DNA of 64,000 bases from an uncultured delta proteobacterium. GTDB taxonomy: Bacteria > Desulfobacterota > Binatia > UBA9968. The position numbers were made by a program, and so were the translations under genes. Location: positions 64,001-128,000 of the forward strand of contig CAVTUQ010000025.1 in NCBI GenBank assembly GCA_963737905.1, written 5' to 3'. A model generated the notes under the pieces. It was not told the origin of the DNA. It saw nothing but the letters and a program-made list of their open reading frames with translations, and did not search any database. Shown here one piece after another: positions 1 through 64,000 of the stretch. The stretch's first letter is position 1. Each line of letters starts with the position of its first letter.

Positions 1-124
1 AGCGGCACTCGAGTTTGCCCTCCGACTCGAGCTTCTTGCCGTACTTGGACTGATCCATTACCGCTGCCATCATCTGCGGGCTGATTCGGCTCACTTCCAA
101 ATGCCAGAGCACTAGAAACTTCAT
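1..124 (-). CDS. 5' part of a small protein (muconolactone-isomerase/DUF3303-like), runs off the window edge
   Basis: ATG at 124, 3 bp after the hypC stop; my translation is MKFLVLWHLEVSRISPQMMAAVMDQSKYGKKLESEGKLECR. It does not match a HypD N-terminus. The family call is tentative. Confidence 0.5.
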   Translation of the reverse strand, partial: MKFLVLWHLEVSRISPQMMAAVMDQSKYGKKLESEGKLECR

Positions 125-127
125 GGC

Positions 128-421
128 TCATTCTTTATCTTTGGATTCGCTGTCATCATTGTCTTCGTCCCACGCCGCTATTTCGTTGGTAAAGGCCTCG
201 CCCATCCCCTGAAGGAAAGCCATCGATGCTTTCGCTTCGGCTTCATCCATCTTAGCGATAGCGAAGCCGACGTGGATGAGCACCCAGTCGCCGGGACCGA
301 GCCCTTCGTTTGCCACCAGGCCGACGTTGATCACCCGCTCCACGCCAAAAACGTTAACGCGCGCAACGTCACTCGGCTCCGGCAAAAACTCAATAATTTG
401 TCCCGCGATCCCCAAACACAT
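128..421 (-). CDS. hypC: Hydrogenase maturation chaperone HypC/HupF
   Basis: N-terminal MCLGIAG and GDWVLIHVGFAI motif. Confidence 0.95.
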   Translation of the reverse strand: MCLGIAGQIIEFLPEPSDVARVNVFGVERVINVGLVANEGLGPGDWVLIHVGFAIAKMDEAEAKASMAFLQGMGEAFTNEIAAWDEDNDDSESKDKE

Positions 422-424
422 GGC

Positions 425-784
425 TTACGTCGCGTTGGGCCCGCTGGGCCCGGCCTCGTATTGGATGGATTCGAGAATCAGTTCATCGCCCGCGGTGAGA
501 TCGAGATCCGTAGCTCCGCACTTGGGACAGACAGCGATGATCTCGTTGGCCTCGACGACGATCCCACAGCCCGGACAGGTAGCGGATACCGGAATCACCA
601 CGAGCTCCACCGCGGCGTGTTCTGCTTCCGTTCCTTCAGCCGCATGCGCGAAGGCCTGTTGAAACGCTGCTTCGACGACTCGATGGAGCGTGCCGACTCT
701 CACGCGCACTCGCGCTACCGGGCGACCGGCGGCGCGTCGCTGCACAGCCTCGATGATTCCGTCGCACATACCAAATTCATGCAT
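425..784 (-). CDS. hypA: Hydrogenase nickel metallochaperone HypA
   Basis: MHE N-terminus and two CxxC pairs (CPGC, CPKC). Confidence 0.95.
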   Translation of the reverse strand: MHEFGMCDGIIEAVQRRAAGRPVARVRVRVGTLHRVVEAAFQQAFAHAAEGTEAEHAAVELVVIPVSATCPGCGIVVEANEIIAVCPKCGATDLDLTAGDELILESIQYEAGPSGPNAT

Positions 785-1295
785 CTTTCCTCCGTTCCGC
801 GACGACGCGGAATCGAACCTTGACCTCCGGGTAAACCTGCAGCCCTAGAATGCGCGGCGGTGTTATTCCAAACCCGCGCACATCCAAGACGTATTCACCT
901 TCCACGATCAGAGCCCCTTGTCCGTCCAGCGTCGGGGTCACATCGGCATGCAGCCGGCGCGTAATGCCGTGGAAGGTCAGGTCGCCCTGTAAACGATAAC
1001 GGTTGATCTGGCTAAGCGCCTTCGCCTGGACTAATTCGCCGATCACCGTTGGATACTTTTGCGCTTCAATCCGGCGACGCATCTCCATGTCCTGAAGAGC
1101 ATTCCCGGAACGTAATCGTTCCACCGGGAGTTCGATGCGAGCCTTGGGCGCTACGCTGAGATCAATCCGCCCATCGGTCACTTCAAGCTCCGCCTCGCCC
1201 TGAATCCCGGTTCCTTCTCCATGTATGGGATGAAGACTGGAACGAGCCTCGATCCATAGTTGCGACTGCTCCGGAATGACGCGAAATCCCGTCAT
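777..1295 (-). CDS. YceI-family (polyisoprenoid-binding) protein with no signal peptide
   Basis: LRSGNALQD...GDLTFHGITR...DFGI-like (GFGITPP) YceI motifs; overlaps the hypA start. Confidence 0.8.
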   Translation of the reverse strand: MTGFRVIPEQSQLWIEARSSLHPIHGEGTGIQGEAELEVTDGRIDLSVAPKARIELPVERLRSGNALQDMEMRRRIEAQKYPTVIGELVQAKALSQINRYRLQGDLTFHGITRRLHADVTPTLDGQGALIVEGEYVLDVRGFGITPPRILGLQVYPEVKVRFRVVAERRKDA

Positions 1296-1299
1296 CGCA

Positions 1300-1818
1300 T
1301 CACCTGCTCACAGCCTTTCGTTTCGAAACCTCCGTCAGAATTTCCTGGCTCAAACGATCGATAGTGACATAGAGAAGCTTGATGGCATCCTCCACGCCGC
1401 GGGCGACGGGCGCGCTGAGACCGATCCCTTCCTCCGTCTCCAGCGGCTCGCATCCGACGATATATAATCGCCCTCGCATACCTCCGAGTGTCTTAATCGT
1501 TTGGAGGACCACTTGTGGATCCATGCCGTGCGCATCCAGCGACGCAGGTTCTCGTGTATCGACCGTTTCAATATCCGGTTCGATGAGATAGACCGTTCCG
1601 GGTTCTTCCCCGCGCGAAGCGGCATCGACCAAAATCGCCGCATCATAGTCGCCATCGAGCAACTCGTAGGCGAGGTGGACACCGCGGATGCCAAAATCAG
1701 CAACGCGTACCCAGTCGGGAAGCGACTCTGGCGCTAGCCGCTTCACTACCTCCACTCCAAAACCATCGTCCTGGAGGAAGATGTTACCAACGCCTGCAAT
1801 GAGTACTCGCGGGCTCAT
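1300..1818 (-). CDS. Hydrogenase maturation endopeptidase (HyaD/HupD family)
   Basis: GVGNIFLQDDGFGVEV, LVDA and DAHG motifs. Confidence 0.93.
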   Translation of the reverse strand: MSPRVLIAGVGNIFLQDDGFGVEVVKRLAPESLPDWVRVADFGIRGVHLAYELLDGDYDAAILVDAASRGEEPGTVYLIEPDIETVDTREPASLDAHGMDPQVVLQTIKTLGGMRGRLYIVGCEPLETEEGIGLSAPVARGVEDAIKLLYVTIDRLSQEILTEVSKRKAVSR

Positions 1819-1834
1819 AACCTGGTTTCCTGCC

Positions 1835-2116
1835 TCATGCCGCTTTGCGGATCTCGGTTACCGCGGCGATAATTTGACTTAACTGGCCGCCCAGAAGCTC
1901 GCCAATTCGCTCTTTCACCGGACGAGTTTCCCCATCCGCATCAGAACCACTCTGCTGGCCGATGCGGTTGACGAGAGATAGCCCGGCCATCATTAGATTC
2001 TGAAATTCTTCCGTATTGGTGATTGTTTGCCAAGCTCCCTTCAGCTCCTCGAATTTCTCCTGTCCTCCCTTTGCGCCGAGAACATAATCGACCAAAAATC
2101 CGACTATCAAATCCAT
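1835..2116 (-). CDS. Small hypothetical protein in the hydrogenase operon
   Basis: 93-aa ORF co-oriented with the operon, hydrophobic N-terminus, GAGG upstream. Confidence 0.65.
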   Translation of the reverse strand: MDLIVGFLVDYVLGAKGGQEKFEELKGAWQTITNTEEFQNLMMAGLSLVNRIGQQSGSDADGETRPVKERIGELLGGQLSQIIAAVTEIRKAA

Positions 2117-2360
2117 ATGGAAACCCCGCCTCTCTCCGCGTCTTGCGGAACCTGCACTCGTGAAATAAGCACTACATCTTTCTGATCTTCATATAACGAG
2201 CCAAGTCCGGTAAGGTCTGGATCACAAGATAAGCCGCGGCCAACAGCGCCGCCTTGCGTATCAAAGCCCCCATTTTTGTTTCCTCCTTTCCTGAGAGTTT
2301 TCCTAGTCCGGATTGCTCATTGGCAGCGGAAGACCCGCGGGATCAAGTGCGGACATTTTT

Positions 2361-2437
2361 GAGTTCAAGGTTCAAAGTTCAATGTTCAAGGTCTGAAACG
2401 AGTCGAAACGTTGAACCTGGAACACTGAACCTTGAAC
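2361..2437. repeat. Inverted heptamer repeat cluster (GTTCAAR)n...(YTTGAAC)n
   Basis: gttcaaggttcaaagttcaatgttcaagg followed by ttgaacctggaacactgaaccttgaac. Confidence 0.85.
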
Positions 2438-2498
2438 ACCATTCGCCTTCGCTCATTTCCAGCTCACCCCCTAGATCGTTCTGGTCTTCCTTCGCATG

Positions 2499-3869
2499 CT
2501 AGACGCCCGCCAAAGACTCCGCGCGCAGCGGCTCGATTTCATCCGGAGAAAAATAAAGAAATCGTCCGTGCCAGCGATGCAGGTCTGCGGCGAGATCGTC
2601 TGCCAAGGTCACCGCCACGTGGCTATCTCCGTCGACATCGTTGAATACTGCTTCCACTGTCGCAAGCCGCCCCGCGAGAAACATGTCCTGCGCGTCCGCG
2701 CGCCGCTGTCCGGGACAAAGCCGAACACGGCTGCCTTTCGATACCGAGACTCCAGCGATTTGCAGGGAGTCGGTTTCCGGCGAGACCGATGCATCGGCGC
2801 CGGGGTCCCACCACGGAACGTTCTCCGGCTCGCCTGTCGCCTTTTCCGTTGACTTGCGCAAATAGCGCACCGCCCCGTGCAGCCGATCGAGGATCTCGGC
2901 GGGCAAAGTATCAACCCGATCGATGATCGCCGCCGCGTGACTGTCGGTCGCCCGCGCTTCCGCTTTCTCGTCATCCGTCAAAGTCATCGTACGCAGGGCA
3001 AGAATCTCATCGATCTCAGTTGCGTCAAACAAATCTCCAGGGCTTTCCGGCGCGACCTGCGGGTAGTCATAGAGAATAATCGGCGATGACAGTATGACGT
3101 CGCGATCTCCTTCGTCGCCGACTAGAACCGGCCAGGTATGGAGGTTCACGCACGAGGCAACGGCTTGACGTGCCCACTCCGGCGGGTCGAGAAGAGATAT
3201 GAACGCCCCATCCCGCACAGCCAGCAGCGTATGGGCCCCGACGAGGGCGTGACGAAGGGCTCGAGTGCGCTTCGTTTTTTCGTCTTCTGCACACGGGCTC
3301 AAGTTCTCGATCCGAAGCCGAATCTTGATCAGACTCCCCATCGGCTCGCCGGTCACGCGAATGACTCCCGTTATCGGCAATCGATCGCGAATGATCCGTC
3401 CCTTGATTTCTCCACCCGCATCACGGATAAGCTCGATTTCTCGTCCCGTCGGTACCTCGACCGGAAACGCTCGTTCGGCAACGAGCAGCTCCGTGATGTT
3501 GACTCCTGGATAGTCCAGCTCACACTTGACTCCCTCGTCCCACGATACAAGCTGCCGCCCATTGAATTCGAAAGACTCCACCGGCCAATAAATACCCTGC
3601 TCCGCATTCACTGCCTTCTCCACAATTCGGGCCTGCACTTGGAGAAATCGGAGCCTCAGATCGAGAACGGGCGCGTCGCCCGGCTCGATGAGGCACTCGG
3701 TCTGCATCGTCCATGGCTCGGAGCCACCGTCCTCGCTATACCCACGGGGCATCACGACTCCGAACTGCCAGCGCACCTGATTTTTTATTGCGCTGGCGCG
3801 GTAGGGATAAAGCAAATAGCCTTCGTAAAGCACCGCGTCGGCGACTTTTTGCGCCATTTCGAATTTCAT
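2499..3869 (-). CDS. hhaC: Group 1h hydrogenase-associated conserved protein (HhaC-like)
   Basis: ADAVLYEGYLLYPYR...RWQFG, SSPIILYDYP.VAPESPGDLFDATEIDEIL; synteny with actinobacterial hhy clusters. Confidence 0.8.
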   Translation of the reverse strand: MKFEMAQKVADAVLYEGYLLYPYRASAIKNQVRWQFGVVMPRGYSEDGGSEPWTMQTECLIEPGDAPVLDLRLRFLQVQARIVEKAVNAEQGIYWPVESFEFNGRQLVSWDEGVKCELDYPGVNITELLVAERAFPVEVPTGREIELIRDAGGEIKGRIIRDRLPITGVIRVTGEPMGSLIKIRLRIENLSPCAEDEKTKRTRALRHALVGAHTLLAVRDGAFISLLDPPEWARQAVASCVNLHTWPVLVGDEGDRDVILSSPIILYDYPQVAPESPGDLFDATEIDEILALRTMTLTDDEKAEARATDSHAAAIIDRVDTLPAEILDRLHGAVRYLRKSTEKATGEPENVPWWDPGADASVSPETDSLQIAGVSVSKGSRVRLCPGQRRADAQDMFLAGRLATVEAVFNDVDGDSHVAVTLADDLAADLHRWHGRFLYFSPDEIEPLRAESLAGV

Positions 3870-4510
3870 CTTTCTGCCCTCTCGTCGAAGCTGCTGAGCA
3901 GCGCCTCAACGGCATCGTCCCAGGTGGGCAGCGCTTGGCGGCCCTTGAATCGATACAGCGCATCGAAACTCTCGCGTCTGAGCCGGATCCAGGCGCTACC
4001 GGGGAAATAACGGTCCATAAGCTCGCGCCACAGTCGAACCGGAAGCCGGTAGGCAGCCTCCTTTTCCCAGGGTATTTGCTCGACGCTGAAGCCAAGCTGC
4101 CCTCGAGTGAAAATCGTCCCGCTGAAAAGAAAAAGCAGTGGCACCTCGCCCTCTTCAAGGGACTCCAGATATTTGGCCGCCACGACCTCGAAATCGTAAG
4201 TGCAAGTAATCGGTAGATCGATCACGGTCGTGCCTTGAAATCCCGGCACCATCAGTGTGGCGTGGGTCCACAACAGAGTTTTCAGCGTATCCCTCCAACG
4301 ATCGGGCTCGCCGAAGAGTTCCAGGAGCTGGCTTTCCTCACCGGACGAATAATGGCGTCGTCTTGGCTCAACTTGGATCTGACAGCGCAGCGCAACGGCA
4401 TGAATCTGTTCACCGGTCCCTTCGGCAATCTGCAACCGAAAAACTAAGGTCGGCACGACGGCATAAGGTTCAATCCGGGCATCGATAACGGTAAATGCAA
4501 GTTTGCTCAT
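3866..4510 (-). CDS. hhaB: DUF6084-family group 1h hydrogenase-associated protein (HhaB-like)
   Basis: LRCQIQVEPRRRHY, LFGEPDRW, CTYDFEVVAAKY; 4-bp overlaps with both neighbours. Confidence 0.8.
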   Translation of the reverse strand: MSKLAFTVIDARIEPYAVVPTLVFRLQIAEGTGEQIHAVALRCQIQVEPRRRHYSSGEESQLLELFGEPDRWRDTLKTLLWTHATLMVPGFQGTTVIDLPITCTYDFEVVAAKYLESLEEGEVPLLFLFSGTIFTRGQLGFSVEQIPWEKEAAYRLPVRLWRELMDRYFPGSAWIRLRRESFDALYRFKGRQALPTWDDAVEALLSSFDERAER

Positions 4511-5184
4511 CCGGCGTTAACCGCCTCGGTGTGAACTTCTGTGCTCCGTCCGCGTACATCCGCAAAAAATGCGTCGATTTCCTGCCACGCCTCTTCGCCG
4601 CCGTCGAATCCTTTCCACCGCCGTCGAATGCGTCCCACCAGCTCGTAACAAGCGTCGATGGGAACGATGTAGCATTCGAACTCTCCCCGCCTCTGGACGT
4701 TTCGCACCAGCAGCGCCTCCACGTCGGTAGCGAGGGTTGCGAGCAATGGATTCGTTCTGGCCAATTCATCCCAGGTCTCCAGGGAAAGCAGCGACTCCGT
4801 CGCCCCCACCGGACTCGGATAAAAAACCACCATGCGACCCAGCGATGTGTTGAAGAAGAAAAACGCGATACCGACCGGAATTTGCAACTGGCTCCATTGC
4901 GCATCGGTGAGGATCAAACCCGGGGCATAGAGATAGCGTTCGGGCACCGCCCTATACTTGCCTCTCGCCGCCCCTTCATGAGCGAACAGAAGATAACAGG
5001 GACGGCACACGCACATGAGAACCCGGGTCTCGGTATTGACCGCGTGGGAGTGCTTCTCGGCGATTTCTGCGCCGCAGAACTCGCAATCTTCCCTGGACCG
5101 CGGTTTCGGTTGCGGTTCGACGAAGCGTTTAAGCTTCGCGAAAGGCTGCTTAGTTTGCTCGGTCACAGAAATCTTCCGGTTCAA
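4507..5184 (-). CDS. hhaA: DUF5947-family group 1h hydrogenase-associated protein (HhaA-like); true start may be GTG at 5166
   Basis: CEFC...H.H...CVCRPCYLLF, YPSPVGATES, PIDACYELVG...WKGFDGG. Confidence 0.8.
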   Translation of the reverse strand: MNRKISVTEQTKQPFAKLKRFVEPQPKPRSREDCEFCGAEIAEKHSHAVNTETRVLMCVCRPCYLLFAHEGAARGKYRAVPERYLYAPGLILTDAQWSQLQIPVGIAFFFFNTSLGRMVVFYPSPVGATESLLSLETWDELARTNPLLATLATDVEALLVRNVQRRGEFECYIVPIDACYELVGRIRRRWKGFDGGEEAWQEIDAFFADVRGRSTEVHTEAVNAG

Positions 5185-5252
5185 AGTTCAAAGTTCAAGG
5201 TTCAAAGTCTGAATGGCCCCGATCCTTGAACCTTGAACGTGGAACCTTGAAC
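5179..5252. repeat. Inverted heptamer repeat cluster
   Basis: (gttcaaa/g)x4 ... (cttgaac-like)x4 between hhyE and hhaA. Confidence 0.85.
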
Positions 5253-5263
5253 TGTCGTTTCGA

Positions 5264-6148
5264 CTATCCCGTCGCGACCGCGATCTTCATGCCATCCTTC
5301 TCTATGAGCAGAGGCAATGGCGCCAGATGAAGCTCGCCCATGTCCAAACATTGCCCGGCAGTGCGCAAATCGTAACGCCGCGCGCAGGAGGAGCAGGTTA
5401 GTTGGTTCTCCTCGAGAGCGCTTCCGCCTAGCGTCGAGCCACAGGACGGGCAGGAGTCCTGATAGGCGTAGAAGGTCTCGCCGATCTTGCACAAAAGAAT
5501 GCTCATCCCTGCCAATTTTGTGAGAGCGAGATTTCCCGGAGTGAACTCAGGCAGCGTGTCGAGCGCTATCCACTGTCCCGAACTAATTTCGAGATCTTGC
5601 GTGGCTGTTGGGTTGCTCTTCGGGAAAGCGCCGTTTCCGTTCGAAGCGATAGTTGTGGATGGACTCGATCCCTCGACCTCAATGCGTACGACTTCGGGTG
5701 CCGCCTCTTCGATTGCCTTCTCGATCGCCAGTTTCATGGTGATCGTCGATGAAGGGCAACCGTCGCAGCTTCCTTCGAGGCGCAAGCGAACTATGCCCTC
5801 GTTTACACCGAGGAGCTTGACGTCGCCGCCATGGGAACCGAGGTAGGGGCGCACACGATCAAGAGCACGCGCGATTCGCGTTTCAACATTGAGTGGATGC
5901 AACCCATGAAGAACCAGCAGGCTCGCCACGAGATCGTCTGCCGCGAGCCGGTCAAATATTTTATCCGTCGACTCCGTGTCATCGACGATCTCCAGGATGC
6001 GGGCCAACGCGAAGCCATATAACTCCATCAACAGCCGGACCAACTCTTCAGCCTTCGCACGAACGCGGGGATCGGCAACGGTTCCGAGTTCCTGGAGCAG
6101 GCTCTCGATGCGGTCGCCCGCCGCGCGGAGATCTTTTTCCTGTGACAT
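5264..6148 (-). CDS. hhyE: NifU-like plus Rieske-like FeS protein (HhyE)
   Basis: VRPYLGSHGGDV...GSCDGCPSS NifU domain; C-terminal CPSC...CSSC Rieske-like domain. Confidence 0.85.
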   Translation of the reverse strand: MSQEKDLRAAGDRIESLLQELGTVADPRVRAKAEELVRLLMELYGFALARILEIVDDTESTDKIFDRLAADDLVASLLVLHGLHPLNVETRIARALDRVRPYLGSHGGDVKLLGVNEGIVRLRLEGSCDGCPSSTITMKLAIEKAIEEAAPEVVRIEVEGSSPSTTIASNGNGAFPKSNPTATQDLEISSGQWIALDTLPEFTPGNLALTKLAGMSILLCKIGETFYAYQDSCPSCGSTLGGSALEENQLTCSSCARRYDLRTAGQCLDMGELHLAPLPLLIEKDGMKIAVATG

Positions 6149-6174
6149 GAGAAGCTTCTTGCCGCTGAGTCGCT

Positions 6175-6210
6175 GCCCCTATCCTCACCTTCCCCCGAGG
6201 CGGGGGAAGG
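6175..6210. repeat. REP-like GC-rich hairpin, left partner of an inverted pair
   Basis: cccctatcctcaccttcccccgaggcgggggaagg; approximate reverse complement at 7809-7845. Confidence 0.7.
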
Positions 6211-6296
6211 AACCGGAAAAAGACAGAGCTAAGTTTCGGTTCTTACCTTCGAATTTTCCGAACTTGGCGCCCTTTGCGCCTCTTATGAAAATACAG

Positions 6297-7532
6297 TCAC
6301 GCAGCCATCTGCAATTTCTCCAAGCTGATTTCATAGCCGAGTTTTTGTAGCCGGGTCACGCAGCGTTTGGTGACAGCCTGACGGTCGCGTTCATCAAAGT
6401 AGTTCGCACCCAGATCCGAATAGGGCTGTTTGCGCGTGAGCAGATGATAAGCGATCACCAAAATCGAATGGCCGACCGCCACCTGAGCTTTCTTCTTGCC
6501 GCGCCGAGCACCGATGCGGTGATACTGGGAGCTCAAATATTTATTCTTGGTGTGCGCGGCCCCATGCGCGGCTTCCACCAGGCAGTGACGCAACCACGGG
6601 CTGCCTTTACGCGTGCGCCCGGTGCGACGCTTACCTGCCGACTCGTTGTTCCCAGGGCACATACCCGCCCACGATGCCAGATGCCGGGCGCTCGCAAAGC
6701 GGCTCATGTCACCACCGGTTTCCGCCCACAACACCTCGGCCGTGCGCTGGCTTACTCCGGGAATGGTATCGAGCCAGGCGATCTCTTGCTCAAAAGGGCG
6801 CAGTCTCGCCTCGATTTCACCGCTGAGCCGTTCGATCGCTCCTTCCAGATAGTCGATCTGCGCCAGATGCTCGGCGATCAGAAAGCTCTGATGGGGCTGC
6901 AGCCGACCCGAGAGCGCCTCTACCAGTTGCGCACGCTTCTCTTTGAGCCGGCCCTTGGCCAAGCTGGCCAGCTCTTGGGTGTCTCTTTGTCCCGCCACCA
7001 GCGCCTCCAGCATCAGTCGCGCCGAGACCCCGTCGATGTCGCTGACCACGTTCGACAACTTGATATTGGCCGCCTCCAGCACCTTCTGAAGTCGGTTGAG
7101 GGTGCGGGCGCGGTCGCGCACCAAGGAGCTCCGATACCGCGTCAACTCGCGCAATTCACGGACATCGGCGGGTGGTACAAAACTACCTCGCAGCAATCCG
7201 TGCGCGAGCAACTCCGCTATCCACTCGGCATCGCGAACATCGGTCTTGCGACCGGGCACCGCTTTGAGATGCTGCGCGTTGACCACCAGCAACTCAAATT
7301 GCCCTTCCAGAATGTTATAGACCGGCTTCCAATAAACCCCCGTCGATTCCATCGCCACGTGCGTGCACCCTTCCTGCGCCAGCCAATCCGCCAGCCCCAG
7401 CAGATCCTTGGTCATCGTCCCAAACTGTCGAATCTCTCTTTCCCAAGCACTACCCAACCACTTCAGCCGACACGCCGTGATACTTCGCTTGTGAACGTCC
7501 AACCCACAACAGCGTTGGTAAATCACTTGCAT
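6297..7532 (-). CDS. IS110-family DEDD recombinase/transposase
   Basis: GLDVHK, MESTGVYW, KTDVRDA, GMCPGNNESAG (catalytic Ser region); intact 411 aa. Confidence 0.97.
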   Translation of the reverse strand: MQVIYQRCCGLDVHKRSITACRLKWLGSAWEREIRQFGTMTKDLLGLADWLAQEGCTHVAMESTGVYWKPVYNILEGQFELLVVNAQHLKAVPGRKTDVRDAEWIAELLAHGLLRGSFVPPADVRELRELTRYRSSLVRDRARTLNRLQKVLEAANIKLSNVVSDIDGVSARLMLEALVAGQRDTQELASLAKGRLKEKRAQLVEALSGRLQPHQSFLIAEHLAQIDYLEGAIERLSGEIEARLRPFEQEIAWLDTIPGVSQRTAEVLWAETGGDMSRFASARHLASWAGMCPGNNESAGKRRTGRTRKGSPWLRHCLVEAAHGAAHTKNKYLSSQYHRIGARRGKKKAQVAVGHSILVIAYHLLTRKQPYSDLGANYFDERDRQAVTKRCVTRLQKLGYEISLEKLQMAA

Positions 7533-7544
7533 TGCCTCACCCCC

Positions 7545-7770
7545 TATCGAAAGCTAATTTCCCAAGACCAAAGGAGCACTCGTCTTGAAAAGATTCTCTT
7601 ATGCGTGCTTCCCTATACTGGGAGCAACAGACCGTGTTTCCTTAGAATGCTCGGGTCCTACTTTGCCCAGGCTCTTGGCGCTAGACGCAAATCGACCGCC
7701 GGTCATTGGCCTTCGGCAATGCGACGCTACCATTTTCATCCGCCGTGTTGTACCGATTGGTACATGAATT
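7545..7770 (-). ncRNA. Putative IS110 bridge RNA
   Basis: About 240-nt non-coding end containing target-matching segments (7683-7691, 7661-7666) and a donor-matching segment (7596-7603); boundaries approximate. Confidence 0.7.
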
Positions 7771-7808
7771 ACTTTGCGCGAGATATCTTCTTTCCGCTCC
7801 CTTGTTTT

Positions 7809-7845
7809 CTCCTCCCCGCCTCGGGGGAGGATTGCGGTGGGGGCG
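7809..7845. repeat. REP-like GC-rich hairpin, right partner of the inverted pair
   Basis: ctcctccccgcctcgggggaggattgcggtgggggcg. Confidence 0.7.
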
Positions 7846-7849
7846 TTCC

Positions 7850-9622
7850 TTATTCCACCTGATTCAGCAAGGTTGGCGAGTGCCGCTTCTCCAAGACCTT
7901 GCCGTTCCCTAGATACATGTGCACGCCGCATGGCAAGCACGGATCGAAGCTCCGCACCGTGCGCATGATGTCAATGCCTTTGAATTTATCTCCAGGTCCG
8001 TTCTCCTCGAATATCGGCGAGTCCTGTACAGCGTCTTCGTAGGGCCCGGGAGTACCGTAGATGTCACGCGGGTTGGCATTCCACGGCGTGGGCGGATAGG
8101 GATGATAGTTGGCAATTTTTCCGTCGCGAATCACCATGTGATGCGAAAGCACGCCCCGCACAGCTTCCGTAAAACCACAGCCGATGGCGTCCTTGGGTAC
8201 CTTGAAAGGTTCCCAAGTTTTGGTGTGCCCGGCCCGCACCTCCTTCAACGCCTGCTCGATAAAATGCAACGCACAGGCGGCGGAATAGGCCTGAAAATAA
8301 GTCCGCGCCCGATCGCGCTCGATGGTATTGCTCCACTTTGGAATCTTCCATTCAAAGGTCACTTCGGGCTTGGTCGCTGTCTTGGGCAGGTTGATGACGA
8401 CGCTTTTGCCGGTCGCTTTCACGTAGCCGATGTCGACCAGTCCTGCCAGCGCTGTCACCCACAACCGCGCAATAGGTCCACCGCCGGTGTCTAGCGCGAG
8501 ATGATCTTTACCGTCGTACCACCGGGGCGACATCACCCAGCTATACTTGTCGTCGAAGTTTCGCTTCTGGGGCTTGGGAATCGTGTGTTGATTCCAGGGA
8601 TGAAGCTCGTCCACCGGATTACCCAGCGGGTCGTTTTTCACAAAGATCTCTTTCCCTTCCCAGTTCTCGTAATACGAATGTCCCAGCAGGATACGGATAC
8701 CGAGGTTGATCTTGACGAGATCTGTAGTCAAAAGTTTGCCGTCCACGACAATACCCGGGGTCACGAACATCTTGCGCCCCCATTCGGTCATGTCGCGATA
8801 ATTGAAATTGCAGTGCTCGGGGTCCTGCAAGCTACCCCAGCAACCGAGCAGGATGCGGCGATCGCCTACTTTTTCGTACCCGGGTAGAGCGTCGTAGAAA
8901 AAATCGAAGAGATCGTCGTGCATGGGAACGACCCGCTTCATGAACTCGACGTAACGCATCAGACGGGTCAGGTAGTCGGTGAACAATTGGATCGTTGCCA
9001 CTGTGCCGACGCCGCCCGGGTAGAGCGTGGATGGATGGACGTGGCGTCCCTCCATCAGACAGAACATTTCCCGGGTCATGCGGCTTACCTGCAGAGCTTC
9101 GCGGTAGAATTCGCCCTCGAGCGGATTGAGTGACTTCATGATGTCGCCAATGGTCTTGTAGCCGTGCGCGCTCGCTTGCGGAGCTTGGGTCTTGGCGGCC
9201 TTCTCCCAGACGCCGGGATTGGTCTCGCGCACCATCTTCTCGCAGAAGTCGACCCCCACGAGATTCTCCTGGAAGATGTTGTGATCGAACATGTATTCCG
9301 CTGCCTCTCCCAGGTTGACGATCCACTCGCCCAGATGCGGCGGCCTGACGCCATAGGCCATATTCTGGGTATAGCAGGAGCAGGTGGCATGATTGTCGCC
9401 GCATATTCCGCAGATCCGGCTGGTGATGAAATGGGCATCGCGAGGATCCTTGCCCTTCATGAAAATGCTATAGCCGCGAAAGATCGACGACGTGCTGTGA
9501 CACTCGGCGACTTTACGCTTGCCAAAGTCGATCTTGGTGTAAATACCCAAGCTCCCGACGATCCGAGTAATCGGGTCCCATGCCATTTCCACGAGATCGT
9601 TGTTCGCCTGTGCCTTGGCCAT
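7850..9622 (-). CDS. hhyL: Group 1h (high-affinity) [NiFe]-hydrogenase large subunit
   Basis: L1 TSRICGICGDNH, L2 RSFDPCLPCGVH, WDPITRIVGSLGI, cleavable C-terminal tail. Confidence 0.96.
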   Translation of the reverse strand: MAKAQANNDLVEMAWDPITRIVGSLGIYTKIDFGKRKVAECHSTSSIFRGYSIFMKGKDPRDAHFITSRICGICGDNHATCSCYTQNMAYGVRPPHLGEWIVNLGEAAEYMFDHNIFQENLVGVDFCEKMVRETNPGVWEKAAKTQAPQASAHGYKTIGDIMKSLNPLEGEFYREALQVSRMTREMFCLMEGRHVHPSTLYPGGVGTVATIQLFTDYLTRLMRYVEFMKRVVPMHDDLFDFFYDALPGYEKVGDRRILLGCWGSLQDPEHCNFNYRDMTEWGRKMFVTPGIVVDGKLLTTDLVKINLGIRILLGHSYYENWEGKEIFVKNDPLGNPVDELHPWNQHTIPKPQKRNFDDKYSWVMSPRWYDGKDHLALDTGGGPIARLWVTALAGLVDIGYVKATGKSVVINLPKTATKPEVTFEWKIPKWSNTIERDRARTYFQAYSAACALHFIEQALKEVRAGHTKTWEPFKVPKDAIGCGFTEAVRGVLSHHMVIRDGKIANYHPYPPTPWNANPRDIYGTPGPYEDAVQDSPIFEENGPGDKFKGIDIMRTVRSFDPCLPCGVHMYLGNGKVLEKRHSPTLLNQVE

Positions 9623-9702
9623 GTTTTTAGCCCTCCTTCATTCGACTTTCGTTTTTGGCCGTCCGACCGGCGCGCGCCTAAATTTCTCTTGCATCCTCAC
9701 CA

Positions 9703-10761
9703 CTATCTTTGGTACCCGGTTGTCAATTCAGTGCCCCGATGCCGCCATTTAGGTTCTTTATCAACTGTCTTTAGAGTGATGCTCCGCAAGCCTCGGATCA
9801 TGCTTCCATAAAGCCCGCTAATTCCCGCAGAGACCTTACTTCCCGGAGGTTCGTCCATAAAAGGCATGAACTTGTCCGGGAACCCCGGCATAGTGCAGCC
9901 GATGCAGATTCCACCCACGTTCGGGCAGCCGCCGATGCCGTTAATCCAGCCGCGTTTGGGCACGTTGCACTTGACCACCGGCCCCCAGCAACCGAGCTTG
10001 ACGATGCACTTGGGCGATCCGTATTCCGTTGCAAAGTCACCCTGTTCGTAATAACCGGCCCGATCACAGCCCTCGTGCACCGTTTGACCGAAAAGCCATG
10101 TGGGACGCAGCTGATCGTCCAGCGGAATCATCGGGGCCTGGCCGGTTGCCTGATAAAGCAAATAGAGAATCGTCTCCGACAGGTTGTCGGGATGGATCGG
10201 GCAGCCGGGGACGCAAACGATCGGAATGCCGGCTTTCGACTTCCAACTCCATCCGAGATAATCGGGCACGCCCATAGCGCCGGTAGGATTGCCGGCCATC
10301 GCATGGATGCCGCCATATGTCGCACAGGTTCCTACGGCCATGACGGCCAGCGCTTTAGGAGCCAGCCGGTCAAGCCATTCGCTCGTCGTCATCGGTTGTC
10401 CGGTCTCGAAGTTATTGCCAAAGCCGCACCAGTAGCCCTCCTTCTTGATCGCTTCATTGGGGATGGATCCTTCAACGACCAGCACGAATGGATCGATCTC
10501 ACCCCGCTCGGCCTTATAAAACCATTTGATGAACGTGTCGGCTCCCGGCTCGCCCATGCCGCCGGGACCGCATTCGAAGTCGATCAGCGGCCAGTGAACC
10601 GCGACCTTCGGCAAGCCCGGCAGCGCGCCGAGCACAATCTCCTCGATGCTCGGCTGCGTGGCGGCGGTGAGCGCCACCGAGTCCCCATCACAGCTCAACC
10701 CGGCATTGATCCACAACACGTGCACTAGAGTCTCATCTGTTTTTGGCGCAGCCATGTTCAT
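9703..10761 (-). CDS. hhyS: Group 1h [NiFe]-hydrogenase small subunit (no Tat signal)
   Basis: WINAGLSCDGDS, GTCATYGG, PGCP, HEGCDR, CIGCTMPGFPD. Confidence 0.95.
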   Translation of the reverse strand: MNMAAPKTDETLVHVLWINAGLSCDGDSVALTAATQPSIEEIVLGALPGLPKVAVHWPLIDFECGPGGMGEPGADTFIKWFYKAERGEIDPFVLVVEGSIPNEAIKKEGYWCGFGNNFETGQPMTTSEWLDRLAPKALAVMAVGTCATYGGIHAMAGNPTGAMGVPDYLGWSWKSKAGIPIVCVPGCPIHPDNLSETILYLLYQATGQAPMIPLDDQLRPTWLFGQTVHEGCDRAGYYEQGDFATEYGSPKCIVKLGCWGPVVKCNVPKRGWINGIGGCPNVGGICIGCTMPGFPDKFMPFMDEPPGSKVSAGISGLYGSMIRGLRSITLKTVDKEPKWRHRGTELTTGYQR

Positions 10762-10994
10762 TGCCTCCTTTGTGTGCTAGCGAACCGCTCCCGCTCGGAG
10801 CTACGCTCCAGGAAAAGATGGGCCTACAGATTCAATTAACGTGATTAATGTAGTCGGCGCATACTCGCAATACGGAGTACGCCCGTTTCTTTTATGAGGG
10901 ATTAGCCGGTTCGCTCCTAGGGGATTCCCCTAGCAAAACTGCAGTACTGGAATGATGAACAATCACTGCTGCAGATAAATAATTCTTTTCAAAA

Positions 10995-11012
10995 CTGTCC
11001 ACTATTAGACAG
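10995..11012. promoter_or_regulatory. Inverted repeat CTGTC-N8-GACAG (candidate operator), duplicated at 20235-20252
   Basis: Conserved upstream of both paralogous membrane-protein genes. Confidence 0.45.
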
Positions 11013-11204
11013 CAATCCTTCCCGAGTATGGTTATATTACCCCAGAGAGCTGTAATGGCGTGCAAGAGGTAGAAGACCGGGCCACACACTCAACGGTGAC
11101 ATGGACTTCGGCTCCGGTTTGAATAGCGAACGTATTCCTGGTGCTGACCCCTCTCCCTCTTCCAATATCCAAAGGCTATCAAGAGCCTCAAAAAGGAGAG
11201 AGTT

Positions 11205-11765
11205 ATGAATCCTCTATTGATCATCGCCGTCCCCCTAGGGTTGGTGATTTTGGGCATGGTGCTAAACGGCATCGGCCTTGCTTACGATCAACCCCCCGGT
11301 TCAGAAGAACAAGATCCTACGAAAAGAGTGGCAGCGGAAAAGGAGATTTACCGAAAGTTCTTCAATCTCCAGAGAACCCGATCTGTAACCAGGCAGAAAA
11401 GGGTCGGCCAGTATGGCTGGTTGCTGATGGCTGCCTTTATCGGCGCTTTCATCTGGCTCTATATGTATACCGTGAACAAAACCACCGCGACGACTCGAAT
11501 TGCCACGCTGCAGACACTGCCGATGGAAGAAGGGAAGGGGACGGTTCTCTTGCTCACGCTGAAGGACGGGAGCAGTGTCAAATACCTGATCAAATCACCC
11601 CCACCCGATACCTCGGATGCCGCCACGAAAGAAGGAATTTCGAAACAGAAGGTCTCATCCTGGGACATGGAACAATCAGGTACGGTCTTGAGTATCGGCG
11701 AGAGTCCATTGCCTCTCGGTGTCGCCCTGAAAGTGTCCGTCGACCCGACAGTAAAAAAAGACTGA
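11205..11765 (+). CDS. Hypothetical membrane protein with two hydrophobic segments (paralogue 1)
   Basis: AAGGAG RBS; clear paralogue of 20301-20858 (shared VTRQKRVGQYGWLLMAAFIGAFIWLYM). Confidence 0.8.
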   Translation: MNPLLIIAVPLGLVILGMVLNGIGLAYDQPPGSEEQDPTKRVAAEKEIYRKFFNLQRTRSVTRQKRVGQYGWLLMAAFIGAFIWLYMYTVNKTTATTRIATLQTLPMEEGKGTVLLLTLKDGSSVKYLIKSPPPDTSDAATKEGISKQKVSSWDMEQSGTVLSIGESPLPLGVALKVSVDPTVKKD

Positions 11766-11807
11766 GTTAAAGCCTCGCCAAAAAAATGGGCGAAGCTTGA
11801 CTGAACG

Positions 11808-11845
11808 TCATTTCCACGTTTCGAGAATTCTCGAAACGTGGAAGT
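11808..11845. repeat. Palindromic repeat P1 (perfect 32-bp palindrome TTCCACGTTTCGAGAATTCTCGAAACGTGGAA)
   Basis: Read directly; preceded by CGTCAT. Confidence 0.9.
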
Positions 11846-12010
11846 GTCTTCACGAAAAACGAACACGAGCACGGCTCTTCAGTCTTTATCCTTCCAAACC
11901 CTTAAATAGTCGCCGCGAAATCGCCTAAACTCCGGGCCATGTCTTGAAAGATGACATGGATTTTCGGGTTTCATCCTTTAATCCCTTTGCCTTTCTCCTT
12001 TGAATGAGGT

Positions 12011-12062
12011 GGCAGTATCTTAGATGGGCGACCACGGATCACGAGCAAGATCACGGTGGTTT
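12011..12062. repeat. Hairpin repeat GGCAGT..CTTAGA..GCGACCACGGATC.CGAGCA.GATCACGGTGGTT (second copy 13310-13361)
   Basis: Two near-identical copies, each about 120-170 bp downstream of a P repeat. Confidence 0.8.
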
Positions 12063-12175
12063 CCCCGAGCATGCGGCCGTACGTTCGTGGTGCGTTCGTC
12101 GAACCATGAAACAGACTCTCCTTGCGGAGGCGTCTATCCCTTGCTTTCACTTTGAAAGCACCTTAGGCTTACTGG

Positions 12176-12667
12176 ATGCGAGGGGCCGCTTTTGACAGCT
12201 CGTTTTGGGTCAATGCAGTTTATCTGGATCTTATCGAGTTCCTGCTTTCGGATTTTGAGTTGATCTGTACTAAGGCGGTGGAAGACGAGTTAGGGCGCGA
12301 TAATTTAACGAGCCGCCGACTCAAGGCATTACTCGCTGACGAGAGTATCAAAAGAGCTGCACCAAGATCGGAAAGGATTAAACTGTATGGAGATGGGGAG
12401 AGAGCCGCTATTAACCTCGCGCTGGAGCGAAAAGTCCTATTGCTCATTGATGACTGGAGGCCTTATGAGGCGGCACAGGCAGCCGGAGTTGAGGTTATCA
12501 ACTCTCTAGCCTACTTGGTCGGGCTTTACGAACAGAAACGAATTACCCTAGAGCGGGCGTTACATGCCCTGGCCAAAACAACGCGCCGCGGAACTTTGAG
12601 ACCCGAATGGATCCAGTCCGCGGTAAGGGTTGTAGCGGAGATCCGACGCAAAGGAGAAAACCGATGA
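12176..12667 (+). CDS. PIN-domain toxin (DUF3368-like)
   Basis: FDSS...AVEDEL...GDGERAAI...LLIDD acidic PIN motif. Confidence 0.8.
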   Translation: MRGAAFDSSFWVNAVYLDLIEFLLSDFELICTKAVEDELGRDNLTSRRLKALLADESIKRAAPRSERIKLYGDGERAAINLALERKVLLLIDDWRPYEAAQAAGVEVINSLAYLVGLYEQKRITLERALHALAKTTRRGTLRPEWIQSAVRVVAEIRRKGENR

Positions 12668-13035
12668 AAAAGGAAAAACACGAGAAAACGACTGTTACCG
12701 TAAGACTAACAGACGAGGAAGATCAGGTCTTGAGCCGTCTCTGCATACTTAAGAAGACCAGCAAAACTGGATACCTTGCTCGTCTCGCTAAGGAGCAGGC
12801 CAAGCAGGAGCTTCTCCGTTACGCCGCCGAAGAATACCTGGGAGAAAGGGCATCCTTAAGCGAGCTGGCGAAAAAGACCGGCCTGGATGTGCCCACCATT
12901 ATGGATGAGGTTGCCAATCTCAAAGGGGAGGACAAGCGTGCGGTGGAGGCTTTTTTGTCGGCCGTGGAAACGATCTCGAAGTTAAACAAAGATCCAGAGT
13001 TCTATAATCTTGCCATCAATGCCGTCAGAGAATAA
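12664..13035 (+). CDS. Antitoxin (RHH plus UPF0175-like HTH)
   Basis: ATGA overlap with the toxin; TVTVRLT, Y...RASLSELAKKTGL. Confidence 0.7.
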   Translation: MKKEKHEKTTVTVRLTDEEDQVLSRLCILKKTSKTGYLARLAKEQAKQELLRYAAEEYLGERASLSELAKKTGLDVPTIMDEVANLKGEDKRAVEAFLSAVETISKLNKDPEFYNLAINAVRE

Positions 13036-13100
13036 ATGCGGCTCCACGGCGACAGCACGTCCGGACCGGGCAGCCCGGTACAGGAGAGCATAGAGCATTC

Positions 13101-13186
13101 GTTTCCACGTTTTTGGAATTCCGAAAACGTGGAAGTGTTACTGGGACTTCATTTCGACGTTTTGAGAATTATCAAAACGTGAAAGT
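13101..13186. repeat. Palindromic repeats P2 and P3 in tandem
   Basis: ttccacgtttttggaattccgaaaacgtggaagt and tcatttcgacgttttgagaattatcaaaacgtgaaagt. Confidence 0.9.
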
Positions 13187-13443
13187 TCCCCCAGGAACGA
13201 CGATGAGCACGGCTTTTTCCTCTCCTTGTCTCCGCACCTCTTTGTCCCGTGGACCGATTTCTGATCGCCTCACCCTTCACGCCTTACCCGGCACAATTTA
13301 TTTGATGTTGGCAGTTACTTAGACGCGGCGACCACGGATCGCGAGCACGATCACGGTGGTTACCCGTGCACGAGACCCGGGCACGGCTCTTTGCTTTCCT
13401 TCCGCTTCCAGCTTTGATCATTTATCTTTGTCGTTGTTTGGTC

Positions 13444-13799
13444 TTAAAGCGGTAGGAAAACAATTGTCTCCTCCCACTCTTCGGCGGTAGTGGCTTCTGC
13501 GATGAGCACCAGGTCATCAATCACTTGTCCTAAAGCAGCAGTCTGAGGCACCAAGATGAGACCGGTCATCGGCAGTCCTGCTTTTAGCCTTTCTTCCGCA
13601 CAGGGACGCATGGTCCGGTGATCATGTGTGATTACAACCCGACCTTGGGTCGCTGCCCAATCAAGGACCGCGGGGTCGGAGGCTTCAGGGAGATCTACTT
13701 CCTGTACAGTGGTGGAATCGAGATCAGATATTCTTCGGCGCACTCCGCGCACGATTCGCCCGTTGAGGTCTTCGTCGAAAGATACTTGACCCGGCTCAC
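13444..13799 (-). pseudogene. DUF5615 PIN-like toxin with a 1-nt frameshift near its N-terminus (possibly a sequencing error)
   Basis: GTG at 13799 overlaps the DUF433 stop. Adding one T to the T-run near 13779 gives VSRVKYLFDEDLNGRIVRG; downstream SDPAVLDWAATQGRVVITHD. Confidence 0.75.
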
Positions 13800-14137
13800 G
13801 AAGGCGTGGGTGATTGGCGGCTGGATAGTAGTTGCTGGCGAAGCTTACTCAGGAAGTCTCTGTGGCGACCGTTGAGCTCCTGTTGGAGCTTTTCTGCGCC
13901 GTCACGGCCCGCTCGAAGGTAGGCATCCACTTTGTCCCGCTTTTTCAGATAGTAGGCAATGGCTTCGTAGACTTGCGCTAGAGAGAGAGACGGAAAGTCC
14001 TGGCAAATTTCTTCCGGCGTCGCGCCCTCCCAGAAGGAATGGATCACGCTGTCTAGAGACACCCGAGTGCCGGCGATACGCCAGGTTCCTTGTGGCGTGC
14101 AGGTCAGCAGATCCGGCAGATCAAGATCGGGATTCAT
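13796..14137 (-). CDS. DUF433 antitoxin
   Basis: RIAGTRVSL...GATPEEICQDFPSLSLAQVYEAIAYY. Confidence 0.9.
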   Translation of the reverse strand: MNPDLDLPDLLTCTPQGTWRIAGTRVSLDSVIHSFWEGATPEEICQDFPSLSLAQVYEAIAYYLKKRDKVDAYLRAGRDGAEKLQQELNGRHRDFLSKLRQQLLSSRQSPTPS

Positions 14138-14216
14138 AAAAAGCCATATTAGACCAGCCAGTTGTTAAGGGCAAATCGCTATTGTGTGTCACTTCCGCCC
14201 TTGGCCCCTCATTACT

Positions 14217-14253
14217 TCATTTCGCCGGTTCGAGAATTCCAAGGAACGTGGTA
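14217..14253. repeat. Degenerate palindromic repeat P4, abutting the IS21 end
   Basis: tcatttcgccggttcgagaattccaaggaacgtgg. Confidence 0.65.
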
Positions 14254-14399
14254 AGATGCGTATTCCGATGAAATCGCCACCGATTCCGAAACAAAGTGGC
14301 ACTGATTCCGGCGCAAATCGGCAGTCCGAGAAATCGGAGCGAAGCGACGCTGGGATTTTGTTCATAGCCTAAAGGTTCTCTTTATTGCAAGTCCGGTGA

Positions 14400-15128
14400 T
14401 CATTTTTTCGTTTTTCTGATCGATTCTCCTTTCAGTTCGATTTTAAAACTGTGGTGAAGCAGGCGATCCAAGATGGCATCGGCGACGGTGGGCTCCCCGA
14501 TGATTGTGTGCCAGTCTTTGATCGGGCACTGGCTGGTAATGACGGTGGGAGCCTTATGGTAGCGGTCCTCGATGATTTCGAGCAGATCATTGCGTTGAGA
14601 ATCATCGAGCGGAGTCAGAAACAGATCATCGACGATGAGCAGTTGGACCTTGGCCAGCCGGGTCAGCATTTTAAGATGCGAGCCATCCGCTTTAGCCCCA
14701 AGCAGCATTTCGAACAGACGTGGAGCGCGCAGATAGAGAACCGTATGGCCGTGGCGGGCAGCGAAGTTACCGAGGGCACAGGCAATGTAGCTTTTACCCA
14801 CGCCGGTGGGGCCAGTCAAAAGCATAGTTTGATGACGAGTGATCCAGTCTGAAGAAGAGAGTTCCAAGAGGGTTTGTTTGTTTAAGCCACGGGGATGTTT
14901 GTAATCGATGTCTTCGAGACAAGCGGGTTGGGTGAGCTTAGCGTTTAGGAGGAGGCGTTTAAGGCGGAGATTATCGCGGTAAGTTTTTTCGTCCTGGACA
15001 ATCAGGCCGAAGAACTCCTGGTGGGAGAGATCGACGGATGAGGGATGAGCGATCTTGTCGGTAAAGCTTCGGGCCATACCGAAGAGTTTGAGGGAGTTGA
15101 GGGTGTGCAGAGTTTGTTCGGTAAGCAT
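14400..15128 (-). CDS. istB: IS21 helper ATPase IstB
   Basis: GPTGVGKS Walker A, LLIVDD Walker B, ADAILDRL. Confidence 0.95.
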   Translation of the reverse strand: MLTEQTLHTLNSLKLFGMARSFTDKIAHPSSVDLSHQEFFGLIVQDEKTYRDNLRLKRLLLNAKLTQPACLEDIDYKHPRGLNKQTLLELSSSDWITRHQTMLLTGPTGVGKSYIACALGNFAARHGHTVLYLRAPRLFEMLLGAKADGSHLKMLTRLAKVQLLIVDDLFLTPLDDSQRNDLLEIIEDRYHKAPTVITSQCPIKDWHTIIGEPTVADAILDRLLHHSFKIELKGESIRKTKK

Positions 15129-15259
15129 CAGAGATTTTCCTTTCTAGTTTTGGTTGCGGTTTAAAATTGGGGGTAGTCTACCCCTTCAGCCCATTGAGAA
15201 CGTGCGTTAATGAGGCTTTAAACGCGTCGTTTTTTGTTTCGATCATCTGATTTTCACCC

Positions 15260-16036
15260 TCAGTGGTAAGACTGGCCGCCGCGGATGTTGTCGTGGGCCG
15301 GCAGCACCGCCGTCGAGCCCGAGTCTCTTTGTTCCAACCGATCCAGTCCGTTCTCCAACATTTTGCGCAGCGCTTTGAGCGAGAGATTCGAGTAGCGCAG
15401 CGCCCGAGCGGCGGCGTTTTCCAGACGCTCTTTGGGATAGTGCTTATCGAGGCGCAGGATGCCCAGACACGAGCGGTAGGCTTGTTCGGGGTGGGAGCGG
15501 CTCTCGATGATGGTTTTAACCAGTCGAGCGGTGTGCGGACCGGTCTTTTCGGCCCAGCGGATGAATCGCGACGGGCTCCATTCGGCATAGGCCCGGTGGG
15601 TCGGTGGCATGTGTTCTTTGAGCGTGGTGTGCTGATGGGGCACAAAACTTCGCAGGTGGGTGGCTATGCGCTGGCCTTTGCGAAAGGCCTCCACCGTGTG
15701 GGCAGTAAGCCGCACTTGGAGTCTTTCGCCTTTAAGTTTATACGGCACGCTGTAGTAGTGCTCGTCGACTTCGATGTGGTAATCGATGTTGACACCGGCG
15801 ATCTTCCACTCGGCGTACTGGTAAGATTTCTGGGGCAGGGCCAGAGCGTTGGGCTGATCGAAGAGTAAAAAGAGCTGGCGGCGCGATTGCTTGAGTTTGC
15901 GCAGTGCTCGGTTATTCAAAGGTTGGAGCAGTTCACCGATGGCGGCAATAGAGATCGGCCAAGGTGTAAAACAGTCCGATGGCGCAAGACGGCCAGGATC
16001 CAGCGCTTGGCGATCAGCACGCCATTTTCCACCTGC
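15260..16036 (-). pseudogene. istA: IS21 transposase IstA, C-terminal fragment
   Basis: VENGV..AKRWILA (frameshifted), DYHIEVDEHYYSVP, HDNIRGGQSYH; DDE N-terminal part absent. Confidence 0.88.
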
Positions 16037-16109
16037 CTTATGAAAGTGTACATTTGAAATCTACCATTTAGAAAATGGATGGGATGGGCGGTTTGCTACT
16101 AAACGACGG

Positions 16110-16153
16110 CTTGAACGGAGCGAAGCGATTGAACGGCTGGAACGATTGGAACG
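16110..16153. repeat. TTGAACG-type tandem repeat cluster
   Basis: cttgaacggagcgaagcgattgaacggctggaacgattggaacg; same family as 24284-24495 and 28103-28197, in reverse orientation. Confidence 0.75.
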
Positions 16154-16240
16154 TGTGCCCGCTATGTTGGCATCGCTGGAGAGCCGTGCTAGGATGCATC
16201 ACTACGCTGCACTGTTGATGCACAAGAATTGAGGGGGGCC

Positions 16241-16504
16241 ATGAAGGCAATCACTTTAAGAAACCTACCGCCGGACCTGGCGAAAGCCGTGCGCAGGGAA
16301 GCAGAGCGTAAGCGGACAAGTATCAACAAGGCGGTCATCAGCTTGCTGGAGAGCAAGGCGGATATTCAGAAGAAAAAGAAGGGTCGAAAACCGCATCACC
16401 AAGAGCTGGACGCTTTGGCCGGGTCATGGAGTAAGAAAGAGGCGGAGGAGTTCGACAAAGCGTTGGCCGCTCAGAGACCCATTGATCCCGATTTGTGGAA
16501 GTAA
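16241..16504 (+). CDS. FitA/VapB-like RHH antitoxin
   Basis: MKAITLRNLP...TSINKAVI...LAGSWS; directly upstream of vapC. Confidence 0.85.
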   Translation: MKAITLRNLPPDLAKAVRREAERKRTSINKAVISLLESKADIQKKKKGRKPHHQELDALAGSWSKKEAEEFDKALAAQRPIDPDLWK

Positions 16505-16903
16505 ATGCGGTTGTTGCTCGACACCTCCGCTTATTCAGCGTTTATGAGGGGACATGCGGAGATTAGGGCTGCCGTTCAGAGCAATGAAGAGATCTTTCTA
16601 AACTCGGTTATTTTGGGCGAACTCATCGCGGGGTTCATCAAAGGCGGGCGGAGGAGGAAAAACGAAAATGAGCTTCGAAGGTTTCTGGCGTCTCCTCGCG
16701 TAGGGGTTTTGAACGTGACTGAGGAGACGGCCGAAAGATATGCGGTCATTCTCAACTTCCTCTGGCGTGCCGGCACACCTATACCGACAAACGATATCTG
16801 GATTGCGGCCAGTGCTATGGAGCACGGCCTTCGCGTGGTGACGACTGATGATCACTATCAGAAGGTCCCTCAGGTCATGACCGATTATTTCCCGGTCGTA
16901 TAG
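16505..16903 (+). CDS. vapC: VapC PIN toxin
   Basis: LLDTSAYS...GEL...IPTNDIWIAASA...VTTD. Confidence 0.93.
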   Translation: MRLLLDTSAYSAFMRGHAEIRAAVQSNEEIFLNSVILGELIAGFIKGGRRRKNENELRRFLASPRVGVLNVTEETAERYAVILNFLWRAGTPIPTNDIWIAASAMEHGLRVVTTDDHYQKVPQVMTDYFPVV

Positions 16904-16909
16904 GCTAAT

Positions 16910-16950
16910 TCATTTTGACATTTCGGGAATTCTCGAAAGACTGAAATGTC
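16910..16950. repeat. Palindromic repeat P5
   Basis: tcattttgacatttcgggaattctcgaaagactgaaatg, 6 bp after the vapC stop. Confidence 0.75.
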
Positions 16951-16988
16951 ACGATAAGTTTGCCGCAGTAATTTGTTCCACGGCTTCC

Positions 16989-17018
16989 TTGACAACTGTC
17001 ACATTTTTTGGGTACACA
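16989..17018 (+). promoter_or_regulatory. Sigma70-like promoter with an overlapping TGACA-AC-TGTCA operator
   Basis: TTGACA -35 box and a palindrome just upstream of the ATG at 17024. Confidence 0.5.
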
Positions 17019-17023
17019 TATCT

Positions 17024-17218
17024 ATGGGTCGATGGAAGCGTCATGGCGTCATAGTCGTGCTGTTTTCCACCGACCACGATCCGAAGCACGTTCATGTGTT
17101 TGAGGACAGGAAGCGCCTTCTGAAGTTCAATCTCGAAACGTGGACGGTGATGGAGGGAAAGATGACGCCGAAGGCGAAGAAGGCTTTGGAGACTTTACGG
17201 AAAGAGGGGATTTTATGA
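17024..17218 (+). CDS. DUF4160-family putative toxin
   Basis: FSTDHDPKHVHV motif. Confidence 0.75.
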   Translation: MGRWKRHGVIVVLFSTDHDPKHVHVFEDRKRLLKFNLETWTVMEGKMTPKAKKALETLRKEGIL

Positions 17219-17703
17219 GAAACCCGAAATTTAAGGAAATCAAACCGAACTACCGAAAGAACGTACTGGAGATCACGCTGCGCGATGGAAAGAAGATAAA
17301 GAGCTACAGTTTACCCTTCGCGGTCTTCAGGGATGTGAAGGTTAGCAGTAGGAATCGATTTACGTCGATGACGATAGATCGCGAGCTGGGTGACCAAGCG
17401 GTGTCCTTTGTTCTCGAAGATGGATCCAAGGGGGATTTCCCGGCTGACTTCGTCTTGTACTATTGTGATCCCACCTACCATTGGTCGCCGTTGAATCAGC
17501 TAAAGAGTGCACTGAAGGACAAGATTTCAACTTCCAGACTATCTGTTCGTGTGATTGCGGACGCTCTTGATACGTCTCCGTCCCAGGTGGCGCGCTTGCT
17601 CCAAGAAAACAAAACCTCCAAACATATTGTCCAGCTCATTCGGCTGGCCGAACTGGCTGGCTATCAGATCGAGTTTTCCCTCAAGAAGAAGAGAGCAGCC
17701 TAG
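17215..17703 (+). CDS. Putative antitoxin with a C-terminal HTH
   Basis: ATGA-coupled to the DUF4160 gene; LSVRVIADALDTSPSQVARLL HTH. Confidence 0.7.
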   Translation: MRNPKFKEIKPNYRKNVLEITLRDGKKIKSYSLPFAVFRDVKVSSRNRFTSMTIDRELGDQAVSFVLEDGSKGDFPADFVLYYCDPTYHWSPLNQLKSALKDKISTSRLSVRVIADALDTSPSQVARLLQENKTSKHIVQLIRLAELAGYQIEFSLKKKRAA

Positions 17704-17769
17704 GATTGCGAGGTTCTGGGGTTTGCTCATTCTGACGGTTTCAACGGTATTTCGGGGGCGGAGGTTTCT

Positions 17770-17943
17770 ATGAAGATAAAATACTCGCGTGACGCGGACG
17801 TTTTGACTATCAAATTACGGGAAGGTAAACCCTCGGATTCGCGAGACATAGCCGAAGGAATCATTGTCCACCTGACGGCCAAAGGGCAGCCTCTAGAGAT
17901 CGAAATTCTCGATGCCTCCAAGGTAGTCTGCGTATTCCGATGA
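17770..17943 (+). pseudogene. DUF2283 antitoxin, 3' end cut by an IS21 end sequence; partner toxin absent
   Basis: My translation MKIKYSRDADVLTIKL...GQPLEIEILDASKVV runs into TGCGTATTCCGATGAAATCG at 17929. Confidence 0.75.
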
Positions 17944-17948
17944 AATCG
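17929..17948. mobile_element. Isolated IS21 terminal sequence
   Basis: 20 bp identical to 14257-14276, same orientation. Confidence 0.75.
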
Positions 17949-18019
17949 GCTCATTCACCTATTCAACACCCAGAACTTCATCCCTTGCGGCTAACGTTAG
18001 TTGTGTATATACATAATTG

Positions 18020-18118
18020 ATGTTCGATTGGGACCCTCCAAAGGCAAAGGCTAATCAGCTCAAGCACGGGGTCTCTTTTGAAGAAGCAGCTACGGCATTT
18101 CTTGATAAAAGTTTCTAG
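18020..18118 (+). pseudogene. brnT: BrnT toxin N-terminal fragment
   Basis: My translation MFDWDPPKAKANQLKHGVSFEEAATAF*; near-palindrome tgtgtatatacata upstream. Confidence 0.85.
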
Positions 18119-18127
18119 AAAATTTAG

Positions 18128-18262
18128 CTTGCAGGCTGCTCAAAAAGACTCAGAGGCAAGGCGCGCGAACATCGATGAGCGGAGGCGTACTTTTCCTGTA
18201 CGTTGACGCGAAATCGGTCGAGTGCAACGAGGCATATGAGTCTTTTTCAGCAGGCTGTTAAG
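18128..18262. mobile_element. About 135-bp MITE with ~25-bp imperfect terminal inverted repeats, in place of the brnT 3' half
   Basis: cttgcaggctgctcaaaaagactca ... tgagtctttttcagcaggctgttaag. Confidence 0.75.
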
Positions 18263-18273
18263 GAGACAAGACC

Positions 18274-18567
18274 ATGAAGCGGTCACGCGGATCATCAGCG
18301 CGAGGCGGGCGAGCCGGAAGGAAAGGAAAGGTTACGAGGAAAAAAAAGATTGACTTTTCGGACATTCCGGAGCTTTCCGAGAAGCAGCTTTCCCGAATGC
18401 GTCGGGTGGGAAGGCCGACGGTGGGTGAGGAACCAAGAAAACTCATCGCGATACGCTTAGATCCGAAAGTCTTGGGTTGGTTGCGCGAAACCGCTGAGAA
18501 AAAGGGATTGCCTTATCAGTCGCTCGTCAATCAGATCTTGGCAGAGGAAATGAAGAAGGCAAGCTAG
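18274..18567 (+). CDS. brnA: BrnA antitoxin
   Basis: IDFSDIPEL...GRP...IAIRLDPKVLGW...YQSLVNQIL. Confidence 0.9.
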   Translation: MKRSRGSSARGGRAGRKGKVTRKKKIDFSDIPELSEKQLSRMRRVGRPTVGEEPRKLIAIRLDPKVLGWLRETAEKKGLPYQSLVNQILAEEMKKAS

Positions 18568-18593
18568 ACCGGAATAGCAACGCTGCTCAGTCC

Positions 18594-18698
18594 AAGGCCG
18601 TCCTCGACGCGATTCGGCAGCTCATGGCGCCGCCGGAGCCGAACAAACGGAAAATCGGCTTTCTGGTTGAGGAAAAAGCAGCACGCTACGGAAGGTGA
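18594..18698 (+). pseudogene. C-terminal fragment of an ORF6N/KilA-N-type DNA-binding protein
   Basis: My translation KAVLDAIRQLMAPPEPNKRKIGFLVEEKAARYGR*. Confidence 0.6.
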
Positions 18699-18708
18699 TA
18701 GCGACCTG

Positions 18709-18746
18709 TCATTTTGACGTTTCGAGAATTATCAAAACGTGGAAGT
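18709..18746. repeat. Palindromic repeat P6
   Basis: tcattttgacgtttcgagaattatcaaaacgtggaagt. Confidence 0.9.
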
Positions 18747-18759
18747 CCCCCCGGTTATT

Positions 18760-18897
18760 GTTGTGAAGAAGGGTAAACCCTTTGCGGCAGTAGTCGCTGC
18801 GTTGGAAGAGACGAGCCCGAAAGTTTATATCATTACAGCCTACGAACCGAATCTGGAGCACTTCGAGAATAACTTTAGAACGAGGAGAAAGAGGTGA
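18760..18897 (+). pseudogene. DUF4258 toxin C-terminal remnant
   Basis: VYIITAYEPNLEHFENNFRTRRKR*, GTGA-coupled to the YgiT gene; N-terminus lost at P6. Confidence 0.7.
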
Positions 18898-19133
18898 ATA
18901 AGAAGAAGGCGTCAACCCTGTGCCCAATTTGTTCTGGTCGCAAAAAGCGGGGGACTACGACCTTCACCGCCGATTTGGATTTCGGTGTCGTTGTAGTGCG
19001 GAAGGTACCGGCAACAGTCTGTAGTCAATGCGGCGCGGACTGGATTGAGGATAGGATCGCCAGGCAGCTCGAAGATATTGTTAAGGACGCCCGGAAAAGG
19101 CGACTGGAAGTAGAAGTTACCTCTTTCAGTTGA
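18894..19133 (+). CDS. YgiT-type zinc-finger (MqsA-like) antitoxin
   Basis: CPIC...VPATVCSQCG. Confidence 0.88.
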   Translation: MNKKKASTLCPICSGRKKRGTTTFTADLDFGVVVVRKVPATVCSQCGADWIEDRIARQLEDIVKDARKRRLEVEVTSFS

Positions 19134-19308
19134 GTAGCTTCGGAGAGGCTCGGCAGTGAGACCCGGGCACGGCTCTTTGCCTTCTTTCACTTTCGGCTTT
19201 GACCATTCATCCTTGTTTAACCCGCCGGTGACCGGAGATGCGGGCTCGAAAATCGAGCCTAACAGGTGATATAGACGAGCCGCTCGCTATCGTGTAGAAT
19301 TTTCGCTG

Positions 19309-19539
19309 ATGAAAATACTCAAAGCTAAGTATGAAAACGGGCAAGTGAAATTGACGGAGCCGGCGCCAGAAGCCGGACCCGTCGATGTGGAGGTCGTGTT
19401 TCTTGACCGAGATGATCAGCGTTGGGACGAAATCATTCGAGACCCTGGGCTCAGGCCGGCTCTTTGCGCTGAGGCCGATCAGGTTCTTGAGGACTATCGG
19501 GTAGGTAAAACGGCGCCTCTGGACCCCGAAAAACTCTGA
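19309..19539 (+). CDS. Putative antitoxin (AF2212/DUF104-like N-terminus)
   Basis: AKYENGQVKL motif; acidic C-terminus; coupled to the toxin. Confidence 0.7.
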   Translation: MKILKAKYENGQVKLTEPAPEAGPVDVEVVFLDRDDQRWDEIIRDPGLRPALCAEADQVLEDYRVGKTAPLDPEKL

Positions 19540-19805
19540 ACAGCCGAACACATCCTCGCTTTTGGGACCGCTACCGTAAACTTCCTGCTCAGGTTCAGGA
19601 AGAAGCCAGAAAAGCCTATCGCCTTTTCAGTCAAAACCCCGCTCACCCGAGTTTGCGGTTTGAGCGGCTGGCCTACGATCCTCGTCTCTGGTCGGTCCGC
19701 GTAACAAGTTCATATCGTGCCGTAGGTGTACGCGAAGGAGAGGAGATCATCTGGTTCTGGATCGGATCTCACGACGAATTTGACCGAACGTTCCCTCGCC
19801 GATAG
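19536..19805 (+). CDS. RelE/ParE-superfamily toxin with a CTG start (missed by the ORF track)
   Basis: My translation LNSRTHPRFWDRYRKLP...NPAHPSLRF...WSVRV...YRAVG...WFWIGSHDEFD; CTGA overlap with the antitoxin stop. Confidence 0.88.
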   Translation: MNSRTHPRFWDRYRKLPAQVQEEARKAYRLFSQNPAHPSLRFERLAYDPRLWSVRVTSSYRAVGVREGEEIIWFWIGSHDEFDRTFPRR

Positions 19806-19952
19806 CTTCTTCTCTAAATTGCTGTATTCTGTCCCAAGGAAATCCGCTGACGCCGAGAAGCGGGCGATCGTCCACCATCTTCAGCGCAAATTCGCGGAGA
19901 CCTCGGATTGGTCAGCAACAGTGGGAGACCGCTTACCCGAAGCCGGTTGAGG

Positions 19953-19991
19953 TACATTTCGAGGTTTCGAGAATTATCAAAACGTGGAAGT
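19953..19991. repeat. Palindromic repeat P7
   Basis: catttcgaggtttcgagaattatcaaaacgtggaagt; downstream ttccgccaggaacg resembles the P3 flank. Confidence 0.88.
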
Positions 19992-20300
19992 TCCGCCAGG
20001 AACGGAGGACTAAGTCCCGCAGGATCTCCGAACACGATCACGAGCCACGAACATGGCCCTTTACCCCTTTTGTCAGAACCGGGCCATGCGGGCGCCGGGG
20101 TTACGGATAAGACCAAGCCGCACGATCCTTTTCTCGAGGATGGAGCCAAGCGGAAAATGCGCTCCTTCTGTTCACGCCCTCCACGGCGCTCTTTACGGAG
20201 AGCGATCTTTTTATCGCGATAATTCTTTTCAAGACTGTCCAATATTAGACAGCAATCCCTCCCGGGAGAGGCTATCAAGAGCCTTAAAAAGGAGAGAGTT

Positions 20301-20858
20301 ATGAATCCTCTAATATTGATCGCTGTACCCTTAGGGTTGGTGATCCTGGGCATGATATTGAACAGCCACGATCTCGGGTTCAATCAACCGCCAAGCTCGA
20401 CGGAGCAAGATCCGGTTAAGAGATTGACTGCGGAAAAGGAATCTTACCGCCAGTTTTTTGACCGGCAGCGCAAACGAGCGGTGACCAGGCAGAAACGGGT
20501 CGGGCAATATGGCTGGTTGCTGATGGCCGCCTTTATCGGCGCTTTCATCTGGCTATATATGGATACGGTGAATAAGACCAGCCTTTCGAGTCGAGTTGCC
20601 GCGCTTCAAACATTGGGAACGGAAGAAGGTAAACAGATGGTTCTCTCGGTGACGCTGAGCGACGGGAACAATGTCAAATACTTGATCAAATTACCCCAAG
20701 CCGACAAATTAAATGCTCCCGCAAAAGAAGACGTTAAGATAGAAAAGGTCTCATCCTGGGAGCTGGAAAGATTAGGCACGGCATTGAGTACCGGCGATAA
20801 TCCGTTACCTATGGGTGTCGCGCTGAAGATTTCCCAAGTAGCAAAGGAAGCCAGATAG
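20301..20858 (+). CDS. Hypothetical membrane protein (paralogue 2)
   Basis: Homologous to 11205-11765, including the RBS and upstream region. Confidence 0.8.
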   Translation: MNPLILIAVPLGLVILGMILNSHDLGFNQPPSSTEQDPVKRLTAEKESYRQFFDRQRKRAVTRQKRVGQYGWLLMAAFIGAFIWLYMDTVNKTSLSSRVAALQTLGTEEGKQMVLSVTLSDGNNVKYLIKLPQADKLNAPAKEDVKIEKVSSWELERLGTALSTGDNPLPMGVALKISQVAKEAR

Positions 20859-20946
20859 AGCCGGGGATTTCTAGAGATCGTCGTTGGCGCAGATGCGTCT
20901 CGCATAAATGGCTCTAAGTTTAATCTACAAAAGGAGGTAACTGAAA

Positions 20947-21510
20947 ATGGAAAACAATATCGAGACCAATCCCATGAACCATGACATCTTGGCGGGAAGG
21001 TGGAAGCAAATGCGCGGCGAGCTCAAAACGTGGTGGGGCAAACTCACCGATGACGACGTCGATAGAATCGGCGGTCAGAAGGACAAGCTGATCGGTCTGA
21101 TCCAAGAGCGATACGGGTATACTCGCGAGCAGGCCGAGCAAGAGATTGAGCGGCGCTTTCAAGAGTATGGCGACAAGACAGGCGGGGTCGTTGCCAGTAT
21201 GTCGGCCAAGGCCCGAGAGCTCGGCTCGACTGCAGCGAGAAAGGCGAACGAAGGGGCACCCGTTATCGGTGAGAAGATGAAATCGCTGGCGAGCGTGATC
21301 CGTGAAAAGGCGCCGCGCGAAGGCAAGATAGGCACAACTGCAACCAAAGTAGCGGGCGGGTTAGAATCGGCGAGTTATTATCTGCAAGAGAAGAAATTCG
21401 AGCATCTGGGAGAAGACTTGAGTGGCCTGGTTCGTCGCTACCCGCTGCAGGCGCTGTTGGTCGGTCTTGGTTTAGGCTTTTTGCTCGCCGGACGTAAGAA
21501 AAAGGAATGA
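20947..21510 (+). CDS. CsbD-family stress protein with a C-terminal membrane anchor
   Basis: GRWKQMRGELKTWWGKLTDDD...LIGLIQERYG; RRYPLQALLVGLGLGFLL; AGGAGG RBS. Confidence 0.88.
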   Translation: MENNIETNPMNHDILAGRWKQMRGELKTWWGKLTDDDVDRIGGQKDKLIGLIQERYGYTREQAEQEIERRFQEYGDKTGGVVASMSAKARELGSTAARKANEGAPVIGEKMKSLASVIREKAPREGKIGTTATKVAGGLESASYYLQEKKFEHLGEDLSGLVRRYPLQALLVGLGLGFLLAGRKKKE

Positions 21511-21728
21511 ATGATCAGAAAAGCTATAAGAGAAGCATGAGCACCTCTAGCAAGGGTGCTGAAAAAGAAATCCAAGATCAGACTTGAGTTCCCGAATTGG
21601 CACCTCAAGCTGGTGATTCTCGGGTTCTTGTCAGAGGGAGGTGATTTTTTATGGCGCATGATCACAAATATATTATCGCGGACGATCAGGAGACCAGTGA
21701 AATCAGCTCACTAAAGGGGGCGGGTCCT

Positions 21729-21751
21729 GGGGTCAAATCTTTATTCTTGAC
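21729..21751. repeat. GGGGTCA-type motif upstream of the RAYT; inverted TGACCCC at 23564-23570
   Basis: ggggtcaaatctttattcttgac. Confidence 0.5.
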
Positions 21752-21782
21752 ATTCATGCCTCGCTTCGCATAAAAAATCGAC

Positions 21783-22246
21783 ATGGCGCGACCACTGAGA
21801 ATAAACTACCCCGGAGCTTTTTATCACGTGACCTGCCGCGGCAATGAACGGAAGACCATTTTCGCTGATGACCGGGATCGGTCGATCTTTCTCGACAAGG
21901 TCAAAACATCCAATGAGATTTATCAGGTTCGGATCCATGCCTACGTGTTGATGAGCAATCACTTTCATTTGATTGTTGAGACGCCGAAAGGGAACCTTTC
22001 CGAGTTCATGCGGCATTTCAATATCACTTACACTGCAGCCTATAATCGCCGCCACAACCGGATTGGCCACCTCTACCAGGGAAGATTCAAAGCGATCTTG
22101 ATCGATGCTGACAATTACCTGCTGGAACTCAGCCGATATGTGCACTTAAATCCAGTACGATTGGCCTCGTATAAGGGGCGGATGAGCGTGAAAAGATCAA
22201 GGATCTAAAGTGCTATCGGTGGAGCAGTCTTGGAGGATATCTCAGC
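21783..22246 (+). pseudogene. REP-associated (RAYT-like) Y1 HUH transposase; catalytic domain complete, frameshift near 22180, C-terminus truncated by the argA-like gene
   Basis: MARPLR, YHVTCRGN, LMSNHFHL (HUH), GHLYQGRF, RYVHLNPV; YRWSS continues in a shifted frame. Confidence 0.85.
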
Positions 22247-23416
22247 TCGCTCCCGCCTATACACGATAACCTGATGTTTGCGCTCTGGATCGTATCCCTG
22301 CCATTTCGCCGCAGCCACGTCCTCTGGAGCAACTCGGCGAAATCCGTGTCGCTCAAACAATCGCTGAGCTCCTTCCTGAGTCGTACTAGCAAACAAATAC
22401 GAAAAGCCGCGCTGTTCTCCTTCCGCGATCATCGCTGCTACCAAGCGGCCGCCAATTCCCTCTCCCTGGAATCGCGTGATGGTGTACAGCCCAACAATTT
22501 CACCGGCATTTTCCTCGGGATAGGGAAGCAAGGCGCAGAAGCCAGCGAAATCTCCGGAGACAGTCCCGAGTCGCGCACCATATCCATGCAACAGTAGCTG
22601 ACCAATCTCTTCGGGCGCACGTGCCTTGAGATATCTTTCTCGCTCGCCACGTTCGAGTAGCTTCTCGACCTCATGGAAATCGTCAATGCCTAAACGTTCG
22701 ACTCTGCAGTAGTCAGTCAGGGTGAATAAGGTTCCAGACCCCTCATAAGTGAACAACTCTCGCGCGAGACCAGCGATGGGGCACAGCGAAACTGAAGAGA
22801 CACCTCCTTCCAACACGGCTCGAACCGTCTCCAGCAAGGCACGACGGTCGCCCAGGCCGGCCCACTCGGCTTCTCCCTGTCGCAGAAGTTCTCCCAGAAC
22901 AGGACCATTCATGAAAGACAGACGACTGCCGCCCATGCTGACGCCACCCGTGGGATCGAGGAGAATCAATTTGTGCACTTTGAGGCGAACCGCGAGCTGT
23001 TGAACACAGGAAATAAATGACGGGGGCACCTGCGAAGACCAGAGGCCAACAAAGAGCGGATAGGTACGCAGAACGGACCAAATCTCGGCGAGACGCAAAT
23101 TTTCACTCGTTTTCTGCGAGAGATCGATGGGAGAAACACAATGAGCGGCGGTTTTCAGAGCGAGTTGCTTGGACAAGCGATCGACCACCATCTCCACCCC
23201 GTGCCGATCGCGCGGGTTGTCGCCTACTTCGATCAGCAGCAAGACACGAGTTTCGTTTGTCAATAGTGCGCTGCATACCTCTACGAGTTCCTGGGCATCG
23301 TTTTCTGTCGCCGCATCGGCAGCGTGCAGGGCAAAAAAGAAACTTGTGTCATGAAACTCATCGAGGAAGAAATCCTTCTCGGCAAGCGGCAATATCGAGG
23401 TGTTCACTTGTTCCAC
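22205..23416 (-). CDS. argA: N-acetylglutamate synthase-like protein (degenerate AAK domain plus GNAT)
   Basis: ELFTYEGSGTL linker, GFCALLPY, FQGEGIGGRL GNAT motif A. Confidence 0.7.
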   Translation of the reverse strand: MEQVNTSILPLAEKDFFLDEFHDTSFFFALHAADAATENDAQELVEVCSALLTNETRVLLLIEVGDNPRDRHGVEMVVDRLSKQLALKTAAHCVSPIDLSQKTSENLRLAEIWSVLRTYPLFVGLWSSQVPPSFISCVQQLAVRLKVHKLILLDPTGGVSMGGSRLSFMNGPVLGELLRQGEAEWAGLGDRRALLETVRAVLEGGVSSVSLCPIAGLARELFTYEGSGTLFTLTDYCRVERLGIDDFHEVEKLLERGERERYLKARAPEEIGQLLLHGYGARLGTVSGDFAGFCALLPYPEENAGEIVGLYTITRFQGEGIGGRLVAAMIAEGEQRGFSYLFASTTQEGAQRLFERHGFRRVAPEDVAAAKWQGYDPERKHQVIVYRRERAEISSKTAPPIAL

Positions 23417-23675
23417 TCGAATGTTCCTGCAATAGGAATCAGCATCTTATCTGCCCCCCACAACCACGTCACTTCCGGTTTCATTACGAACGACCGTCAT
23501 GGGCAGATTATATCCGCAATGTTGCGTCTAATTGATAGTATATCGAGATTCGCTGAGTATCTATGACCCCTTTTTTTCTGGCTCGCGCAAAAGAAAGTTC
23601 ACTTCTATTCATTGTCTAGTCGGATTCCGGTCTGAGTTGCGAAAGCGGTCTTAGCTTGGTACGGGTTATTGCGAA

Positions 23676-23930
23676 ATGAAACCCATAAGACTCTCGGTGC
23701 ATGCGTTGAGTTATATCGTCAAGCGAGGATTTACAGTTGCCGAGGTGGAAGACACGATAGGGACTGGCCGGTGGGAACCGGCGGAACTCGGCCGGATGGA
23801 TTGCCGCAAGACATTTCTGTTTAACCGAAAATGGAACGAGAGACTCTATGCAAATAAGGAAGGGCGGCCAATTTTCGTTGAAGAAGCGGATGAAATCGTG
23901 GTTGTGACGGTTTATACTTATTACTCATGA
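23676..23930 (+). CDS. DUF4258-like toxin
   Basis: RLSVHA...RGFTVAEVE...IVVVTVYTYY; paired with DUF2283. Confidence 0.75.
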   Translation: MKPIRLSVHALSYIVKRGFTVAEVEDTIGTGRWEPAELGRMDCRKTFLFNRKWNERLYANKEGRPIFVEEADEIVVVTVYTYYS

Positions 23931-23945
23931 CGGGGGAAACATTAT

Positions 23946-24164
23946 ATGAAGATTAGTTACGATTCAGAAGTCGACGCGCTGAGCATCACGTTCCGCGAAA
24001 CAACCGTGACCACCAAGCATTTGGGAGAAGGGATAGCGGCTGACTACGACGCAGACGGAAAGTTGGCCGGCATAGAAATCCTGGATGCTATCAAGCGCTT
24101 CGGCGGGAAAGAAACGTTACGTCAGGTCGTTATTGAGGGCCTCGGTCCCACGCAAACCACTTAA
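23946..24164 (+). CDS. DUF2283 antitoxin
   Basis: MKISYDSEVDALSI...DADGKLAGIEILDA. Confidence 0.9.
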   Translation: MKISYDSEVDALSITFRETTVTTKHLGEGIAADYDADGKLAGIEILDAIKRFGGKETLRQVVIEGLGPTQTT

Positions 24165-24199
24165 ACTTGTCCGCCAAAATGTTTCGCTTGTTGAACGAA

Positions 24200-24495
24200 G
24201 CCCGGTACCGGGTCGCCCAGCGCAACGCATTGATTAAACGATAGAAGACTGTATCAATAGCGCGGTCTATCTAAACAGCAGCCAGTTCCAGTCGTTCCAA
24301 TCGTTCAATCGCTTCGCTCCATTCATCACGGGGATCAGTCCGTTCCCGGTTTTCCAATCGTTCAATCGCTGCGATTACCAAAACGAAGCCACTTCGTTCA
24401 AATCGTTCAAGCCGTTCAACCGCTTCGCTCCGTTCAAACCGTTTTAAGCCTAATGCAGGTTCCAAGCGTTCCAAAGTTCCAGTTGTTCCAATCGC
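24200..24495 (+). repeat. Composite repeat Q1: CCCGGTACCGGG palindrome, promoter-like block and a GTTCAA/GTTCCA tandem array
   Basis: Homologous to 27945-28200 and 31151-31251. Confidence 0.8.
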
Positions 24496-24651
24496 TCATA
24501 ACTGGTAATAAAACCATTCCAGTTCTATACACAAAAATAGCAAGTCAAAGACTTTGGCTATGAGGATAGCAAGTTGGGGCGCTACAATTTCCTGAGCCCG
24601 GCCGTTCTTATAGCAGATTGCGTTCTACCGGGGTTCTTATAAATTAGGTGC

Positions 24652-24876
24652 ATGCCTATCGATCGTATCACGATCAAACCGGATGTGTGCGGTGGTGAGC
24701 CGACAATTCGCGGCATGCGAATTACGGTGAGCCATGTGCTTGAAATGCTTGCCGGCGGAATGACACCGGAGCAAGTCCTGCAAGACTTCCCGTATCTTGA
24801 AAAAGCCGACATTGATGCGTGCCTTGAATATGCGGCACGTCACGTGGCCCATCGCGAAATCCCGCTGACCCAGTGA
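24652..24876 (+). CDS. DUF433 antitoxin (followed by only a 7-codon DUF5615 stub)
   Basis: RITIKPDVCGGEPTIRGMRITV...QDFPYLEKADIDACLEYAA. Confidence 0.92.
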   Translation: MPIDRITIKPDVCGGEPTIRGMRITVSHVLEMLAGGMTPEQVLQDFPYLEKADIDACLEYAARHVAHREIPLTQ

Positions 24877-24888
24877 AGTTTCTTGTCG

Positions 24889-25866
24889 ATGTCGAAACTC
24901 AAGCTCACGCTCGCGTGCTGGGACTATGATCGCACCCGTCCGCTCATCGATGGTCGCGTCCAAGCGGAAGGCATCGATTTGGAGATCAAGGTCATGCGTC
25001 CGCGCGAGACCTTTCCCCGGATGCTGGAGCACCAAGAGTTCGAGGTTTCGGAGCTATCGCTCGGCTCTTACGTGAGCCTGAAGGGTCGCGGCACTTGCCC
25101 CTTCGTTGCCGTGCCCGTTGCGCTGTCCAAGATCTTTCGCCACTCGTGTATTTACATACGGACCGATGCGGGTATCAGGACGCCTCAGGACCTCCGGGGC
25201 AAACGGGTGGGAACTACGCAGCTCGGCTCTACCGCCACCATCTTCATGAATGGGATGCTGCAACACGAGTACGGTGTGACATTGGACGATATTCAATGGT
25301 TCATTGGCGGATTAACAACGCCGACCCAGCGACCGTTGATTCCGTTGAAGCTGCCGGAGAAAATCAAGGTCGAGTTTCTGCCGTCGGACCGGACACTGGA
25401 GGGAATGCTGGAGAGCGGGGATCTTGACGCGTTGCTTGCGATATTTATCCCCTCCCTCTTTCAGAATGGCTCGCCTTGCATAGCGCGCCTGTTTCCGAAC
25501 TACTATGAGGTAGAGGAGGACTATTATCGCCGCACCGGCATCTTCCCGATCATGCATACGGTGGTGGTGCGCGACGATATTTATCGAGAGCACCCGTGGG
25601 TGGCCCGGAGCATGTATAGGGCCTTCTGCGAAGCTAGGGATCTAGCGATCGACGGACTCTACGACACGGACGCGCTGCGCCTTTCGCTTCCTTGGCTGAT
25701 CAATCACATCGAGGAGACCTGGCGGGTTTTGGGGAAGAATTTCTGGGCGTACGGGTTGGAGCCGAACCGGCCGGCGCTGGAGGCTATCGGCCAGTATGTC
25801 TACGAACAGCGTTTCTCACCCCGCGTCGTTAGGCCTGAGGAGCTGTTCGTAGCGAACGTGGAGTAA
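24889..25866 (+). CDS. 4,5-dihydroxyphthalate decarboxylase-like protein (solute-binding fold)
   Basis: LTLACWDYDRTRPLIDGRV, FEVSELS, FRHSCIY, TGIFPIMH, YGLEPNR. Confidence 0.8.
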   Translation: MSKLKLTLACWDYDRTRPLIDGRVQAEGIDLEIKVMRPRETFPRMLEHQEFEVSELSLGSYVSLKGRGTCPFVAVPVALSKIFRHSCIYIRTDAGIRTPQDLRGKRVGTTQLGSTATIFMNGMLQHEYGVTLDDIQWFIGGLTTPTQRPLIPLKLPEKIKVEFLPSDRTLEGMLESGDLDALLAIFIPSLFQNGSPCIARLFPNYYEVEEDYYRRTGIFPIMHTVVVRDDIYREHPWVARSMYRAFCEARDLAIDGLYDTDALRLSLPWLINHIEETWRVLGKNFWAYGLEPNRPALEAIGQYVYEQRFSPRVVRPEELFVANVE

Positions 25867-25900
25867 TGAATGGATGAACGGCACTCGCGGACACCGGAAT

Positions 25901-25930
25901 GTCTCCCGCAAAGGCGCCAAGGCGCGAAGT
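25901..25930. repeat. Small GCGC/AAAG repeat; unoccupied homologue of the IS110 target
   Basis: Reverse complement acttcgcgccttggcgcctttgcgggagac versus reconstructed empty site acttggcgccctttgcgcctttgcgcgagat. Confidence 0.7.
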
Positions 25931-26029
25931 GAACCAAACCGTCCTTGCCACGACGCTGCCCCATAGAATAGGATAAGACTCTGTTTCAGCCAGTGTTCGT
26001 GACTCGAGGAAATCTACGAGGGGCACGCC

Positions 26030-27337
26030 ATGTTCGACCCTAAAAGCCTGATCATAGACAACCCGAAAGAGGGCGTCTTCCGAGTCCATCGCTCCGCCAT
26101 GACATCACTCGAGGTTCTTCAGACGGAGCAGGAGCGGATATTCAACAAATGCTGGCTGTATTTGTGCCACGAATCAGAAGTAGAGAATCCGGGCGATTAC
26201 CGGCGCCGGAATGTGGCGGGGAGGCCGCTTTTCTTCGTGCGCGGCAGCGATGGCAAGCTCCGGGTTTTCCTGAACACATGCACGCACAGAGGCGCGCTCA
26301 TTTGCCGGCACGACCAGGGGCATGCCGACGTTTTGCAATGCTTCTATCATGCCTGGACCTTCAACAATCAGGGCGATCTCGTAGGCGTGCCGGATGAGGC
26401 AGGATACGGCAACTGTTTCAACCGAGCGGAGATGGGCCTCAAGTCGCCGCCGCGGGTAGATAGTTACCGCGGCTTTATTTTTGTGAGCTTCAATCCCGAT
26501 GTTGAAGAACTGGTGACCTATCTAGCGGGCGCTCGGGAGTATCTGGACCTGATTGTCGACCAGGCCGAAGAAGGCATGAGGATAATCCGGGGTTCCAATC
26601 GATACTCTATCAAGGCCAACTGGAAGCTGCTGGTCGAGAACAGCCTGGATGGATACCACGTCAGGCCGACTCACAAGACTTACTTTGAATATGTAAACAG
26701 CCTGGGGATAAACACAAGCGGGGTGCAAACCGCATTCAGCCGGCCCGCCCGGGTCCTCGGCAACGGTCATGCGGTGGAGGAACACGACGGGATAAGGGGC
26801 CGGCCCATCGCTCGTTGGAGCCCGCTCTTCGGGGAAGAGAACAAAGAGGAAATCGCCACGATCCGCGCAAGACTAGTGCGGAAGTTCGGCGAGCAGAGGG
26901 CTCGTCATATGGCGGATATAAGCCGAAACCTCCTAGTCTATCCTAATCTCCTCATCATCGACTCTATCGACATCACCGTAAGAATATTTTGGCCCATAGC
27001 TCCGGACCTGATGGAGGTGACAGCCTGGCAGTTGGCTCCCAAGCAAGAGAAACCCGAACTCCTCGCGCGCCGGCTGGACAATTTCCTTACCTTCCATGGG
27101 CCGGGAGGATTCGCCACACCGGACGACGTCGAAGCGATCGAATCCTGTCAAGCGGGCTATAAAGCCGAGGGGGTCGAATGGTCCGAACTATCCAGAGGCA
27201 TGCACCGAGAAGCGATCGCCGAGGACGAGCTTCAGCTGCGGGCGTTCTGGCGCCAGTGGTTGGGCCATATGTCAGGGCTGGGGAAAGTTGAAACCAACGA
27301 CCCGCTGGTCAGGGAGAGGGCGGCGCTAGCCCGCTAA
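26030..27337 (+). CDS. Aromatic ring-hydroxylating dioxygenase alpha subunit (p-cumate/benzoate-like)
   Basis: Rieske CTHRG...CFYH; NWKLLVENSLDGYHVRPTH; FATPDD. Confidence 0.92.
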   Translation: MFDPKSLIIDNPKEGVFRVHRSAMTSLEVLQTEQERIFNKCWLYLCHESEVENPGDYRRRNVAGRPLFFVRGSDGKLRVFLNTCTHRGALICRHDQGHADVLQCFYHAWTFNNQGDLVGVPDEAGYGNCFNRAEMGLKSPPRVDSYRGFIFVSFNPDVEELVTYLAGAREYLDLIVDQAEEGMRIIRGSNRYSIKANWKLLVENSLDGYHVRPTHKTYFEYVNSLGINTSGVQTAFSRPARVLGNGHAVEEHDGIRGRPIARWSPLFGEENKEEIATIRARLVRKFGEQRARHMADISRNLLVYPNLLIIDSIDITVRIFWPIAPDLMEVTAWQLAPKQEKPELLARRLDNFLTFHGPGGFATPDDVEAIESCQAGYKAEGVEWSELSRGMHREAIAEDELQLRAFWRQWLGHMSGLGKVETNDPLVRERAALAR

Positions 27338-27351
27338 CGACGAGAGCGATC

Positions 27352-27864
27352 ATGGCGGAAGCAATCCCCGCTGGGAACCATAGCAGCGTACTTGCTTTGC
27401 GCGAGAGGGTGGAGGACTTTCTTTATCAAGAGGCGGCTCTTCTGGATGCATGGCGCTTGGATGAGTGGTTGGCTCTTTTCACCGCCGATGGCAGATATGT
27501 GGTCCCGACCACGGACCTTCCGGACGGAGATCCCCAGAAGGACCTGGTGTTTATCGACGATGACATGGTACGGCTGCGGGCCCGGGTGGAAAGACTGAAG
27601 AGCCGCCACGGTCACAGAGAATATCCTTCCTCTCGCACCCGGCGCTTCATTACCAATGTACGGATCAAAGTAGAAGACGGCGGCATCGTCGTGACTTCCT
27701 CGTTTCTCGTCTATCGTTTCCGCATGGCGGAATCGAGCCCCTATGTGGGTTGGTACGAGCATAGACTGAAACAGGTGGACGGGCAGTTGAAGATCCACCA
27801 CAGGAAAGCCGTTCTCGACATGGAAGCGCTGAGGGAGCACGGAGCGGTGAGCATCATCCTATAA
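27352..27864 (+). CDS. Aromatic ring-hydroxylating dioxygenase beta subunit
   Basis: FLYQEAALLDAWRLDEWL...EYPSSRTRRFITNV. Confidence 0.92.
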   Translation: MAEAIPAGNHSSVLALRERVEDFLYQEAALLDAWRLDEWLALFTADGRYVVPTTDLPDGDPQKDLVFIDDDMVRLRARVERLKSRHGHREYPSSRTRRFITNVRIKVEDGGIVVTSSFLVYRFRMAESSPYVGWYEHRLKQVDGQLKIHHRKAVLDMEALREHGAVSIIL

Positions 27865-27944
27865 GGCTCTGACGCTAAACATTTCCGGCCTTTACCAGAA
27901 ATCATCGGCGGATCGAAAAATCCTGCTCGAAAATAAAGCTACCT

Positions 27945-28200
27945 GCACCGAGTCGGTCCGGCGCAAGGCATTGATTTAGGAAAAGAAGATTGTATAAATA
28001 GCGCGGTCTAGCTTCCGCCAGTTCAAAGTTCAATGTTCAAGAGTTCAAGGTGAACTTCCACCTTGCTGCGTTGAAACCGACGCTCTCACGCAAAGGAAGT
28101 TTGTTCAAGTCGTTCAACCGCTTCGCTCCGTTCAAAACGTTTTCAGGCTAACATCCGTTCCAAGAGTTCCAAAGTTCCAGTTGTTCCAATCGTTCCGCTC
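27945..28200 (+). repeat. Composite repeat Q2 (TTGATT-N16-TATAAA plus heptamer array)
   Basis: gcgcaaggcattgatttaggaaaagaagattgtataaatagcgcggtcta, then gttcaa repeats. Confidence 0.8.
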
Positions 28201-28304
28201 CAAGTATCAGGAAAGATCGAGACTTGGCGGGTAACGTGTTGCCCATGGGAATTCCTAAAATCCACGTTTTTGTGATAGCAACGACGACAGGCTAAGGAAC
28301 ATCC

Positions 28305-28490
28305 GTGGCGATCCTTCTGTATTTCGATACAAATGTGCTTCGCCGCCCTTTCCAGATCAGACAATAAGAAGGATTCGGAGGGAGACCGAAGCCCTTGAAC
28401 GCATCCTAGAAAAGACACAAAGCAAGGAGGCTGCCTTTATTACGTCGGATATCCTCGTTTTTGAGATTCAAAGGATTGTCTCGCCGGGCT
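28305..28490 (+). pseudogene. PIN-domain toxin N-terminal remnant
   Basis: My translation VAILLYFDTNVLRRPF/DQTIRRIRRETEALERIL...SDILVFEI, with a 1-nt shift near 28348; remainder missing. Confidence 0.6.
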
Positions 28491-28694
28491 CCGTATGCCT
28501 CAATGAACGTATCGTTCGATTGCTCTTTGAAATGATTGACAGTCCTTTTGCCCGTGATATTGGTCTCCTAGGCACAGGCCAATAAGAAACGGTGCCCGCG
28601 ATGCAAGATCGCGTAAAGCGCAAGCGAACCACGATCGCTATCGCCCTTTTCACTGTAAAAGTCTGATGGCCGGAACGAGGGAGGAAAAGAAAAC

Positions 28695-30326
28695 GTGGTA
28701 GAGAAAGCACTCGTGGTGCAGGGTGGAAAACTGATCGACGGCACGGGGCGGCCTCCGGTCGAGAATTCCGTCATCGTTATCCAGGCAGGCAGGTTCCAAG
28801 CGGTCGGCAGGAGCGGGGACGTCTCTATTCCTGCCGACGCGCAGGTGATTGATGTCAAGGGCAAGACCGTTCTGCCGGGCTTCATCGACGGCCACGGCCA
28901 CCTGGAGGATTTCCACGGAGAGCTCTATCTGCATCTGGGAATTACGACCTGCGCCTCGATCGAAACCTCCCAGGACGGCCCATGGACCCTCGCTCAAAAA
29001 CAGGGCACCGACTTGGGAAAAATTCGCGGGCCGCGGATATGGATGTCCGGCCGGGCAGTCGGCGGCGTCAGCACCGGGCACGATGCACCCAGCTCGAGAA
29101 CAGTCCGCGGCAACATCATCGTCACAACGCCGCAAGAGGCGCGAAAAACGGTGCAGCGGAAAAAGGAACTCGGATGCGACATCCTCAAAGTCAATGAGTT
29201 TCTTTCCATGGAGCTGCTCAAGGTCGCCGTCGATGAAGCTCATCGGTTGGGCATGCCGGTAGCCGCGCACAGTTGGGACGTCATCGGCTCCGTCAACGCG
29301 GGCGTCGACTCGATCGAGCACATCTGGTCGGTCGGCTACAGCTCCATCCCCTATGCACCGGCCCGGCGCAAGCTGGCCGAAGACCGGCTGGGAGGAAGGA
29401 TCGACCAGGAGATCGCCGGGTCCTATTACCAAACCGAAAATTACGACCGGGTGATCGGCGCGATGGTGGAGCATCGCGTCGCGTGGACCCCGACCATTGC
29501 CAAATGGCTCCGTCCGCTTTCGCCCAGCGCCGAGCGCTTCAGAAAAAGAGCGAACGAAATCTTGAACGACCCGAATGCCGATCTCCCCGCGGCGGTCCGC
29601 GCGGTGAGCGAAAGCGCCTACGACAAGTTGCTCAAACGTTACACGCCCGAGCAGCTCGAGCGCGCCAAGATCGGCTATGAAAAAGCCAACGAATTCATCC
29701 GCCGTTTCGTCCAGGCGGGCGGGATCCTGAAGGAGGGCTCGGACCCGCCCCGCGGCATGGCGGCGTTGCTGATGCATGAGGCCCTGGCGATGGACGTTGA
29801 AGCCGGGGTAGCGCCGATGACGGCGATCCAAGCGGCCACCTCCAATGTCGCCAGGACTTTCAACAAGGACAAGGACTACGGCAGCGTCGAAGCCGGCAAA
29901 GTCGCGGACCTGTCGATCGTCGAGGGGAACCCGCTGGAGGACATCTGGATGACCCAGAACGTCAAGATGGTCATCATGGACGGGAAGGTCGTCGATATCG
30001 GATTCCAAAAATACAAGAACCCGATTCCGTCGTTCTACTCCTACCAGAGCTTGCCAGCGAACATCGAAATATCCCCCCTCTTTCTCACCCAGGGTTCCGG
30101 TCCCACGGTATTGAAACTATGGGGGGAGGGGATGTGGCCATTCCACCGCGTCATGCTGAATGGCGAGCCGCTACCGACCAGTTTCGTCTCAAGGAACGAG
30201 CTTCAGGCGATCATTTCGCCGGAAGCGATCGCAAAGGTGGGCACGTACATCGTCACGCTCAAGAGCGAAGGAGAAGTTCTGCCCGAGTCCCATCGCGCCC
30301 ATCTCGTGGTGGGCTATAAGCAATAG
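28695..30326 (+). CDS. Amidohydrolase-family protein with a C-terminal Ig/IPT-like domain
   Basis: GKTVLPGFIDGHGH, VAAH, IEH, GSD, GKVADL. Confidence 0.88.
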   Translation: MVEKALVVQGGKLIDGTGRPPVENSVIVIQAGRFQAVGRSGDVSIPADAQVIDVKGKTVLPGFIDGHGHLEDFHGELYLHLGITTCASIETSQDGPWTLAQKQGTDLGKIRGPRIWMSGRAVGGVSTGHDAPSSRTVRGNIIVTTPQEARKTVQRKKELGCDILKVNEFLSMELLKVAVDEAHRLGMPVAAHSWDVIGSVNAGVDSIEHIWSVGYSSIPYAPARRKLAEDRLGGRIDQEIAGSYYQTENYDRVIGAMVEHRVAWTPTIAKWLRPLSPSAERFRKRANEILNDPNADLPAAVRAVSESAYDKLLKRYTPEQLERAKIGYEKANEFIRRFVQAGGILKEGSDPPRGMAALLMHEALAMDVEAGVAPMTAIQAATSNVARTFNKDKDYGSVEAGKVADLSIVEGNPLEDIWMTQNVKMVIMDGKVVDIGFQKYKNPIPSFYSYQSLPANIEISPLFLTQGSGPTVLKLWGEGMWPFHRVMLNGEPLPTSFVSRNELQAIISPEAIAKVGTYIVTLKSEGEVLPESHRAHLVVGYKQ

Positions 30327-30448
30327 CGCACTCCAACCGGGTCGGGGCGCAAGGAAGGCGGCTGGCGAGGGTAACGAAGAGAAAACGAAGTATACTGTCC
30401 CTGGAAATCCTGTTGACTCGTTTTGTACGCCCTTGTACACTTCAGTGC

Positions 30449-30715
30449 ATGAAATTGTCGATCAGTGAAGCACGCAAACGGCTCCCGGAGTTGGTGCGCC
30501 AGGTAAGGAAAGAGGCCGGCGCCAAAGTCGAGATCATGGTGCGTGACGAAGTCGTGGCGGAACTGCGCGCGGCGCTGCCGGAGCCCGAGCCGGGAGCCGC
30601 CGCCAAAAAGCTCGTTGAATTGATGCGCAGGCTTCCCAAACAGAGGGGGAGAAAAACGAACGTATCCGCGCACGTTAAAGAACACCTCTATGGCTCCGGC
30701 GCAAAGAGCCGTTAA
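30449..30715 (+). CDS. Phd/YefM-family antitoxin
   Basis: MKLSISEARKRLPELV; repeated TGTAC boxes upstream. Confidence 0.85.
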   Translation: MKLSISEARKRLPELVRQVRKEAGAKVEIMVRDEVVAELRAALPEPEPGAAAKKLVELMRRLPKQRGRKTNVSAHVKEHLYGSGAKSR

Positions 30716-31131
30716 TGGCGCTCCCAGCCCGTCTGTTCTGTGACACATCTTTCTTTTACGCCTGCTTCGACCAACACGATGTCAACCACGAACGGGCCAA
30801 GCATCTCAGCGAAGAGGCCGCTACCGTAGGCTCCGCGCTCTATGTAACCTGGGATATCATCAGTGAAACAGTGACGCTGCTTCGCTACCGGCGAACCTAC
30901 CGCGAAGCACTAACCTTTCTTACTGAGATTAAGCCTCACCTGCGGATCGTAAATTACGGCGAGACCGTGCGCACAGAAGCGGAACAAATTTTCCGGCGGT
31001 ACGGCCGCGACCATAAACTCTCTTTCTGCGATGCGATATCATTTGTCATTGTAACTACGCTCCTTGATGACGTGCCTTCTCTCGCGTTTGATACGGACTT
31101 CCGCAGCTTGGGGCTCGCCGTCATTCCTTAG
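30715..31131 (+). CDS. vapC: VapC PIN toxin
   Basis: FCDTSFFYA...ISETVTLL...LSFCDAISF...FDTDF. Confidence 0.92.
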   Translation: MALPARLFCDTSFFYACFDQHDVNHERAKHLSEEAATVGSALYVTWDIISETVTLLRYRRTYREALTFLTEIKPHLRIVNYGETVRTEAEQIFRRYGRDHKLSFCDAISFVIVTTLLDDVPSLAFDTDFRSLGLAVIP

Positions 31132-31150
31132 TTGCCCCCTGACACATTTG

Positions 31151-31251
31151 GCCCGGTACCGGGTCGCCCAGCGAAAGGCATTGATTTAGGAAAGCAAAAG
31201 TGCAAATAGGCTCGGTTAGCTAACCCCAGTTCAAGGTTCAAGAGTTCAAAG
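31151..31251 (+). repeat. Composite repeat Q3
   Basis: 23 bp identical to 24200-24222, then the ttgatttagg block and gttcaa repeats. Confidence 0.8.
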
Positions 31252-31421
31252 AAAGAGCAACTCGATCGGAACTTCCAAGTTTCAGGAATTGGGACGGAAA
31301 ACGAAACCGCCGCCGTTACCGCGGGCAGCAACAATTGACAAATAGCCTTAAGCGTCCCGCTGTTTGTTTTAAAGGATACGGTTCATTAAGATCTCCACAA
31401 CGATCTCAAGGAGGTGCCAAG

Positions 31422-32561
31422 ATGGTTGCCGCGCGTGCATTGGTATTTTTCGTTTTCATTGTTACCGGCATGGTCGTCGGGCGCTCGTTGCCTCGGAGCG
31501 AAGCGGCGGAGTCGTGGGAGGCTGAGTGGGATAAAACCGTCAAAGCGGCCGAAGAAGAGGGACAAGTCTCGCTTTACATTGCCGGCTACGAGAAAGTGAT
31601 CGACTCAGGAGAATTTCAAAAAGCTTATCCTAAAATCAAAGTGATTAGCGTCACCGGTTCGGGCACGCAACTCAGCAAGCGTATCGCGGCGGAAAGGCGG
31701 GCCGAGAAATATCTCGCCGACGTCTACAACGGGGGCGGCAACTCGCTTTACCAGGTGCTCTTCTTGAACAAAATTCTCGATCCCATCAAGCCCTCCCTGG
31801 TCTTGCCGGAAACTCTCGATACCTCCAAGTGGTGGGAGAACAAACATAAGTACGTCGACAAGGAAGGCGAGTATATTTTCGTGTATGAAGGCAATGTCTC
31901 GGGGGGTGCCAACCCGGGGTTCAACACCCAACAAATAAATCTTGGCGACTTCAAATCCTATTGGGACTTTCTAAGTCCGAAGCTCAAAGGCAAAATCATC
32001 TCCTTGGACCTGCGCGAAATTCGCGGCGCCGGCGGTTCTTGGGGGTTCATTTACTACCATCCGGAGCTGGGAGAGAAGTTTATCCGGCGTCTTTACGGCG
32101 AAATGGCGGTGACGATGGTCGGCGACTTGCGGCAAGCCGTGGATTGGCTGGCCAACGGAAAAGTCGCTTTGTGTCTGCCTTGCCAGGACTCGACGGTGGT
32201 TAAGGCGAAGAATCAGGGGCTTCCCGTTTCATCTTTTCCGCCCTATCATTTTAAGGAAGGCATCAATATTTCCTCGGCCTTCGGCCAATTGGCGCTTATC
32301 AATCGAGCACCCCATCCAAACGCAGCCAAGGTCTTTATCAACTGGTATCTGTCGCGGGCCGGTCAGGCCGCATTCCAAAAAATTATGAGCATTCCGGGGG
32401 ACGCTAAAAACTCGCGGCGTATCGACGTGCCCAAAGATCACATTCCCCCGGAAGAGCAGCGCAAGGACGGCCTGGCCTATTTCGACACCGACGCGCCTGG
32501 CTCCAAGGATCTCAGGCCGTTGGGCAAGCTTTTGAGCCAGGTCATCCCGAAGCAAAAATAA
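31422..32561 (+). CDS. ABC extracellular solute-binding protein
   Basis: GGAGG RBS; WDKTVKAAEEEG, AERRAEKYLADV, APHPNAAKVFINWYLSRAGQ. Confidence 0.88.
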   Translation: MVAARALVFFVFIVTGMVVGRSLPRSEAAESWEAEWDKTVKAAEEEGQVSLYIAGYEKVIDSGEFQKAYPKIKVISVTGSGTQLSKRIAAERRAEKYLADVYNGGGNSLYQVLFLNKILDPIKPSLVLPETLDTSKWWENKHKYVDKEGEYIFVYEGNVSGGANPGFNTQQINLGDFKSYWDFLSPKLKGKIISLDLREIRGAGGSWGFIYYHPELGEKFIRRLYGEMAVTMVGDLRQAVDWLANGKVALCLPCQDSTVVKAKNQGLPVSSFPPYHFKEGINISSAFGQLALINRAPHPNAAKVFINWYLSRAGQAAFQKIMSIPGDAKNSRRIDVPKDHIPPEEQRKDGLAYFDTDAPGSKDLRPLGKLLSQVIPKQK

Positions 32562-32658
32562 AGAATTCGGGATCAAGCACAGTGTCCCGGGTCGGACCAG
32601 AGCAACCCATTGGCGAGACCCCTAACGCAGGCATCTTGTGCTTCGGCTTTATCTAGAC

Positions 32659-33093
32659 CTACGACTTTACGATCTCTTCGTACGGCGGTTCCGGCATTCC
32701 CTTGTTCCAGCTTGGGTCGCGGATCTCGAGACGGTTCCCGCTGGGATCGTAAAAGTAGAGCTCTCGCCCGGTGAAATAACCTTTGGCGCGGTATTCCAGC
32801 TCGACGATGGGAATCTTCTTTTCGTGAAACGTCTTGCAAGCCTGCACGAACCCGTCGGGGCTTACCGTGAAGGAATGATGCACGCGATCTTCGACGATGG
32901 TTTCATCCTGCGGCTTCTCCCGCTCGCACAAAAGGATGTTATGATCGCCGACATTAAAGCAGGACATCACGTTGTTGCTGAGGCGCCCGACCGGCTTGAG
33001 CCCGAGCAGCCCGCCGTAGAAATCCTCGGATTCCTTTAAGTCGTTGACCGGAATCGACCAGTGAGTAACTCCTTCGATTTTGAACGTTGCCAT
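32659..33093 (-). CDS. VOC/glyoxalase-family protein
   Basis: HWSIPVNDL...FY..LLG, HHSF, YFYDPSGNRLE; AGGAGG RBS. Confidence 0.9.
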   Translation of the reverse strand: MATFKIEGVTHWSIPVNDLKESEDFYGGLLGLKPVGRLSNNVMSCFNVGDHNILLCEREKPQDETIVEDRVHHSFTVSPDGFVQACKTFHEKKIPIVELEYRAKGYFTGRELYFYDPSGNRLEIRDPSWNKGMPEPPYEEIVKS

Positions 33094-33429
33094 GAAAACC
33101 TCCTTTTCGTTGCGTCCATGCAGACGGTGAGAAATCACTCCTCATACGACAAGACAGCTTAGCATAAAATGCATCGCAATTGGCAACAGTAAAACCCGGA
33201 GGGTTCCACCTTTTTGTGAAAGAGTTCAAATCGTTCAAATGGGGAAACGCGTCGATTTAGATGTATAAGTCAACACCCATCATTTGGCAGTCGACTTACA
33301 AGTTCTCATCGTCGATCGGAGAAATAGAATCTGCATCTGCGGGAGCGCTTTGTACAAATCCAGTGTTGCAAGTTCGAGGTATGTCGCGATGCGGAACTCA
33401 AAGAAAAATAAAAAGGAGCTTGTGGCCGC

Positions 33430-33849
33430 TTAAATAGATTGCTTTCCCATTAACCCCGCCATTTTTGCTTTTAATGTGCTTTTAGCGGTTTCAGACTTAT
33501 ACCACAAGAGCGACCTATCAACGAATACAATCGCCACAATTTCGCTATTATAAACATCCGGGATTGCGTGTCCGTACTCATCTAAACGTTGCTTTAATGC
33601 TTGAAGGGTAACCAGTAAACCGTGATCGGTATTATAAAAGCCGATCATATAGTCCATGATATTATTATTTTGGCTTGAAAATGGCTCCTCGCCAATGATT
33701 TTTCTGCTGCAGTTTTCCAAAAGCTTTTGGACATCAGAATTCATTGTTTTCGAAATGAATTCCCGTCTTTCATCTGCGCACAGACCAGGCGCCATCAGTG
33801 CAAACACCAATACCGGCAAAAATAGGGCCGCCAAAAAGATTTTTTTCAT
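33430..33849 (-). CDS. AT-rich secreted hypothetical protein
   Basis: Signal-peptide-like MKKIFLAALFLPVLVFAL; visibly AT-rich. Confidence 0.65.
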   Translation of the reverse strand: MKKIFLAALFLPVLVFALMAPGLCADERREFISKTMNSDVQKLLENCSRKIIGEEPFSSQNNNIMDYMIGFYNTDHGLLVTLQALKQRLDEYGHAIPDVYNSEIVAIVFVDRSLLWYKSETAKSTLKAKMAGLMGKQSI

Positions 33850-33966
33850 GAACTACTCTATTTTCATTTCTTTTTTAGGGCCATCCCGGCTCAGGGACGA
33901 CTGACCCCGCACAGAAATCGCGCTTCTTATGGCAGGGTAGACTGCAGTCAATTCTCTTTCACTGTG

Positions 33967-33981
33967 GCAATCCACGTGCCA
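33967..33981 (-). promoter_or_regulatory. Sigma54 -24/-12 promoter
   Basis: Minus strand TGGCAC-GTGGA-TTGC, about 120 bp upstream of 33849. Confidence 0.7.
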
Positions 33982-34253
33982 GCAGAAGCGCTTGAAGTTT
34001 AGTGAGCAAACCTTTCACAGTGTTTGAATAACTAGACACTCGGAGTCAGGGTTGGTAAGAAATTCACTCACCGTCGCTTTTAATCTAAAAAACTCGCAAA
34101 GGCCGTCAACGGTCTCAAAAATGATGCGACGATGAATTCAATTCTGGCGGCTGGCTTTTTCCTTGATGCTCCATCTCCTCTGAAACCGCTTGACATTGAC
34201 CTCGCGGACAACTTAGCCTCCGCCAGGACGGCCAAATTACAAGGAGGTGGCTC

Positions 34254-35288
34254 ATGGCCAAGGCACTCGGCGTATTTTTGCTCCCTATCTTTATCCCGGT
34301 AGCGCTGATGACCTCGGCGCTCGCCGCCTCGGTGGAGGAATTCTACAAGGGTAAAACCATCCAATTCATCGTCGGTGGCTCCGCCGGTGGAGGCTATGAT
34401 ACGTACACCCGGCTGATCGCGCGCCACTTCCCTCAATACGTTCCCGGCAAACCGTCCACTGTCGTTCAAAACATGCCTGGAGCGGGTATGCTGATCGCGG
34501 CGAATTACACCTTTAATAGCGCTCCCCGCGATGGAACGGTCATCGGGCATTGGTCCGGCCCGCTTATTTTACAGCACATGATGGGGAACCCTGCGGTGCA
34601 ATTTGAGGGGCGCAAGTTTGGCTGGCTCGGCATGCCGACGTCGGATGCGCTTGTTTGCATACTGACCGAACGCAGCGGGATCAAGACGGCAGAGGAGTGG
34701 CGCAAGGCCAAGACGCGAGTCAAGCTGGGGGCGATTGGCCCGGGCACCAGCGGAACCGATGACACCAAGCTTCTCGCTGCGGCCACGGGTTTCCCCTTGC
34801 AGCTCATCGAGGGCTACAAGGGTACGGCCGACATCAGGGTTGCAGCGGAAACAGGGGAAGTCGACGGTACCTGCGCCTTTGGCTGGCAATCGGCCAAGGT
34901 GACTTGGGCCAACGCGCTGCGGGCAGGAGAGGTTCATGTGGTGCTCCAGACAATGCTCGAGCCTCACCCCGAGCTGAAGGGTGTCCCTCTCGCCGTCGAT
35001 TATGCCAAGACCGAAGAAGGGAAAAAACTCCTCCGCATCGCCAGCGAGCTTTACGGCAAACAGAGACTCTATTCTCTTCCGCCACAAGTGCCTGAACAGC
35101 GTGTGCGAACACTGCAAAAAGCTTTCATCAGTACTCTGAAAGATCCTCAGCTTCTGGCCGAGGCAGAAAAGGCGAAGCTCGAGATCGACCCAATCGATGG
35201 ACCCGGCATAGAAAAGTTGGTGAACGGCCTGTATGAAATGGAGCCCGCCATCGTCACTCGAGTTAAACAGTTGCTGGAGTCAAAGTAG
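34254..35288 (+). CDS. Bug/TctC tripartite tricarboxylate transporter substrate-binding protein
   Basis: FYKGKTI..IVG.SAGGGYD, VQNMPGAG, GYKGT. Confidence 0.92.
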   Translation: MAKALGVFLLPIFIPVALMTSALAASVEEFYKGKTIQFIVGGSAGGGYDTYTRLIARHFPQYVPGKPSTVVQNMPGAGMLIAANYTFNSAPRDGTVIGHWSGPLILQHMMGNPAVQFEGRKFGWLGMPTSDALVCILTERSGIKTAEEWRKAKTRVKLGAIGPGTSGTDDTKLLAAATGFPLQLIEGYKGTADIRVAAETGEVDGTCAFGWQSAKVTWANALRAGEVHVVLQTMLEPHPELKGVPLAVDYAKTEEGKKLLRIASELYGKQRLYSLPPQVPEQRVRTLQKAFISTLKDPQLLAEAEKAKLEIDPIDGPGIEKLVNGLYEMEPAIVTRVKQLLESK

Positions 35289-35482
35289 GGAACCAGGAGT
35301 CAATCAACTCGCCGTGGGTGCGTAGTTTGTGAGTTGTTAAAATCAGGAAACACCCATATCTTCCTGGAGGAATATCGAATTGCCGAGATAGAGCGCGGTT
35401 TGACCCACCCGTACCGCAAGCCCCTTTCCTGTATGAACGGAGCCGCGATCACTACGAGTAGGATGCTCCGCCATACCTGCAA

Positions 35483-36814
35483 ATGGAGCCTGGCCTGACC
35501 GACACATACGCCACTGAGACATTCGTCAAAAAACGGCGGCGGATTTTTTTCGGTTGGTATCTCGTCGCCGCAAGTGTAGCGGCCAACACCATCTTCTCCG
35601 CCGCCTATTTCCAGGGATTCGGCGTTCTCATTCTTCCCATAGAACGCGCCTTCGGCTGGGACCGTTGGGTCATTTCAGCCGCCATGTCGCTGCGCCAGTT
35701 GGAGTCCGGCATTGTCAGTCCCGCCGTCGGCTTCCTGCTGGACCGCTTCAGTTCGCGCAAGTTGATTTTCTGGAGCGCCATCATCTCAGCGGTTGGCTTC
35801 ATCGGCCTCAGCTTCACCAACGGCATCGTCATGTTTTTTCTCTTCTTCGTGGTTATTTCCCTCGGAGCATCCGGCGTCAGCCATGCGGTCACCTGGCCCG
35901 TGATCATCTCGCGGTGGTTTCGTCGCAACCGCGGTCTCGCCATGGGGCTTGCGGTAACGGGTCCCCTCTTCGGCTCGCCTATTGTCATACTGAATACACA
36001 GATCGAGGAGGCGTACGGCTGGCGCGTCGTCCTTATCGGCTACGGCATCCTGGTCTTGGTCGGCGTCACCTTGCTCAGCATGCTCGTGCGCGACCGGCCG
36101 GAGCCCTACGGTCTTTGCCCTGACGGCGACCCGCCAGAGGACGGCACCTCCACGGAACGCCCTTCCGGCCTAACGCCACGTCGGCCGGATACCGGGCTTA
36201 CGCTCCACGCGGTGCTCCGCACCAAGGAGTTCTGGTTGTTCACGAGCTACTTGGCGGGTACCTTCACCGTAAACTCCGCCTTCCAAGTGCATATGATTCC
36301 TTACTTCCAGCAAGACATCGGCCTCACCGCAGCGTGGGCGGCCGTGGTCATGTCCATGGTCTTTATCATCAGCGGCATTGGGCGGATCGGCGGCGGCTAT
36401 CTGCTCGACAAGATGGACTATCGCTACGTGCTGGCAGTCGTCGCGGCGATGATGGGCTTTGCCCTGTTGTATCTCGAGATGGTCGACGTCACTACTGTCT
36501 CGGCGACATTTCCTTTCGCGCTGATGTTCGGCGTCAGCTTCGGCTGCCTTGTTCCCATGCGCGGCGCCGTGGGCAGCATCATGTTCGGCACACGGGCCAT
36601 CGGAGGAATCCTTGGCCTTCTGCAGGGAGGGTCCATTGCGGCGGGGATGATCGGTCCCCTGGTCATGGGCTTCATCTTCGACCTGAACGGGAACTACTCT
36701 GTCGCCATCCGGGGACTCATCGTCATCAGCGCCCTCATGGTGCCGCTGTCCCTGGCCATGGCATCCCCCGCCGCCTTGGCCAAGCGCATTGGGACGGCGG
36801 CCGACCAGCGATAG
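35483..36814 (+). CDS. MFS transporter
   Basis: Many hydrophobic segments, GFLLDRFSSRK motif A, WFRRNRGLAMG. Confidence 0.92.
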   Translation: MEPGLTDTYATETFVKKRRRIFFGWYLVAASVAANTIFSAAYFQGFGVLILPIERAFGWDRWVISAAMSLRQLESGIVSPAVGFLLDRFSSRKLIFWSAIISAVGFIGLSFTNGIVMFFLFFVVISLGASGVSHAVTWPVIISRWFRRNRGLAMGLAVTGPLFGSPIVILNTQIEEAYGWRVVLIGYGILVLVGVTLLSMLVRDRPEPYGLCPDGDPPEDGTSTERPSGLTPRRPDTGLTLHAVLRTKEFWLFTSYLAGTFTVNSAFQVHMIPYFQQDIGLTAAWAAVVMSMVFIISGIGRIGGGYLLDKMDYRYVLAVVAAMMGFALLYLEMVDVTTVSATFPFALMFGVSFGCLVPMRGAVGSIMFGTRAIGGILGLLQGGSIAAGMIGPLVMGFIFDLNGNYSVAIRGLIVISALMVPLSLAMASPAALAKRIGTAADQR

Positions 36815-36957
36815 ACGCAGTTGACCTACGTCCGCTAGCCTCACCTGGCTACTTTTTTATATCCGCGTATCCGTTAGTATACTTTTTTTCATCGGCGTTC
36901 CGTCTAAAAACTCTTCTGCCAACTAGGTTTTTCACCCGCCAGCTAGTCTCACCGGCT

Positions 36958-36972
36958 TGGCACATTAATTGT
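36958..36972 (+). promoter_or_regulatory. Candidate sigma54 promoter
   Basis: TGGCAC-ATTAA-TTGT (one mismatch) upstream of the di-heme operon. Confidence 0.5.
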
Positions 36973-37056
36973 CATAGCAAATAGACGAGTGCGGCAGCCA
37001 ACTAAGAAATTTCGATGATGATGCTCGCGCTCGGGTTCCCAGGACGGGAGAGGCAA

Positions 37057-37299
37057 ATGGATAACGCAAATACTGAAAGTGCAATTAAAGACCGTTTCAT
37101 TGTTACTGTTGTGGCTCTCTATCTGTTGGGTGTCGGCTTTCTCAGCGGAATGCTCGTCGATCACATTCGCTTCGACGAAGCCAGAAGCGAGCTCCTCACA
37201 AGACTCGAGGAAGACAGTCACAGCGTACACCAGCGCCTGATGGCGCTCGAGCGCGAAGAGAGCCGGGAAAGAAACATCCCTGGAGCAGGGGGGAATTGA
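37057..37299 (+). CDS. Small single-TM hypothetical protein
   Basis: GGGAGAGG RBS; hydrophobic segment; overlaps the start of the di-heme gene. Confidence 0.6.
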   Translation: MDNANTESAIKDRFIVTVVALYLLGVGFLSGMLVDHIRFDEARSELLTRLEEDSHSVHQRLMALEREESRERNIPGAGGN

Positions 37300-38723
37300 T
37301 TATGAATCACGTCGATCGAATCCAAGAACATGCCAAACGAACCAGGAAAAAACTTCTTGCCTCTTGCGCCGGCTCGTTAACTCTCGTAGCAGCACTCATC
37401 GTCGGAGTGTCAACCACCGTCACATCAGAATCCCCGTTCTTACCCAATAACCTTTCTTTCAAGAATTCATTCGGTTTGCACGCAACCTTCAGCACCGATG
37501 GACCGATCGACTTAAGGAATGAGTTTTTCCAGAATCTCGGCACCAATGGCCGCAGCTGCGTCACCTGCCACCGGGCCGAGGAAGGCTGGACCGTTACTCC
37601 GGCGGGCGTGCAAAGGCGATTCGAGCAGACGAAAGGAACCGATCCGATCTTCCGCACCAATGACGGATCGAACGCGCCGAATGCCGACGTGTCGAGCCTC
37701 AACGCGCGCCGCGCCGCCTACAGCATGTTGCTCACGAAGGGACTGATTCGTGTCGGTATCGGCATTCCGGACAACGCCGAGTTCGAACTCGTCGGGGTTG
37801 ACGATCCCTACGAGTTCGCCAGCGCCTCCGAGCTGTCGCTATTTCGCCGTCCGCTTCCGGCGACCAACTTGAAGTTTTTAAGCGCGGTCATGTGGGATGG
37901 ACGCGAGACATTTTCCGGGGAGACAATACATTTTGACTTAAGCCACCAAGCGAATTCCGCCACCACAGGCCACGCTCAAGGCGCAGACCTTACAGATCAG
38001 CAGCGTGAGAGTATCGTGGCCTTCGAGACGGCGCTTTTCACCGCCCAGATTCACGACGCGCAAGCCGGCCGGTTAACCGCGCGCCAAGCCAAAGGTGGGC
38101 CGGTGAACCTCGCGAACCAGGAGTTCTATATCGGTATCAACGATCTCTTTGGCGACAACAAAACCGGGCTGCCTTTTGATCCAATTGTTTTCAACATCTA
38201 CGATGCCTGGAAAGGCTTGTCCGGCGGGGTAAAGAATCGGGCGCGTGCGTCAGTAGCGCGCGGAGAAGAATTATTCAACACAAAATTGATCCGCATTAGC
38301 GATGTCTCCGGGATAAACGATGAGGCGGCATTTGGCAACCCGGCGGTGGTCAATGGGAGTTGCACCACCTGCCACGATGCGCCGAACTCCGGCGATCACT
38401 CCGTCGCTGCCCCGCTGAACATCGGGCTCACCGATGCCGAGCGGCGCACTCCCGACATGCCGCTCTACATTTTGCAAAACAAGACAACGGGGGAAATCAA
38501 ACTCACCACCGACCCGGGACGCGCGTTGATCACGGGGAAATGGAAAGACATCGGCCGCTTCAAAGGCCCAATCCTCCGCGGGCTGGCCGCGCGAGCCCCT
38601 TATTTCCACAACGGGTTTGCGAAAGATCTCAAGGCCGTCATTGATTTTTACGATGAGCGTTTTGGAATAGGCTTCACCGAACAAGAGAAGGCCGACTTGC
38701 TGGCGTTCTTGCGGACGTTGTAG
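37296..38723 (+). CDS. Exported di-heme cytochrome c, peroxidase/MauG superfamily
   Basis: CVTCH and CTTCH, MWDGRE, DPGRA...FKGPILRGL...PYFHNG. Confidence 0.85.
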   Translation: MIMNHVDRIQEHAKRTRKKLLASCAGSLTLVAALIVGVSTTVTSESPFLPNNLSFKNSFGLHATFSTDGPIDLRNEFFQNLGTNGRSCVTCHRAEEGWTVTPAGVQRRFEQTKGTDPIFRTNDGSNAPNADVSSLNARRAAYSMLLTKGLIRVGIGIPDNAEFELVGVDDPYEFASASELSLFRRPLPATNLKFLSAVMWDGRETFSGETIHFDLSHQANSATTGHAQGADLTDQQRESIVAFETALFTAQIHDAQAGRLTARQAKGGPVNLANQEFYIGINDLFGDNKTGLPFDPIVFNIYDAWKGLSGGVKNRARASVARGEELFNTKLIRISDVSGINDEAAFGNPAVVNGSCTTCHDAPNSGDHSVAAPLNIGLTDAERRTPDMPLYILQNKTTGEIKLTTDPGRALITGKWKDIGRFKGPILRGLAARAPYFHNGFAKDLKAVIDFYDERFGIGFTEQEKADLLAFLRTL

Positions 38724-38787
38724 TTGCTACACAAGCGTCGTAGCCGGTCACCCGGTCGGACCTCTGCAGCTACTGGCTAATCCCCCG

Positions 38788-40486
38788 TCAAATCGACTGG
38801 CTCCGCAATACCTTGCCTGGATAGGCCCCGGTGTGCGAGCCGTTGTCCATTAACACAGCGCCGTTGACTATCGTGTAGTGAATTCCTCGGGCGTGCTGGA
38901 TGTAACGCGGCGCGCCTCCCGGAAGATCATTGACCTGCTCGGGCTTCTCGAGATCGATGGCCGCGGGGTCAAATACAAATACATCCGCGGCCATGCCCGG
39001 CCGCAGCAACCCGCGATCATGGATCCCGAAGATTGACGCGGGCATGAAAGTCAGCTTTCTAATGGCCTCTTCCATAGGCATGATGCCCCGCTGCCTTACC
39101 CAATAGCTGAGCAAAAAAGTTCCAAAGCCGAATCCCGGATTGGCGCTAGCGACGTGGGCGCCGGCATCCGACTGGCCCAGCATAACGTAAGGGCTCCGGA
39201 AGATCTCTGCCACAGCTTTTTCATCTCCCTGAGTGATGGAATCTTCGAAGACCGTCTCGAGCTCCTCGTCCAGAGATAAATCGAGGATTGCATCGATGGG
39301 CGATTTCCCCTGCAAGCCCGCGATTTCTTCGATGCTCTTTCCTTGAAGCTCCCTGTGGGCGGGGCGCCAAGTTTTGTTTACGAATATTGAGTCCCAGCGG
39401 CGAGAGAAGTTGATCGCAGGGCGGTCGGGATCCATTTCTGCCGCCAATTCTCTCCGAGTCTCTTGATGGCGAAGGGCTTCCTTACGGGCCTCCAGAGGCA
39501 TCGACACTACTTTTTTCCAGCCCGGCATCTCGTCGAGTCGATTGCTGTCTTTGAGGTTCCAGCGTCGCAGCGCCAACCGGGTACTGGTCATCGCGAAGCT
39601 CGCGGCCCCCCGGCGGGCGCGTTCTTCGACGTCGTCCAACTGCTTGCGCCAGAGGTCCGGCTCGCTCCACCGATGACGGATACTTTCGCCGATCAGAGGG
39701 CGGCGGGTTGCTTTCAAAATGGTGTCATACCACTGGCTGATTTGCGCAACGTGTTCGGGTGTCGCAAATGCGCCGTGAGTGAATTGCACCGCGCCGCGCT
39801 GGCTTTGGCCCACCACACGGCAAAGCCTCTCGATTTCATCAAGGCTGGCCAAACGGCTGGGGACCGGCTTGCCGTCTTCACGGAAATGGCTCTGGTTAGA
39901 GTTGGTCGAAAACCCAAACGCGCCTGACGCCATCCCTTGACGCACAAGCTCTTCCATCTCGGCGATCTCGGCGTCGCTCGCTTCCCGCTCGACGCTGGCT
40001 TCGCCCATTGCATGCTGTCGGACGGCACAGTGACCGACAAGCGTCGCCACATTGAGACCCAGGGGTTTGCGGCTCAGGGCATCCAGGTATTGTCCGTGGG
40101 TCGTCCATTCCCAGGGAATGCCGGCTTTCAAAGTATTGCGCGGCATGCTCTCGACCCGCACGAAGGTGCCGATCAAGCGCATCGCGACTCTCCGGCTTGC
40201 ACGGCGTCAAAGTCAGGCCGCAGTTGCCGAAAACAACGCTGGTAACGCCGTGTTCGTTGGAAGAGGAGCCCAGCGGGTCCCACCAGATCTGGGCGTCGAA
40301 GTGGGTGTGAAAATCGATGATGCCCGGCGCCACAGCAAGGCCGTCTGCGTCTAGAACTCGATTGGCCGCCTCGTTAATTCTGCCGATCGCCGCGATACGC
40401 CCGTCACGAATCCCGAGATCCGCGACGAACGACGGCATTCCGGAGCCATCATAAATCCGTCCATTTTTTACGAGCAGATCATACAT
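38788..40486 (-). pseudogene. N-acyl-D-amino-acid deacylase, split by a 1-nt frameshift near 40177 (possibly a sequencing error)
   Basis: N-part APGIIDFHTHFD...GNCG; C-part SDAGAH...RGLLRPGMAAD...YPGKVLR. Confidence 0.85.
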
Positions 40487-40617
40487 AGAAACTCCTTTGC
40501 CGCTTGCGTTTTAGCTATGCCCCCCGACAAGTCTTTATGTGGCCTAACAGGATCCGACTATATTTAGTAGGAGGACACGCTGGCAATGGCGTTTACAGTC
40601 CAGCAGCTAAAAACTCC

Positions 40618-41445
40618 TCACTCGCGCGATCCCAGGTGTATCCTGAAGAACTCTGTGACCACGGACCATGCCTGTTCGCTTTGCTCGGCTGTGAAGCCGT
40701 GTTCCCCGCCGCCAATGACCAGCAGCTCGACGTATCGATTGGCTTTTTGAAGCGCTTCGCGCATCCTCAAGCTCTGCTCGGCAGGCACCCATGTGTCACG
40801 GTCGCCGTGAATAAGCAGGACCGGAGCGCGGATCTGCTCGGCAACATGGATTGGGGAGTTCTGATCACCGGTTCCGCATACCAGCGGGACATAGAAGTTA
40901 CGGATCCCCACGTTACTCGTTGTCTCCTTCCACCGTTGAATATCGGTAATCGGGAAATACGCGACGATGGCTTTGATTCGAGCGCTACGAGTGCCGGAGA
41001 GTAAGGCCACTTGGCCGCCCAGAGAGAACCCCAGAACACCGATGGAGTCGGGATTAACGCCCGGAAGCGTTGCCAGCCAATCGGCGGCCTTCGCGACATC
41101 GTCGGGTTGCTGCGTTCCACAATCGTCACGTCCTGTGGAGGGTGGCCATCCTCGCATGGAAAGCGCCAGCGCAACGTATCCTTGTTCCGAAAGCCGTCGT
41201 GCCGTGCCTTCTACTCGCGAAGCGCCTGGCACGCCCGGTCGTGCCCAGCCATGTAACACGATGATCGCTCTTTGCGATTTCTCGTTGGTAGCAGGGCGAA
41301 AGAGGATCCCGCCGAGCGTAACACCGGACCCAGGCAAGCTGACTTCATATCGACCTGGATCGCTGACAGTCGCGACGTCGGTAACCGCCTGAGTACATCC
41401 CGCCGTGGCAAACGCGAGCAGTAACATCACCACAGTTCTAGGCAT
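40618..41445 (-). CDS. Alpha/beta hydrolase (S9/dienelactone hydrolase-like) lipoprotein
   Basis: Lipobox TAGC, GFSLGG nucleophile elbow, HGDRD, GEHGF. Confidence 0.88.
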   Translation of the reverse strand: MPRTVVMLLLAFATAGCTQAVTDVATVSDPGRYEVSLPGSGVTLGGILFRPATNEKSQRAIIVLHGWARPGVPGASRVEGTARRLSEQGYVALALSMRGWPPSTGRDDCGTQQPDDVAKAADWLATLPGVNPDSIGVLGFSLGGQVALLSGTRSARIKAIVAYFPITDIQRWKETTSNVGIRNFYVPLVCGTGDQNSPIHVAEQIRAPVLLIHGDRDTWVPAEQSLRMREALQKANRYVELLVIGGGEHGFTAEQSEQAWSVVTEFFRIHLGSRE

Positions 41446-41590
41446 AGATCACAACTCCAACATTGTATGCCGGCGGTGAGGAAGTCAAGAAAAAGAGAAA
41501 TCTTGACCGGCGTTTCAAATCGCAAGCATGAGCGTATCACAAGGGAACCCTGATTGAAGACCCGTGGGTTTGATGATAGACGAAACACCT

Positions 41591-43660
41591 ATGGCGAAAT
41601 ACCGCGTTACCGTCGACACCGGGGGAACGTTCTCCGATTTTGTTTTTTTCAATGAAGATAGCGGTGAGATCAGCATCACGAAAGTCCCTTCGACCCCCAG
41701 GGAACCCTTTCAGGCTGTCCTCAATGGCGTCAAAGAGCTCATCGATAGCGGCCCGGCAGCGAGAGACATTTCTTTTTTCTGCCACGGCACAACGGTTGGG
41801 ACCAACACACTCCTGGAGGAAAAGGGCGCAAAGACGGGCCTGCTGGTCACGCAAGGCTTCCGGGGAATTTACGAGGTGATGGAGCAGACGCGCGGCTACG
41901 GTCCGGCCACTTACGATCTCTTTTTCGAGAAACCACGACTCCTTGCCCCACCCTACCTCACTGAAGAGATTCCCGAGCGCGTCGATTTCCGTGGCACCGC
42001 GTTAAAACCCATCGATGTCGAAGCATCGCTTCAAGCGGTTCGAAACCTGAAAAAGAAGGGCGTCCAGTCGGTGGCGGTCTGTTTTCTTTTCTCGTTCTTA
42101 AATCCCGATCACGAGCTAAAAATCAAAGAGATCTTCGCCGAAGAATTTCCCGAGGCGAGTCTCTCGCTTTCCTACGAGGTGCTACCGCAGATCCGCGAGT
42201 TCTACCGGATGAGCACGACGGTAATCAACGCCTATATCGCCCCGGTGATGGCGAACTATGTCAGCCGTCTCGAAAACCGGCTAAAGGAGATGGGCGTGAT
42301 GACGCCCAAACTCTATATCATGCAGTCCAACGGCGGGGTTTCGACCTTCCAAGGCTCCGCCAGAAAACCGGTGGCCACGGTCCTTTCCGGTCCGGCGGGA
42401 GGCGTTATTGCTTCCATGGGCACCTGCGAGCGGATCGGCGTCAATAACATCATCACCTTTGACATGGGCGGCACCAGCTGCGACGTCGCGTTGATCCATC
42501 AGGGCAATCCGGTCATCACGACTCAGGGAAGAATCAACCAGCGACCCATCAGTCTGCCGATGCTCGACATTCACACCGTGAGCGCCGGCGGCGGCACCAT
42601 TGCGCGCATCGACGCGGTGGGCGCGCTGCAAGTCGGACCCGATAGCGCCGGCGCCGACCCCGGTCCGGTTTGCTACGACCGCGGCGGTCAAGAGATTACG
42701 GTCACTGACGCCAACGTGGTCATCGGGGTTCTTGACCCAAATCATTTTCTCGGCGGCCGGATGAAACTGGACAAGATCAAAGCGCAGCGCGCCCTCGAAG
42801 AGAAAATCGCCAAGCCTCTCGGCTTGAGTTTGCTCGAAGCAGCAGACGGAGTACTGGACATTATCAACGTTAAAATGGAAGAGGCGATCAAGGCGGTCTC
42901 TTCCCAGCGCGGTTACGACATCCGCGACTTCACCTTGGTAGCCTTCGGTGGGGGCGGGCCCATGCATGCGGGTCGAATCGCCCTCGATCTCGGTATTTCC
43001 GCGGTCCTCATACCGCTGACACCTGGCGTCCACTCCGCCCTGGGTTTATTAATGTCCGACGTAAAGCATGACTACGTCCGCTCAAAACTGGCCGGGCTCA
43101 ACGAACTGGATTTAGATGAAATCAACGGCCTATTCGCCCAACTGATCGAACAGGCGAAAGCCGATCTGCGCGCTGAAGGATTCGACGACGCAGAGATCAG
43201 GCTCGACGCCTTTCTCGATCTGCGTTACGCCGGTCAAGGATACGAGTTGACCGTCCCCTGTCCGCTGCCGCCGCTGAAAAAATCGGATCTCGATCTGATG
43301 CGGCAACGCTTCGACATGCAGCATGAACAAGCTTCCGGCCACAAAGCCGAAACGGAGCCTGTGGAACTGGTCAGTCTCCGGCTGATTTCCTATGGGCTCG
43401 TGCCCCAGGCGAAGCTCTCTCCGGCAAAGGCCACCGGAAGAAGAGTTGAAGAAGCGAAGACCGGCGAGAGAAAAGTCTACTTCGGAAAGCAGCATGGTAC
43501 CCTCGACTGCCAGATCTACACACGGGATGGGCTGGAACCAGGACATAAGATTTCCGGCCCGGCGGTGATCGAGCAGCTGGATACGACGACCGTAATTCAT
43601 CCTGAACAGCAAGCGACCGTGGATAATTATCGGAATTTGATTGTCAGGGAGAAAGCGTAA
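41591..43660 (+). CDS. Hydantoinase/5-oxoprolinase subunit A (ATP-binding)
   Basis: DTGGTFSD, HGTTVGTN, LSGPAGG, DMGGTS, SAGADPGP. Confidence 0.95.
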   Translation: MAKYRVTVDTGGTFSDFVFFNEDSGEISITKVPSTPREPFQAVLNGVKELIDSGPAARDISFFCHGTTVGTNTLLEEKGAKTGLLVTQGFRGIYEVMEQTRGYGPATYDLFFEKPRLLAPPYLTEEIPERVDFRGTALKPIDVEASLQAVRNLKKKGVQSVAVCFLFSFLNPDHELKIKEIFAEEFPEASLSLSYEVLPQIREFYRMSTTVINAYIAPVMANYVSRLENRLKEMGVMTPKLYIMQSNGGVSTFQGSARKPVATVLSGPAGGVIASMGTCERIGVNNIITFDMGGTSCDVALIHQGNPVITTQGRINQRPISLPMLDIHTVSAGGGTIARIDAVGALQVGPDSAGADPGPVCYDRGGQEITVTDANVVIGVLDPNHFLGGRMKLDKIKAQRALEEKIAKPLGLSLLEAADGVLDIINVKMEEAIKAVSSQRGYDIRDFTLVAFGGGGPMHAGRIALDLGISAVLIPLTPGVHSALGLLMSDVKHDYVRSKLAGLNELDLDEINGLFAQLIEQAKADLRAEGFDDAEIRLDAFLDLRYAGQGYELTVPCPLPPLKKSDLDLMRQRFDMQHEQASGHKAETEPVELVSLRLISYGLVPQAKLSPAKATGRRVEEAKTGERKVYFGKQHGTLDCQIYTRDGLEPGHKISGPAVIEQLDTTTVIHPEQQATVDNYRNLIVREKA

Positions 43661-43759
43661 GCTTGAGAGCCGATTTGAACGTCTTGAACCTGGCTTGCTG
43701 ATCGTTCCAAGTCGTTCAATTCGTTCAAAAAGTTCAAAGCGTTATCGCTAGGAAAAGAT

Positions 43760-45493
43760 ATGAACGTTGATCCCGTAACTTTACAAGTCATTCAGGCGCG
43801 GCTGGCCGGCATTGTCCAGGAGATGCAGAACTCGCTCTTTCGCACCGGCTACTCGACGATTATCCGCGAGTCCCAAGATGCCAGCTGCGCGATTCTAAAT
43901 ACCGACGGTGAAGTGGTGGCCCAGCATGTGGTCCTGCCGCTCCATATGGGCGCGTTTCCGGCTTGCGCCGCGGGATTGCTGAAGAGCTACACCGCTTCGG
44001 AGCTTCACGAGGGCGACGCCTTCATCACCAACCATCCCTATCTCGGCGGCAGTCCCCACGCGCCGGATATGGCGGTGTTGAGCCCGATTTTCTACCAAGG
44101 CGACTGGGTCGGCTTCGCCGCTAATCTCGCACACAAGAGCGACATCGGCGGCCCCGTGCCCGGAAGTTGCTGGAGTCAAGCCCGGGAGATCTACCAGGAA
44201 GGTCTCCACGTACCACCGATCAAATACGTTTCCGGCTATCAAATCAGCAAAGACATCGAAGCCGTTCTCGGCGCCAACAGCCGCACGCCGGAGCTGGTCG
44301 TTGGGGACCTGCGCGGCCAAGTGGGAGCCGCACGGCTCGGAGAGAAACGCTTCCAGGAAATGATGGATCGATACGGCAAGGAAACGATCCTCGCCTCCTA
44401 CGATCAGTTGTTTGCGATGACCGAAGCGAAGGTGCGCGCTGAAATCGCTTCGTGGCCCGATGGCACCGGCGAGGGCGAACGGTTCGTCGACAGCGACGGC
44501 ATCGAACTCGACAAGCCGGTGCGCCTCCATGTGCGCATGAAAAAGAAAGGCAAAGAGCTCCTTTTTGACTTCACGGGCTCCGCCGACCAGACCAAGGGGC
44601 CTGCCAATATCCGTCCCACTATCGTACGCGCGGCCTGCTGCTATCTTCTCACCTGCCTGACGGACCCGGCGCTGGCCATCAACTACGGGCTGGCAAAGGT
44701 GATCGATATCAAAGTTCGCGAGGGCAGCGTGGTCAACCCGCGCTTTCCCGCTCCGGTAAACACGTATAACCCCACCGTGCATGCGCTGGTGGAGGCGTTG
44801 CTGGAAGCCTCCAGCCAGATCACGCCCCACAAGAAGGTCGGCGACGGCTGCAGCAGCCGGTCGATCATCATCGGCGGCCGCAGCAACAAGACCGGCAAGA
44901 GCTACGTGCAATATGAGATCTTTGGCGGCGGCTCAGGCGGACGCAGCGGCAAGGACGGCGTCTCCGGCACCAATGTCAATCAATCCAACGCCAGGATCGC
45001 GCCCATCGAAATTATCGAATCGGAATTCTCCACCCGTCTGCGTCGTTTTGAATTGATTCCCGATTCCGGCGGACCGGGAAAGTTCCGTGGCGGACTGGGG
45101 TTCATCCGCGAGTACGAGCTGCTGGACCATGACGCGAGATTTTCGCTGCGTTCCACCAAACACACCGTCGCGCCCAGAGGCATCGACGGCGGCTCGGACG
45201 GCAAGACCGGCCATTGCACTTTGAACCCCGGCACGGACAAATCCCAAGTCATCCCTTCACGATACTCGGATCACACGCTTCACCCCGGCGATGTCGTCCG
45301 GCTGGAAACCCCGGGTGGGGGCGGCTTGGGTTACGCGTTGGAACGAGACCCAGCCAGGGTACTTAACGACGTCCGCAACGGTTACGTGACCTCACAAAAG
45401 GCGCGGGAAGTCTACCGGGTTGTTGTTGATGCCAATGACGGCGACTACGTGCTGAACGAGGCGCGAACGCGGGAGCTGCGCGGACAGACTTAG
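43760..45493 (+). CDS. Hydantoinase B/oxoprolinase subunit (copy 1)
   Basis: STIIRESQD, NHPYLGGSPHAPD, DSGGPGKFRGG, TPGGGG. Confidence 0.95.
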   Translation: MNVDPVTLQVIQARLAGIVQEMQNSLFRTGYSTIIRESQDASCAILNTDGEVVAQHVVLPLHMGAFPACAAGLLKSYTASELHEGDAFITNHPYLGGSPHAPDMAVLSPIFYQGDWVGFAANLAHKSDIGGPVPGSCWSQAREIYQEGLHVPPIKYVSGYQISKDIEAVLGANSRTPELVVGDLRGQVGAARLGEKRFQEMMDRYGKETILASYDQLFAMTEAKVRAEIASWPDGTGEGERFVDSDGIELDKPVRLHVRMKKKGKELLFDFTGSADQTKGPANIRPTIVRAACCYLLTCLTDPALAINYGLAKVIDIKVREGSVVNPRFPAPVNTYNPTVHALVEALLEASSQITPHKKVGDGCSSRSIIIGGRSNKTGKSYVQYEIFGGGSGGRSGKDGVSGTNVNQSNARIAPIEIIESEFSTRLRRFELIPDSGGPGKFRGGLGFIREYELLDHDARFSLRSTKHTVAPRGIDGGSDGKTGHCTLNPGTDKSQVIPSRYSDHTLHPGDVVRLETPGGGGLGYALERDPARVLNDVRNGYVTSQKAREVYRVVVDANDGDYVLNEARTRELRGQT

Positions 45494-45598
45494 ATTTTGC
45501 TTGTTAACCACTTGAACGATTGGAACGTTTTGAACGGCTTGAACCGCGGTAGCGTTTCGTTCCAGTCGTTCAAAACGTGAAATAAGGTTTGGGCTTTC

Positions 45599-47371
45599 AT
45601 GTCGCTTGTCGACCCCATAACTTTGCAAGTCATTCAGGCGCGGCTGGCCGGCATCGTCCAGGAGATGCAGAACTCGTTGTTCCGCACCGGCTACTCAACT
45701 ATTATTAGAGAATCCCAAGACGCGAGTTGCGCGATTTTGAACACCGCCGGTGAAGTGGTGGCGCAGCACGTCGTGCTGCCGCTCCACATGGGCGCATTTC
45801 CAGCCTGCGCTGCGGCTATCCTGAAAGCTTACCCAGCAGCCGAAATCAAACCAGGCGACGCCTTCATCACCAACCACCCCTATCTGGGCGGCAGCCCGCA
45901 CGCACCGGACATGGGCGTGCTCACGCCGATCTTCTACCGGGGCGATTGGGTGGGATTCGCGGCGAACATGGCTCATAAGAGCGATATCGGTGGAACCGTA
46001 CCTGGCAGTGGCTCGGGCAACGCGCGAGAGATTTTTCAGGAAGGGCTTCACTTGCCTCCAGTAAAGTTCGTGTCGGAGCTCCAGCCGGTCAAAGAGATCG
46101 AAGCCATGATCACGGCCAACAGCCGTACTCCGGCACTGGTCATCGGTGATTTGCGGGGTCAGGTCGGCGCCGCGCGCCTGGGGGAACGACGAATTGCTGA
46201 GCTGATGGACCGTTACGGCGAAGAAACGGTGCGCCAATCGACAGAGCTATTATCCATCTACACGGAAAACCGCGTGCGTCAGACCCTTGCCTCATGGGCC
46301 GACGGCGAGTCGGAAGGAGAGAGCTTCGTCGATCACGACGGCATCGATCTTGACCGGCCGATCCGTGTGCATGTGAAGATCGGGAAAATAGGAAATCGAA
46401 TCCACTTCGACTTTAGCGGCTGCAGCGATCAGACAACGGGTCCGGCAAACATTCGACCCCCGCTGGTGCGGGCCGCTTGCGCCTATTGCTTGGTCACCCT
46501 GGTTGACCGCTTCCTGCCCATCAACCAAGGGTTGGCACGCGTGATTGAAGCGACGTTTCGTGAAGGCAGTGTCGTTAACCCGCACTTTCCCGCGGCCGTC
46601 AATACCTACATGCCAACGGCGCTCACCGTAGCGGAGGCGATTTTCAGGGGCCTGGCTCCCTTCGTTCCAGAGAAGCGAATCGCCGGAGGCTCCGGCAGTG
46701 CGGCTTTGGTTTTAGGCGGGCACGACACCAACAGCAACCGGGCCTATGTGCACTATGAAATCTTTAGCGGCGGCACCGGGGCCCGCTCCGGCAAAGACGG
46801 TGTGTCAGCAACCGCTTTTCATCTGAGCAACTGCAAGACCGCGCCCATCGAAATTATCGAATCGGAATTCCCCACCCGGGTGGAACGCTTCGAAATGATT
46901 CCAGACTCGGGCGGGCCAGGCCGATGGCGCGGCGGCTTGGGTTTCGCCCGCGACTATCGAATTCTGGCGGATGAAGTGCGCTTCTCTATGCGCACGGACA
47001 AACATGCGATCGCACCCTGGGGCAGCGACAACGGCAGTGCCGGGGGTAAGGGTTCCTGCGTTATCAATCCAGGGGCTTCGAACGCAAAACGGCTTCCCTC
47101 TCGTTTTGGCGATCACCGCCTGCAAAGAGGCGATCTGCTGCGCCTCGAGCGCCCCGGCGGCGGGGGGCTCGGTCATCCTCTGGAGCGTCCGGTGGAAAGT
47201 GTCTTTGAGGATGTCCGGCAGGGCTATGTATCCATTGAGCGCGCAGGATCGGATTACGCGGTCGTGGTGGAGCTGGTCGATGGCGAGCCGATGCTGAATC
47301 TTCCTCAAACTCGAATTTTACGAGGAGAAAAGCAAAAAAATACTGGCAAATATGACTCGCCTCTGCTATAA
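45599..47371 (+). CDS. Hydantoinase B/oxoprolinase subunit (copy 2)
   Basis: Same motifs; tandem paralogue of copy 1. Confidence 0.95.
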   Translation: MSLVDPITLQVIQARLAGIVQEMQNSLFRTGYSTIIRESQDASCAILNTAGEVVAQHVVLPLHMGAFPACAAAILKAYPAAEIKPGDAFITNHPYLGGSPHAPDMGVLTPIFYRGDWVGFAANMAHKSDIGGTVPGSGSGNAREIFQEGLHLPPVKFVSELQPVKEIEAMITANSRTPALVIGDLRGQVGAARLGERRIAELMDRYGEETVRQSTELLSIYTENRVRQTLASWADGESEGESFVDHDGIDLDRPIRVHVKIGKIGNRIHFDFSGCSDQTTGPANIRPPLVRAACAYCLVTLVDRFLPINQGLARVIEATFREGSVVNPHFPAAVNTYMPTALTVAEAIFRGLAPFVPEKRIAGGSGSAALVLGGHDTNSNRAYVHYEIFSGGTGARSGKDGVSATAFHLSNCKTAPIEIIESEFPTRVERFEMIPDSGGPGRWRGGLGFARDYRILADEVRFSMRTDKHAIAPWGSDNGSAGGKGSCVINPGASNAKRLPSRFGDHRLQRGDLLRLERPGGGGLGHPLERPVESVFEDVRQGYVSIERAGSDYAVVVELVDGEPMLNLPQTRILRGEKQKNTGKYDSPLL

Positions 47372-47406
47372 CACCGCTAACGAATTTACTTCCTGAAGGA
47401 GGAACA

Positions 47407-47676
47407 ATGGCAACGAAGAAAAAACGCAAACCGAATGCAGCTTTCATGAAACCGGTACAACCCGATGCCGCTCTGAGCGCTGTCGTCGGTGCCAAAGCAA
47501 TCCCGCGGACCGAGGTGACCAAGAAGCTGTGGGCTTACATCAAAAAGAACAGCCTCCAGGACAAGAAGAAAAAGACCAACATCAACGCCGACGACAAACT
47601 CAAAGTTGTCTTCGGCGGGAAGAAAACGGTCACCATGTTTGAAATGACCAAGTTGGTCAGCAGACACGTAAAGTAA
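47407..47676 (+). CDS. Stand-alone SWIB/MDM2-domain protein
   Basis: AFMKPVQP..AL..VVG...PRTEVTKKLWAYIKKNSLQD...INADDKL; AGGAGG RBS. Confidence 0.92.
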   Translation: MATKKKRKPNAAFMKPVQPDAALSAVVGAKAIPRTEVTKKLWAYIKKNSLQDKKKKTNINADDKLKVVFGGKKTVTMFEMTKLVSRHVK

Positions 47677-47711
47677 GAACCCTTTTCCTTTTCGTTCCGT
47701 GCAAAAGACAG

Positions 47712-47750
47712 CCAAGGCTATCGGGTGCTCGATAGCCTTGGAGTTTCTTT
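47712..47750. terminator. Intrinsic terminator between convergent genes
   Basis: ccaaggctatcg-ggtgct-cgatagccttgg followed by a T-rich tract. Confidence 0.8.
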
Positions 47751-47840
47751 AATTCTCCTCAGGCGACAAGCGATATAGAGTCTGGCGGAGCGGCGTGTTT
47801 GTGTGTCCTCTTGGCTGCTGCGCTGGGCTCCAGCTAGTTT

Positions 47841-48974
47841 TTACTTCGTCTTCCCCTGCGCCAACGCTTTCTCGACGATGTCTTGGATCGGCGCCATGTC
47901 CATAAACTCCGGCTTGTCCACCAGTATATATTTGACGCCGTCGACGCGCCGCACTTCGCGGCGCACCATGTCCTTGGGGATATCGGTGCGCAGCGACTCC
48001 TCGGAATTGTTCGGCGTGTTGGCGGCGCGCTGAAGCGCCGTCTGACCTTCGCGCGAGAGCAACCAGTTGACGAACACGCGCGCGGCGTTCGGGTGCGGCG
48101 GCTCGGTCGGTAATGCTATAGAACCCATGTTGCCCGCGGAAATCGCCCGGCTCTCTTTCCACATCGCGGTGCGAAATTCATCGACGGCTAGGCCTTGAGC
48201 TTTGACTTTCAGGATTTCGGAGCAAAAAAAGCAGATGGCAAATTTCCCGTTCGCCAGCCAATCCGTCGCTTGACGGATTTCTCGAGTTAACGTCACATCC
48301 ATCTCTCCATAGAGGCGCCGGATGAACTCGGCGCCCAACTCCGGCGTGTGGTAATACATCCGCAGACCGATGCGTTGGCTGCCGGAAATCTTCGGATCGC
48401 GCGAGAGAATTTTGCCTTTCCACTTGGGTTGTAAAAAATCCCAGTAAGAACGAATCTCACCCGCTTCCACCAACTTGGTATGGTACGAAACATACTCGCC
48501 GACGTTGCCGAGATAGAGGAAGATAGATCGGTTCTCCGGGTCGACGTACTGATGCTGGCCGAGCCACCACTTGGTCTCATCGATGACCTCGGGAAGTATC
48601 AACGCCGCGCGCACGCTGTCCAAGATTTTGCCGCGATAAAAAACTTCATAGGCCGTCGTCACTCCGCTGATATAAACGTCGACGAGATACTTGCCCGCGC
48701 GCCGCTCCGCCATGATGCGCGGCGCGAGCGTATTGCCGCGCCCGAGGGTCGTAACGACGTTGATCTCGGGATACTTTTTCTGAAACAACTGCGCGACGTT
48801 ACCGAGCTCGCCCTCACCTTGAAAAAGATAAAGACTGAGGCCGCCTTCTTTTTTCGCTGCCTGGACCGAACGGTCCCATTCGGCTTGCCAGTTGGGTTTG
48901 GACTCGGCGCCAGCGCGACCGAGCAAGCTAAGAAATGCTAGCCCAACAAGTAAAAGCCTATAGGGCCGAATCAT
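47841..48974 (-). CDS. ABC extracellular solute-binding protein
   Basis: Paralogue of 31422; AERRAGKYLVDV, PHPNAARVFVNWLLSREGQ. Confidence 0.88.
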   Translation of the reverse strand: MIRPYRLLLVGLAFLSLLGRAGAESKPNWQAEWDRSVQAAKKEGGLSLYLFQGEGELGNVAQLFQKKYPEINVVTTLGRGNTLAPRIMAERRAGKYLVDVYISGVTTAYEVFYRGKILDSVRAALILPEVIDETKWWLGQHQYVDPENRSIFLYLGNVGEYVSYHTKLVEAGEIRSYWDFLQPKWKGKILSRDPKISGSQRIGLRMYYHTPELGAEFIRRLYGEMDVTLTREIRQATDWLANGKFAICFFCSEILKVKAQGLAVDEFRTAMWKESRAISAGNMGSIALPTEPPHPNAARVFVNWLLSREGQTALQRAANTPNNSEESLRTDIPKDMVRREVRRVDGVKYILVDKPEFMDMAPIQDIVEKALAQGKTK

Positions 48975-48999
48975 GGAACCTCCGAGTTAGTTCACGGTT

Positions 49000-50184
49000 C
49001 TAACCTCGGACCGCAAGCGGGTCGGGCGGCACGTGATATCTCACTGAACCGGCCTTGCCGGCGTGCAGCGAATCGTCCATCTTCGTATCGATGATCGCAT
49101 GATCCGGATCACGCATAACATTCATCGGGTCTAAGTTTTGCGCGACTTTGTCGATTTCGCGCCTGAGCATTTCGCGATACATCACCACGCCGCGATCTGA
49201 ACCGGCGAGCCGTTCACGAGTGCGATCGAGTATCGGCCCTTGGGTTTCCCACGCCATAAAATCTTGGGCATCCACGTCATCGAGGCGAAATTTCGTGAAG
49301 GGATGAAGGGCGTCGAGTGGGTTCTTGAAAGGCTTGCGGTAGTTGATCGGAACGTCGTCTTTGTTCTCACGCGGCTCCGCCGAGTCCGGGACGAAGTGGA
49401 CGTAAACGATCCAGGTATGGGTGTCGTCGATGGGCACGCGAATCTGCGTGCGATTGGCTTGCCGCAAGACGGTCGGGAATAACAGCGGATGCTCCTCCAC
49501 TTTCCCATCCTTGAAAACGCGCCGCTTAAGAATACCGTGAGCAAATTCTTCGAGCTCGAATTTCTCGAGATTGTCGATGGTTCCCCGCGTCGTGCTTTGG
49601 ACTTTGAAGCCGTCGGTGACAAGCTCTTGATGGAGAATATGCAGATGGGCCGTATCGACGGAATTTTCCATCGCTTGTAACCAGTTGCAGTCGAGCTGCG
49701 GCAATGCGCGCAGCCAGTGCCAACCATCCGTGCGCGCCCAGACATCGTATTTTGGAATGACCGGGGCGGGCTCGGGTCCGAGATAGGCCCAGTAGAGTCC
49801 GGCTAATTTTTGCACCGGATAGGCTTTGTGTTTCACGGTTCGACAAAAATTGCTCTCCGCCGGCTCTGCCGGTGTTTCCAGACAGTTGCCTTTCGTATCG
49901 TAGAGCCAGCCATGGTACGCGCAGGCGATGCCGCGCTCTTCGACTCGGCCATAGGAGAGCGAAGCACCGCGGTGCGAACAACGATCGTGCAGCAACCCGA
50001 CTTCACCCTTCGTCGTCTGGAACAGCACCAAATCCTCGCTGAGGATACGGATAAACTTCGTCGGACTGTCCGGCGTCAAGTCCGCCGCGATTGCAACCGG
50101 ATGCCAGTAGCGGCGCAGCAATTCGCCCGCCGGCGTCCCCGGACCGACGCGAGTCAACATCTCATTTTCTTCCGCAGTCAGCAT
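49000..50184 (-). CDS. Rieske oxygenase, phthalate 4,5-dioxygenase-like
   Basis: MLTAEENEMLTRVGPGTPAGELLRRYW, CSHRG...CAYH, ENSVDTAHLHILH, QD...ETQG. Confidence 0.9.
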   Translation of the reverse strand: MLTAEENEMLTRVGPGTPAGELLRRYWHPVAIAADLTPDSPTKFIRILSEDLVLFQTTKGEVGLLHDRCSHRGASLSYGRVEERGIACAYHGWLYDTKGNCLETPAEPAESNFCRTVKHKAYPVQKLAGLYWAYLGPEPAPVIPKYDVWARTDGWHWLRALPQLDCNWLQAMENSVDTAHLHILHQELVTDGFKVQSTTRGTIDNLEKFELEEFAHGILKRRVFKDGKVEEHPLLFPTVLRQANRTQIRVPIDDTHTWIVYVHFVPDSAEPRENKDDVPINYRKPFKNPLDALHPFTKFRLDDVDAQDFMAWETQGPILDRTRERLAGSDRGVVMYREMLRREIDKVAQNLDPMNVMRDPDHAIIDTKMDDSLHAGKAGSVRYHVPPDPLAVRG

Positions 50185-50275
50185 CCTGAACTCCTTCTCG
50201 AAGACACGCGGAAACGCCCAACAACTTACCCGGCATCTTCGATCTTCGATTCTCTAGCTTCGATCCTCGACATTT

Positions 50276-51463
50276 CTACTCCGGGCTCGGAACCTGATGT
50301 GAGAGAAAAATCTCTTTGCGCTGATTTGCCGACTCGAGCATTGCCAAGCACACCTCCAACGTCGCCTCACCCCAGCGGCCGTCGTGAAACACGGGACGAC
50401 CGTGCACCACAGCGTTATAGAGTTCTTCGACCTCGGCCTCGCGCCCTCTGCTTCCGGGCGGAAGCGTGATTTCTCGCTTATCGCTTTCCCCATAAACAAG
50501 CAACCCGTCCGGGGTTTGACGGATATCGCCTCGTTCGCAGCTTACCAGCGTGAAGCCAAAGAACGGCTGCTTACGATCGCCCGACCAGACATGGCTGAAC
50601 TCGCCCTCGCGCTGCCCGCCGAAACGCATCCCCTCTTTGAGCCGCTCTTCCTCCTCGGCGCTACGCACTTCCCGAAGTTGTCTTCTAACTTTCAGGTTCG
50701 TTTCCGGATCTCGCGGCTGTCCTCCTTCTCCCACCCAACTAAACAACTCCGCACTGTCGAAGAAGCCATAGCCGCTGTAGACCAAGGTCGCCGGTATGCC
50801 GTCCTCGAATTCAAGGTAGCACGTGTAACTTCCTTCATGCCCGCGCGCCTTATCCCAGATGCCCGTCATCGCCCGGAGGCTGCGCACCATGCCGCCGCCG
50901 ATGAGCCTCACGACATCGACGTGATGGGGCCCCTGGTTTAAGACGACGCCGCGGCTCGTGGCAAGCTCATGCTTCATGCGCGGCCGGTACATGAACTCGT
51001 TGTAGTTCCACGTGTTAATCATGCGGAGTTTGCCGAGCTCGCCGCCTTTGACCAGCTCGCGGATCTTGCGCACCGGCGGATCGAAACTGTGGGTGTGCCC
51101 GCATAAGAGGTTGACGCGATTTTTTTCCGCCGCCTCATTCATGGCTTCACATTCGTCGATGGACAGAGCCATGGGCTTTTCCACGATCACGTGCTTTTTG
51201 TGATTGGCGGCGGCGATGGCATGCTGGGCGTGAAGCTGATTCGGTGTCGCCACGTATACCGCGTCGACGTTCGGACTCGCGCACATCGCTTCGACGTTGG
51301 TGAAGGTCTCACCTTGGTACGCTTCCCTGAACTTCGCGAGCGCGTCGTTGCGCGTGTCCGCTGCTGCACTAACTTTGATAAACGGCAACGTTGAAATGGG
51401 CGGCAGGATTTGCGTGCTCGCCACCCCCAGGCCGGCGATGCCAAATCGTAGAACTTCAGCCAC
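50276..51463 (-). CDS. Gfo/Idh/MocA oxidoreductase, phthalate cis-4,5-dihydrodiol dehydrogenase-like
   Basis: GIAGLG, VEKPMA, GHTHSFD, YNEFMYRPR, HDGRWGEATLEVCLA; start set at GTG 51463. Confidence 0.85.
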   Translation of the reverse strand: MAEVLRFGIAGLGVASTQILPPISTLPFIKVSAAADTRNDALAKFREAYQGETFTNVEAMCASPNVDAVYVATPNQLHAQHAIAAANHKKHVIVEKPMALSIDECEAMNEAAEKNRVNLLCGHTHSFDPPVRKIRELVKGGELGKLRMINTWNYNEFMYRPRMKHELATSRGVVLNQGPHHVDVVRLIGGGMVRSLRAMTGIWDKARGHEGSYTCYLEFEDGIPATLVYSGYGFFDSAELFSWVGEGGQPRDPETNLKVRRQLREVRSAEEEERLKEGMRFGGQREGEFSHVWSGDRKQPFFGFTLVSCERGDIRQTPDGLLVYGESDKREITLPPGSRGREAEVEELYNAVVHGRPVFHDGRWGEATLEVCLAMLESANQRKEIFLSHQVPSPE

Positions 51464-51704
51464 TAAATTGCTCCCGAGGGTGATCCCCGCTCGGCCGGAA
51501 TGACGGTTGACTACACGGACATACAACCACCTCTCGTGCCCGGACTTTTACCGGCCAGACAACCCTGTAGGTGCGAACGAAGGCCACGAAGGGGTCGGAT
51601 ATTTTTTTTTCCGGGTCCAGAAAGCCGACCCCTTCAAATTGAAGCCTTGAGTCGTAATGCATTCTGCTACGCACTTCCAATGGCACGATACACGCGCACG
51701 ATTC

Positions 51705-52925
51705 TTATCTCTTCCGCTGTTCCAATGTTTGCTTTATGAATTTCCGGATCGGCTCCATATCCATCCATTCCGCTCGGTCAACAAAAGGGTAGCGGTTGGG
51801 GTCTCCCTCGGGCCTACGGTTGCCCCTCGGCACTTTGTCTTTCGGTATATCGATTCTCAAAGAATCCGGACCATCGTTGCCCTCGGTGAAAATCCTTTGA
51901 TACGCGATCTGCCCCTCTCGCGAAAGTAACCAGTTGAGGCCGACCTTCGCCGCGTTGAGGTGCGGCGCTTTGTTGATCAGCGCCACCCCGCCCGAACCTG
52001 CAGTGATATACGCTCCCTCTTTTAGATGTTCCGGCGCGAACCAGCTCACCGGCAGACCTTGCATCTGCATCACGTCCAGATCCATGCGCGAAATCGGCCC
52101 AAAAATCGATAGCGCAAACTTTCCGCCGGCCAGCCAATCACCCATTTGGCGGGTATCGTTGCTAATAACGATGTCGGTCTCCGTGAGAATCCGCTTGATA
52201 AATTCCGGGCCGAGACTCTTCTGATGATAGAAAAACCGCATGGCGTCACCCGCGCCGCCCAGGGTCGGATCATAGGCAACGATTTTGCCCTTCCACTTGG
52301 GATTGAGCAGATCCCAGTAGGACTTGATCTCGGCCGGATTCACCAGTTTGGTGTTGTAGCCGACGACGATCCGGGTTTCGCCGTTGATATTGAGCAGGTA
52401 TTGACCCTCCGGATCGACGTAATGAAGCTTTCCCTGCCACCATTTTGAGGTGTCGGTCACCTCAGGCAACACCAGCAGCGGCGGGATCGGATCCAGGGCT
52501 TTGGCCTTGTAAAAAACGTTGTAACCGGTGGTCATGCCGTTAACGTAAAGATCGGCCAGATACTTTTCCCCGCGCCGCTCCGCCATGAAACGCTTCGCCA
52601 CATCGGCGCCGCGGCCGAAAACGCCGACGACTTTAATCTCTGGATATTTCTTGTTGAACTCAGCAAAGAGCTTTTCATAATCGGCGCTTCCATAGAGAAC
52701 CAACTGTCCCTCTTTTTTGGCATCCTGGACTGTTTTCTCCCACTCATCTTTCCACTTGGATGCTTCTCCAGCTGAGGCCGCGCTGGCGACCCAAAGAACC
52801 GCAATGAACGCAGCGAATTTGAGATTTTCGATCATAGATCTCCGATTCAACGAGAGCCGCCTGGAACGTTGAGTCCAAAATCGGTTCATATATTTCTCCT
52901 TACGTCCCAAATCCAAAGCCAGCAA
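51705..52925 (-). CDS. ABC extracellular solute-binding protein (start uncertain)
   Basis: Third paralogue; WEKTVQDAKKEG, AERRGEKYLADL. Confidence 0.88.
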   Translation of the reverse strand: MLALDLGRKEKYMNRFWTQRSRRLSLNRRSMIENLKFAAFIAVLWVASAASAGEASKWKDEWEKTVQDAKKEGQLVLYGSADYEKLFAEFNKKYPEIKVVGVFGRGADVAKRFMAERRGEKYLADLYVNGMTTGYNVFYKAKALDPIPPLLVLPEVTDTSKWWQGKLHYVDPEGQYLLNINGETRIVVGYNTKLVNPAEIKSYWDLLNPKWKGKIVAYDPTLGGAGDAMRFFYHQKSLGPEFIKRILTETDIVISNDTRQMGDWLAGGKFALSIFGPISRMDLDVMQMQGLPVSWFAPEHLKEGAYITAGSGGVALINKAPHLNAAKVGLNWLLSREGQIAYQRIFTEGNDGPDSLRIDIPKDKVPRGNRRPEGDPNRYPFVDRAEWMDMEPIRKFIKQTLEQRKR

Positions 52926-53004
52926 TCGCTTTTCTCATGACTCAAATTGTAAACACCGGCGTGCCCATCTTTTTTGGCCGAGAAAATCTCATCGAATAGC
53001 TTGG

Positions 53005-53241
53005 TCACCAGTGCCAGATCCTTCGCATTGGGATCACCGGCGTCGTACCTTTCGCCAACGATAGTCTATCCTTCGATGTAGTCAAGGAGGTGACCTCTGC
53101 CACGCACACTTCCAGTGCCGGCTCGAAATGGGTGGGATCCGGGGATTGGACGAGGCGAAATCCCTCCTGGGGCATCCCGGTGGGCATTATTCCGCTCGGT
53201 TGTCCACCAGGCGGCTGATCCACTGATATAAACTCCGGCAC
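53005..53241 (-). CDS. Hypothetical protein
   Basis: 78-aa ORF filling the intergenic gap; no recognisable motif. Confidence 0.35.
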   Translation of the reverse strand: MPEFISVDQPPGGQPSGIMPTGMPQEGFRLVQSPDPTHFEPALEVCVAEVTSLTTSKDRLSLAKGTTPVIPMRRIWHW

Positions 53242-53283
53242 AGTCTAGACGCTATCTAAGAACGGCTATACAATTCAATTAAT

Positions 53284-53931
53284 ATGATTATCGACTATGT
53301 CCAGGCTCGTGAACGGATGGTACGGGAACAGCTCGTAACCAGAGGGATCAACAACCCTCGCGTACTTCGGGCGATGACTAAAGTGCCACGTCACTTGCTC
53401 CTTGAAAGCGAACTGTGGGACCAGGCGTATGAAGATCATCCGCTGCCCATTGGGGCGAATCAGACCATTTCGCAACCTTATATGGTGGCGCTCATGGCTG
53501 AGGCGCTTGAACTCAAAGGAGCGGAGAGGGTGCTGGAAGTAGGAACCGGCTCGGGTTATGCGGCGGCGGTCCTGAGTCAGTTATGCGCCGAAGTCTTTAC
53601 TGTTGAGTCCGTGGAAGCGCTTGCCTTGAAAGCCCGCATTCTCTTGAGCAGGTTGGGTTACCGGAACGTGTCGGTTCTCGTCGGCGATGGGACCCTTGGT
53701 TGGGAGGAACATGCTCCTTACGACGCAGTTGTCATTTCTGCTGCTGCACCCTGTATTCCTCGACCGCTTCTTGAACAGTTAAAGACACCCGGCCATCTCG
53801 TATTCCCGATGGGCGAGAAAGAGCTTCAAACTCTGGTACGCATTCGCAAAGACAAGACCGGAATTCGAGAAGAATATCTGGGCGAGTGTCACTTCGTAAA
53901 ACTAACGGGACGATATGGGTGGGAAGATTAA
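53284..53931 (+). CDS. pcm: Protein-L-isoaspartate O-methyltransferase
   Basis: VPRH, QTISQPYMVA, VLEVGTGSGY, GDGTLGW...APYD. Confidence 0.95.
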   Translation: MIIDYVQARERMVREQLVTRGINNPRVLRAMTKVPRHLLLESELWDQAYEDHPLPIGANQTISQPYMVALMAEALELKGAERVLEVGTGSGYAAAVLSQLCAEVFTVESVEALALKARILLSRLGYRNVSVLVGDGTLGWEEHAPYDAVVISAAAPCIPRPLLEQLKTPGHLVFPMGEKELQTLVRIRKDKTGIREEYLGECHFVKLTGRYGWED

Positions 53932-54144
53932 CATCGTTGCTTATCCCATGAACTTTGTGCGACGCATTTGAACAATAACTCGCTCCTTCAATCAGGATCG
54001 ACCCTGAGCAAACCCGAACGGCTCGAAGCACCCGGACAGGGGTAATACTCCATGACTCGCTGAGTGAATTTACCGAGGAGTCTCGCATTCGCCACGTTCC
54101 CCCGCTCTATCGTGGGCATTATCCCTATTCTCAAAGCAGGCTTT

Positions 54145-54312
54145 TTATGATCCAGGTCGATAGGTGAATGTTGGTATCGCCGGTTTTTTTGGTTGTTCTT
54201 CCTGCGTTTTCTCTGCGGCCGGTTGAGACGTTTGTGCACGCTGGATCGGGCTTGCACACCCAAGCAGTGACACAAGCACCAGAAGTAAACTAATGCGCGG
54301 AGCTACAGTCAT
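54145..54312 (-). CDS. Small lipoprotein
   Basis: AGGAGG RBS, LLLVLVSLLGC lipobox. Confidence 0.65.
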   Translation of the reverse strand: MTVAPRISLLLVLVSLLGCASPIQRAQTSQPAAEKTQEEQPKKPAIPTFTYRPGS

Positions 54313-54466
54313 TGCTCCACCTCCTTGACTCAACCGATCATAATTGTTCCATCGGAAGGTCAGCGGGCTTCGCTTTTTTCAGGAGCGGTCGAGTACAGGC
54401 TCACCCACTCATTCGTTCTCGAGGGGCAACGGAAGGCGTTGGCCCCGGAGCACTCTCGTGGTTTCT

Positions 54467-54919
54467 CTATCCGCCATGTGCCACGGCAGCCAACGTGGCA
54501 AAAAGAAACATCAAGATCCCCACTGTCGAAGTCAACCAGATCATCCATTTCTCGACCCGCAGTCTCTTTTTTACCTGCTCGAGCGTGATTTCCGCATCGC
54601 CCCAGCGCGCGATAGAAAAGTAGCGCGGCTTTTCTTCGCCGATGATTCCGACGGCCATGGGATCGTCTGTGCGACTCCAGATCTCTATACGGTCAAATGA
54701 CCGTGGCGCCTTTTTTGCCTTCTCTATCTCCGTAATCACCGGGCCAGGAAGGGTCTCGGTATTAAACCGTGAGTAGAGATTTCGTATCTGTCTTCTCATC
54801 GGCAAATATCTGCGCCACACTTCCAGTTCCTCCCCAGACAATTCGGGGTAGGGAATCATCGGCTCACTTGTGCCGCCGAGATCCGTGGCCCTATCATCAT
54901 AATAAGTCTCTATAAACAT
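54467..54919 (-). CDS. Hypothetical protein with a C-terminal TM helix
   Basis: AAGGAGG RBS; DPMAVG...YFSIARWG. Confidence 0.75.
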   Translation of the reverse strand: MFIETYYDDRATDLGGTSEPMIPYPELSGEELEVWRRYLPMRRQIRNLYSRFNTETLPGPVITEIEKAKKAPRSFDRIEIWSRTDDPMAVGIIGEEKPRYFSIARWGDAEITLEQVKKRLRVEKWMIWLTSTVGILMFLFATLAAVAHGG

Positions 54920-54968
54920 AAAACCTCCTTACTATGCGAAAAGTCCTGTATTTGGTCAATTAGCTCTG

Positions 54969-55110
54969 AAATAGAAAAGCCGGTACACTCTTGCGCCACA
55001 ACCACAAGAGCACCGGCTTTATTATCCTCGTCCGAGGAACATCCTTGGTCCCTCTCAACCCAGCCATCCCCCTATCGGAGATGGGGAAGCTCTGTAACCA
55101 AACTGGAACG
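54969..55110 (-). promoter_or_regulatory. Structured 5' leader with an intrinsic terminator; ykkC-like riboswitch candidate
   Basis: Nested stems plus terminator AAAGCCGGTGCTCTTG...CAAGAGTGTACCGGCTTTT, ending about 50 nt before the start codon. Confidence 0.5.
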
Positions 55111-55262
55111 TCTATCAGGATGGTATGGGCTTGCCACCCGTTGACAGTATGGCTTTAGCACCGTGCAAATTGACTGTCAACAATACGAAAGAGATGTATG
55201 CAATGACAAGGCTGGCCCGTCGGAGAAACGCGAGAATTAATAGAGAAATACAGGTGAGACAG

Positions 55263-56687
55263 CTACCGGCTCACGGCCTCGAAAAGGTGAAGCTGGCGGG
55301 TATATCCTTCGTCTTCAAAGTGGACAGGGTAGTTGCCGCTGAAGCAAGCATCGCAAAAACCCCGACTCTGGCCGTTGAAATACGTGTACATCCCCTCTCG
55401 ACTAAGGTAGGAGAGCGTATCGGCCTCGATGAAACGGCGGATCTCTTCGACCGAGCTGGACGACGCAATGAGCTCCGAGCGTGTCGGCGTATCGATGCCG
55501 TAGTAACAGGGGCTGATCGTGGCCGGCGAACTGATGCGCATGTGTACTTCCTTCGCGCCGGCATCGCGAAGCATGCGGATGATCTTCCGGCTGGTGGTGC
55601 CGCGAACGATGGAATCATCCACCACCACGACGCGTTTTCCTTGTAGAACTTCTCGCTGCGCGTTGAGTTTAATCTTGACTCCAAAATGCCGAATCGATTG
55701 CTGCGGCTCGATGAACGTCCGGCCCACGTAGTGATTGCGGATGAGCCCAAACTCCAACGGTATGCCCGACTCCTCGGCATAGCCCATGGCCGCCGGTACT
55801 CCGGAGTCTGGCACAGGCGTTACAAGATCCGCTTCCACGGCACTTTCGCGGGCGAGCTGCCGGCCGAGGGCCTTACGCACTTGATAGACGTTGTGACCGT
55901 AGAGCTTGCTGTCGGGACGAGAAAAATAAATATACTCGAAGATACACTTAGCTTGCGGCGCAGGGGGAAAAGGTTTAAGGGACTCCATCCCATCAGCGCC
56001 AAACGTGATGATCTCTCCGGGCTCTACTTCGCGCACATAGGTCGCTTCAATCAGGTCCAGCGCGCAAGTTTCCGAGGCAACGACGTAGGCGCCTTCGTTG
56101 GGACCCGAATTAAACCGTCCCACCACGAGAGGACGGAAACCCATGGGATCGCGCGCCGCGATCATCCGGTCTAAGGTCAAAAATAACAGCGAATAGGCGC
56201 CCCGCGTCCGGATCAACGCCTCGACGATACGACCCATCAAGGTCGATTCTTTGGAGGTCGCAATCAAGTGTACGATGACTTCAGTATCCGACGTGGATTG
56301 GAAGATGGAACCCGAGTCTTCCAACTCCTTTCGCAATATTTCAGCGTTGACGAGATTGCCGTTGTGAGAGATCGCGATGGGCCCTTGAGAGTATTCGACG
56401 ACAAAGGGCTGGGCATTTTTCAGATGACTTTGGCCGGTGGTGGAATAGCGATTGTGGCCGATAGCCCTCGAGCCCTCCAATCTCTTGATGACATCTTCCT
56501 TAAACACATCGGCGACAAGACCCATCTGCCGATGAGAAATCAGTCCTTTGCCGTCGGAGGAGACAATGCCACACGATTCCTGGCCGCGGTGCTGGAGCGC
56601 ATAAAGCCCTAAATAGACCATGTTGGCCGCTTCGGGGTGGCCATACACTCCCATCACCGCGCATTCTTCGTGAAATTTGTCGAACAC
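55263..56687 (-). CDS. purF: Amidophosphoribosyltransferase
   Basis: HEECAV propeptide/Cys, [20 protein letters not shown]; GTG start with AGGAG RBS. Confidence 0.97.
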
Positions 56688-56698
56688 TTTCGCTGCTC

Positions 56699-58933
56699 CT
56701 ATTTGAGCCGACTCGTTAGCCCTGCTGACCAAATCGCGCGCAGATCGTCCACCGCCACCCGCAGCAGGGGTTGAATCACGAAACTTGCACCTCCCACCGC
56801 CCCGATGACCTGCATCGGCACGTGGTGCTCGGACGTAACTTCCCGCAGCTCCTCCAGATACTTTTCGGCGACTGATACAACGATCCGTGATTGCGATTCG
56901 CTAAAAAGCAAAGCGTCCCCGCGAATCATTTCACGCATCTCAATCCGCACCCCCAACGGCTTTTCAGGCCCGCTGACGCAGCACTCCGCCAACGCGACAG
57001 CGATCCCACCATCCGATATATCATGAGCCGACCGGAGAATGCCCCTGTCGATGGCTGCGATGCAGCAGCTTTGAACGGCTTGCTCTAATCTGAGATCAAT
57101 CCATGGCGGGGTCCCTTTCACCAACCCATGGACAACTTTTAAGTATTCGCTGCCACCCAGCTCTTCTCGCGTGCGCCCGAGTAAAACAACCAAATCGCCG
57201 GCGGCTTTAAACCACGGCGTAATAACCTTCGCCACTTGGGCGACGAGGCCCACCATTCCCACCGTGGGCGTCGGATAAATAGGAACTCCATCAGTTTCAT
57301 TATAGAAACTAACATTGCCGCTCACAACCGGGATCTTGAGTGCAATGCAAGCGTCTCGCATGCCCTCGATGACCTGAGAAAATTGCCACATCACTTCTGG
57401 ATTTTCCGGGCTGCCGAAATTGAGGCAATCGGTGAGGCCCAGGGGTCGACCACCGACGCAAGCAAGATTGCGCGCCGCTTCCGCAACGGCTAAAGCCCCT
57501 CCAACGTAGGGATCGAGATAACAGTAGCGGCTATTGCCATCGACAGTAAGCGCAAGTCCTTTTTCCGTTCCCTTAATGCGGATAACTGCAGCATCGGCGC
57601 CGGGGGCAATCACCGTATTGCTGCGCACGAAATGATCGTATTGGCGGTAAACCCACTCTTTCGAAGCGATGTTCGGTGAACCGAGAAGAAGCTTCACTGT
57701 TGCACCCAAGTCCGTTGGTTCCGCGATGTTTGAGAGGTCGAGTTGCTCGAGTTGGTCCTGAAGCTTCGGGCGCTCAACCGTTCGTTTATAGACCGGCGCC
57801 TCCTTGGTCAAAGCCGTAATTGGAATACAAGCCACTTCGACGCCGTTAAAAATTGCGTGAAACTGCCGATCGTCGGTAACCCTACCGATAACGACTGCAT
57901 CGAGATCCCATTTGTCGAAAATCCGCTTAATTTCGTCTTCTGTGCCTTTCTTTGCCACCAAGAGCATTCGCTCTTGCGACTCAGAAAGCAAAATCTCGTA
58001 GGGCGTCATGTTCTGCTCGCGAAGGGGCACACGGGAAAGATCCAGCTCCACCCCGGTACCGCCGCGCCCTGCCATTTCCGAAGAGGAACTCGTCAGGCCC
58101 GCCGCGCCCATGTCTTGAATGCCGACGATGTAGTCCCTCTCCATCAGTTCCAGACAAGCTTCCAAAAGCAGCTTCTCAGTAAACGGGTCGCCGACCTGAA
58201 CGGTCGGACGCCGTTGTTCCTTTTCTTCTGAGAATGATTCCGATGCCATGGTCGCGCCGTGAATTCCATCGCGTCCGGTTTTGGAACCCACGTAGATGAC
58301 CGGGTTACCAAGGCCCCGCGCTACGCCGGTGAATATTCGCTTCTTTTTGGCGATACCCAGGGTAAAAGCATTCACCAAGATGTTGGCGTTGTAGCATTCA
58401 TCGAAATAAACTTCCCCACCCACGGTGGGGACGCCGATGCAATTTCCGTAGCCACCGATGCCCGCGACCACCCCCGATAATAGATAACGGGTGCGCGGAT
58501 GGTCGATGCTGCCAAACCGGAGCGAGTTCAGAGAAGCGATCGGCCGGGCACCCATGGTAAAGACATCGCGCAGAATCCCTCCGACGCCGGTGGCCGCGCC
58601 TTGATAGGGCTCGATAAAGGAGGGATGGTTGTGGCTTTCTATCTTAAACGCCACGGCCAAACCGTCCCCAATGTCGACCACCCCCGCGTTCTCGCCCGGC
58701 CCCTGCAGAACCTGCGGGCTTTCGGTTGGGAGGCGTTTCAGATAATGCCGTGAGCTCTTGTAGCTGCAGTGCTCCGACCACATGACCGAGAACACCCCAA
58801 GTTCCGTATAGTTTGGCTCCCGCCCGAGGAACTTTATGATCTTGCCGTATTCTTCCGGTGTCAGACCGTGACTGGCGATAATCTCGGGGGTTACGAGGGG
58901 CTGATTGAATTGTGACGTTTTTTCATCACGCAT
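56699..58933 (-). CDS. purL: FGAM synthase subunit PurL
   Basis: [27 protein letters not shown]. Confidence 0.97.
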
Positions 58934-59636
58934 GCCGATGTTCCCTTTGAGTACACATGGCTGCAATGGATGAAAAGATCTTGCGACCATCCTCACTGCC
59001 GAGAAGCTTGTTACAGGCATCTTCCGGATGAGGCATCAGGCCGAAAACGTTGCGCGCCTCATTGCACACGCCCGCGATGTTATCCAGGGAGCCATTGGGA
59101 TTAGCCGGCGGCGAAGCTCGCCCTTTTGCATCGACATAACGGAACAGGATCTGGCGGTTCTTGCGCAGCTGCTCCAGGGTTGCCGCGTCTGCGTAATAGC
59201 ACCCCTCTCCGTGCTTGACCGGAATTCTGAGAAGCTGTCCTTTTTTGGCCTCGCAGGTCAACGCTGAGTCCGTTTCTTCGACACGAAGCATCACCTGCTG
59301 GCAAACAAATTGAAGCCCAGTATTTCGCACCAGCGCGCCCGGCAGGAGACCCGATTCGCAGAGAATCTGAAACCCATTGCAGATTCCCAACACGAGGCCG
59401 CCTTGCCGAGCGAATTCGAGGACACCACGCATGATCGGGGAAAAACGCGCCACGGCACCACAACGGAGATAGTCGCCGTAAGAAAATCCGCCGGGCAACA
59501 CCAGGCAATCGAAATGGCCTGCAAGATCGTCCTTGTGCCAGAGCAACTTAACCTTCTGGTCCATGTCCCGCTTTAAAGCATCATAGACGTCCTGGTCATC
59601 GCAGGAACCTGGAAAAACAATTACCCCCCAACGCAC
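58926..59636 (-). CDS. purQ: FGAM synthase glutaminase PurQ
   Basis: [23 protein letters not shown]. Confidence 0.97.
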
Positions 59637-59639
59637 GGT

Positions 59640-59882
59640 CTACTCCTCAATCTCAAACCGATAGTCTTCGATGACCGGATTCGCGAGCAGCTTCTCACAC
59701 ATCTCGCGGATGCGGGATTCGGCAGCTTCACGTGAAGTCGCTTCAACATTGAGTTCGAGATATTTCCCCATCCGGACATTCTGCACTTCAGCATAACCCA
59801 AGGTATGCAGCGACCTCTCAATGGCTTTGCCCTGGGGGTCCAGCACTCCGTATTTCAGAGAAACGAAAATCTTAGCGTGCAT
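59640..59882 (-). CDS. purS: FGAM synthase subunit PurS
   Basis: VLDPQGKA...LLANPVIEDY. Confidence 0.97.
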   Translation of the reverse strand: MHAKIFVSLKYGVLDPQGKAIERSLHTLGYAEVQNVRMGKYLELNVEATSREAAESRIREMCEKLLANPVIEDYRFEIEE

Positions 59883-59915
59883 GGTCAGTCGCTTTCGGCC
59901 ACCGACTTTATCACT

Positions 59916-61208
59916 TCAATGGAAAACTCGGCGGAAGATAAAGTCAATATTCTTGAGGTGATGCTTCACGCCCCACACTTTCTCGATTTCTTGCGCCGAC
60001 AGGTGGCGGCGAATTTCCGCATCCCGAAGTAGTTCCTCTTTTAGATCACCACCCTGTCGTCCCACTTTCAAGGCATGGCGCTGCACCCTACGATACGCGG
60101 TGTCCCGCGGGATTCCTTTGTCAACCAAGGCGAGCAGCACTTTTTCGGAAAAAACTGTGCCGCCGCTCCTTTCCAGATTGCGTTTCATGTTTTCAGGATA
60201 AACACAGAGATTGCCCAAAACGTAGGTCATCCGTCGGAGCATGAAGTCAAGCACAATGGTCGCATCCGGCGCAATCACCCGTTCCACGGAAGAGTGACTG
60301 ATATCCCGCTCATGCCATAGGGGAACGTTCTCCAGTGCAGCTACGGCATACCCTCGCATGAGCCGCGCCAATCCAGAAACGTTCTCGGAGAGGATCGGGT
60401 TTCGTTTATGCGGCATCGCCGAAGAGCCCTTCTGCCCCTCCGTGAACGGCTCCTCCGCTTCTTGAACTTCAGTGCGTTGCAAGTGACGAACCTCCACGGC
60501 AAACTTTTCCAGCGAGCTGGCGATCACGGCCAACGTGGCAAAGAAATAGGCGTGACGGTCGCGTTGGATAATTTGATTGGAGATCAGCGCCGGCTTGAGC
60601 CCAGCCTTTCGACAAACATAGGCCTCCACCTTTGGGGAAATCTGTGCGAACGTACCCACCGCGCCGGAAATCTGACCGACGCGGATATCATCCGCGGCTT
60701 GTTCCAGCCGGGCCAGATTGCGTGCGGTCTCTTGATACCAGAGCGCCAATTTCAAGCCGAACGTAATCGGCTCGGCGTGCACGCCGTGGGTGCGGCCGAT
60801 CATCACGGTCCACTTGTACTTGAAGGCCTGGCGACGCAACACCTTCATTAGATCCTTCAGGTCCAGGAGTAAGATCGCCGACGCCTCTTTGAACTGAATG
60901 GCTAAGGCCGTGTCCATGACGTCGGAAGACGTCATCCCGACATGGAGGAAGCGGGCGTCGTCGCCGACGGATTCCGCCACGGAACTCAGGAATGCGATAA
61001 TCTCGTGTTTGACTTCGCTCTCGATCTTGCGGATACGGGCAATGTTGAATCGCGCCTTTCTCTTAATTCGCGCGACGGCCGCCTTGGGGACTTGCCCAAG
61101 CTGCGCCAAACCTTCGGCGGCAAGAATCTCTACATCGAGCCACTTCTGAAACCCGTTCTCCTCGGACCATATGCGGCCCATCTCCGGCCGTGTGTACCGC
61201 GCGATCAT
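59916..61208 (-). CDS. purB: Adenylosuccinate lyase
   Basis: GRTHGVHAEP, GSSAMPHKRNP. Confidence 0.97.
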   Translation of the reverse strand: MIARYTRPEMGRIWSEENGFQKWLDVEILAAEGLAQLGQVPKAAVARIKRKARFNIARIRKIESEVKHEIIAFLSSVAESVGDDARFLHVGMTSSDVMDTALAIQFKEASAILLLDLKDLMKVLRRQAFKYKWTVMIGRTHGVHAEPITFGLKLALWYQETARNLARLEQAADDIRVGQISGAVGTFAQISPKVEAYVCRKAGLKPALISNQIIQRDRHAYFFATLAVIASSLEKFAVEVRHLQRTEVQEAEEPFTEGQKGSSAMPHKRNPILSENVSGLARLMRGYAVAALENVPLWHERDISHSSVERVIAPDATIVLDFMLRRMTYVLGNLCVYPENMKRNLERSGGTVFSEKVLLALVDKGIPRDTAYRRVQRHALKVGRQGGDLKEELLRDAEIRRHLSAQEIEKVWGVKHHLKNIDFIFRRVFH

Positions 61209-61241
61209 GCCGCTAATTAAAACTCTGGATATTTTTAGGGT

Positions 61242-61778
61242 TCAAGACTTGGCAGCGCGTTTTGTTCTTGCCTTGAACTTTTTGAACTTTGAACGTTGAA
61301 CCGTGTTATCTTCGTCCGTATGGCCAAACCCGCCGGCCTGCCGATCCGACGGAGGCAATTCCTCAACCTCCTGCCACCGCGCCCGAATAATTCTCTGAAT
61401 GACCATTTGAGCGATGCGTTGGCCGCGTCGAATTGCGACCGGCGCTTGGCCTAGATTGACCACAATCAGTTGAATCTCACCCCGATAATCGGAATCGATG
61501 GTTCCGGGACTGTTAGCCATCGTCAATCCCTGTTTTAGAGCTAAACCGCTGCGGGGACGGATTTGAGCCTCAAAACCGGTCGGGAGCGCAATGGCAACAC
61601 CCGTCGGGATCAGCGCCCGTTCCATCGGGGCCAACGTCAGTTCGCCCTTGAGATCCGCACACAGGTCCATACCGGCGGATCCCGTTGTCATATAAATCGG
61701 CAGCGGGACTTCCTGGGAGCTTGGGCGCACCCGTTTTATCTGAATTCGGATCTCTTCCACCGGCACCCTGTGCTGCAC
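61242..61778 (-). CDS. dut: dUTPase
   Basis: [30 protein letters not shown]. Confidence 0.95.
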
Positions 61779-61812
61779 GACCCGACGACCGGAGACATTT
61801 AGTCACCCGGCT

Positions 61813-63076
61813 CTAGATTTTTATCTTGATGTCATCTTTAAAGTCACCCAGCAGAGATAACGCGATTCCCTGTGAGCCAAAAAGCATGGAGGCGAGATCA
61901 ACGACCGCATCACGGGAGACAGCGCGAATCTCCCGGCATATCTCATCCGTGGCGATCGGCTTCCCGAAATAGATTTCATTACGTGCGATATGGCTCATCC
62001 ATGAGTCCGTGGACTCGAGGCCAAGCATCATGCTGCCCACCAGTTGTCCCTGGGTCCGGCGAATTTCCTCGTCTTTGACATGACCGGCGGCGAGCTGCCT
62101 TAGTTCCTTGAGAATCAGCTCGACAACTTCTTCCACCCATTCTACGCTCGTGCCGGCATAGACACCGAGGTAGCCGATATCCTGATAGGACGATGAGAAC
62201 GAATAGACCGAATAAGCCTTGCCGCGCTTTTCGCGGATCTCCTGAAACAACCGAGAACTCATGCCACCGCCAAGCAAGGTATTTAGGACATAGGCCGTGT
62301 AACGCTGCGGATGGGTTTGGTGCAATCCCGCTACTCCGAGACAAAGATGAGCCTGCTCAAGCGATTTGGTATGTTGGAAAATGCCGGCTCTGCATCGCCG
62401 GCGCGCCGGCGCCGTCCTGGGAGTTTGAACGGCCGTCGTGGGCGGAGTCGCGCACGGAACCCAGCCTTTCGTTGAGCGCCTGGACCAACTCCTGGTGGCG
62501 CAAGTGGCCCGCCGCCGCAACGACAACCCGCCTCGGCCCATATCGCGACTTGAAGAAATTTAAGAAATCCTGCCGTCGAAACGAGTTCACCGTTTCCGCA
62601 CTGCCGCAAATGGGACGAGCCAGGGGATGATCCTTGAAGAAGTCAAGGCTGAAGAGATCGTGGATGTAATCGTCCGGCGTATCTTCCGCCTGGGAGATTT
62701 CCTGGAGGATGACAGACCGCTCGCGTTCGATCTCGTCGCCATCGAAAATAGAATGAAGAAAAATGTCGGTCAATAGATCGATCGCCAGCGGCAGATCTTC
62801 GTCGAGGATCTTGGCGTAGTAACAGGTGTGTTCTTTGGCCGTAAAGGCATTGAGAACGCCACCGATCGCATCCATCTCTTCAGCGATCGCGGCGGCGCTA
62901 CGCCGCTCGGTGCCCTTGAAGAGCAGGTGCTCGATGAAGTGGGAGATCCCGTTCTCACGCGGCAATTCGTGCCGGGAACCGTTCTCAACCCATATTCCCA
63001 AACTTACCGATCGATGATCCGGCATCTCTTGGGAAACGACTCGGATCCCATTATCGAGGACGGCTTTAGCAAACAT
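61813..63076 (-). pseudogene. M16 (pitrilysin-family) peptidase with a 1-nt frameshift near 62385 (probably a sequencing error)
   Basis: HFIEH motif in the N-half; GGGMSSRLFQEIREKRG in the C-half; conserved pnp-M16-dut context. Confidence 0.88.
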
Positions 63077-63090
63077 GGAAAGATCAGGAC

Positions 63091-64000
63091 CTAGGTTCGA
63101 GGCGAATCATCCGAGCTGGCGCCGGACGGGCCATTTCCTGTTTCCTGAAGCGCCTCTTTTCGACTGAGCCGAATCTTGCCCTGCTTATCGATCTCCAGAA
63201 CTTTCACCATGACCTCGTCGCCCTCTTTCAAAACGTCGCTGACCCGCCGAACCCGCTCGGGTGCGAGCTGTGAGATATGGACCAAGCCGTCGGTCCCAGG
63301 CAAAATTTCAACAAAGGCTCCAAAATCGACAATTTTTCTCACGGTCCCTTTATAGATCTTCCCGATTTCCGCCTCGGCGGCGATCCTTTGCACCATCTCG
63401 ATGGCTTTTCTTGAAGCAGCCTCATCGCTGGACGCAATGGTGACTGTTCCGTCGTCTTCCACATCCATCTTAACGCCGGTGGCTTCAATGATACCGCGAA
63501 TAACTTTACCACCGGGTCCGATGATTTCACGAATTTTTTCGGGTCTGACCTTCAGGGTGGTAATTCGCGGCGCATGACCTGAAACGCTCGCCCGGTGCGA
63601 CCCCATGGTCTCGGTCATGATGCCGAGAATATGCAACCGCCCTTCCCGCGCCTGGTACAACGCCTGGCGCATGATATCGCGGTTCACACCGCTGATCTTA
63701 ATATCCATCTGTAACGATGTGACGCCGGTTGGCGTACCGGCAACTTTGAAGTCCATGTCGCCGAGGTGATCTTCATCACCCAAAATATCCGATAGCACTC
63801 GCACATGTTCCCCTTCTTTGATCAGACCCATGGCGATGCCCGCCACGGGCGCGGACACCGGTACGCCGGCATCCATCAGAGAAAGTGATCCGCCGCAGAC
63901 CGTGGCCATTGACGTAGAGCCATTGGACTCCAAAACTTCCGACACAATGCGGACCGTGTAAGGGAAACTCTCCTCGGGCGGCAATACCGGCAGTAACGCC
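63091..64000 (-). CDS. pnp: Polyribonucleotide nucleotidyltransferase, 3' part
   Basis: [21 protein letters not shown] (IIGPGG) and S1 domains. Confidence 0.97.

Follow-up and report, generated by a model that had tools for sequence, protein, structure and literature searches.

The window, as we call the whole 64,000-nt stretch of DNA analysed here, carries an insertion sequence of the IS110 family that has been active in the recent past. The intact element corresponds to positions 6282-7771 plus one CT dinucleotide (1490 bp + CT), and the features that define it and its insertion site are the following:

6254-6279, plus strand: left half of the host repeat (…GAACTTGGCGCCCTTTGCGC) and left target; a similar flank adjoins the second genomic copy, and uninterrupted repeats occur elsewhere in the genome
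6280-6281, no strand: left copy of the CT core; CT stands at both junctions, and a single CT lies between the heptads of empty repeats
6282-7771, minus strand: body of the insertion sequence; two genomic copies are 100% identical, and the flanks rejoin as the host repeat
6282-6296, minus strand: right end of 15 nt, holding ATTTTCAT and the CATAAG that is copied by the 3' side of the donor loop
6297-7532, minus strand: IS110-family RNA-guided transposase, 411 aa (PF01548 and PF02371; NF033542; alignment to IS621)
7772-7773, no strand: right copy of the CT core, from the junction reading and the comparison with the second copy
7774-7795, plus strand: right half of the host repeat (TTGCGCGAGATAT…) and right target; both copies are identical up to 7786, and the sequence is common in the genome

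The transposase matches PF01548 (DEDD RuvC-like) followed by PF02371 (Tnp), with E-values of 1.4e-32 and 1e-22 that both lie above the curated cut-offs, as well as NCBIfam NF033542 with 287.5 bits (cut-off 140). The E, D..D and ES residues are conserved when the protein is aligned with the transposase of IS621 (8wt6): vamEstg, ktDvrDae and nnESag align with E60, D102, D105 and S241, as these catalytic residues are named in the text of PMC11208158, with the chain numbering offset by 2. This alignment does not reach the first aspartate (GLDVHK), for which the Pfam match, starting at profile position 1, is the only coverage. The IS621 protein has 326 aa (328 in the solved chain) as against 411 aa here, and the phmmer E-value is only 3e-11. 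When plasmid proteins were searched for a named IS1111 reference, the annotations said only 'IS110 family'.

At the left junction the sequence reads TTTGCGC (6273-6279), CT (6280-6281) and CTTATG (6282-6287), and at the right junction TGAATTA (7765-7771), CT (7772-7773) and TTGC (7774-7777). The second genomic copy lies on another contig (G000:C37:84866-86407), with complete identity over 6280-7786; as the two copies are identical, the element has moved recently. Both are inserted at the CT that separates a tandem pair of CTTTGCG heptads in the host repeat, and the genome holds 45 exact, unoccupied 14-mers of the uninterrupted site TTTGCG[CT]CTTTGC; one uninterrupted repeat lies at C46:9378. 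The 8-bp repeat CTTTGCGC in the flanks is ruled out as a target duplication, because the empty repeats already have the tandem form. The element is flanked by two hydrogenase-related genes; for the host, it represents an ordinary repeat-targeting insertion sequence. Joining of its two ends would give the circle junction TGAATTA-CT-CTTATG. The contigs of four runs yielded neither this joint nor any starts or ends, and one low-depth joint among them, which connects 6221 with 7851 (depth 2.5, side 21), hints at a relative that lacks both repeat and element.

The non-coding ends of the element are unequal, with 239 nt on the left, upstream of the transposase gene, and 15 nt on the right. A consensus fold of 44 relatives supports a bridge RNA with two loops, encoded by the left end on the same strand as the transposase. 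The fold comprises two internal loops, with compensatory changes in 25 of its 33 predicted pairs (a pair was counted as supported if at least one sequence was compensatory), and the GGUC/GACC stem is among the stems that show such changes across the relatives. Folded as a single RNA sequence, the left end did not show the loops (z -0.42), a search of all Rfam families (E up to 10, positions 5800-8300) returned a chance miRNA match only, and a scan of 7400-7900 for sigma-70-like promoters and terminators found none. Soil metatranscriptome contigs hold relatives at 90-95% identity, although contigs cannot show transcription, ends or strand. The two loops and a further member of the host repeat are located as follows:

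7654-7697, minus strand: target-binding loop, from the consensus fold, the target matches in the two copies and the retargeted relatives L109 and L107
7573-7652, minus strand: donor-binding loop, from the consensus fold of 44 relatives, with 9-14 compensatory sequences for each outer-stem pair
25896-25935, minus strand: degenerate, unoccupied repeat member of the same family as the insertion site

The target loop is closed by an outer stem of GGUC (7697-7694) with GACC (7657-7654) and contains an inner stem at 7683-7668. Its 5' guide, UUUGCGUCU (7691-7683, 9 nt), complements the sense-strand flank beyond the right end together with the core, while its 3' guide, GCAAAG (7666-7661, 6 nt), is a copy of the flank before the left end together with the core; the two guides thus aim the element at the CT between the tandem heptads. 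The handshake dinucleotide UA (7660-7659) after GCAAAG copies the first 2 nt of the element, and such identity is seen in 26 of 27 relatives, whose boundaries had been placed using that match. Both loops carry a terminal CU whose U pairs with a G at the inner stem's base (44/44 in the donor loop). The left flank of the second genomic copy, TTTGCGT-CT, matches the long guide at 9 of 9 positions. The site at 25901-25930, which an earlier note made from the letters of this DNA had called a free target copy, is indeed an unoccupied member of the repeat, but a degenerate one: it reads CTTGGCGC-CT-TTGCGGGAG and matches the short guide at 6/6 and the long guide at only 7/9 positions. Among close relatives, L109 (90% aa identity) pairs UCUGCGUCU with the flank AG-ACACAGA and CACAGAG with the flank CACAGAG-TA, and L107 has CACACAG for the flank GACACAG, which from the guides and flanks is natural retargeting of this loop. 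Because the 5' side of the target loop complements the sense strand, the guide frame is reversed relative to IS621. The same note had listed this as an oddity; the observation holds, but the order is one published for IS1111-type seekRNAs (PMC11187229), and it also agrees with the AG ends described for ISPpu9 (PMC12288879), so that it is real without being new.

The donor loop has an outer stem of GAGCA (7652-7648) with UGCUC (7577-7573) and an inner stem at 7629-7604. To assess its guides across the family, we compared the longest shared run in self pairs with that in cross pairs by permutation tests, which ignore the kinship of the sequences; 37 of 160 loci were left unparsed, and 23 of the 123 parsed ones yielded no boundary. 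The 3' side, CAUAAGAG (7603-7596), is a copy of the right end plus core and covaries strongly with it (7.32 for self, 3.15 for cross pairs; 0/2000 permutations). Since the boundaries of the relatives were placed via the matches of the target loop and of the donor loop 3' side, the statistics for these two are partly circular. The 5' side, AACACGGUCU (7638-7629, containing ACACGGUCU at 7637-7629), carries no signal to the canonical, core-proximal half that an IS621-type donor guide would read (3.32 vs 3.28; 809/2000 permutations), in line with the earlier observation that the second donor guide does not match TGAATTA. A canonical left donor guide gave no signal when sought anywhere in the RNA in either sense, and no RNA segment varies in step with the 9 nt at the start of the element. 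An assignment in which CAUAAGAG forms the 5' side and AAUUA(G)CU near 7560 the 3' side fits the element by eye and was rejected, having no family signal. A handshake in the donor loop was likewise rejected: of 26 relatives, only 3 have a target match in the 2 nt that follow the core.

What the donor 5' side does resemble is a segment further inside the left end, where the following features are arranged:

7765-7771, minus strand: terminal 7-nt arm, TAATTCA (TGAATTA on the plus strand), read by no guide except for the 2-nt handshake
7749-7764, minus strand: left-end hairpin TGTACC-AATC-GGTACA, with compensatory sequences; present in 77 of 82 distinct left ends
7742-7749, minus strand: same-sense subterminal copy of the donor 5' guide (AACACGG at 7749-7743, then C), from covariation across the family (n=31; n=95)
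7732-7739, minus strand: ATGAAAAT, which forms an inverted repeat of 8 bp with ATTTTCAT of the right end; ATGAAAA is invariant in the alignment of 44 relatives

The guide and the subterminal segment covary in the same sense, both among 31 relatives (6.19 vs 4.50; 0/2000 permutations) and among 95 distinct pairs (6.61 vs 5.02; 0/5000 permutations), while the reverse-complement control is flat (3.19 vs 3.25). They are 75-99% identical at six positions, four of which are variable, and mismatches at positions 4-10 are of the tolerant G-T or U-G types in 38 cases as against 16 opposite transitions. A complementary partner of the guide on the sense strand or in the RNA was sought as well and rejected (5.07 vs 5.06). 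Taken by itself, the 7-mer AACACGG is not significant in the window, with 8 matches for 6.8 expected, and its recurrence is meaningful only because of the covariation across the family. The recurrence that the earlier note had pointed out is hence real and was understated, given the clade-wide covariation, the conserved hairpin and the 7-nt spacing. The target, junction and guide sequences and coordinates that it gave check out, and three of the four guide segments read as it had proposed; its IS110 assignment, two-loop bridge RNA, CT core and aim at a host repeat are supported by the protein domains, the fold and the second copy, which sits between the CTTTGCG heptads of the same repeat. Guides also covary with targets and ends in the homologues. 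As far as the alignments tell, a displaced donor 5' guide with a matching site beyond a small hairpin is common to the whole clade. The clade is widespread, with members found in Acidobacteriota, Chloroflexota, Cyanobacteria, Bacillota and further phyla.

It seems improbable to us that the donor 5' side is a canonical left guide that has decayed or relaxed until just its core-pairing CU was left, with the subterminal similarity as the remnant of an old duplication and the donor chosen by the 3' guide and protein contacts. The CU is retained in 14 of 22 CT-core elements, half-matched substrates can suffice for IS621 according to a preprint (10.64898/2026.08.31.748434), and in L109, the closest informative relative, the segments differ (AACACAG vs AACACUG), so the identity between guide and subterminal segment is not strict. 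A remnant would not covary, however, and more than 12 concordant variants were seen, among them CCGTTG, CCTGGAAC, CCCCGAA, CCTTTAA, CCAGCATC and ACACGG; none of the 5000 permutations reached the observed value.

The left end is regular in its layout, which usually runs core, 7 nt, hairpin, copied segment and ATGAAAAT. Three stem pairs of the hairpin have 18-25 compensatory sequences each among the 44 relatives. Among 77 distinct left ends, the arm between core and hairpin measures 7 nt in 42 and 6-8 nt in 69, and the distance from the hairpin to ATGAAAAT is 9-10 nt in 66. In the window element, the left copy of the 8-bp inverted repeat (7739-7732) lies 32 nt from the tip and its right-end counterpart ATTTTCAT is found at 6292-6285 on the minus strand; 27 of 31 relatives have a TTTTC-like run in the 12 nt that precede the core. 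The guide ACACGGU+CU and the arm TGAATTA+CT each extend 9 nt from the base of their stem; of 26 elements, 11 show this equality of guide and arm length exactly and 17 to within 1 nt. That the hairpin covaries like an RNA stem would also fit a role of hairpin and copied segment in RNA, where a transcript started at the tip would bear a 5' stem-loop, as described for the IS621 bridge RNA (PMC11208158), followed by a second guide copy that could compete with or replace the donor-loop strand. We hold this to be very improbable, because guide and copy run in the same sense and a search for a complementary partner in the RNA gave none.

Our best explanation of the whole, which we hold with only a little more belief than doubt, is a recently active IS110 element with a two-loop RNA whose displaced donor guide reads a folded strand. 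Since the displaced guide is a copy in the sense of the RNA, the two donor guides would share a single DNA strand, bent back at the hairpin; judging by the identity of the segments, the donor 5' guide would pair at the subterminal site with the strand complementary to the RNA. As the hairpin folds the strand back, its upstream 7 nt would stand where IS621 has the opposite strand, and the 7-nt tip and the core would come to lie beside the donor 5' guide. The inverted repeat ATTTTCAT/ATGAAAAT could close this fold where the two ends of the circle are joined. When the modelled junction is folded as single-stranded DNA, the inverted repeat forms a stem around the hairpin and two open sides; this fold alone is not significant (z -1.67; 22 of 300 shuffles equally good). 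Pairing between the two 7-nt arms was considered and rejected (1.37 vs 1.45). Several observations tell against the explanation: the last two letters of the guide are the complement of the core in 15 of 26 elements, all 3 elements with an AC core retain CU, guide and arm are not of equal length in every element, and the guide of L109 departs from its subterminal segment. A folded-strand donor would suit single-stranded or cruciform DNA. Possible, though in our eyes doubtful, is that the donor loop of the clade recognises a single folded strand as such, namely the transferred strand turned back by the left-end hairpin, so that the RNA could directly read a single-stranded circle or the cruciform of a supercoiled one. 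Single-strand transposition of IS200/IS605 elements, with its subterminal hairpins, also involves recognition of one folded strand, as proposed here, but it employs an unrelated HUH enzyme, and its guide is DNA within the element end and not an RNA loop.

The subterminal copy of the guide could alternatively serve regulation and not donor synapsis, with the element tip recognised by protein alone. The recombinase-RNA complex would then occupy the left end of its own element, in the stretch from the hairpin to ATGAAAAT, where it could repress or time transcription of the bridge RNA and transposase, or mark resident copies. The copied segment stands 2-3 nt upstream of the invariant ATGAAAAT and the terminal 7 nt are read by no guide, both of which fit this idea, and covariation reveals a read-out of the base-pairing type but not its purpose. 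We nevertheless consider regulation unlikely: the constant 7-nt arm and the hairpin adjoining the copied segment point to a recombination site, as does the CU kept at the position equivalent to the core-pairing CU of the target loop, and a promoter was not detected in 7400-7900.

Compared with IS621 as described in PMC11208160 and PMC11208158, the element has the same two protein domains with aligned catalytic residues, and its RNA likewise comes from a long left end that precedes the gene. Also shared are the two internal loops, in which a long 5' guide and a short 3' guide both read the core, the handshake of 2 nt that follows the short guide of the target loop, the CT core and the choice of a repeat as target. 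It differs in that the guide frame is turned round, with CT on the strand opposite the RNA, in the 8-bp subterminal inverted repeat and left-end hairpin, and in the donor 5' guide, which copies a segment ~22 nt further in and not the core-adjacent half. With the IS1111-type seekRNAs (ISEc11; PMC11187229) it shares a top-strand complement lying 5' of a bottom-strand match, subterminal inverted repeats, a 7-nt left extension and a 3-nt right one (here AAG before the core), a likeness judged from ends and guide order. The repeats of 7-17 bp that mark the IS1111 type find a counterpart of 8 bp here, whose left copy is not 7 nt from the tip. Differences from the systems in that report are a non-coding RNA region upstream of the gene and not downstream, a repeat of 8 instead of 11-13 bp, and left 7 nt that abut a local hairpin while the inverted repeat is 32 nt away from the tip. 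ISPpu9 and ISPpu10 of Pseudomonas putida (PMC12288879; 10.64898/2026.03.19.712850) are likewise described with an upstream bridge RNA and a repeat (REP) target, ISPpu9 with an invariant AG at both ends of the sense strand (PMC12288879), and ISPpu10 with a DNA stem-loop that adds to base pairing. That stem-loop lies in the target and the donor guides are described as canonical, whereas here the stem-loop lies in the donor end and the guide is displaced. No description of a displaced donor guide or donor hairpin was found in the literature text, that is, outside figures (for instance Durrant 2024 Extended Data Fig. 10c) and supplements. What appears to be new is the clade-wide displacement of a donor guide across a hairpin, the opposite-strand frame being already known.

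Bridge recombinases are under development as programmable genome-writing tools, and both the recognition of the donor and the form in which the donor travels are disputed. Two recent preprints (10.64898/2026.08.31.748434, 10.1101/2025.10.25.684509) argue for single-strand circles, with single-strand excision or top-strand transfer described for IS621 and CazIS110. The present clade offers a natural test case, its rule being open to a check by compensatory mutation. Should that rule be true, the terminal 7 nt would be free of guide constraints and donor design would gain a structural element; if the donor loop does recognise a single folded strand, the clade would represent a natural system built for single-strand donors, and subterminal inverted repeats would have a function.

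The stretch at 6280-7773 contains one IS110-family element, read here from the minus strand, with the following parts:

6297-7532, minus strand: transposase ORF, 411 amino acids, with the IS110-family transposase domain pair PF01548 and PF02371
7533-7771: upstream non-coding end (left end), 239 nt
6282-6296: downstream non-coding end, 15 nt
7654-7697, minus strand: target loop of the predicted bridge RNA
7573-7652, minus strand: donor loop of the predicted bridge RNA

The transposase scores 287.5 bits against the NCBIfam model NF033542, 'IS110 family RNA-guided transposase' (cut-off 140), and its alignment with the IS621 transposase structure 8wt6 has an E-value of 3e-11. Counterparts of E60, D102, D105 and S241, named as catalytic residues of IS621 in the available text of PMC11208158, are kept, allowing for a 2-residue numbering offset of the 8wt6 chain. 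Among 61 related genomes, a match at an E-value of 1e-40 or better occurs in only 6, the source genome counted among them, and the best match outside the source genome is 52-53% identical.

The boundaries of the element rest on a second copy in the source genome (G000:C37:84866-86407) and on empty repeats. The two copies match at every position of 6280-7786, and all their differences fall outside that span; the left flank reads TTTGCGC-CT in the window copy, and the right flanks have TTGCGCGAGATAT in common. Rejoined with a single CT, the flanks give GAACTTGGCGCCCTTTGCGC-CT-TTGCGCGAGATA, which belongs to a repeat built on tandem CTTTGCG heptads. The 6.7-Mb genome has 45 occurrences of the 14-mer TTTGCG[CT]CTTTGC, and one near-perfect unoccupied equivalent lies at C46:9378. 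The copy comparison, the rejoined flanks and the empty repeats therefore define the element as 6282-7771 plus one CT. An 8-bp target duplication of CTTTGCGC was ruled out because the empty repeats already carry the tandem form. An earlier note had described insertion into a host repeat, and the second copy, with its TTTGCGT-CT flank, sits in the same one; the 'free target copy' that the note placed at 25901-25930 turned out to be a minus-strand, degenerate form of the repeat and no exact target. Judging from the two ends, the circle junction on the plus strand would be TGAATTA-CT-CTTATG, and no circle-junction read was found among contigs of the sequencing runs examined. In contigs of two soil metatranscriptome runs and of one marsh DNA run there are whole-element relatives at 90-95%; these contigs break at 6256-6272 and 7778-7786, with loose ends again resembling the host repeat, which supports the boundaries and the habit of targeting, though not expression.

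The element lies between two genes on its own strand (5264-6148 and 7850-9622, both minus), and its insertion may exert a polar effect on the downstream gene. The upstream ORF of 590 amino acids contains RICGICG and a C-terminal DPCLPCGVH, and from these motifs we take it to resemble a NiFe hydrogenase large subunit. GC-rich segments at 6188-6214 (CCTTCCCCCGAGGCGGGGGAAGG, left) and 7811-7835 (CTCCCCGCCTCGGGGGAGG, right) flank the insertion site as mutual inverted copies, which without the element would enclose the heptad repeat in a larger palindrome. In a low-depth RNA-library contig (run X15), 6221 is joined to 7851 with 15 other letters between; this joint appears to come from a relative with neither repeat nor element at this locus. 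The source genome also carries a second IS110-family element (L016, G000:C33:30838-32070; 53% amino acid identity) and, alongside this type, a truncated copy (L018, G000:C26:211910-212506).

Folding of the left end as a single sequence was uninformative, and Rfam gave no match for the RNA region. Related loci were gathered from genomes (79 loci, 52-69% amino acid identity, many phyla) and metagenomes (80 loci, 57-96%), and a consensus fold was built on 44 of them. It comprises four structural elements, namely a left-end hairpin, a target loop with a GGUC/GACC closure and a hairpin inside, a donor loop with an 8-pair outer stem (alignment columns 160-169 with 247-255) and the inner stem of the donor loop, with a compensatory change in at least one sequence at 25 of 33 pairs. 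The base of the inner stem in both loops is a U-G pair formed by the last U of the 5' side.

Three of the four guide segments behave as expected. In the target loop, the 3' side GCAAAG-UA repeats the flank preceding the left end, then the core, then the element's first two letters. The 5' side, UUUGCGUCU, complements core and right flank on the sense strand (8/9 at the window copy, 9/9 at the second copy); the 3' side of the donor loop, CAUAAGAG, copies right end and core. In the close relative L109 (90% amino acid identity), UCUGCGUCU occurs with the flank AG-ACACAGA and CACAGAG with the flank CACAGAG-TA, and L107 has CACACAG with the flank GACACAG, so that close relatives show retargeting. 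In the set of 31 non-redundant relatives, the donor 3' side scores 7.32 against its own right end and 3.15 against those of others (0/2000 permutations), and the target 5' side 4.04 against its own right flank and 3.10 against others' (0/2000; sense control 204/2000), figures that are partly circular because the relatives' boundaries were set using 3'-side matches. The covariation with ends and targets proposed as a check in the earlier note is seen for the donor 3' side and more modestly for the target 5' side, and the reading as an IS110 element with a readable bridge RNA aimed at a host repeat is supported.

The guide frame is turned round relative to IS621. That the guides read the strand opposite the transposase had been listed as an oddity; the observation holds, but the orientation is already published (PMC11187229, PMC12288879). 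According to the available text of these sources, in IS1111-type seekRNAs the top-strand complement comes first and the bottom-strand match follows 3' of it, an order reversed in the IS110-type ISEc21 (PMC11187229), and ISPpu9 has AG at both ends on the sense strand (PMC12288879). With its turned frame and an 8-bp subterminal inverted repeat, ATTTTCAT/ATGAAAAT, the element therefore has its RNA upstream, as in the IS110 group, together with the guide polarity and inverted repeats of IS1111, a mixed arrangement that Siddiquee et al., in the text available, mention only as rare exceptions (PMC11187229).

The donor 5' side departs from this frame: a copy of TGAATTA-CT would be expected, and the segment reads AACACGGUCU. 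This missing match, the other oddity recorded earlier, proved family-wide, with no relation between donor 5' side and terminal half (3.32 vs 3.28, 809/2000 permutations), and a search elsewhere in the RNA for segments tracking the element's first 9 nt found none beyond the 2-nt handshake after the short target guide. What the donor 5' side does copy, in the same sense, is the segment immediately inside the left-end hairpin. The subterminal recurrence, also remarked on before, covaries across the clade, at 6.19 vs 4.50 for 31 relatives (0/2000) and 6.61 vs 5.02 for 95 distinct pairs from 123 parsed loci (0/5000), with a flat reverse-complement control. In the 80 of these 95 pairs that have 7 matches or more, identity is 75-99% at six positions (CC and four variable letters), and many different concordant variants of guide and segment occur. 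A complementary partner of the guide was sought on the sense strand and none was found, which leaves the DNA strand complementary to the RNA at this site as the sole candidate. Mismatches favour the tolerant G-T and U-G types (38 vs 16), support that is weak given the relatedness of the sequences, and L109 is a counter-example in which guide and segment disagree at one position.

The geometry of the left end is regular. Of the 82 distinct left ends for which a boundary was placed, 77 have a perfect hairpin of 4-7 bp; among these 77, the arm from core to stem measures 7 nt in 42 and 6-8 nt in 69, and the spacing from stem to ATGAAAAT is 9-10 nt in 66. For the window element, 9 nt is the length both of the guide counted from the stem-aligned position to its end (ACACGGU+CU) and of the arm with its core (TGAATTA+CT); of 26 elements, 11 have equal lengths and 17 agree to within 1 nt. 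Complementarity between the two arms was tested and none was found. When the single-stranded junction is modelled as DNA, the inverted-repeat stem encloses the hairpin and two open sides (energy not significant, z -1.67), and these would be the sides with which the donor guides pair. Covariation or geometry makes each of the competing explanations less likely, whether the copied segment is taken as a regulatory binding site, the donor 5' side as a relaxed guide with the subterminal copy a vestigial repeat, or hairpin and copied segment as having a role at the RNA level.

Several relatives show further features. L008, a relative of the L016 type from another genome, has the same left-end layout of hairpin, copied segment and ATGAAAAT. 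In L071 and L083 a left end, belonging to the same element or to a related one, comes directly after right end and core, and L072 and L028 have right-end-like sequence ahead of the left end; these head-to-tail arrangements are integrated donor-type junctions. One Anaerolineae genome holds six copies of one relative (L057, L058, L060, L061, L062, L094), each directly after a TCAGGAG-like sequence matched by the 3' target guide and with an ATG a few bases past the right end, a pattern that makes the target resemble a ribosome-binding site before start codons. In L031/L032 and L037/L039, short tandem repeats (GATCAGATCG-type; GAACGC about 10 times) are expanded in the left end, 3' of the donor loop and ahead of the start codon.

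The observation in the earlier note is confirmed and its interpretation is partly right: the 'variant bridge architecture' put forward there stands as a clade-wide variant with a displaced, hairpin-linked donor guide, while the turned frame was already known. No description of such a guide was found in the running text of the literature searched. We propose that both donor guides read one strand, which would be the first to be cleaved and transferred in the guide frame. The hairpin would turn this donor strand back, so that its upstream 7 nt would occupy the place of the opposite strand in IS621, with the 7-nt tip parallel to the guide and ending at the core. The donor loop could thereby read a single-stranded or cruciform donor, and such a single-strand-donor mechanism would fit two preprints that, in their available text, describe single-strand excision or top-strand transfer (10.64898/2026.08.31.748434; 10.1101/2025.10.25.684509).

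Follow-up and report, generated by a model that had tools for sequence, protein, structure and literature searches.

Organization of the array

The window analyzed here, a 64-kb stretch of DNA, carries at 11808-19991 seven co-oriented copies of a 38-base hairpin-forming repeat (hereafter, PAL), interspersed with small gene cassettes and bordered by the paralogous genes A and B. A repeat-family search placed the copies at 11808, 13099, 13149, 14217, 16910, 18709, and 19954, in agreement with the seven co-oriented copies of the original prediction, two of whose coordinates (13101 and 19953) were each 1-2 nt off. Specifically, repeat family D4 holds 7 of the 7 copies and family D2 holds 6. The pattern first proposed for the repeat, allowing ≤3 mismatches, matched four loci in the window versus 0 in 100 shuffles, and pattern and profile searches found no further PAL in the 64 kb beyond the seven copies. 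That the repeat is found nowhere else therefore holds for the window but not for its genome (G000), which contains about eight further PAL loci. The features are as follows.

11205..11765, + strand, gene A: encodes a small protein that has hydrophobic stretches but matches no Pfam family; borders the array on the left; repeat families D1 and D5
11808..11845, + strand, P1: PAL of type A, near-perfect palindrome, 43 nt past the gene A stop
11846..12175, + strand, leader after P1: non-coding; CACGA-type repeats, a CT-rich stretch, and a GGTGGCAGT.ACTTAGA motif
12176..13035, + strand, cassette 1: overlapping ORFs of 163 aa and 123 aa, without a significant Pfam family
13099..13136, + strand, P2: type A-like, first of a doublet
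13149..13186, + strand, P3: type B (T15, A23, A26), second of the doublet
13187..13443, + strand, second leader copy, after P3: repeat families D8, D9, and D11
13444..14137, - strand, cassette 2: DUF433/DUF5615 pair (Pfam), inverted relative to PAL
14217..14254, + strand, P4: degenerate, right arm gone, no hairpin; family D4 only
14400..15919, - strand, IS21 remnant inserted in the array: IstB intact, IstA C-terminal part only
16229..16903, + strand, cassette 3: FitA-like RHH antitoxin and PIN toxin, VapBC-like (Pfam)
16910..16947, + strand, P5: 7 nt past the PIN toxin stop; outer right arm diverged
16973..17943, + strand, cassette 4: DUF4160, a 162-aa ORF (weak HTH match), and DUF2283
18023..18567, + strand, cassette 5: BrnT remnant (31 N-terminal aa), then BrnA
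18709..18746, + strand, P6: mixed A/B type, between two gene fragments; fold z -0.1
18739..19133, + strand, cassette 6: C-terminal piece of a probable DUF4258 toxin and a zinc-ribbon (MqsA/YokU-like) antitoxin
19309..19805, + strand, cassette 7: 76-aa antitoxin candidate and a ParE-like toxin without a canonical start codon
19954..19991, + strand, P7: mixed A/B type, final copy of the array; fold z -1.1
20301..20858, + strand, gene B: paralogue of gene A (78% at the nucleotide level over 300 nt); right border of the array
21783..22208, + strand, Y1/HUH transposase, RAYT-like: N-terminal catalytic domain intact; frameshifted and truncated

Most of the toxin-antitoxin (TA) families originally named were recovered with Pfam (DUF5615, DUF433, FitA-like RHH/PIN, DUF4160, BrnA, a BrnT fragment, the zinc-ribbon protein, and the ParE-like toxin), and DUF2283 was found additionally. 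The exceptions were the supposed DUF3368-PIN at 12176-12667, which had no Pfam match even at E≤1, and the DUF4258 fragment, for which weak support comes from a BLASTP match (E=0.057) covering residues 67-108 in a DUF4258 protein of 109 aa. This toxin fragment begins within P6, and gene fragments indeed lie on both sides of that copy, as predicted. Within cassette 5, a MITE-like element at about 18111-18265 interrupts BrnT, while TTGAAC 9-mer repeats (16106-16152) lie upstream of cassette 3. One part of cassette 1 has a 90% homologue in G001:C93, and the inverted DUF433/DUF5615 arrangement of cassette 2 is also present in G041. The P1 leader, which holds a second imperfect palindrome at 12027-12065, belongs to repeat families D8 and D9 and can be aligned to both the P3 leader and G001:C156; around 189 PAL copies, CACGA was counted 77 times downstream versus 10 times upstream. 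Genes A and B have the same upstream region.

Fold and subtypes of PAL

The full element spans about 41 nt (38-41). In the fold of its top strand, an inner stem of 10 bp carries an AATT loop and is set off by a conserved G.G mismatch from an outer stem of 5 bp, in which a T.G wobble is likewise conserved (G8.G33 in 144 and T4.G37 in 153 of 196 non-redundant copies). Across the same set, pair 15-26 is C-G in 119 copies, T-A in 60, and another combination in 17, pair 7-34 is C-G in 113 and T-A in 28, and pairs 11-30 and 10-31 show rare swaps (G-C to C-G and C-G to T-A). Most of these copies were collected by an exact-pattern search in which positions 9-14, 16, 18-22, 24-25, and 27-32 were invariant, so the conservation of the inner stem is inflated. 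Arm covariation, as first reported from the window, is thus present at two stem pairs, but these mainly separate two subtypes, A (116-117 copies) and B (60 copies), and the covariation may therefore reflect few independent events. The top strand is the stabler one in 151 of the 196 copies and the bottom strand in 38 (Wilcoxon p=1.5e-18, RNA parameters).

Within the window, the hairpin, first described as conserved, is strong for P1 (DNA fold -18.7 kcal/mol, z -5.3 versus shuffles) and for P2 and P3 (joint fold -28.2 kcal/mol, z -6.9), and moderate for P5 (z -2.8), but P4 (nhmmer E=1.2e-7; z +1.3), P6, and P7 fold no better than shuffles. The A-then-B layout of the P2/P3 doublet recurs in G041 and G004, and PAL doublets are direct repeats, 12-36 nt apart. 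The YGTCATT start, first noted for P1 and P6, is not conserved in the repeat at large: in 189-196 copies, the positions to the left of T1 are uninformative.

Distribution, array geometry, and strain breakpoints

PAL is restricted to one bacterial family, in which arrays occur in many genomes. Specifically, it was found in all 24 genomes sampled from the window's own family, f1 (uncultured soil bacteria with record titles Candidatus Binatia; 22 of 22 when G006 and G012, which are unpublished, are left out), in 2 of 5 f2 genomes, and in 0 of 11 f3 genomes. A scan of the class found it in 6 of the 7 f1 genomes covered and in none of the 133 genomes that represented 18 other families. It is conserved over 23 genera, at tens of copies per genome, and arrays in other genomes reach about 20 co-oriented copies in 24 kb and likewise separate TA and defence modules. 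This recurrence across the family agrees with the cassette platform originally proposed, integron-like but distinct.

PAL lies at cassette 3' ends, and its direction is uniform within each of eight arrays (67 PALs; two copies with tied strand scores). By our own tally, of 19 PALs whose nearest 5' gene has a Pfam match, 17 lie 3' of that gene and in its orientation, and both exceptions are DUF433 cassettes; an automatic tally from naive ORF calls for 98 copies gave 56 co-oriented versus 35 opposite left neighbors. Along one 3.5-Mb contig, PAL orientation flips four times.

Strain comparison, proposed earlier as a check, placed breakpoints between same-genus genomes at PAL or no more than about 50 nt from it. 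The window's ParE cassette (cassette 7) lies between two PALs in G001:C156 (91% over 667 nt), with different neighbors; G002:C388 matches gene A, P1, and 48 nt more, and then diverges; and at the ftsH locus, homology to G001 and G002, both without PAL there, begins 8 nt past PAL. Further, soil-metagenome contigs join window cassettes to the PAL edges 11845, 16910, 18705/18708, 11805/11808, and 19949; the shorter side of these joints measures 19-33 nt (24-33 nt where a PAL edge is joined), and they document that PAL and cassettes adjoin in other organisms rather than any order over longer distances. Several breakpoints are displaced to the right of PAL by 8-50 nt or more and fall in the leader, not in PAL itself; homologous recombination between repeats would also give this. 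These comparisons revealed neither an excised circle nor a pair of empty and filled sites with PAL on either side.

PAL as the proposed boundary site of a cassette system

We tentatively favor, at slightly under even confidence, a reading in which a cassette system specific to this one family uses PAL in cis as its boundary and its site of recombination. Each cassette is usually a TA or other defence operon, closed at its 3' end by a PAL that points the same way as its genes. An enzyme whose gene lies at another place in the genome would recognize PAL, probably as a folded single strand, and recombine two co-oriented copies, freeing a cassette with one PAL, which could re-enter at another; repeated rounds would yield arrays, singletons, A-B doublets, and mixed sites. 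We infer that the exchange would be site-specific rather than homologous and its substrate single-stranded. The acting enzyme is a guess, because none of the arrays examined encodes a recombinase or has one next to it, and truncated genes on both sides of P6 are not expected from a clean site-specific exchange.

A comparable organization is found in the dif modules of Acinetobacter, which are reported to be discrete and very often TA modules, bounded by short recombination sites and shuffled by a recombinase outside the module, and to include empty and fused forms (PMC13141974). PAL cassettes share the frequent TA content, the short boundary sites, and the absence of a recombinase from the module. 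In that description, pdif is plasmid-borne, has 28 bp (XerC arm, 6-bp spacer, and XerD arm), and must alternate in orientation, whereas PAL is a chromosomal 38-nt near-palindrome with covarying arms and always direct orientation.

Alternative explanations

One alternative, which we consider unlikely, is that PAL is a REP-like selfish hairpin or a non-autonomous end of the IS200/IS605 type, moved in trans as ssDNA by a Y1/HUH enzyme; it would build up in TA islands, where inter-copy recombination would shuffle the cassettes. Like REP/REPIN elements with their RAYTs, PAL is a short imperfect intergenic palindrome after genes, with a stem mismatch and presumed recognition as an ssDNA hairpin, and it is strand-specific. 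IS200/IS605 ends and PATEs hold cargo between similar direct hairpins on one strand and are Y1-mobilizable in trans, and such direct-oriented hairpins flanking cargo count in favor of this origin, as does the position of P6 beside truncated genes, which fits an element able to land inside genes. Y1_Tnp genes are present in 23 of 24 f1 genomes and, by our own arithmetic for G000, G041, G042, and G043, 6 of about 50 lie <10 kb from PAL versus about 1.1 expected. Among them is the RAYT-like gene 1.8 kb from the window's array, whose HUH and Tyr motifs are intact, as predicted, but whose product has 141 aa versus about 320-330 aa in relatives, with a frameshift near 22200 and a cut by an opposing GNAT gene.

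The defining arrangement of a REP-flanked RAYT is nevertheless missing: PAL occurs within 1.5 kb of 0 of 17 Y1-transposase loci. This sets PAL apart from REP/RAYT systems, and the HUH/RAYT link of the original prediction is not supported. Y1 genes are also carried by 9 of 11 PAL-free genomes of the sister family f3 and by 5 of 5 f2 genomes, while G019, a 100% complete genome with PAL, yielded no Y1 gene, and G043 has 35 Y1 matches versus 11 PAL matches. Neither PAL type has a conserved tetranucleotide outside the stem, the doublets are direct rather than inverted, and the four orientation flips would not be given by purely replication-strand-directed insertion. REPs are usually species-specific and number hundreds of copies per genome, unlike PAL. 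Unlike IS200/IS605 ends and PATEs, PAL has no conserved cleavage or guide motifs at fixed distances outside it, and its cassettes contain no tnpA or tnpB. What remains is a kilobase-scale co-location of Y1 genes and PAL, for which shared residence in flexible genome islands could account.

Rather improbable, in our judgment, is a role of PAL as a 3' RNA hairpin of cassette transcripts (a stabilizer, processing site, or protein-binding site), with the array rearrangements being ordinary homologous recombination between repeats. The location 3' of co-oriented genes in the 17 Pfam-supported cases and the breakpoints in the leader are consistent with it, as are the greater top-strand stability under RNA parameters and the tolerance of T.G and G.T on that strand only, as G.U pairs in RNA. 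Against it, no T-run follows the stem, 0 of 13 terminator-like sites in 11000-21000 coincide with PAL, PAL has no Rfam family match, and it holds the array orientation beside inverted DUF433 cassettes in two genomes. An RNA role also leaves unexplained why the same 38-nt sequence stands at unrelated cassettes over 23 genera, and why doublets are so closely spaced.

Finally, we regard as highly doubtful that PAL is a very short, non-canonical attC and that the arrays are CALINs, attC clusters that lack an integrase, on which the family's integron integrase acts in trans. As in integrons, promoter-poor small cassettes, many of them TA, end in a co-oriented, hairpin-forming imperfect palindrome with conserved strand asymmetry, and arrays as well as single sites lie far from the integrase; the outer stem, mismatch, inner stem, and loop of PAL resemble the R box, spacer, L box, and terminal loop. 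Its conservation within a lineage has a parallel in the attC sequences of chromosomal integrons, as described in PMC8618304. The original statement that no integrase is present is true of the window but not of the genome, where C7:226498-227442 encodes an integron integrase in full (456 bits against a cut-off of 265). Full integrases were also found in 11 of the 24 f1 relatives and in all three long-read MAGs, and in none of the 11 f3 genomes, which likewise lack PAL.

The repeats do lack attC ends, as first noted. PAL has 5'-GTT...AAC-3' in the apical stem, whereas attC has AAC...GTT at the stem base, and within its 38-41 nt there are no unpaired spacer or bulged bases; its loop has 4 nt, versus the 20-100 nt reported for attC in PMC4889954. 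None of 12 loci that contain or adjoin one of ten intI genes has a PAL, and for the gene of G000 this holds over the surrounding 40 kb. Instead, the variable 3' flank of intI in G041, G043, and G018 contains canonical attC sites of 60-100 nt with (G/A)YCTAAC...GTTAGRY ends, whose folds show an R box of 7 bp together with a spacer and bulges. Counted with our own heuristic rather than IntegronFinder, such sites number five in 42 kb versus nine in the 6.7 Mb of G000. The family's integron integrases thus adjoin canonical attC sites and never PAL, and PAL is distinct from attC.

Gene content of the window array

Seven co-oriented copies (P1 to P7) of PAL, the 38-nt hairpin-forming repeat, had been claimed for the window, and a repeat search lists them at 11808, 13099, 13149, 14217, 16910, 18709 and 19954. 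The conserved block, TCATTTCGACGTTTCGAGAATTCTCGAAACGTGGAAGT, is nearly palindromic around a central GAATTC, and the pattern given in the original prediction, at up to 3 mismatches, matched 4 of the seven loci and none in 100 shuffles. The claim that the hairpin is conserved stands in part. Specifically, single-stranded DNA folds exceed those of shuffles for P1 (z -5.3), the P2-P3 doublet (z -6.9) and, moderately, P5 (z -2.8), whereas P4, P6 and P7 fold no better than shuffles (z +1.3, -0.1 and -1.1, respectively), so that the hairpin has decayed in three of the seven window copies. Most of the toxin-antitoxin (TA) gene calls were upheld by Pfam, which recognizes DUF5615, DUF433, RHH with PIN, DUF4160, DUF2283, BrnA, a 31-aa BrnT stub, a zinc-ribbon antitoxin and a ParE-like toxin in the array, together with an IS21 remnant; the gene called DUF3368-PIN has no Pfam match even at E<=1, and the DUF4258 fragment is weakly supported. 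The truncated genes noted at P6 were found, with fragments abutting this copy on both sides.

Features flanking or within the window array (window positions)
11205-11765: gene A, paralogue of gene B (78% identical over 300 nt, common upstream region), at one border of the array
14400-15919: IS21 remnant inside the array, with IstB intact (242 aa) and IstA reduced to its C-terminal Mu-transposase domain
20301-20858: gene B, at the other border

The part of the IS21 remnant at ~14.7-15.4 kb has little or no contig cover in three metagenome runs.

Anatomy of PAL and its flanks

Pooling yielded 218 non-redundant PAL copies, of which 196, with no more than 7 mismatches to the consensus, were retained; most of these 196 came via an exact pattern that fixes positions 9-14, 16, 18-22, 24-25 and 27-32, and the set is to that extent biased by ascertainment. 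Sequence conservation ends at the borders of a ~41-nt block, within which pairing obeys the rule i+j=41, with an inner stem (9-18/23-32) closed by an AATT loop and an outer stem (3-7/34-38), as well as a G8.G33 mismatch in 144 and a T4.G37 pairing in 153 of the 196 copies. The covariation previously noted between the arms is borne out in this larger set: pair 15-26, which the search pattern left free, is C-G in 119 copies, T-A in 60 and some other combination in 17, pair 7-34 is C-G in 113 and T-A in 28, and rare double swaps occur at pairs 11-30 and 10-31. Further, in the 11 copies of the source genome (G000) alone, pairing plus covariation lies above 499 of 500 shuffles and above every slid control. 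The covariation may rest on few independent events, because the copies divide into two subtypes, type A (C15/G26, 116-117 copies) and type B (T15/A26, 60 copies), with 16 mixed copies that include P6 and P7. The hairpin is also asymmetric, the top strand being the more stable in 151 copies and the bottom strand in 38 (p=1.5e-18).

The subtypes also occur as direct doublets, type A then type B and 12-25 nt apart, in the source genome, G041 (three times) and G004; a doublet in G015 has the reverse order (B then A) and a 36-nt spacing. A central crossover, which would yield hybrids with a left arm from one subtype and a right arm from the other, is not claimed, because the 16 mixed sites are mosaics and not clean half-site hybrids.

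The flanks differ between the two sides. CACGA occurs 77 times in the 70 nt downstream of PAL versus 10 times upstream, and TTGAAC 9-mers lie within 70 nt downstream in 42 of 189 copies versus 3 of 189 on the other side. A non-coding leader of 260-330 nt is common to P1, P3 and one copy in the same-genus genome G001; minus-strand small ORFs in this leader were considered as coding, and a 1-nt indel between copies argues against them.

Distribution, orientation and cargo

PAL, described as found nowhere else in the 64 kb, does occur elsewhere in the genome. A profile of the seven window copies, applied to the source assembly (6.7 Mb in 46 contigs, with the window at C25:64001-128000), recovered four more at C2:522011, C39:25145, C40:121467 and C21:81934, along with one half copy (C26:242120) and a group of three variants within C7:12.4-15.6 kb. 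Most of the copies outside the window adjoin TA genes (MNT, PIN, MazF/RHH, DUF5615, Gp49/HigA-like and zeta toxin).

A covariance model built from PAL copies and used to scan relatives matched 24 of 24 genomes, in 23 genera, of the source genome's own family, f1 (22 of 22 when G006 and G012, both flagged unpublished, are left out), along with 2 of 5 genomes of family f2 and 0 of 11 of the sister family f3. In a class-wide sample, PAL was present in 6 of 7 f1 genomes and in 0 of 133 genomes of 18 other families, and an exact-pattern scan of 185,579 species genomes returned at least 146 stretches, nearly all, among the matches listed, from MAGs titled Candidatus Binatia or "Deltaproteobacteria bacterium". 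P1 plus its flanks had no match in plasmid and phage collections, and no Rfam family matches PAL, the sole match within 10800-22300 being a chance snoRNA (E=0.93). In the full-text literature, we found no earlier description joining Binatia to integrons or Binatota to toxin-antitoxin.

PAL arrays in other genomes (genome and contig, number of copies)
G041:C2, twenty copies in 24 kb
G042:C13, thirteen copies
G013:C33, eight copies in 5.4 kb
G021:C57, seven copies
G023:C263, five copies
G015:C52, four copies
G001:C156, three copies

Across these seven arrays and that of the window, the PALs, 67 in all, point in one direction within each array, two having tied strand scores. By our own tally, the nearest 5' gene, where it has a Pfam match, is co-oriented with PAL in 17 of 19 cases and lies 4-441 nt upstream, both exceptions being DUF433 cassettes; an automatic tally of neighbour orientation from naive ORF calls (56 versus 35 among 98 copies) was set aside as too noisy. 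The cargo between PALs in other genomes comprises AbiEi/AbiEii, zeta toxin, HEPN/MNT, HepT, HicAB, Phd/ParE, Gp49-HTH, DUF4258 with an MqsA-like antitoxin, DUF433, PIN, DUF2283 and four-helix 23S_rRNA_IVP genes, with a few metabolic genes and, in the arrays inspected, no recombinase.

Breakpoints between genomes

As the original prediction anticipated, differences between same-genus genomes fall at or near PAL. Specifically, the window's antitoxin/ParE cassette recurs between two PALs in G001:C156 (91% over 667 nt), where its neighbours, PIN/DUF5647 and an MNT gene, are unlike those in the window. In the second same-genus genome (G002:C388), gene A and P1 plus 48 nt match the window before the sequence diverges into unrelated genes. 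At ftsH (C40), homology to both genomes, neither of which has PAL there, starts 8 nt after PAL. Contigs from four soil-metagenome runs join window cassettes to the PAL edges 11845, 16910, 18705/18708, 11805/11808 and 19949, and also to leader positions; the shorter side of these joints spans 19-33 nt (24-33 nt at PAL edges), and they are evidence that PAL adjoins cassettes in other organisms, not of gene order over longer distances. Homologous or illegitimate events also shape the arrays, because some junctions fall in the leader, outside PAL, and gene fragments lie on both sides of P6.

PAL as the proposed site of a cassette system

Integrons and the dif modules of Acinetobacter are the two known systems in which small cassettes are accumulated and rearranged at short sites. 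The reading that fits best, to which we give slightly less than an even chance, makes PAL the cis site of a cassette system, recognized strand-specifically, and probably folded, by an enzyme encoded elsewhere. It draws on the conserved, strand-specific hairpin, the direct orientation of the copies, their placement where cassettes end on the 3' side, their confinement to a single family and the breakpoints at or near them. A fuller proposal, possible yet rather doubtful, is that f1, a family of uncultured soil bacteria, maintains beside its canonical integrons a second, integrase-independent platform that captures and shuffles TA and defence cassettes, with the 38-nt strand-specific hairpin serving as the recombination site for an enzyme encoded elsewhere, which could be a Y1/HUH single-strand transposase or a housekeeping recombinase. 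If PAL were truly a third type of site, then cassette platforms would have evolved repeatedly, with different chemistry. It occurs in a single family, shares genomes with true integrons and lacks a recombinase next to the arrays examined. Its covariance model would then offer a sequence handle for mining soil metagenomes for mobile TA and defence genes presumably missed by integron-based tools, and a site so short, highly conserved and strand-asymmetric makes oligonucleotide tests of candidate enzymes straightforward.

Y1 transposases and other recombinases

A REP- or IS200/IS605-like identity for PAL, with a Y1 enzyme moving the hairpin, seems to us unlikely, and PAL is not a REP/RAYT system in the defined sense. 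The RAYT-like Y1 gene of the window (21783-22208) keeps its HUH and Tyr motifs, as had been stated; the product is 141 aa, with a frameshift near 22200, compared with ~320-330 aa in relatives. The proposed link between the RAYT and PAL gained no support: whereas a RAYT gene is flanked by its cognate REPs, PAL was found at 0 of 17 Y1_Tnp loci (gene +/- 1.5 kb, E<=0.1). Co-occurrence across genomes, expected for REP and RAYT, is likewise missing, since Y1_Tnp is present in 9 of 11 f3 and 5 of 5 f2 genomes, against 0 of 11 and 2 of 5 for PAL, and a further genome (G019) has PAL and no Y1 match. REPs come in inverted pairs and carry a conserved tetranucleotide 5' of the stem, whereas PAL doublets are direct repeats, and neither the 117 type A nor the 60 type B copies show such a tetranucleotide or any sequence information left of T1. 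IS200/IS605-type ends carry conserved cleavage and guide motifs at a fixed distance from the hairpin and are acted on by a Y1 TnpA. Of these, no motif lies outside PAL, and Y1 genes that might act on it are in the genomes but not beside PAL. In favour of a Y1 enzyme, four genomes together have ~50 Y1 genes, 6 of them no more than 10 kb from a PAL, versus ~1.1 expected by our own arithmetic; this kb-scale proximity is a hint, explicable by joint occurrence in flexible islands.

No tyrosine recombinase (PF00589) was found up to 35 kb from the arrays of G000, G041, G042 and G043. The source genome, 87% complete, yielded no serine recombinase (PF00239) at all. In G041, the only genome with serine recombinases near its array, two large ones lie side by side (753-aa and 560-aa open frames; G041:C2:1274452-1277067), 5.5-7.6 kb past the end of the 20 copies; G042 has a similar pair on a contig other than that of its PAL array. 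Dif modules, as characterized in PMC13141974, are rich in toxin-antitoxin pairs and bounded by 28-bp XerC-spacer-XerD sites in alternating orientation. PAL, in contrast to these pdif sites, spans 38-41 nt and is always direct within an array. Integron cassettes/CALINs and Acinetobacter dif modules are closest to PAL in behaviour, and PAL is a member of neither.

The idea that PAL is an RNA 3' hairpin, with rearrangement proceeding through homologous recombination, we consider quite unlikely. Its position downstream of co-oriented genes and the junctions in the leader are consistent with this account, and as to termination, none of 13 terminator-like sites in 11000-21000 is a PAL, the 3' flank of which has the consensus TTCC..., with no T-run.

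Comparison with integrons

A minimal, non-canonical attC, on which IntI would act in trans, is to our minds a highly improbable identity for PAL. The likeness is one of arrangement, as integrons also have co-oriented sites at cassette 3' ends, and PAL is co-oriented in all eight arrays and follows a co-oriented gene in most. According to Cury et al. 2016 (PMC4889954), attC sites have R and L boxes with AAC and GTT triplets, unpaired central spacers, extrahelical bases and a terminal structure of 20-100 nt. PAL departs from all four features, in agreement with the earlier view that it is not an attC: compared with that definition (PMC4889954), its only conserved triplets of this kind are GTT (11-13)...AAC (28-30) in the apical stem, whereas in attC the order is AAC...GTT and the triplets form the R box, where the folded site has its base. 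In place of the spacer, extrahelical bases and 20-100-nt terminal structure, PAL has a stem that runs without a break or bulge, contains one G.G mismatch and ends in a 4-nt AATT loop.

Integron integrases are nevertheless at home in f1. The source genome encodes one (TIGR02249, 456 bits versus a cut-off of 265), as do 11 of 24 relatives in f1 and all 3 long-read MAGs. At E<=0.01, no PAL was detected in the 12 loci examined that contain or adjoin intI (ten intI genes), among them a 40-kb stretch around the source genome's gene, the sole weak match having E=0.33, and in the three long-read MAGs the PAL arrays are on other contigs than intI or >280 kb away. The 5' side of intI is syntenic across genera and the 3' side variable; in the source genome, the 5' stretch appears to hold lexA and imuA/imuB, judging from our own reading of the sequence rather than a family search.

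Sites resembling attC were called by our own regex-plus-fold heuristic, not by IntegronFinder. By this heuristic, the intI 3' flank in G041, G043 and G018 carries 60-100-nt sites with (G/A)YCTAAC...GTTAGRY ends, the folds of which show a 7-bp R box and a short spacer as well as bulges in the stem and a loop that varies; such sites number five in 42 kb versus nine in the whole 6.7-Mb source genome, and none in the window array. A relaxed form (any 7-mer ending AAC, paired with GTT plus 4 nt) was uninformative, with a background of 0.8 per 15 kb. Because the intI flanks carry canonical sites by this heuristic, and no PAL, f1 has ordinary integrons with ordinary attC sites, and the PAL arrays are something else.

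The source genome's integrase (C7:226498-227442) has relatives (loci L014, L015, L053, L236 and L238) with a variable 3' flank holding attC-like GCCTAAC...GTTAGGC sites; it may itself be cassette-less, because no sites of this type lie within 20 kb. At C26:155109-159405 of the same genome, a degraded integrase fragment (136 bits, one in-frame stop) adjoins two attC-like hairpins, and the locus is probably a decayed integron.

Elements bordering and interrupting the array

Genes A and B belong to a family (window; locus L209 2300-2430) whose small proteins contain hydrophobic stretches and match no Pfam entry; the family brackets the array, and its members may be cassettes themselves. Behind each copy in same-genus genomes comes a conserved stem-loop (CTTGAGGTGCC...GGCACCTCAAG) and after it PAL, and in G001 PAL follows the stem-loop ending gene B's unit. 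In the window (21566-21780), the stem-loop is instead followed by a truncated small ORF and the truncated Y1 transposase, and a CsbD gene has been inserted between it and gene B. Tandem TTGAAC/GTTCAA-type 9-mers form inverted arrays (window 16106-16152; L014 14930-15450 and 17237-17606) on the flanks of four-helix-bundle (23S_rRNA_IVP) genes, giving these the look of a mobile unit. The ParE-like toxin ORF at 19542-19805 has no ATG, GTG or TTG before codon 38, and may use a CTG start or be inactive. Finally, a MITE-like element of ~135-150 bp with terminal inverted repeats (18111-18265) splits the BrnT toxin gene; it has >50 copies in each of two same-genus genomes and produces a strong depth spike in soil-metagenome contigs.
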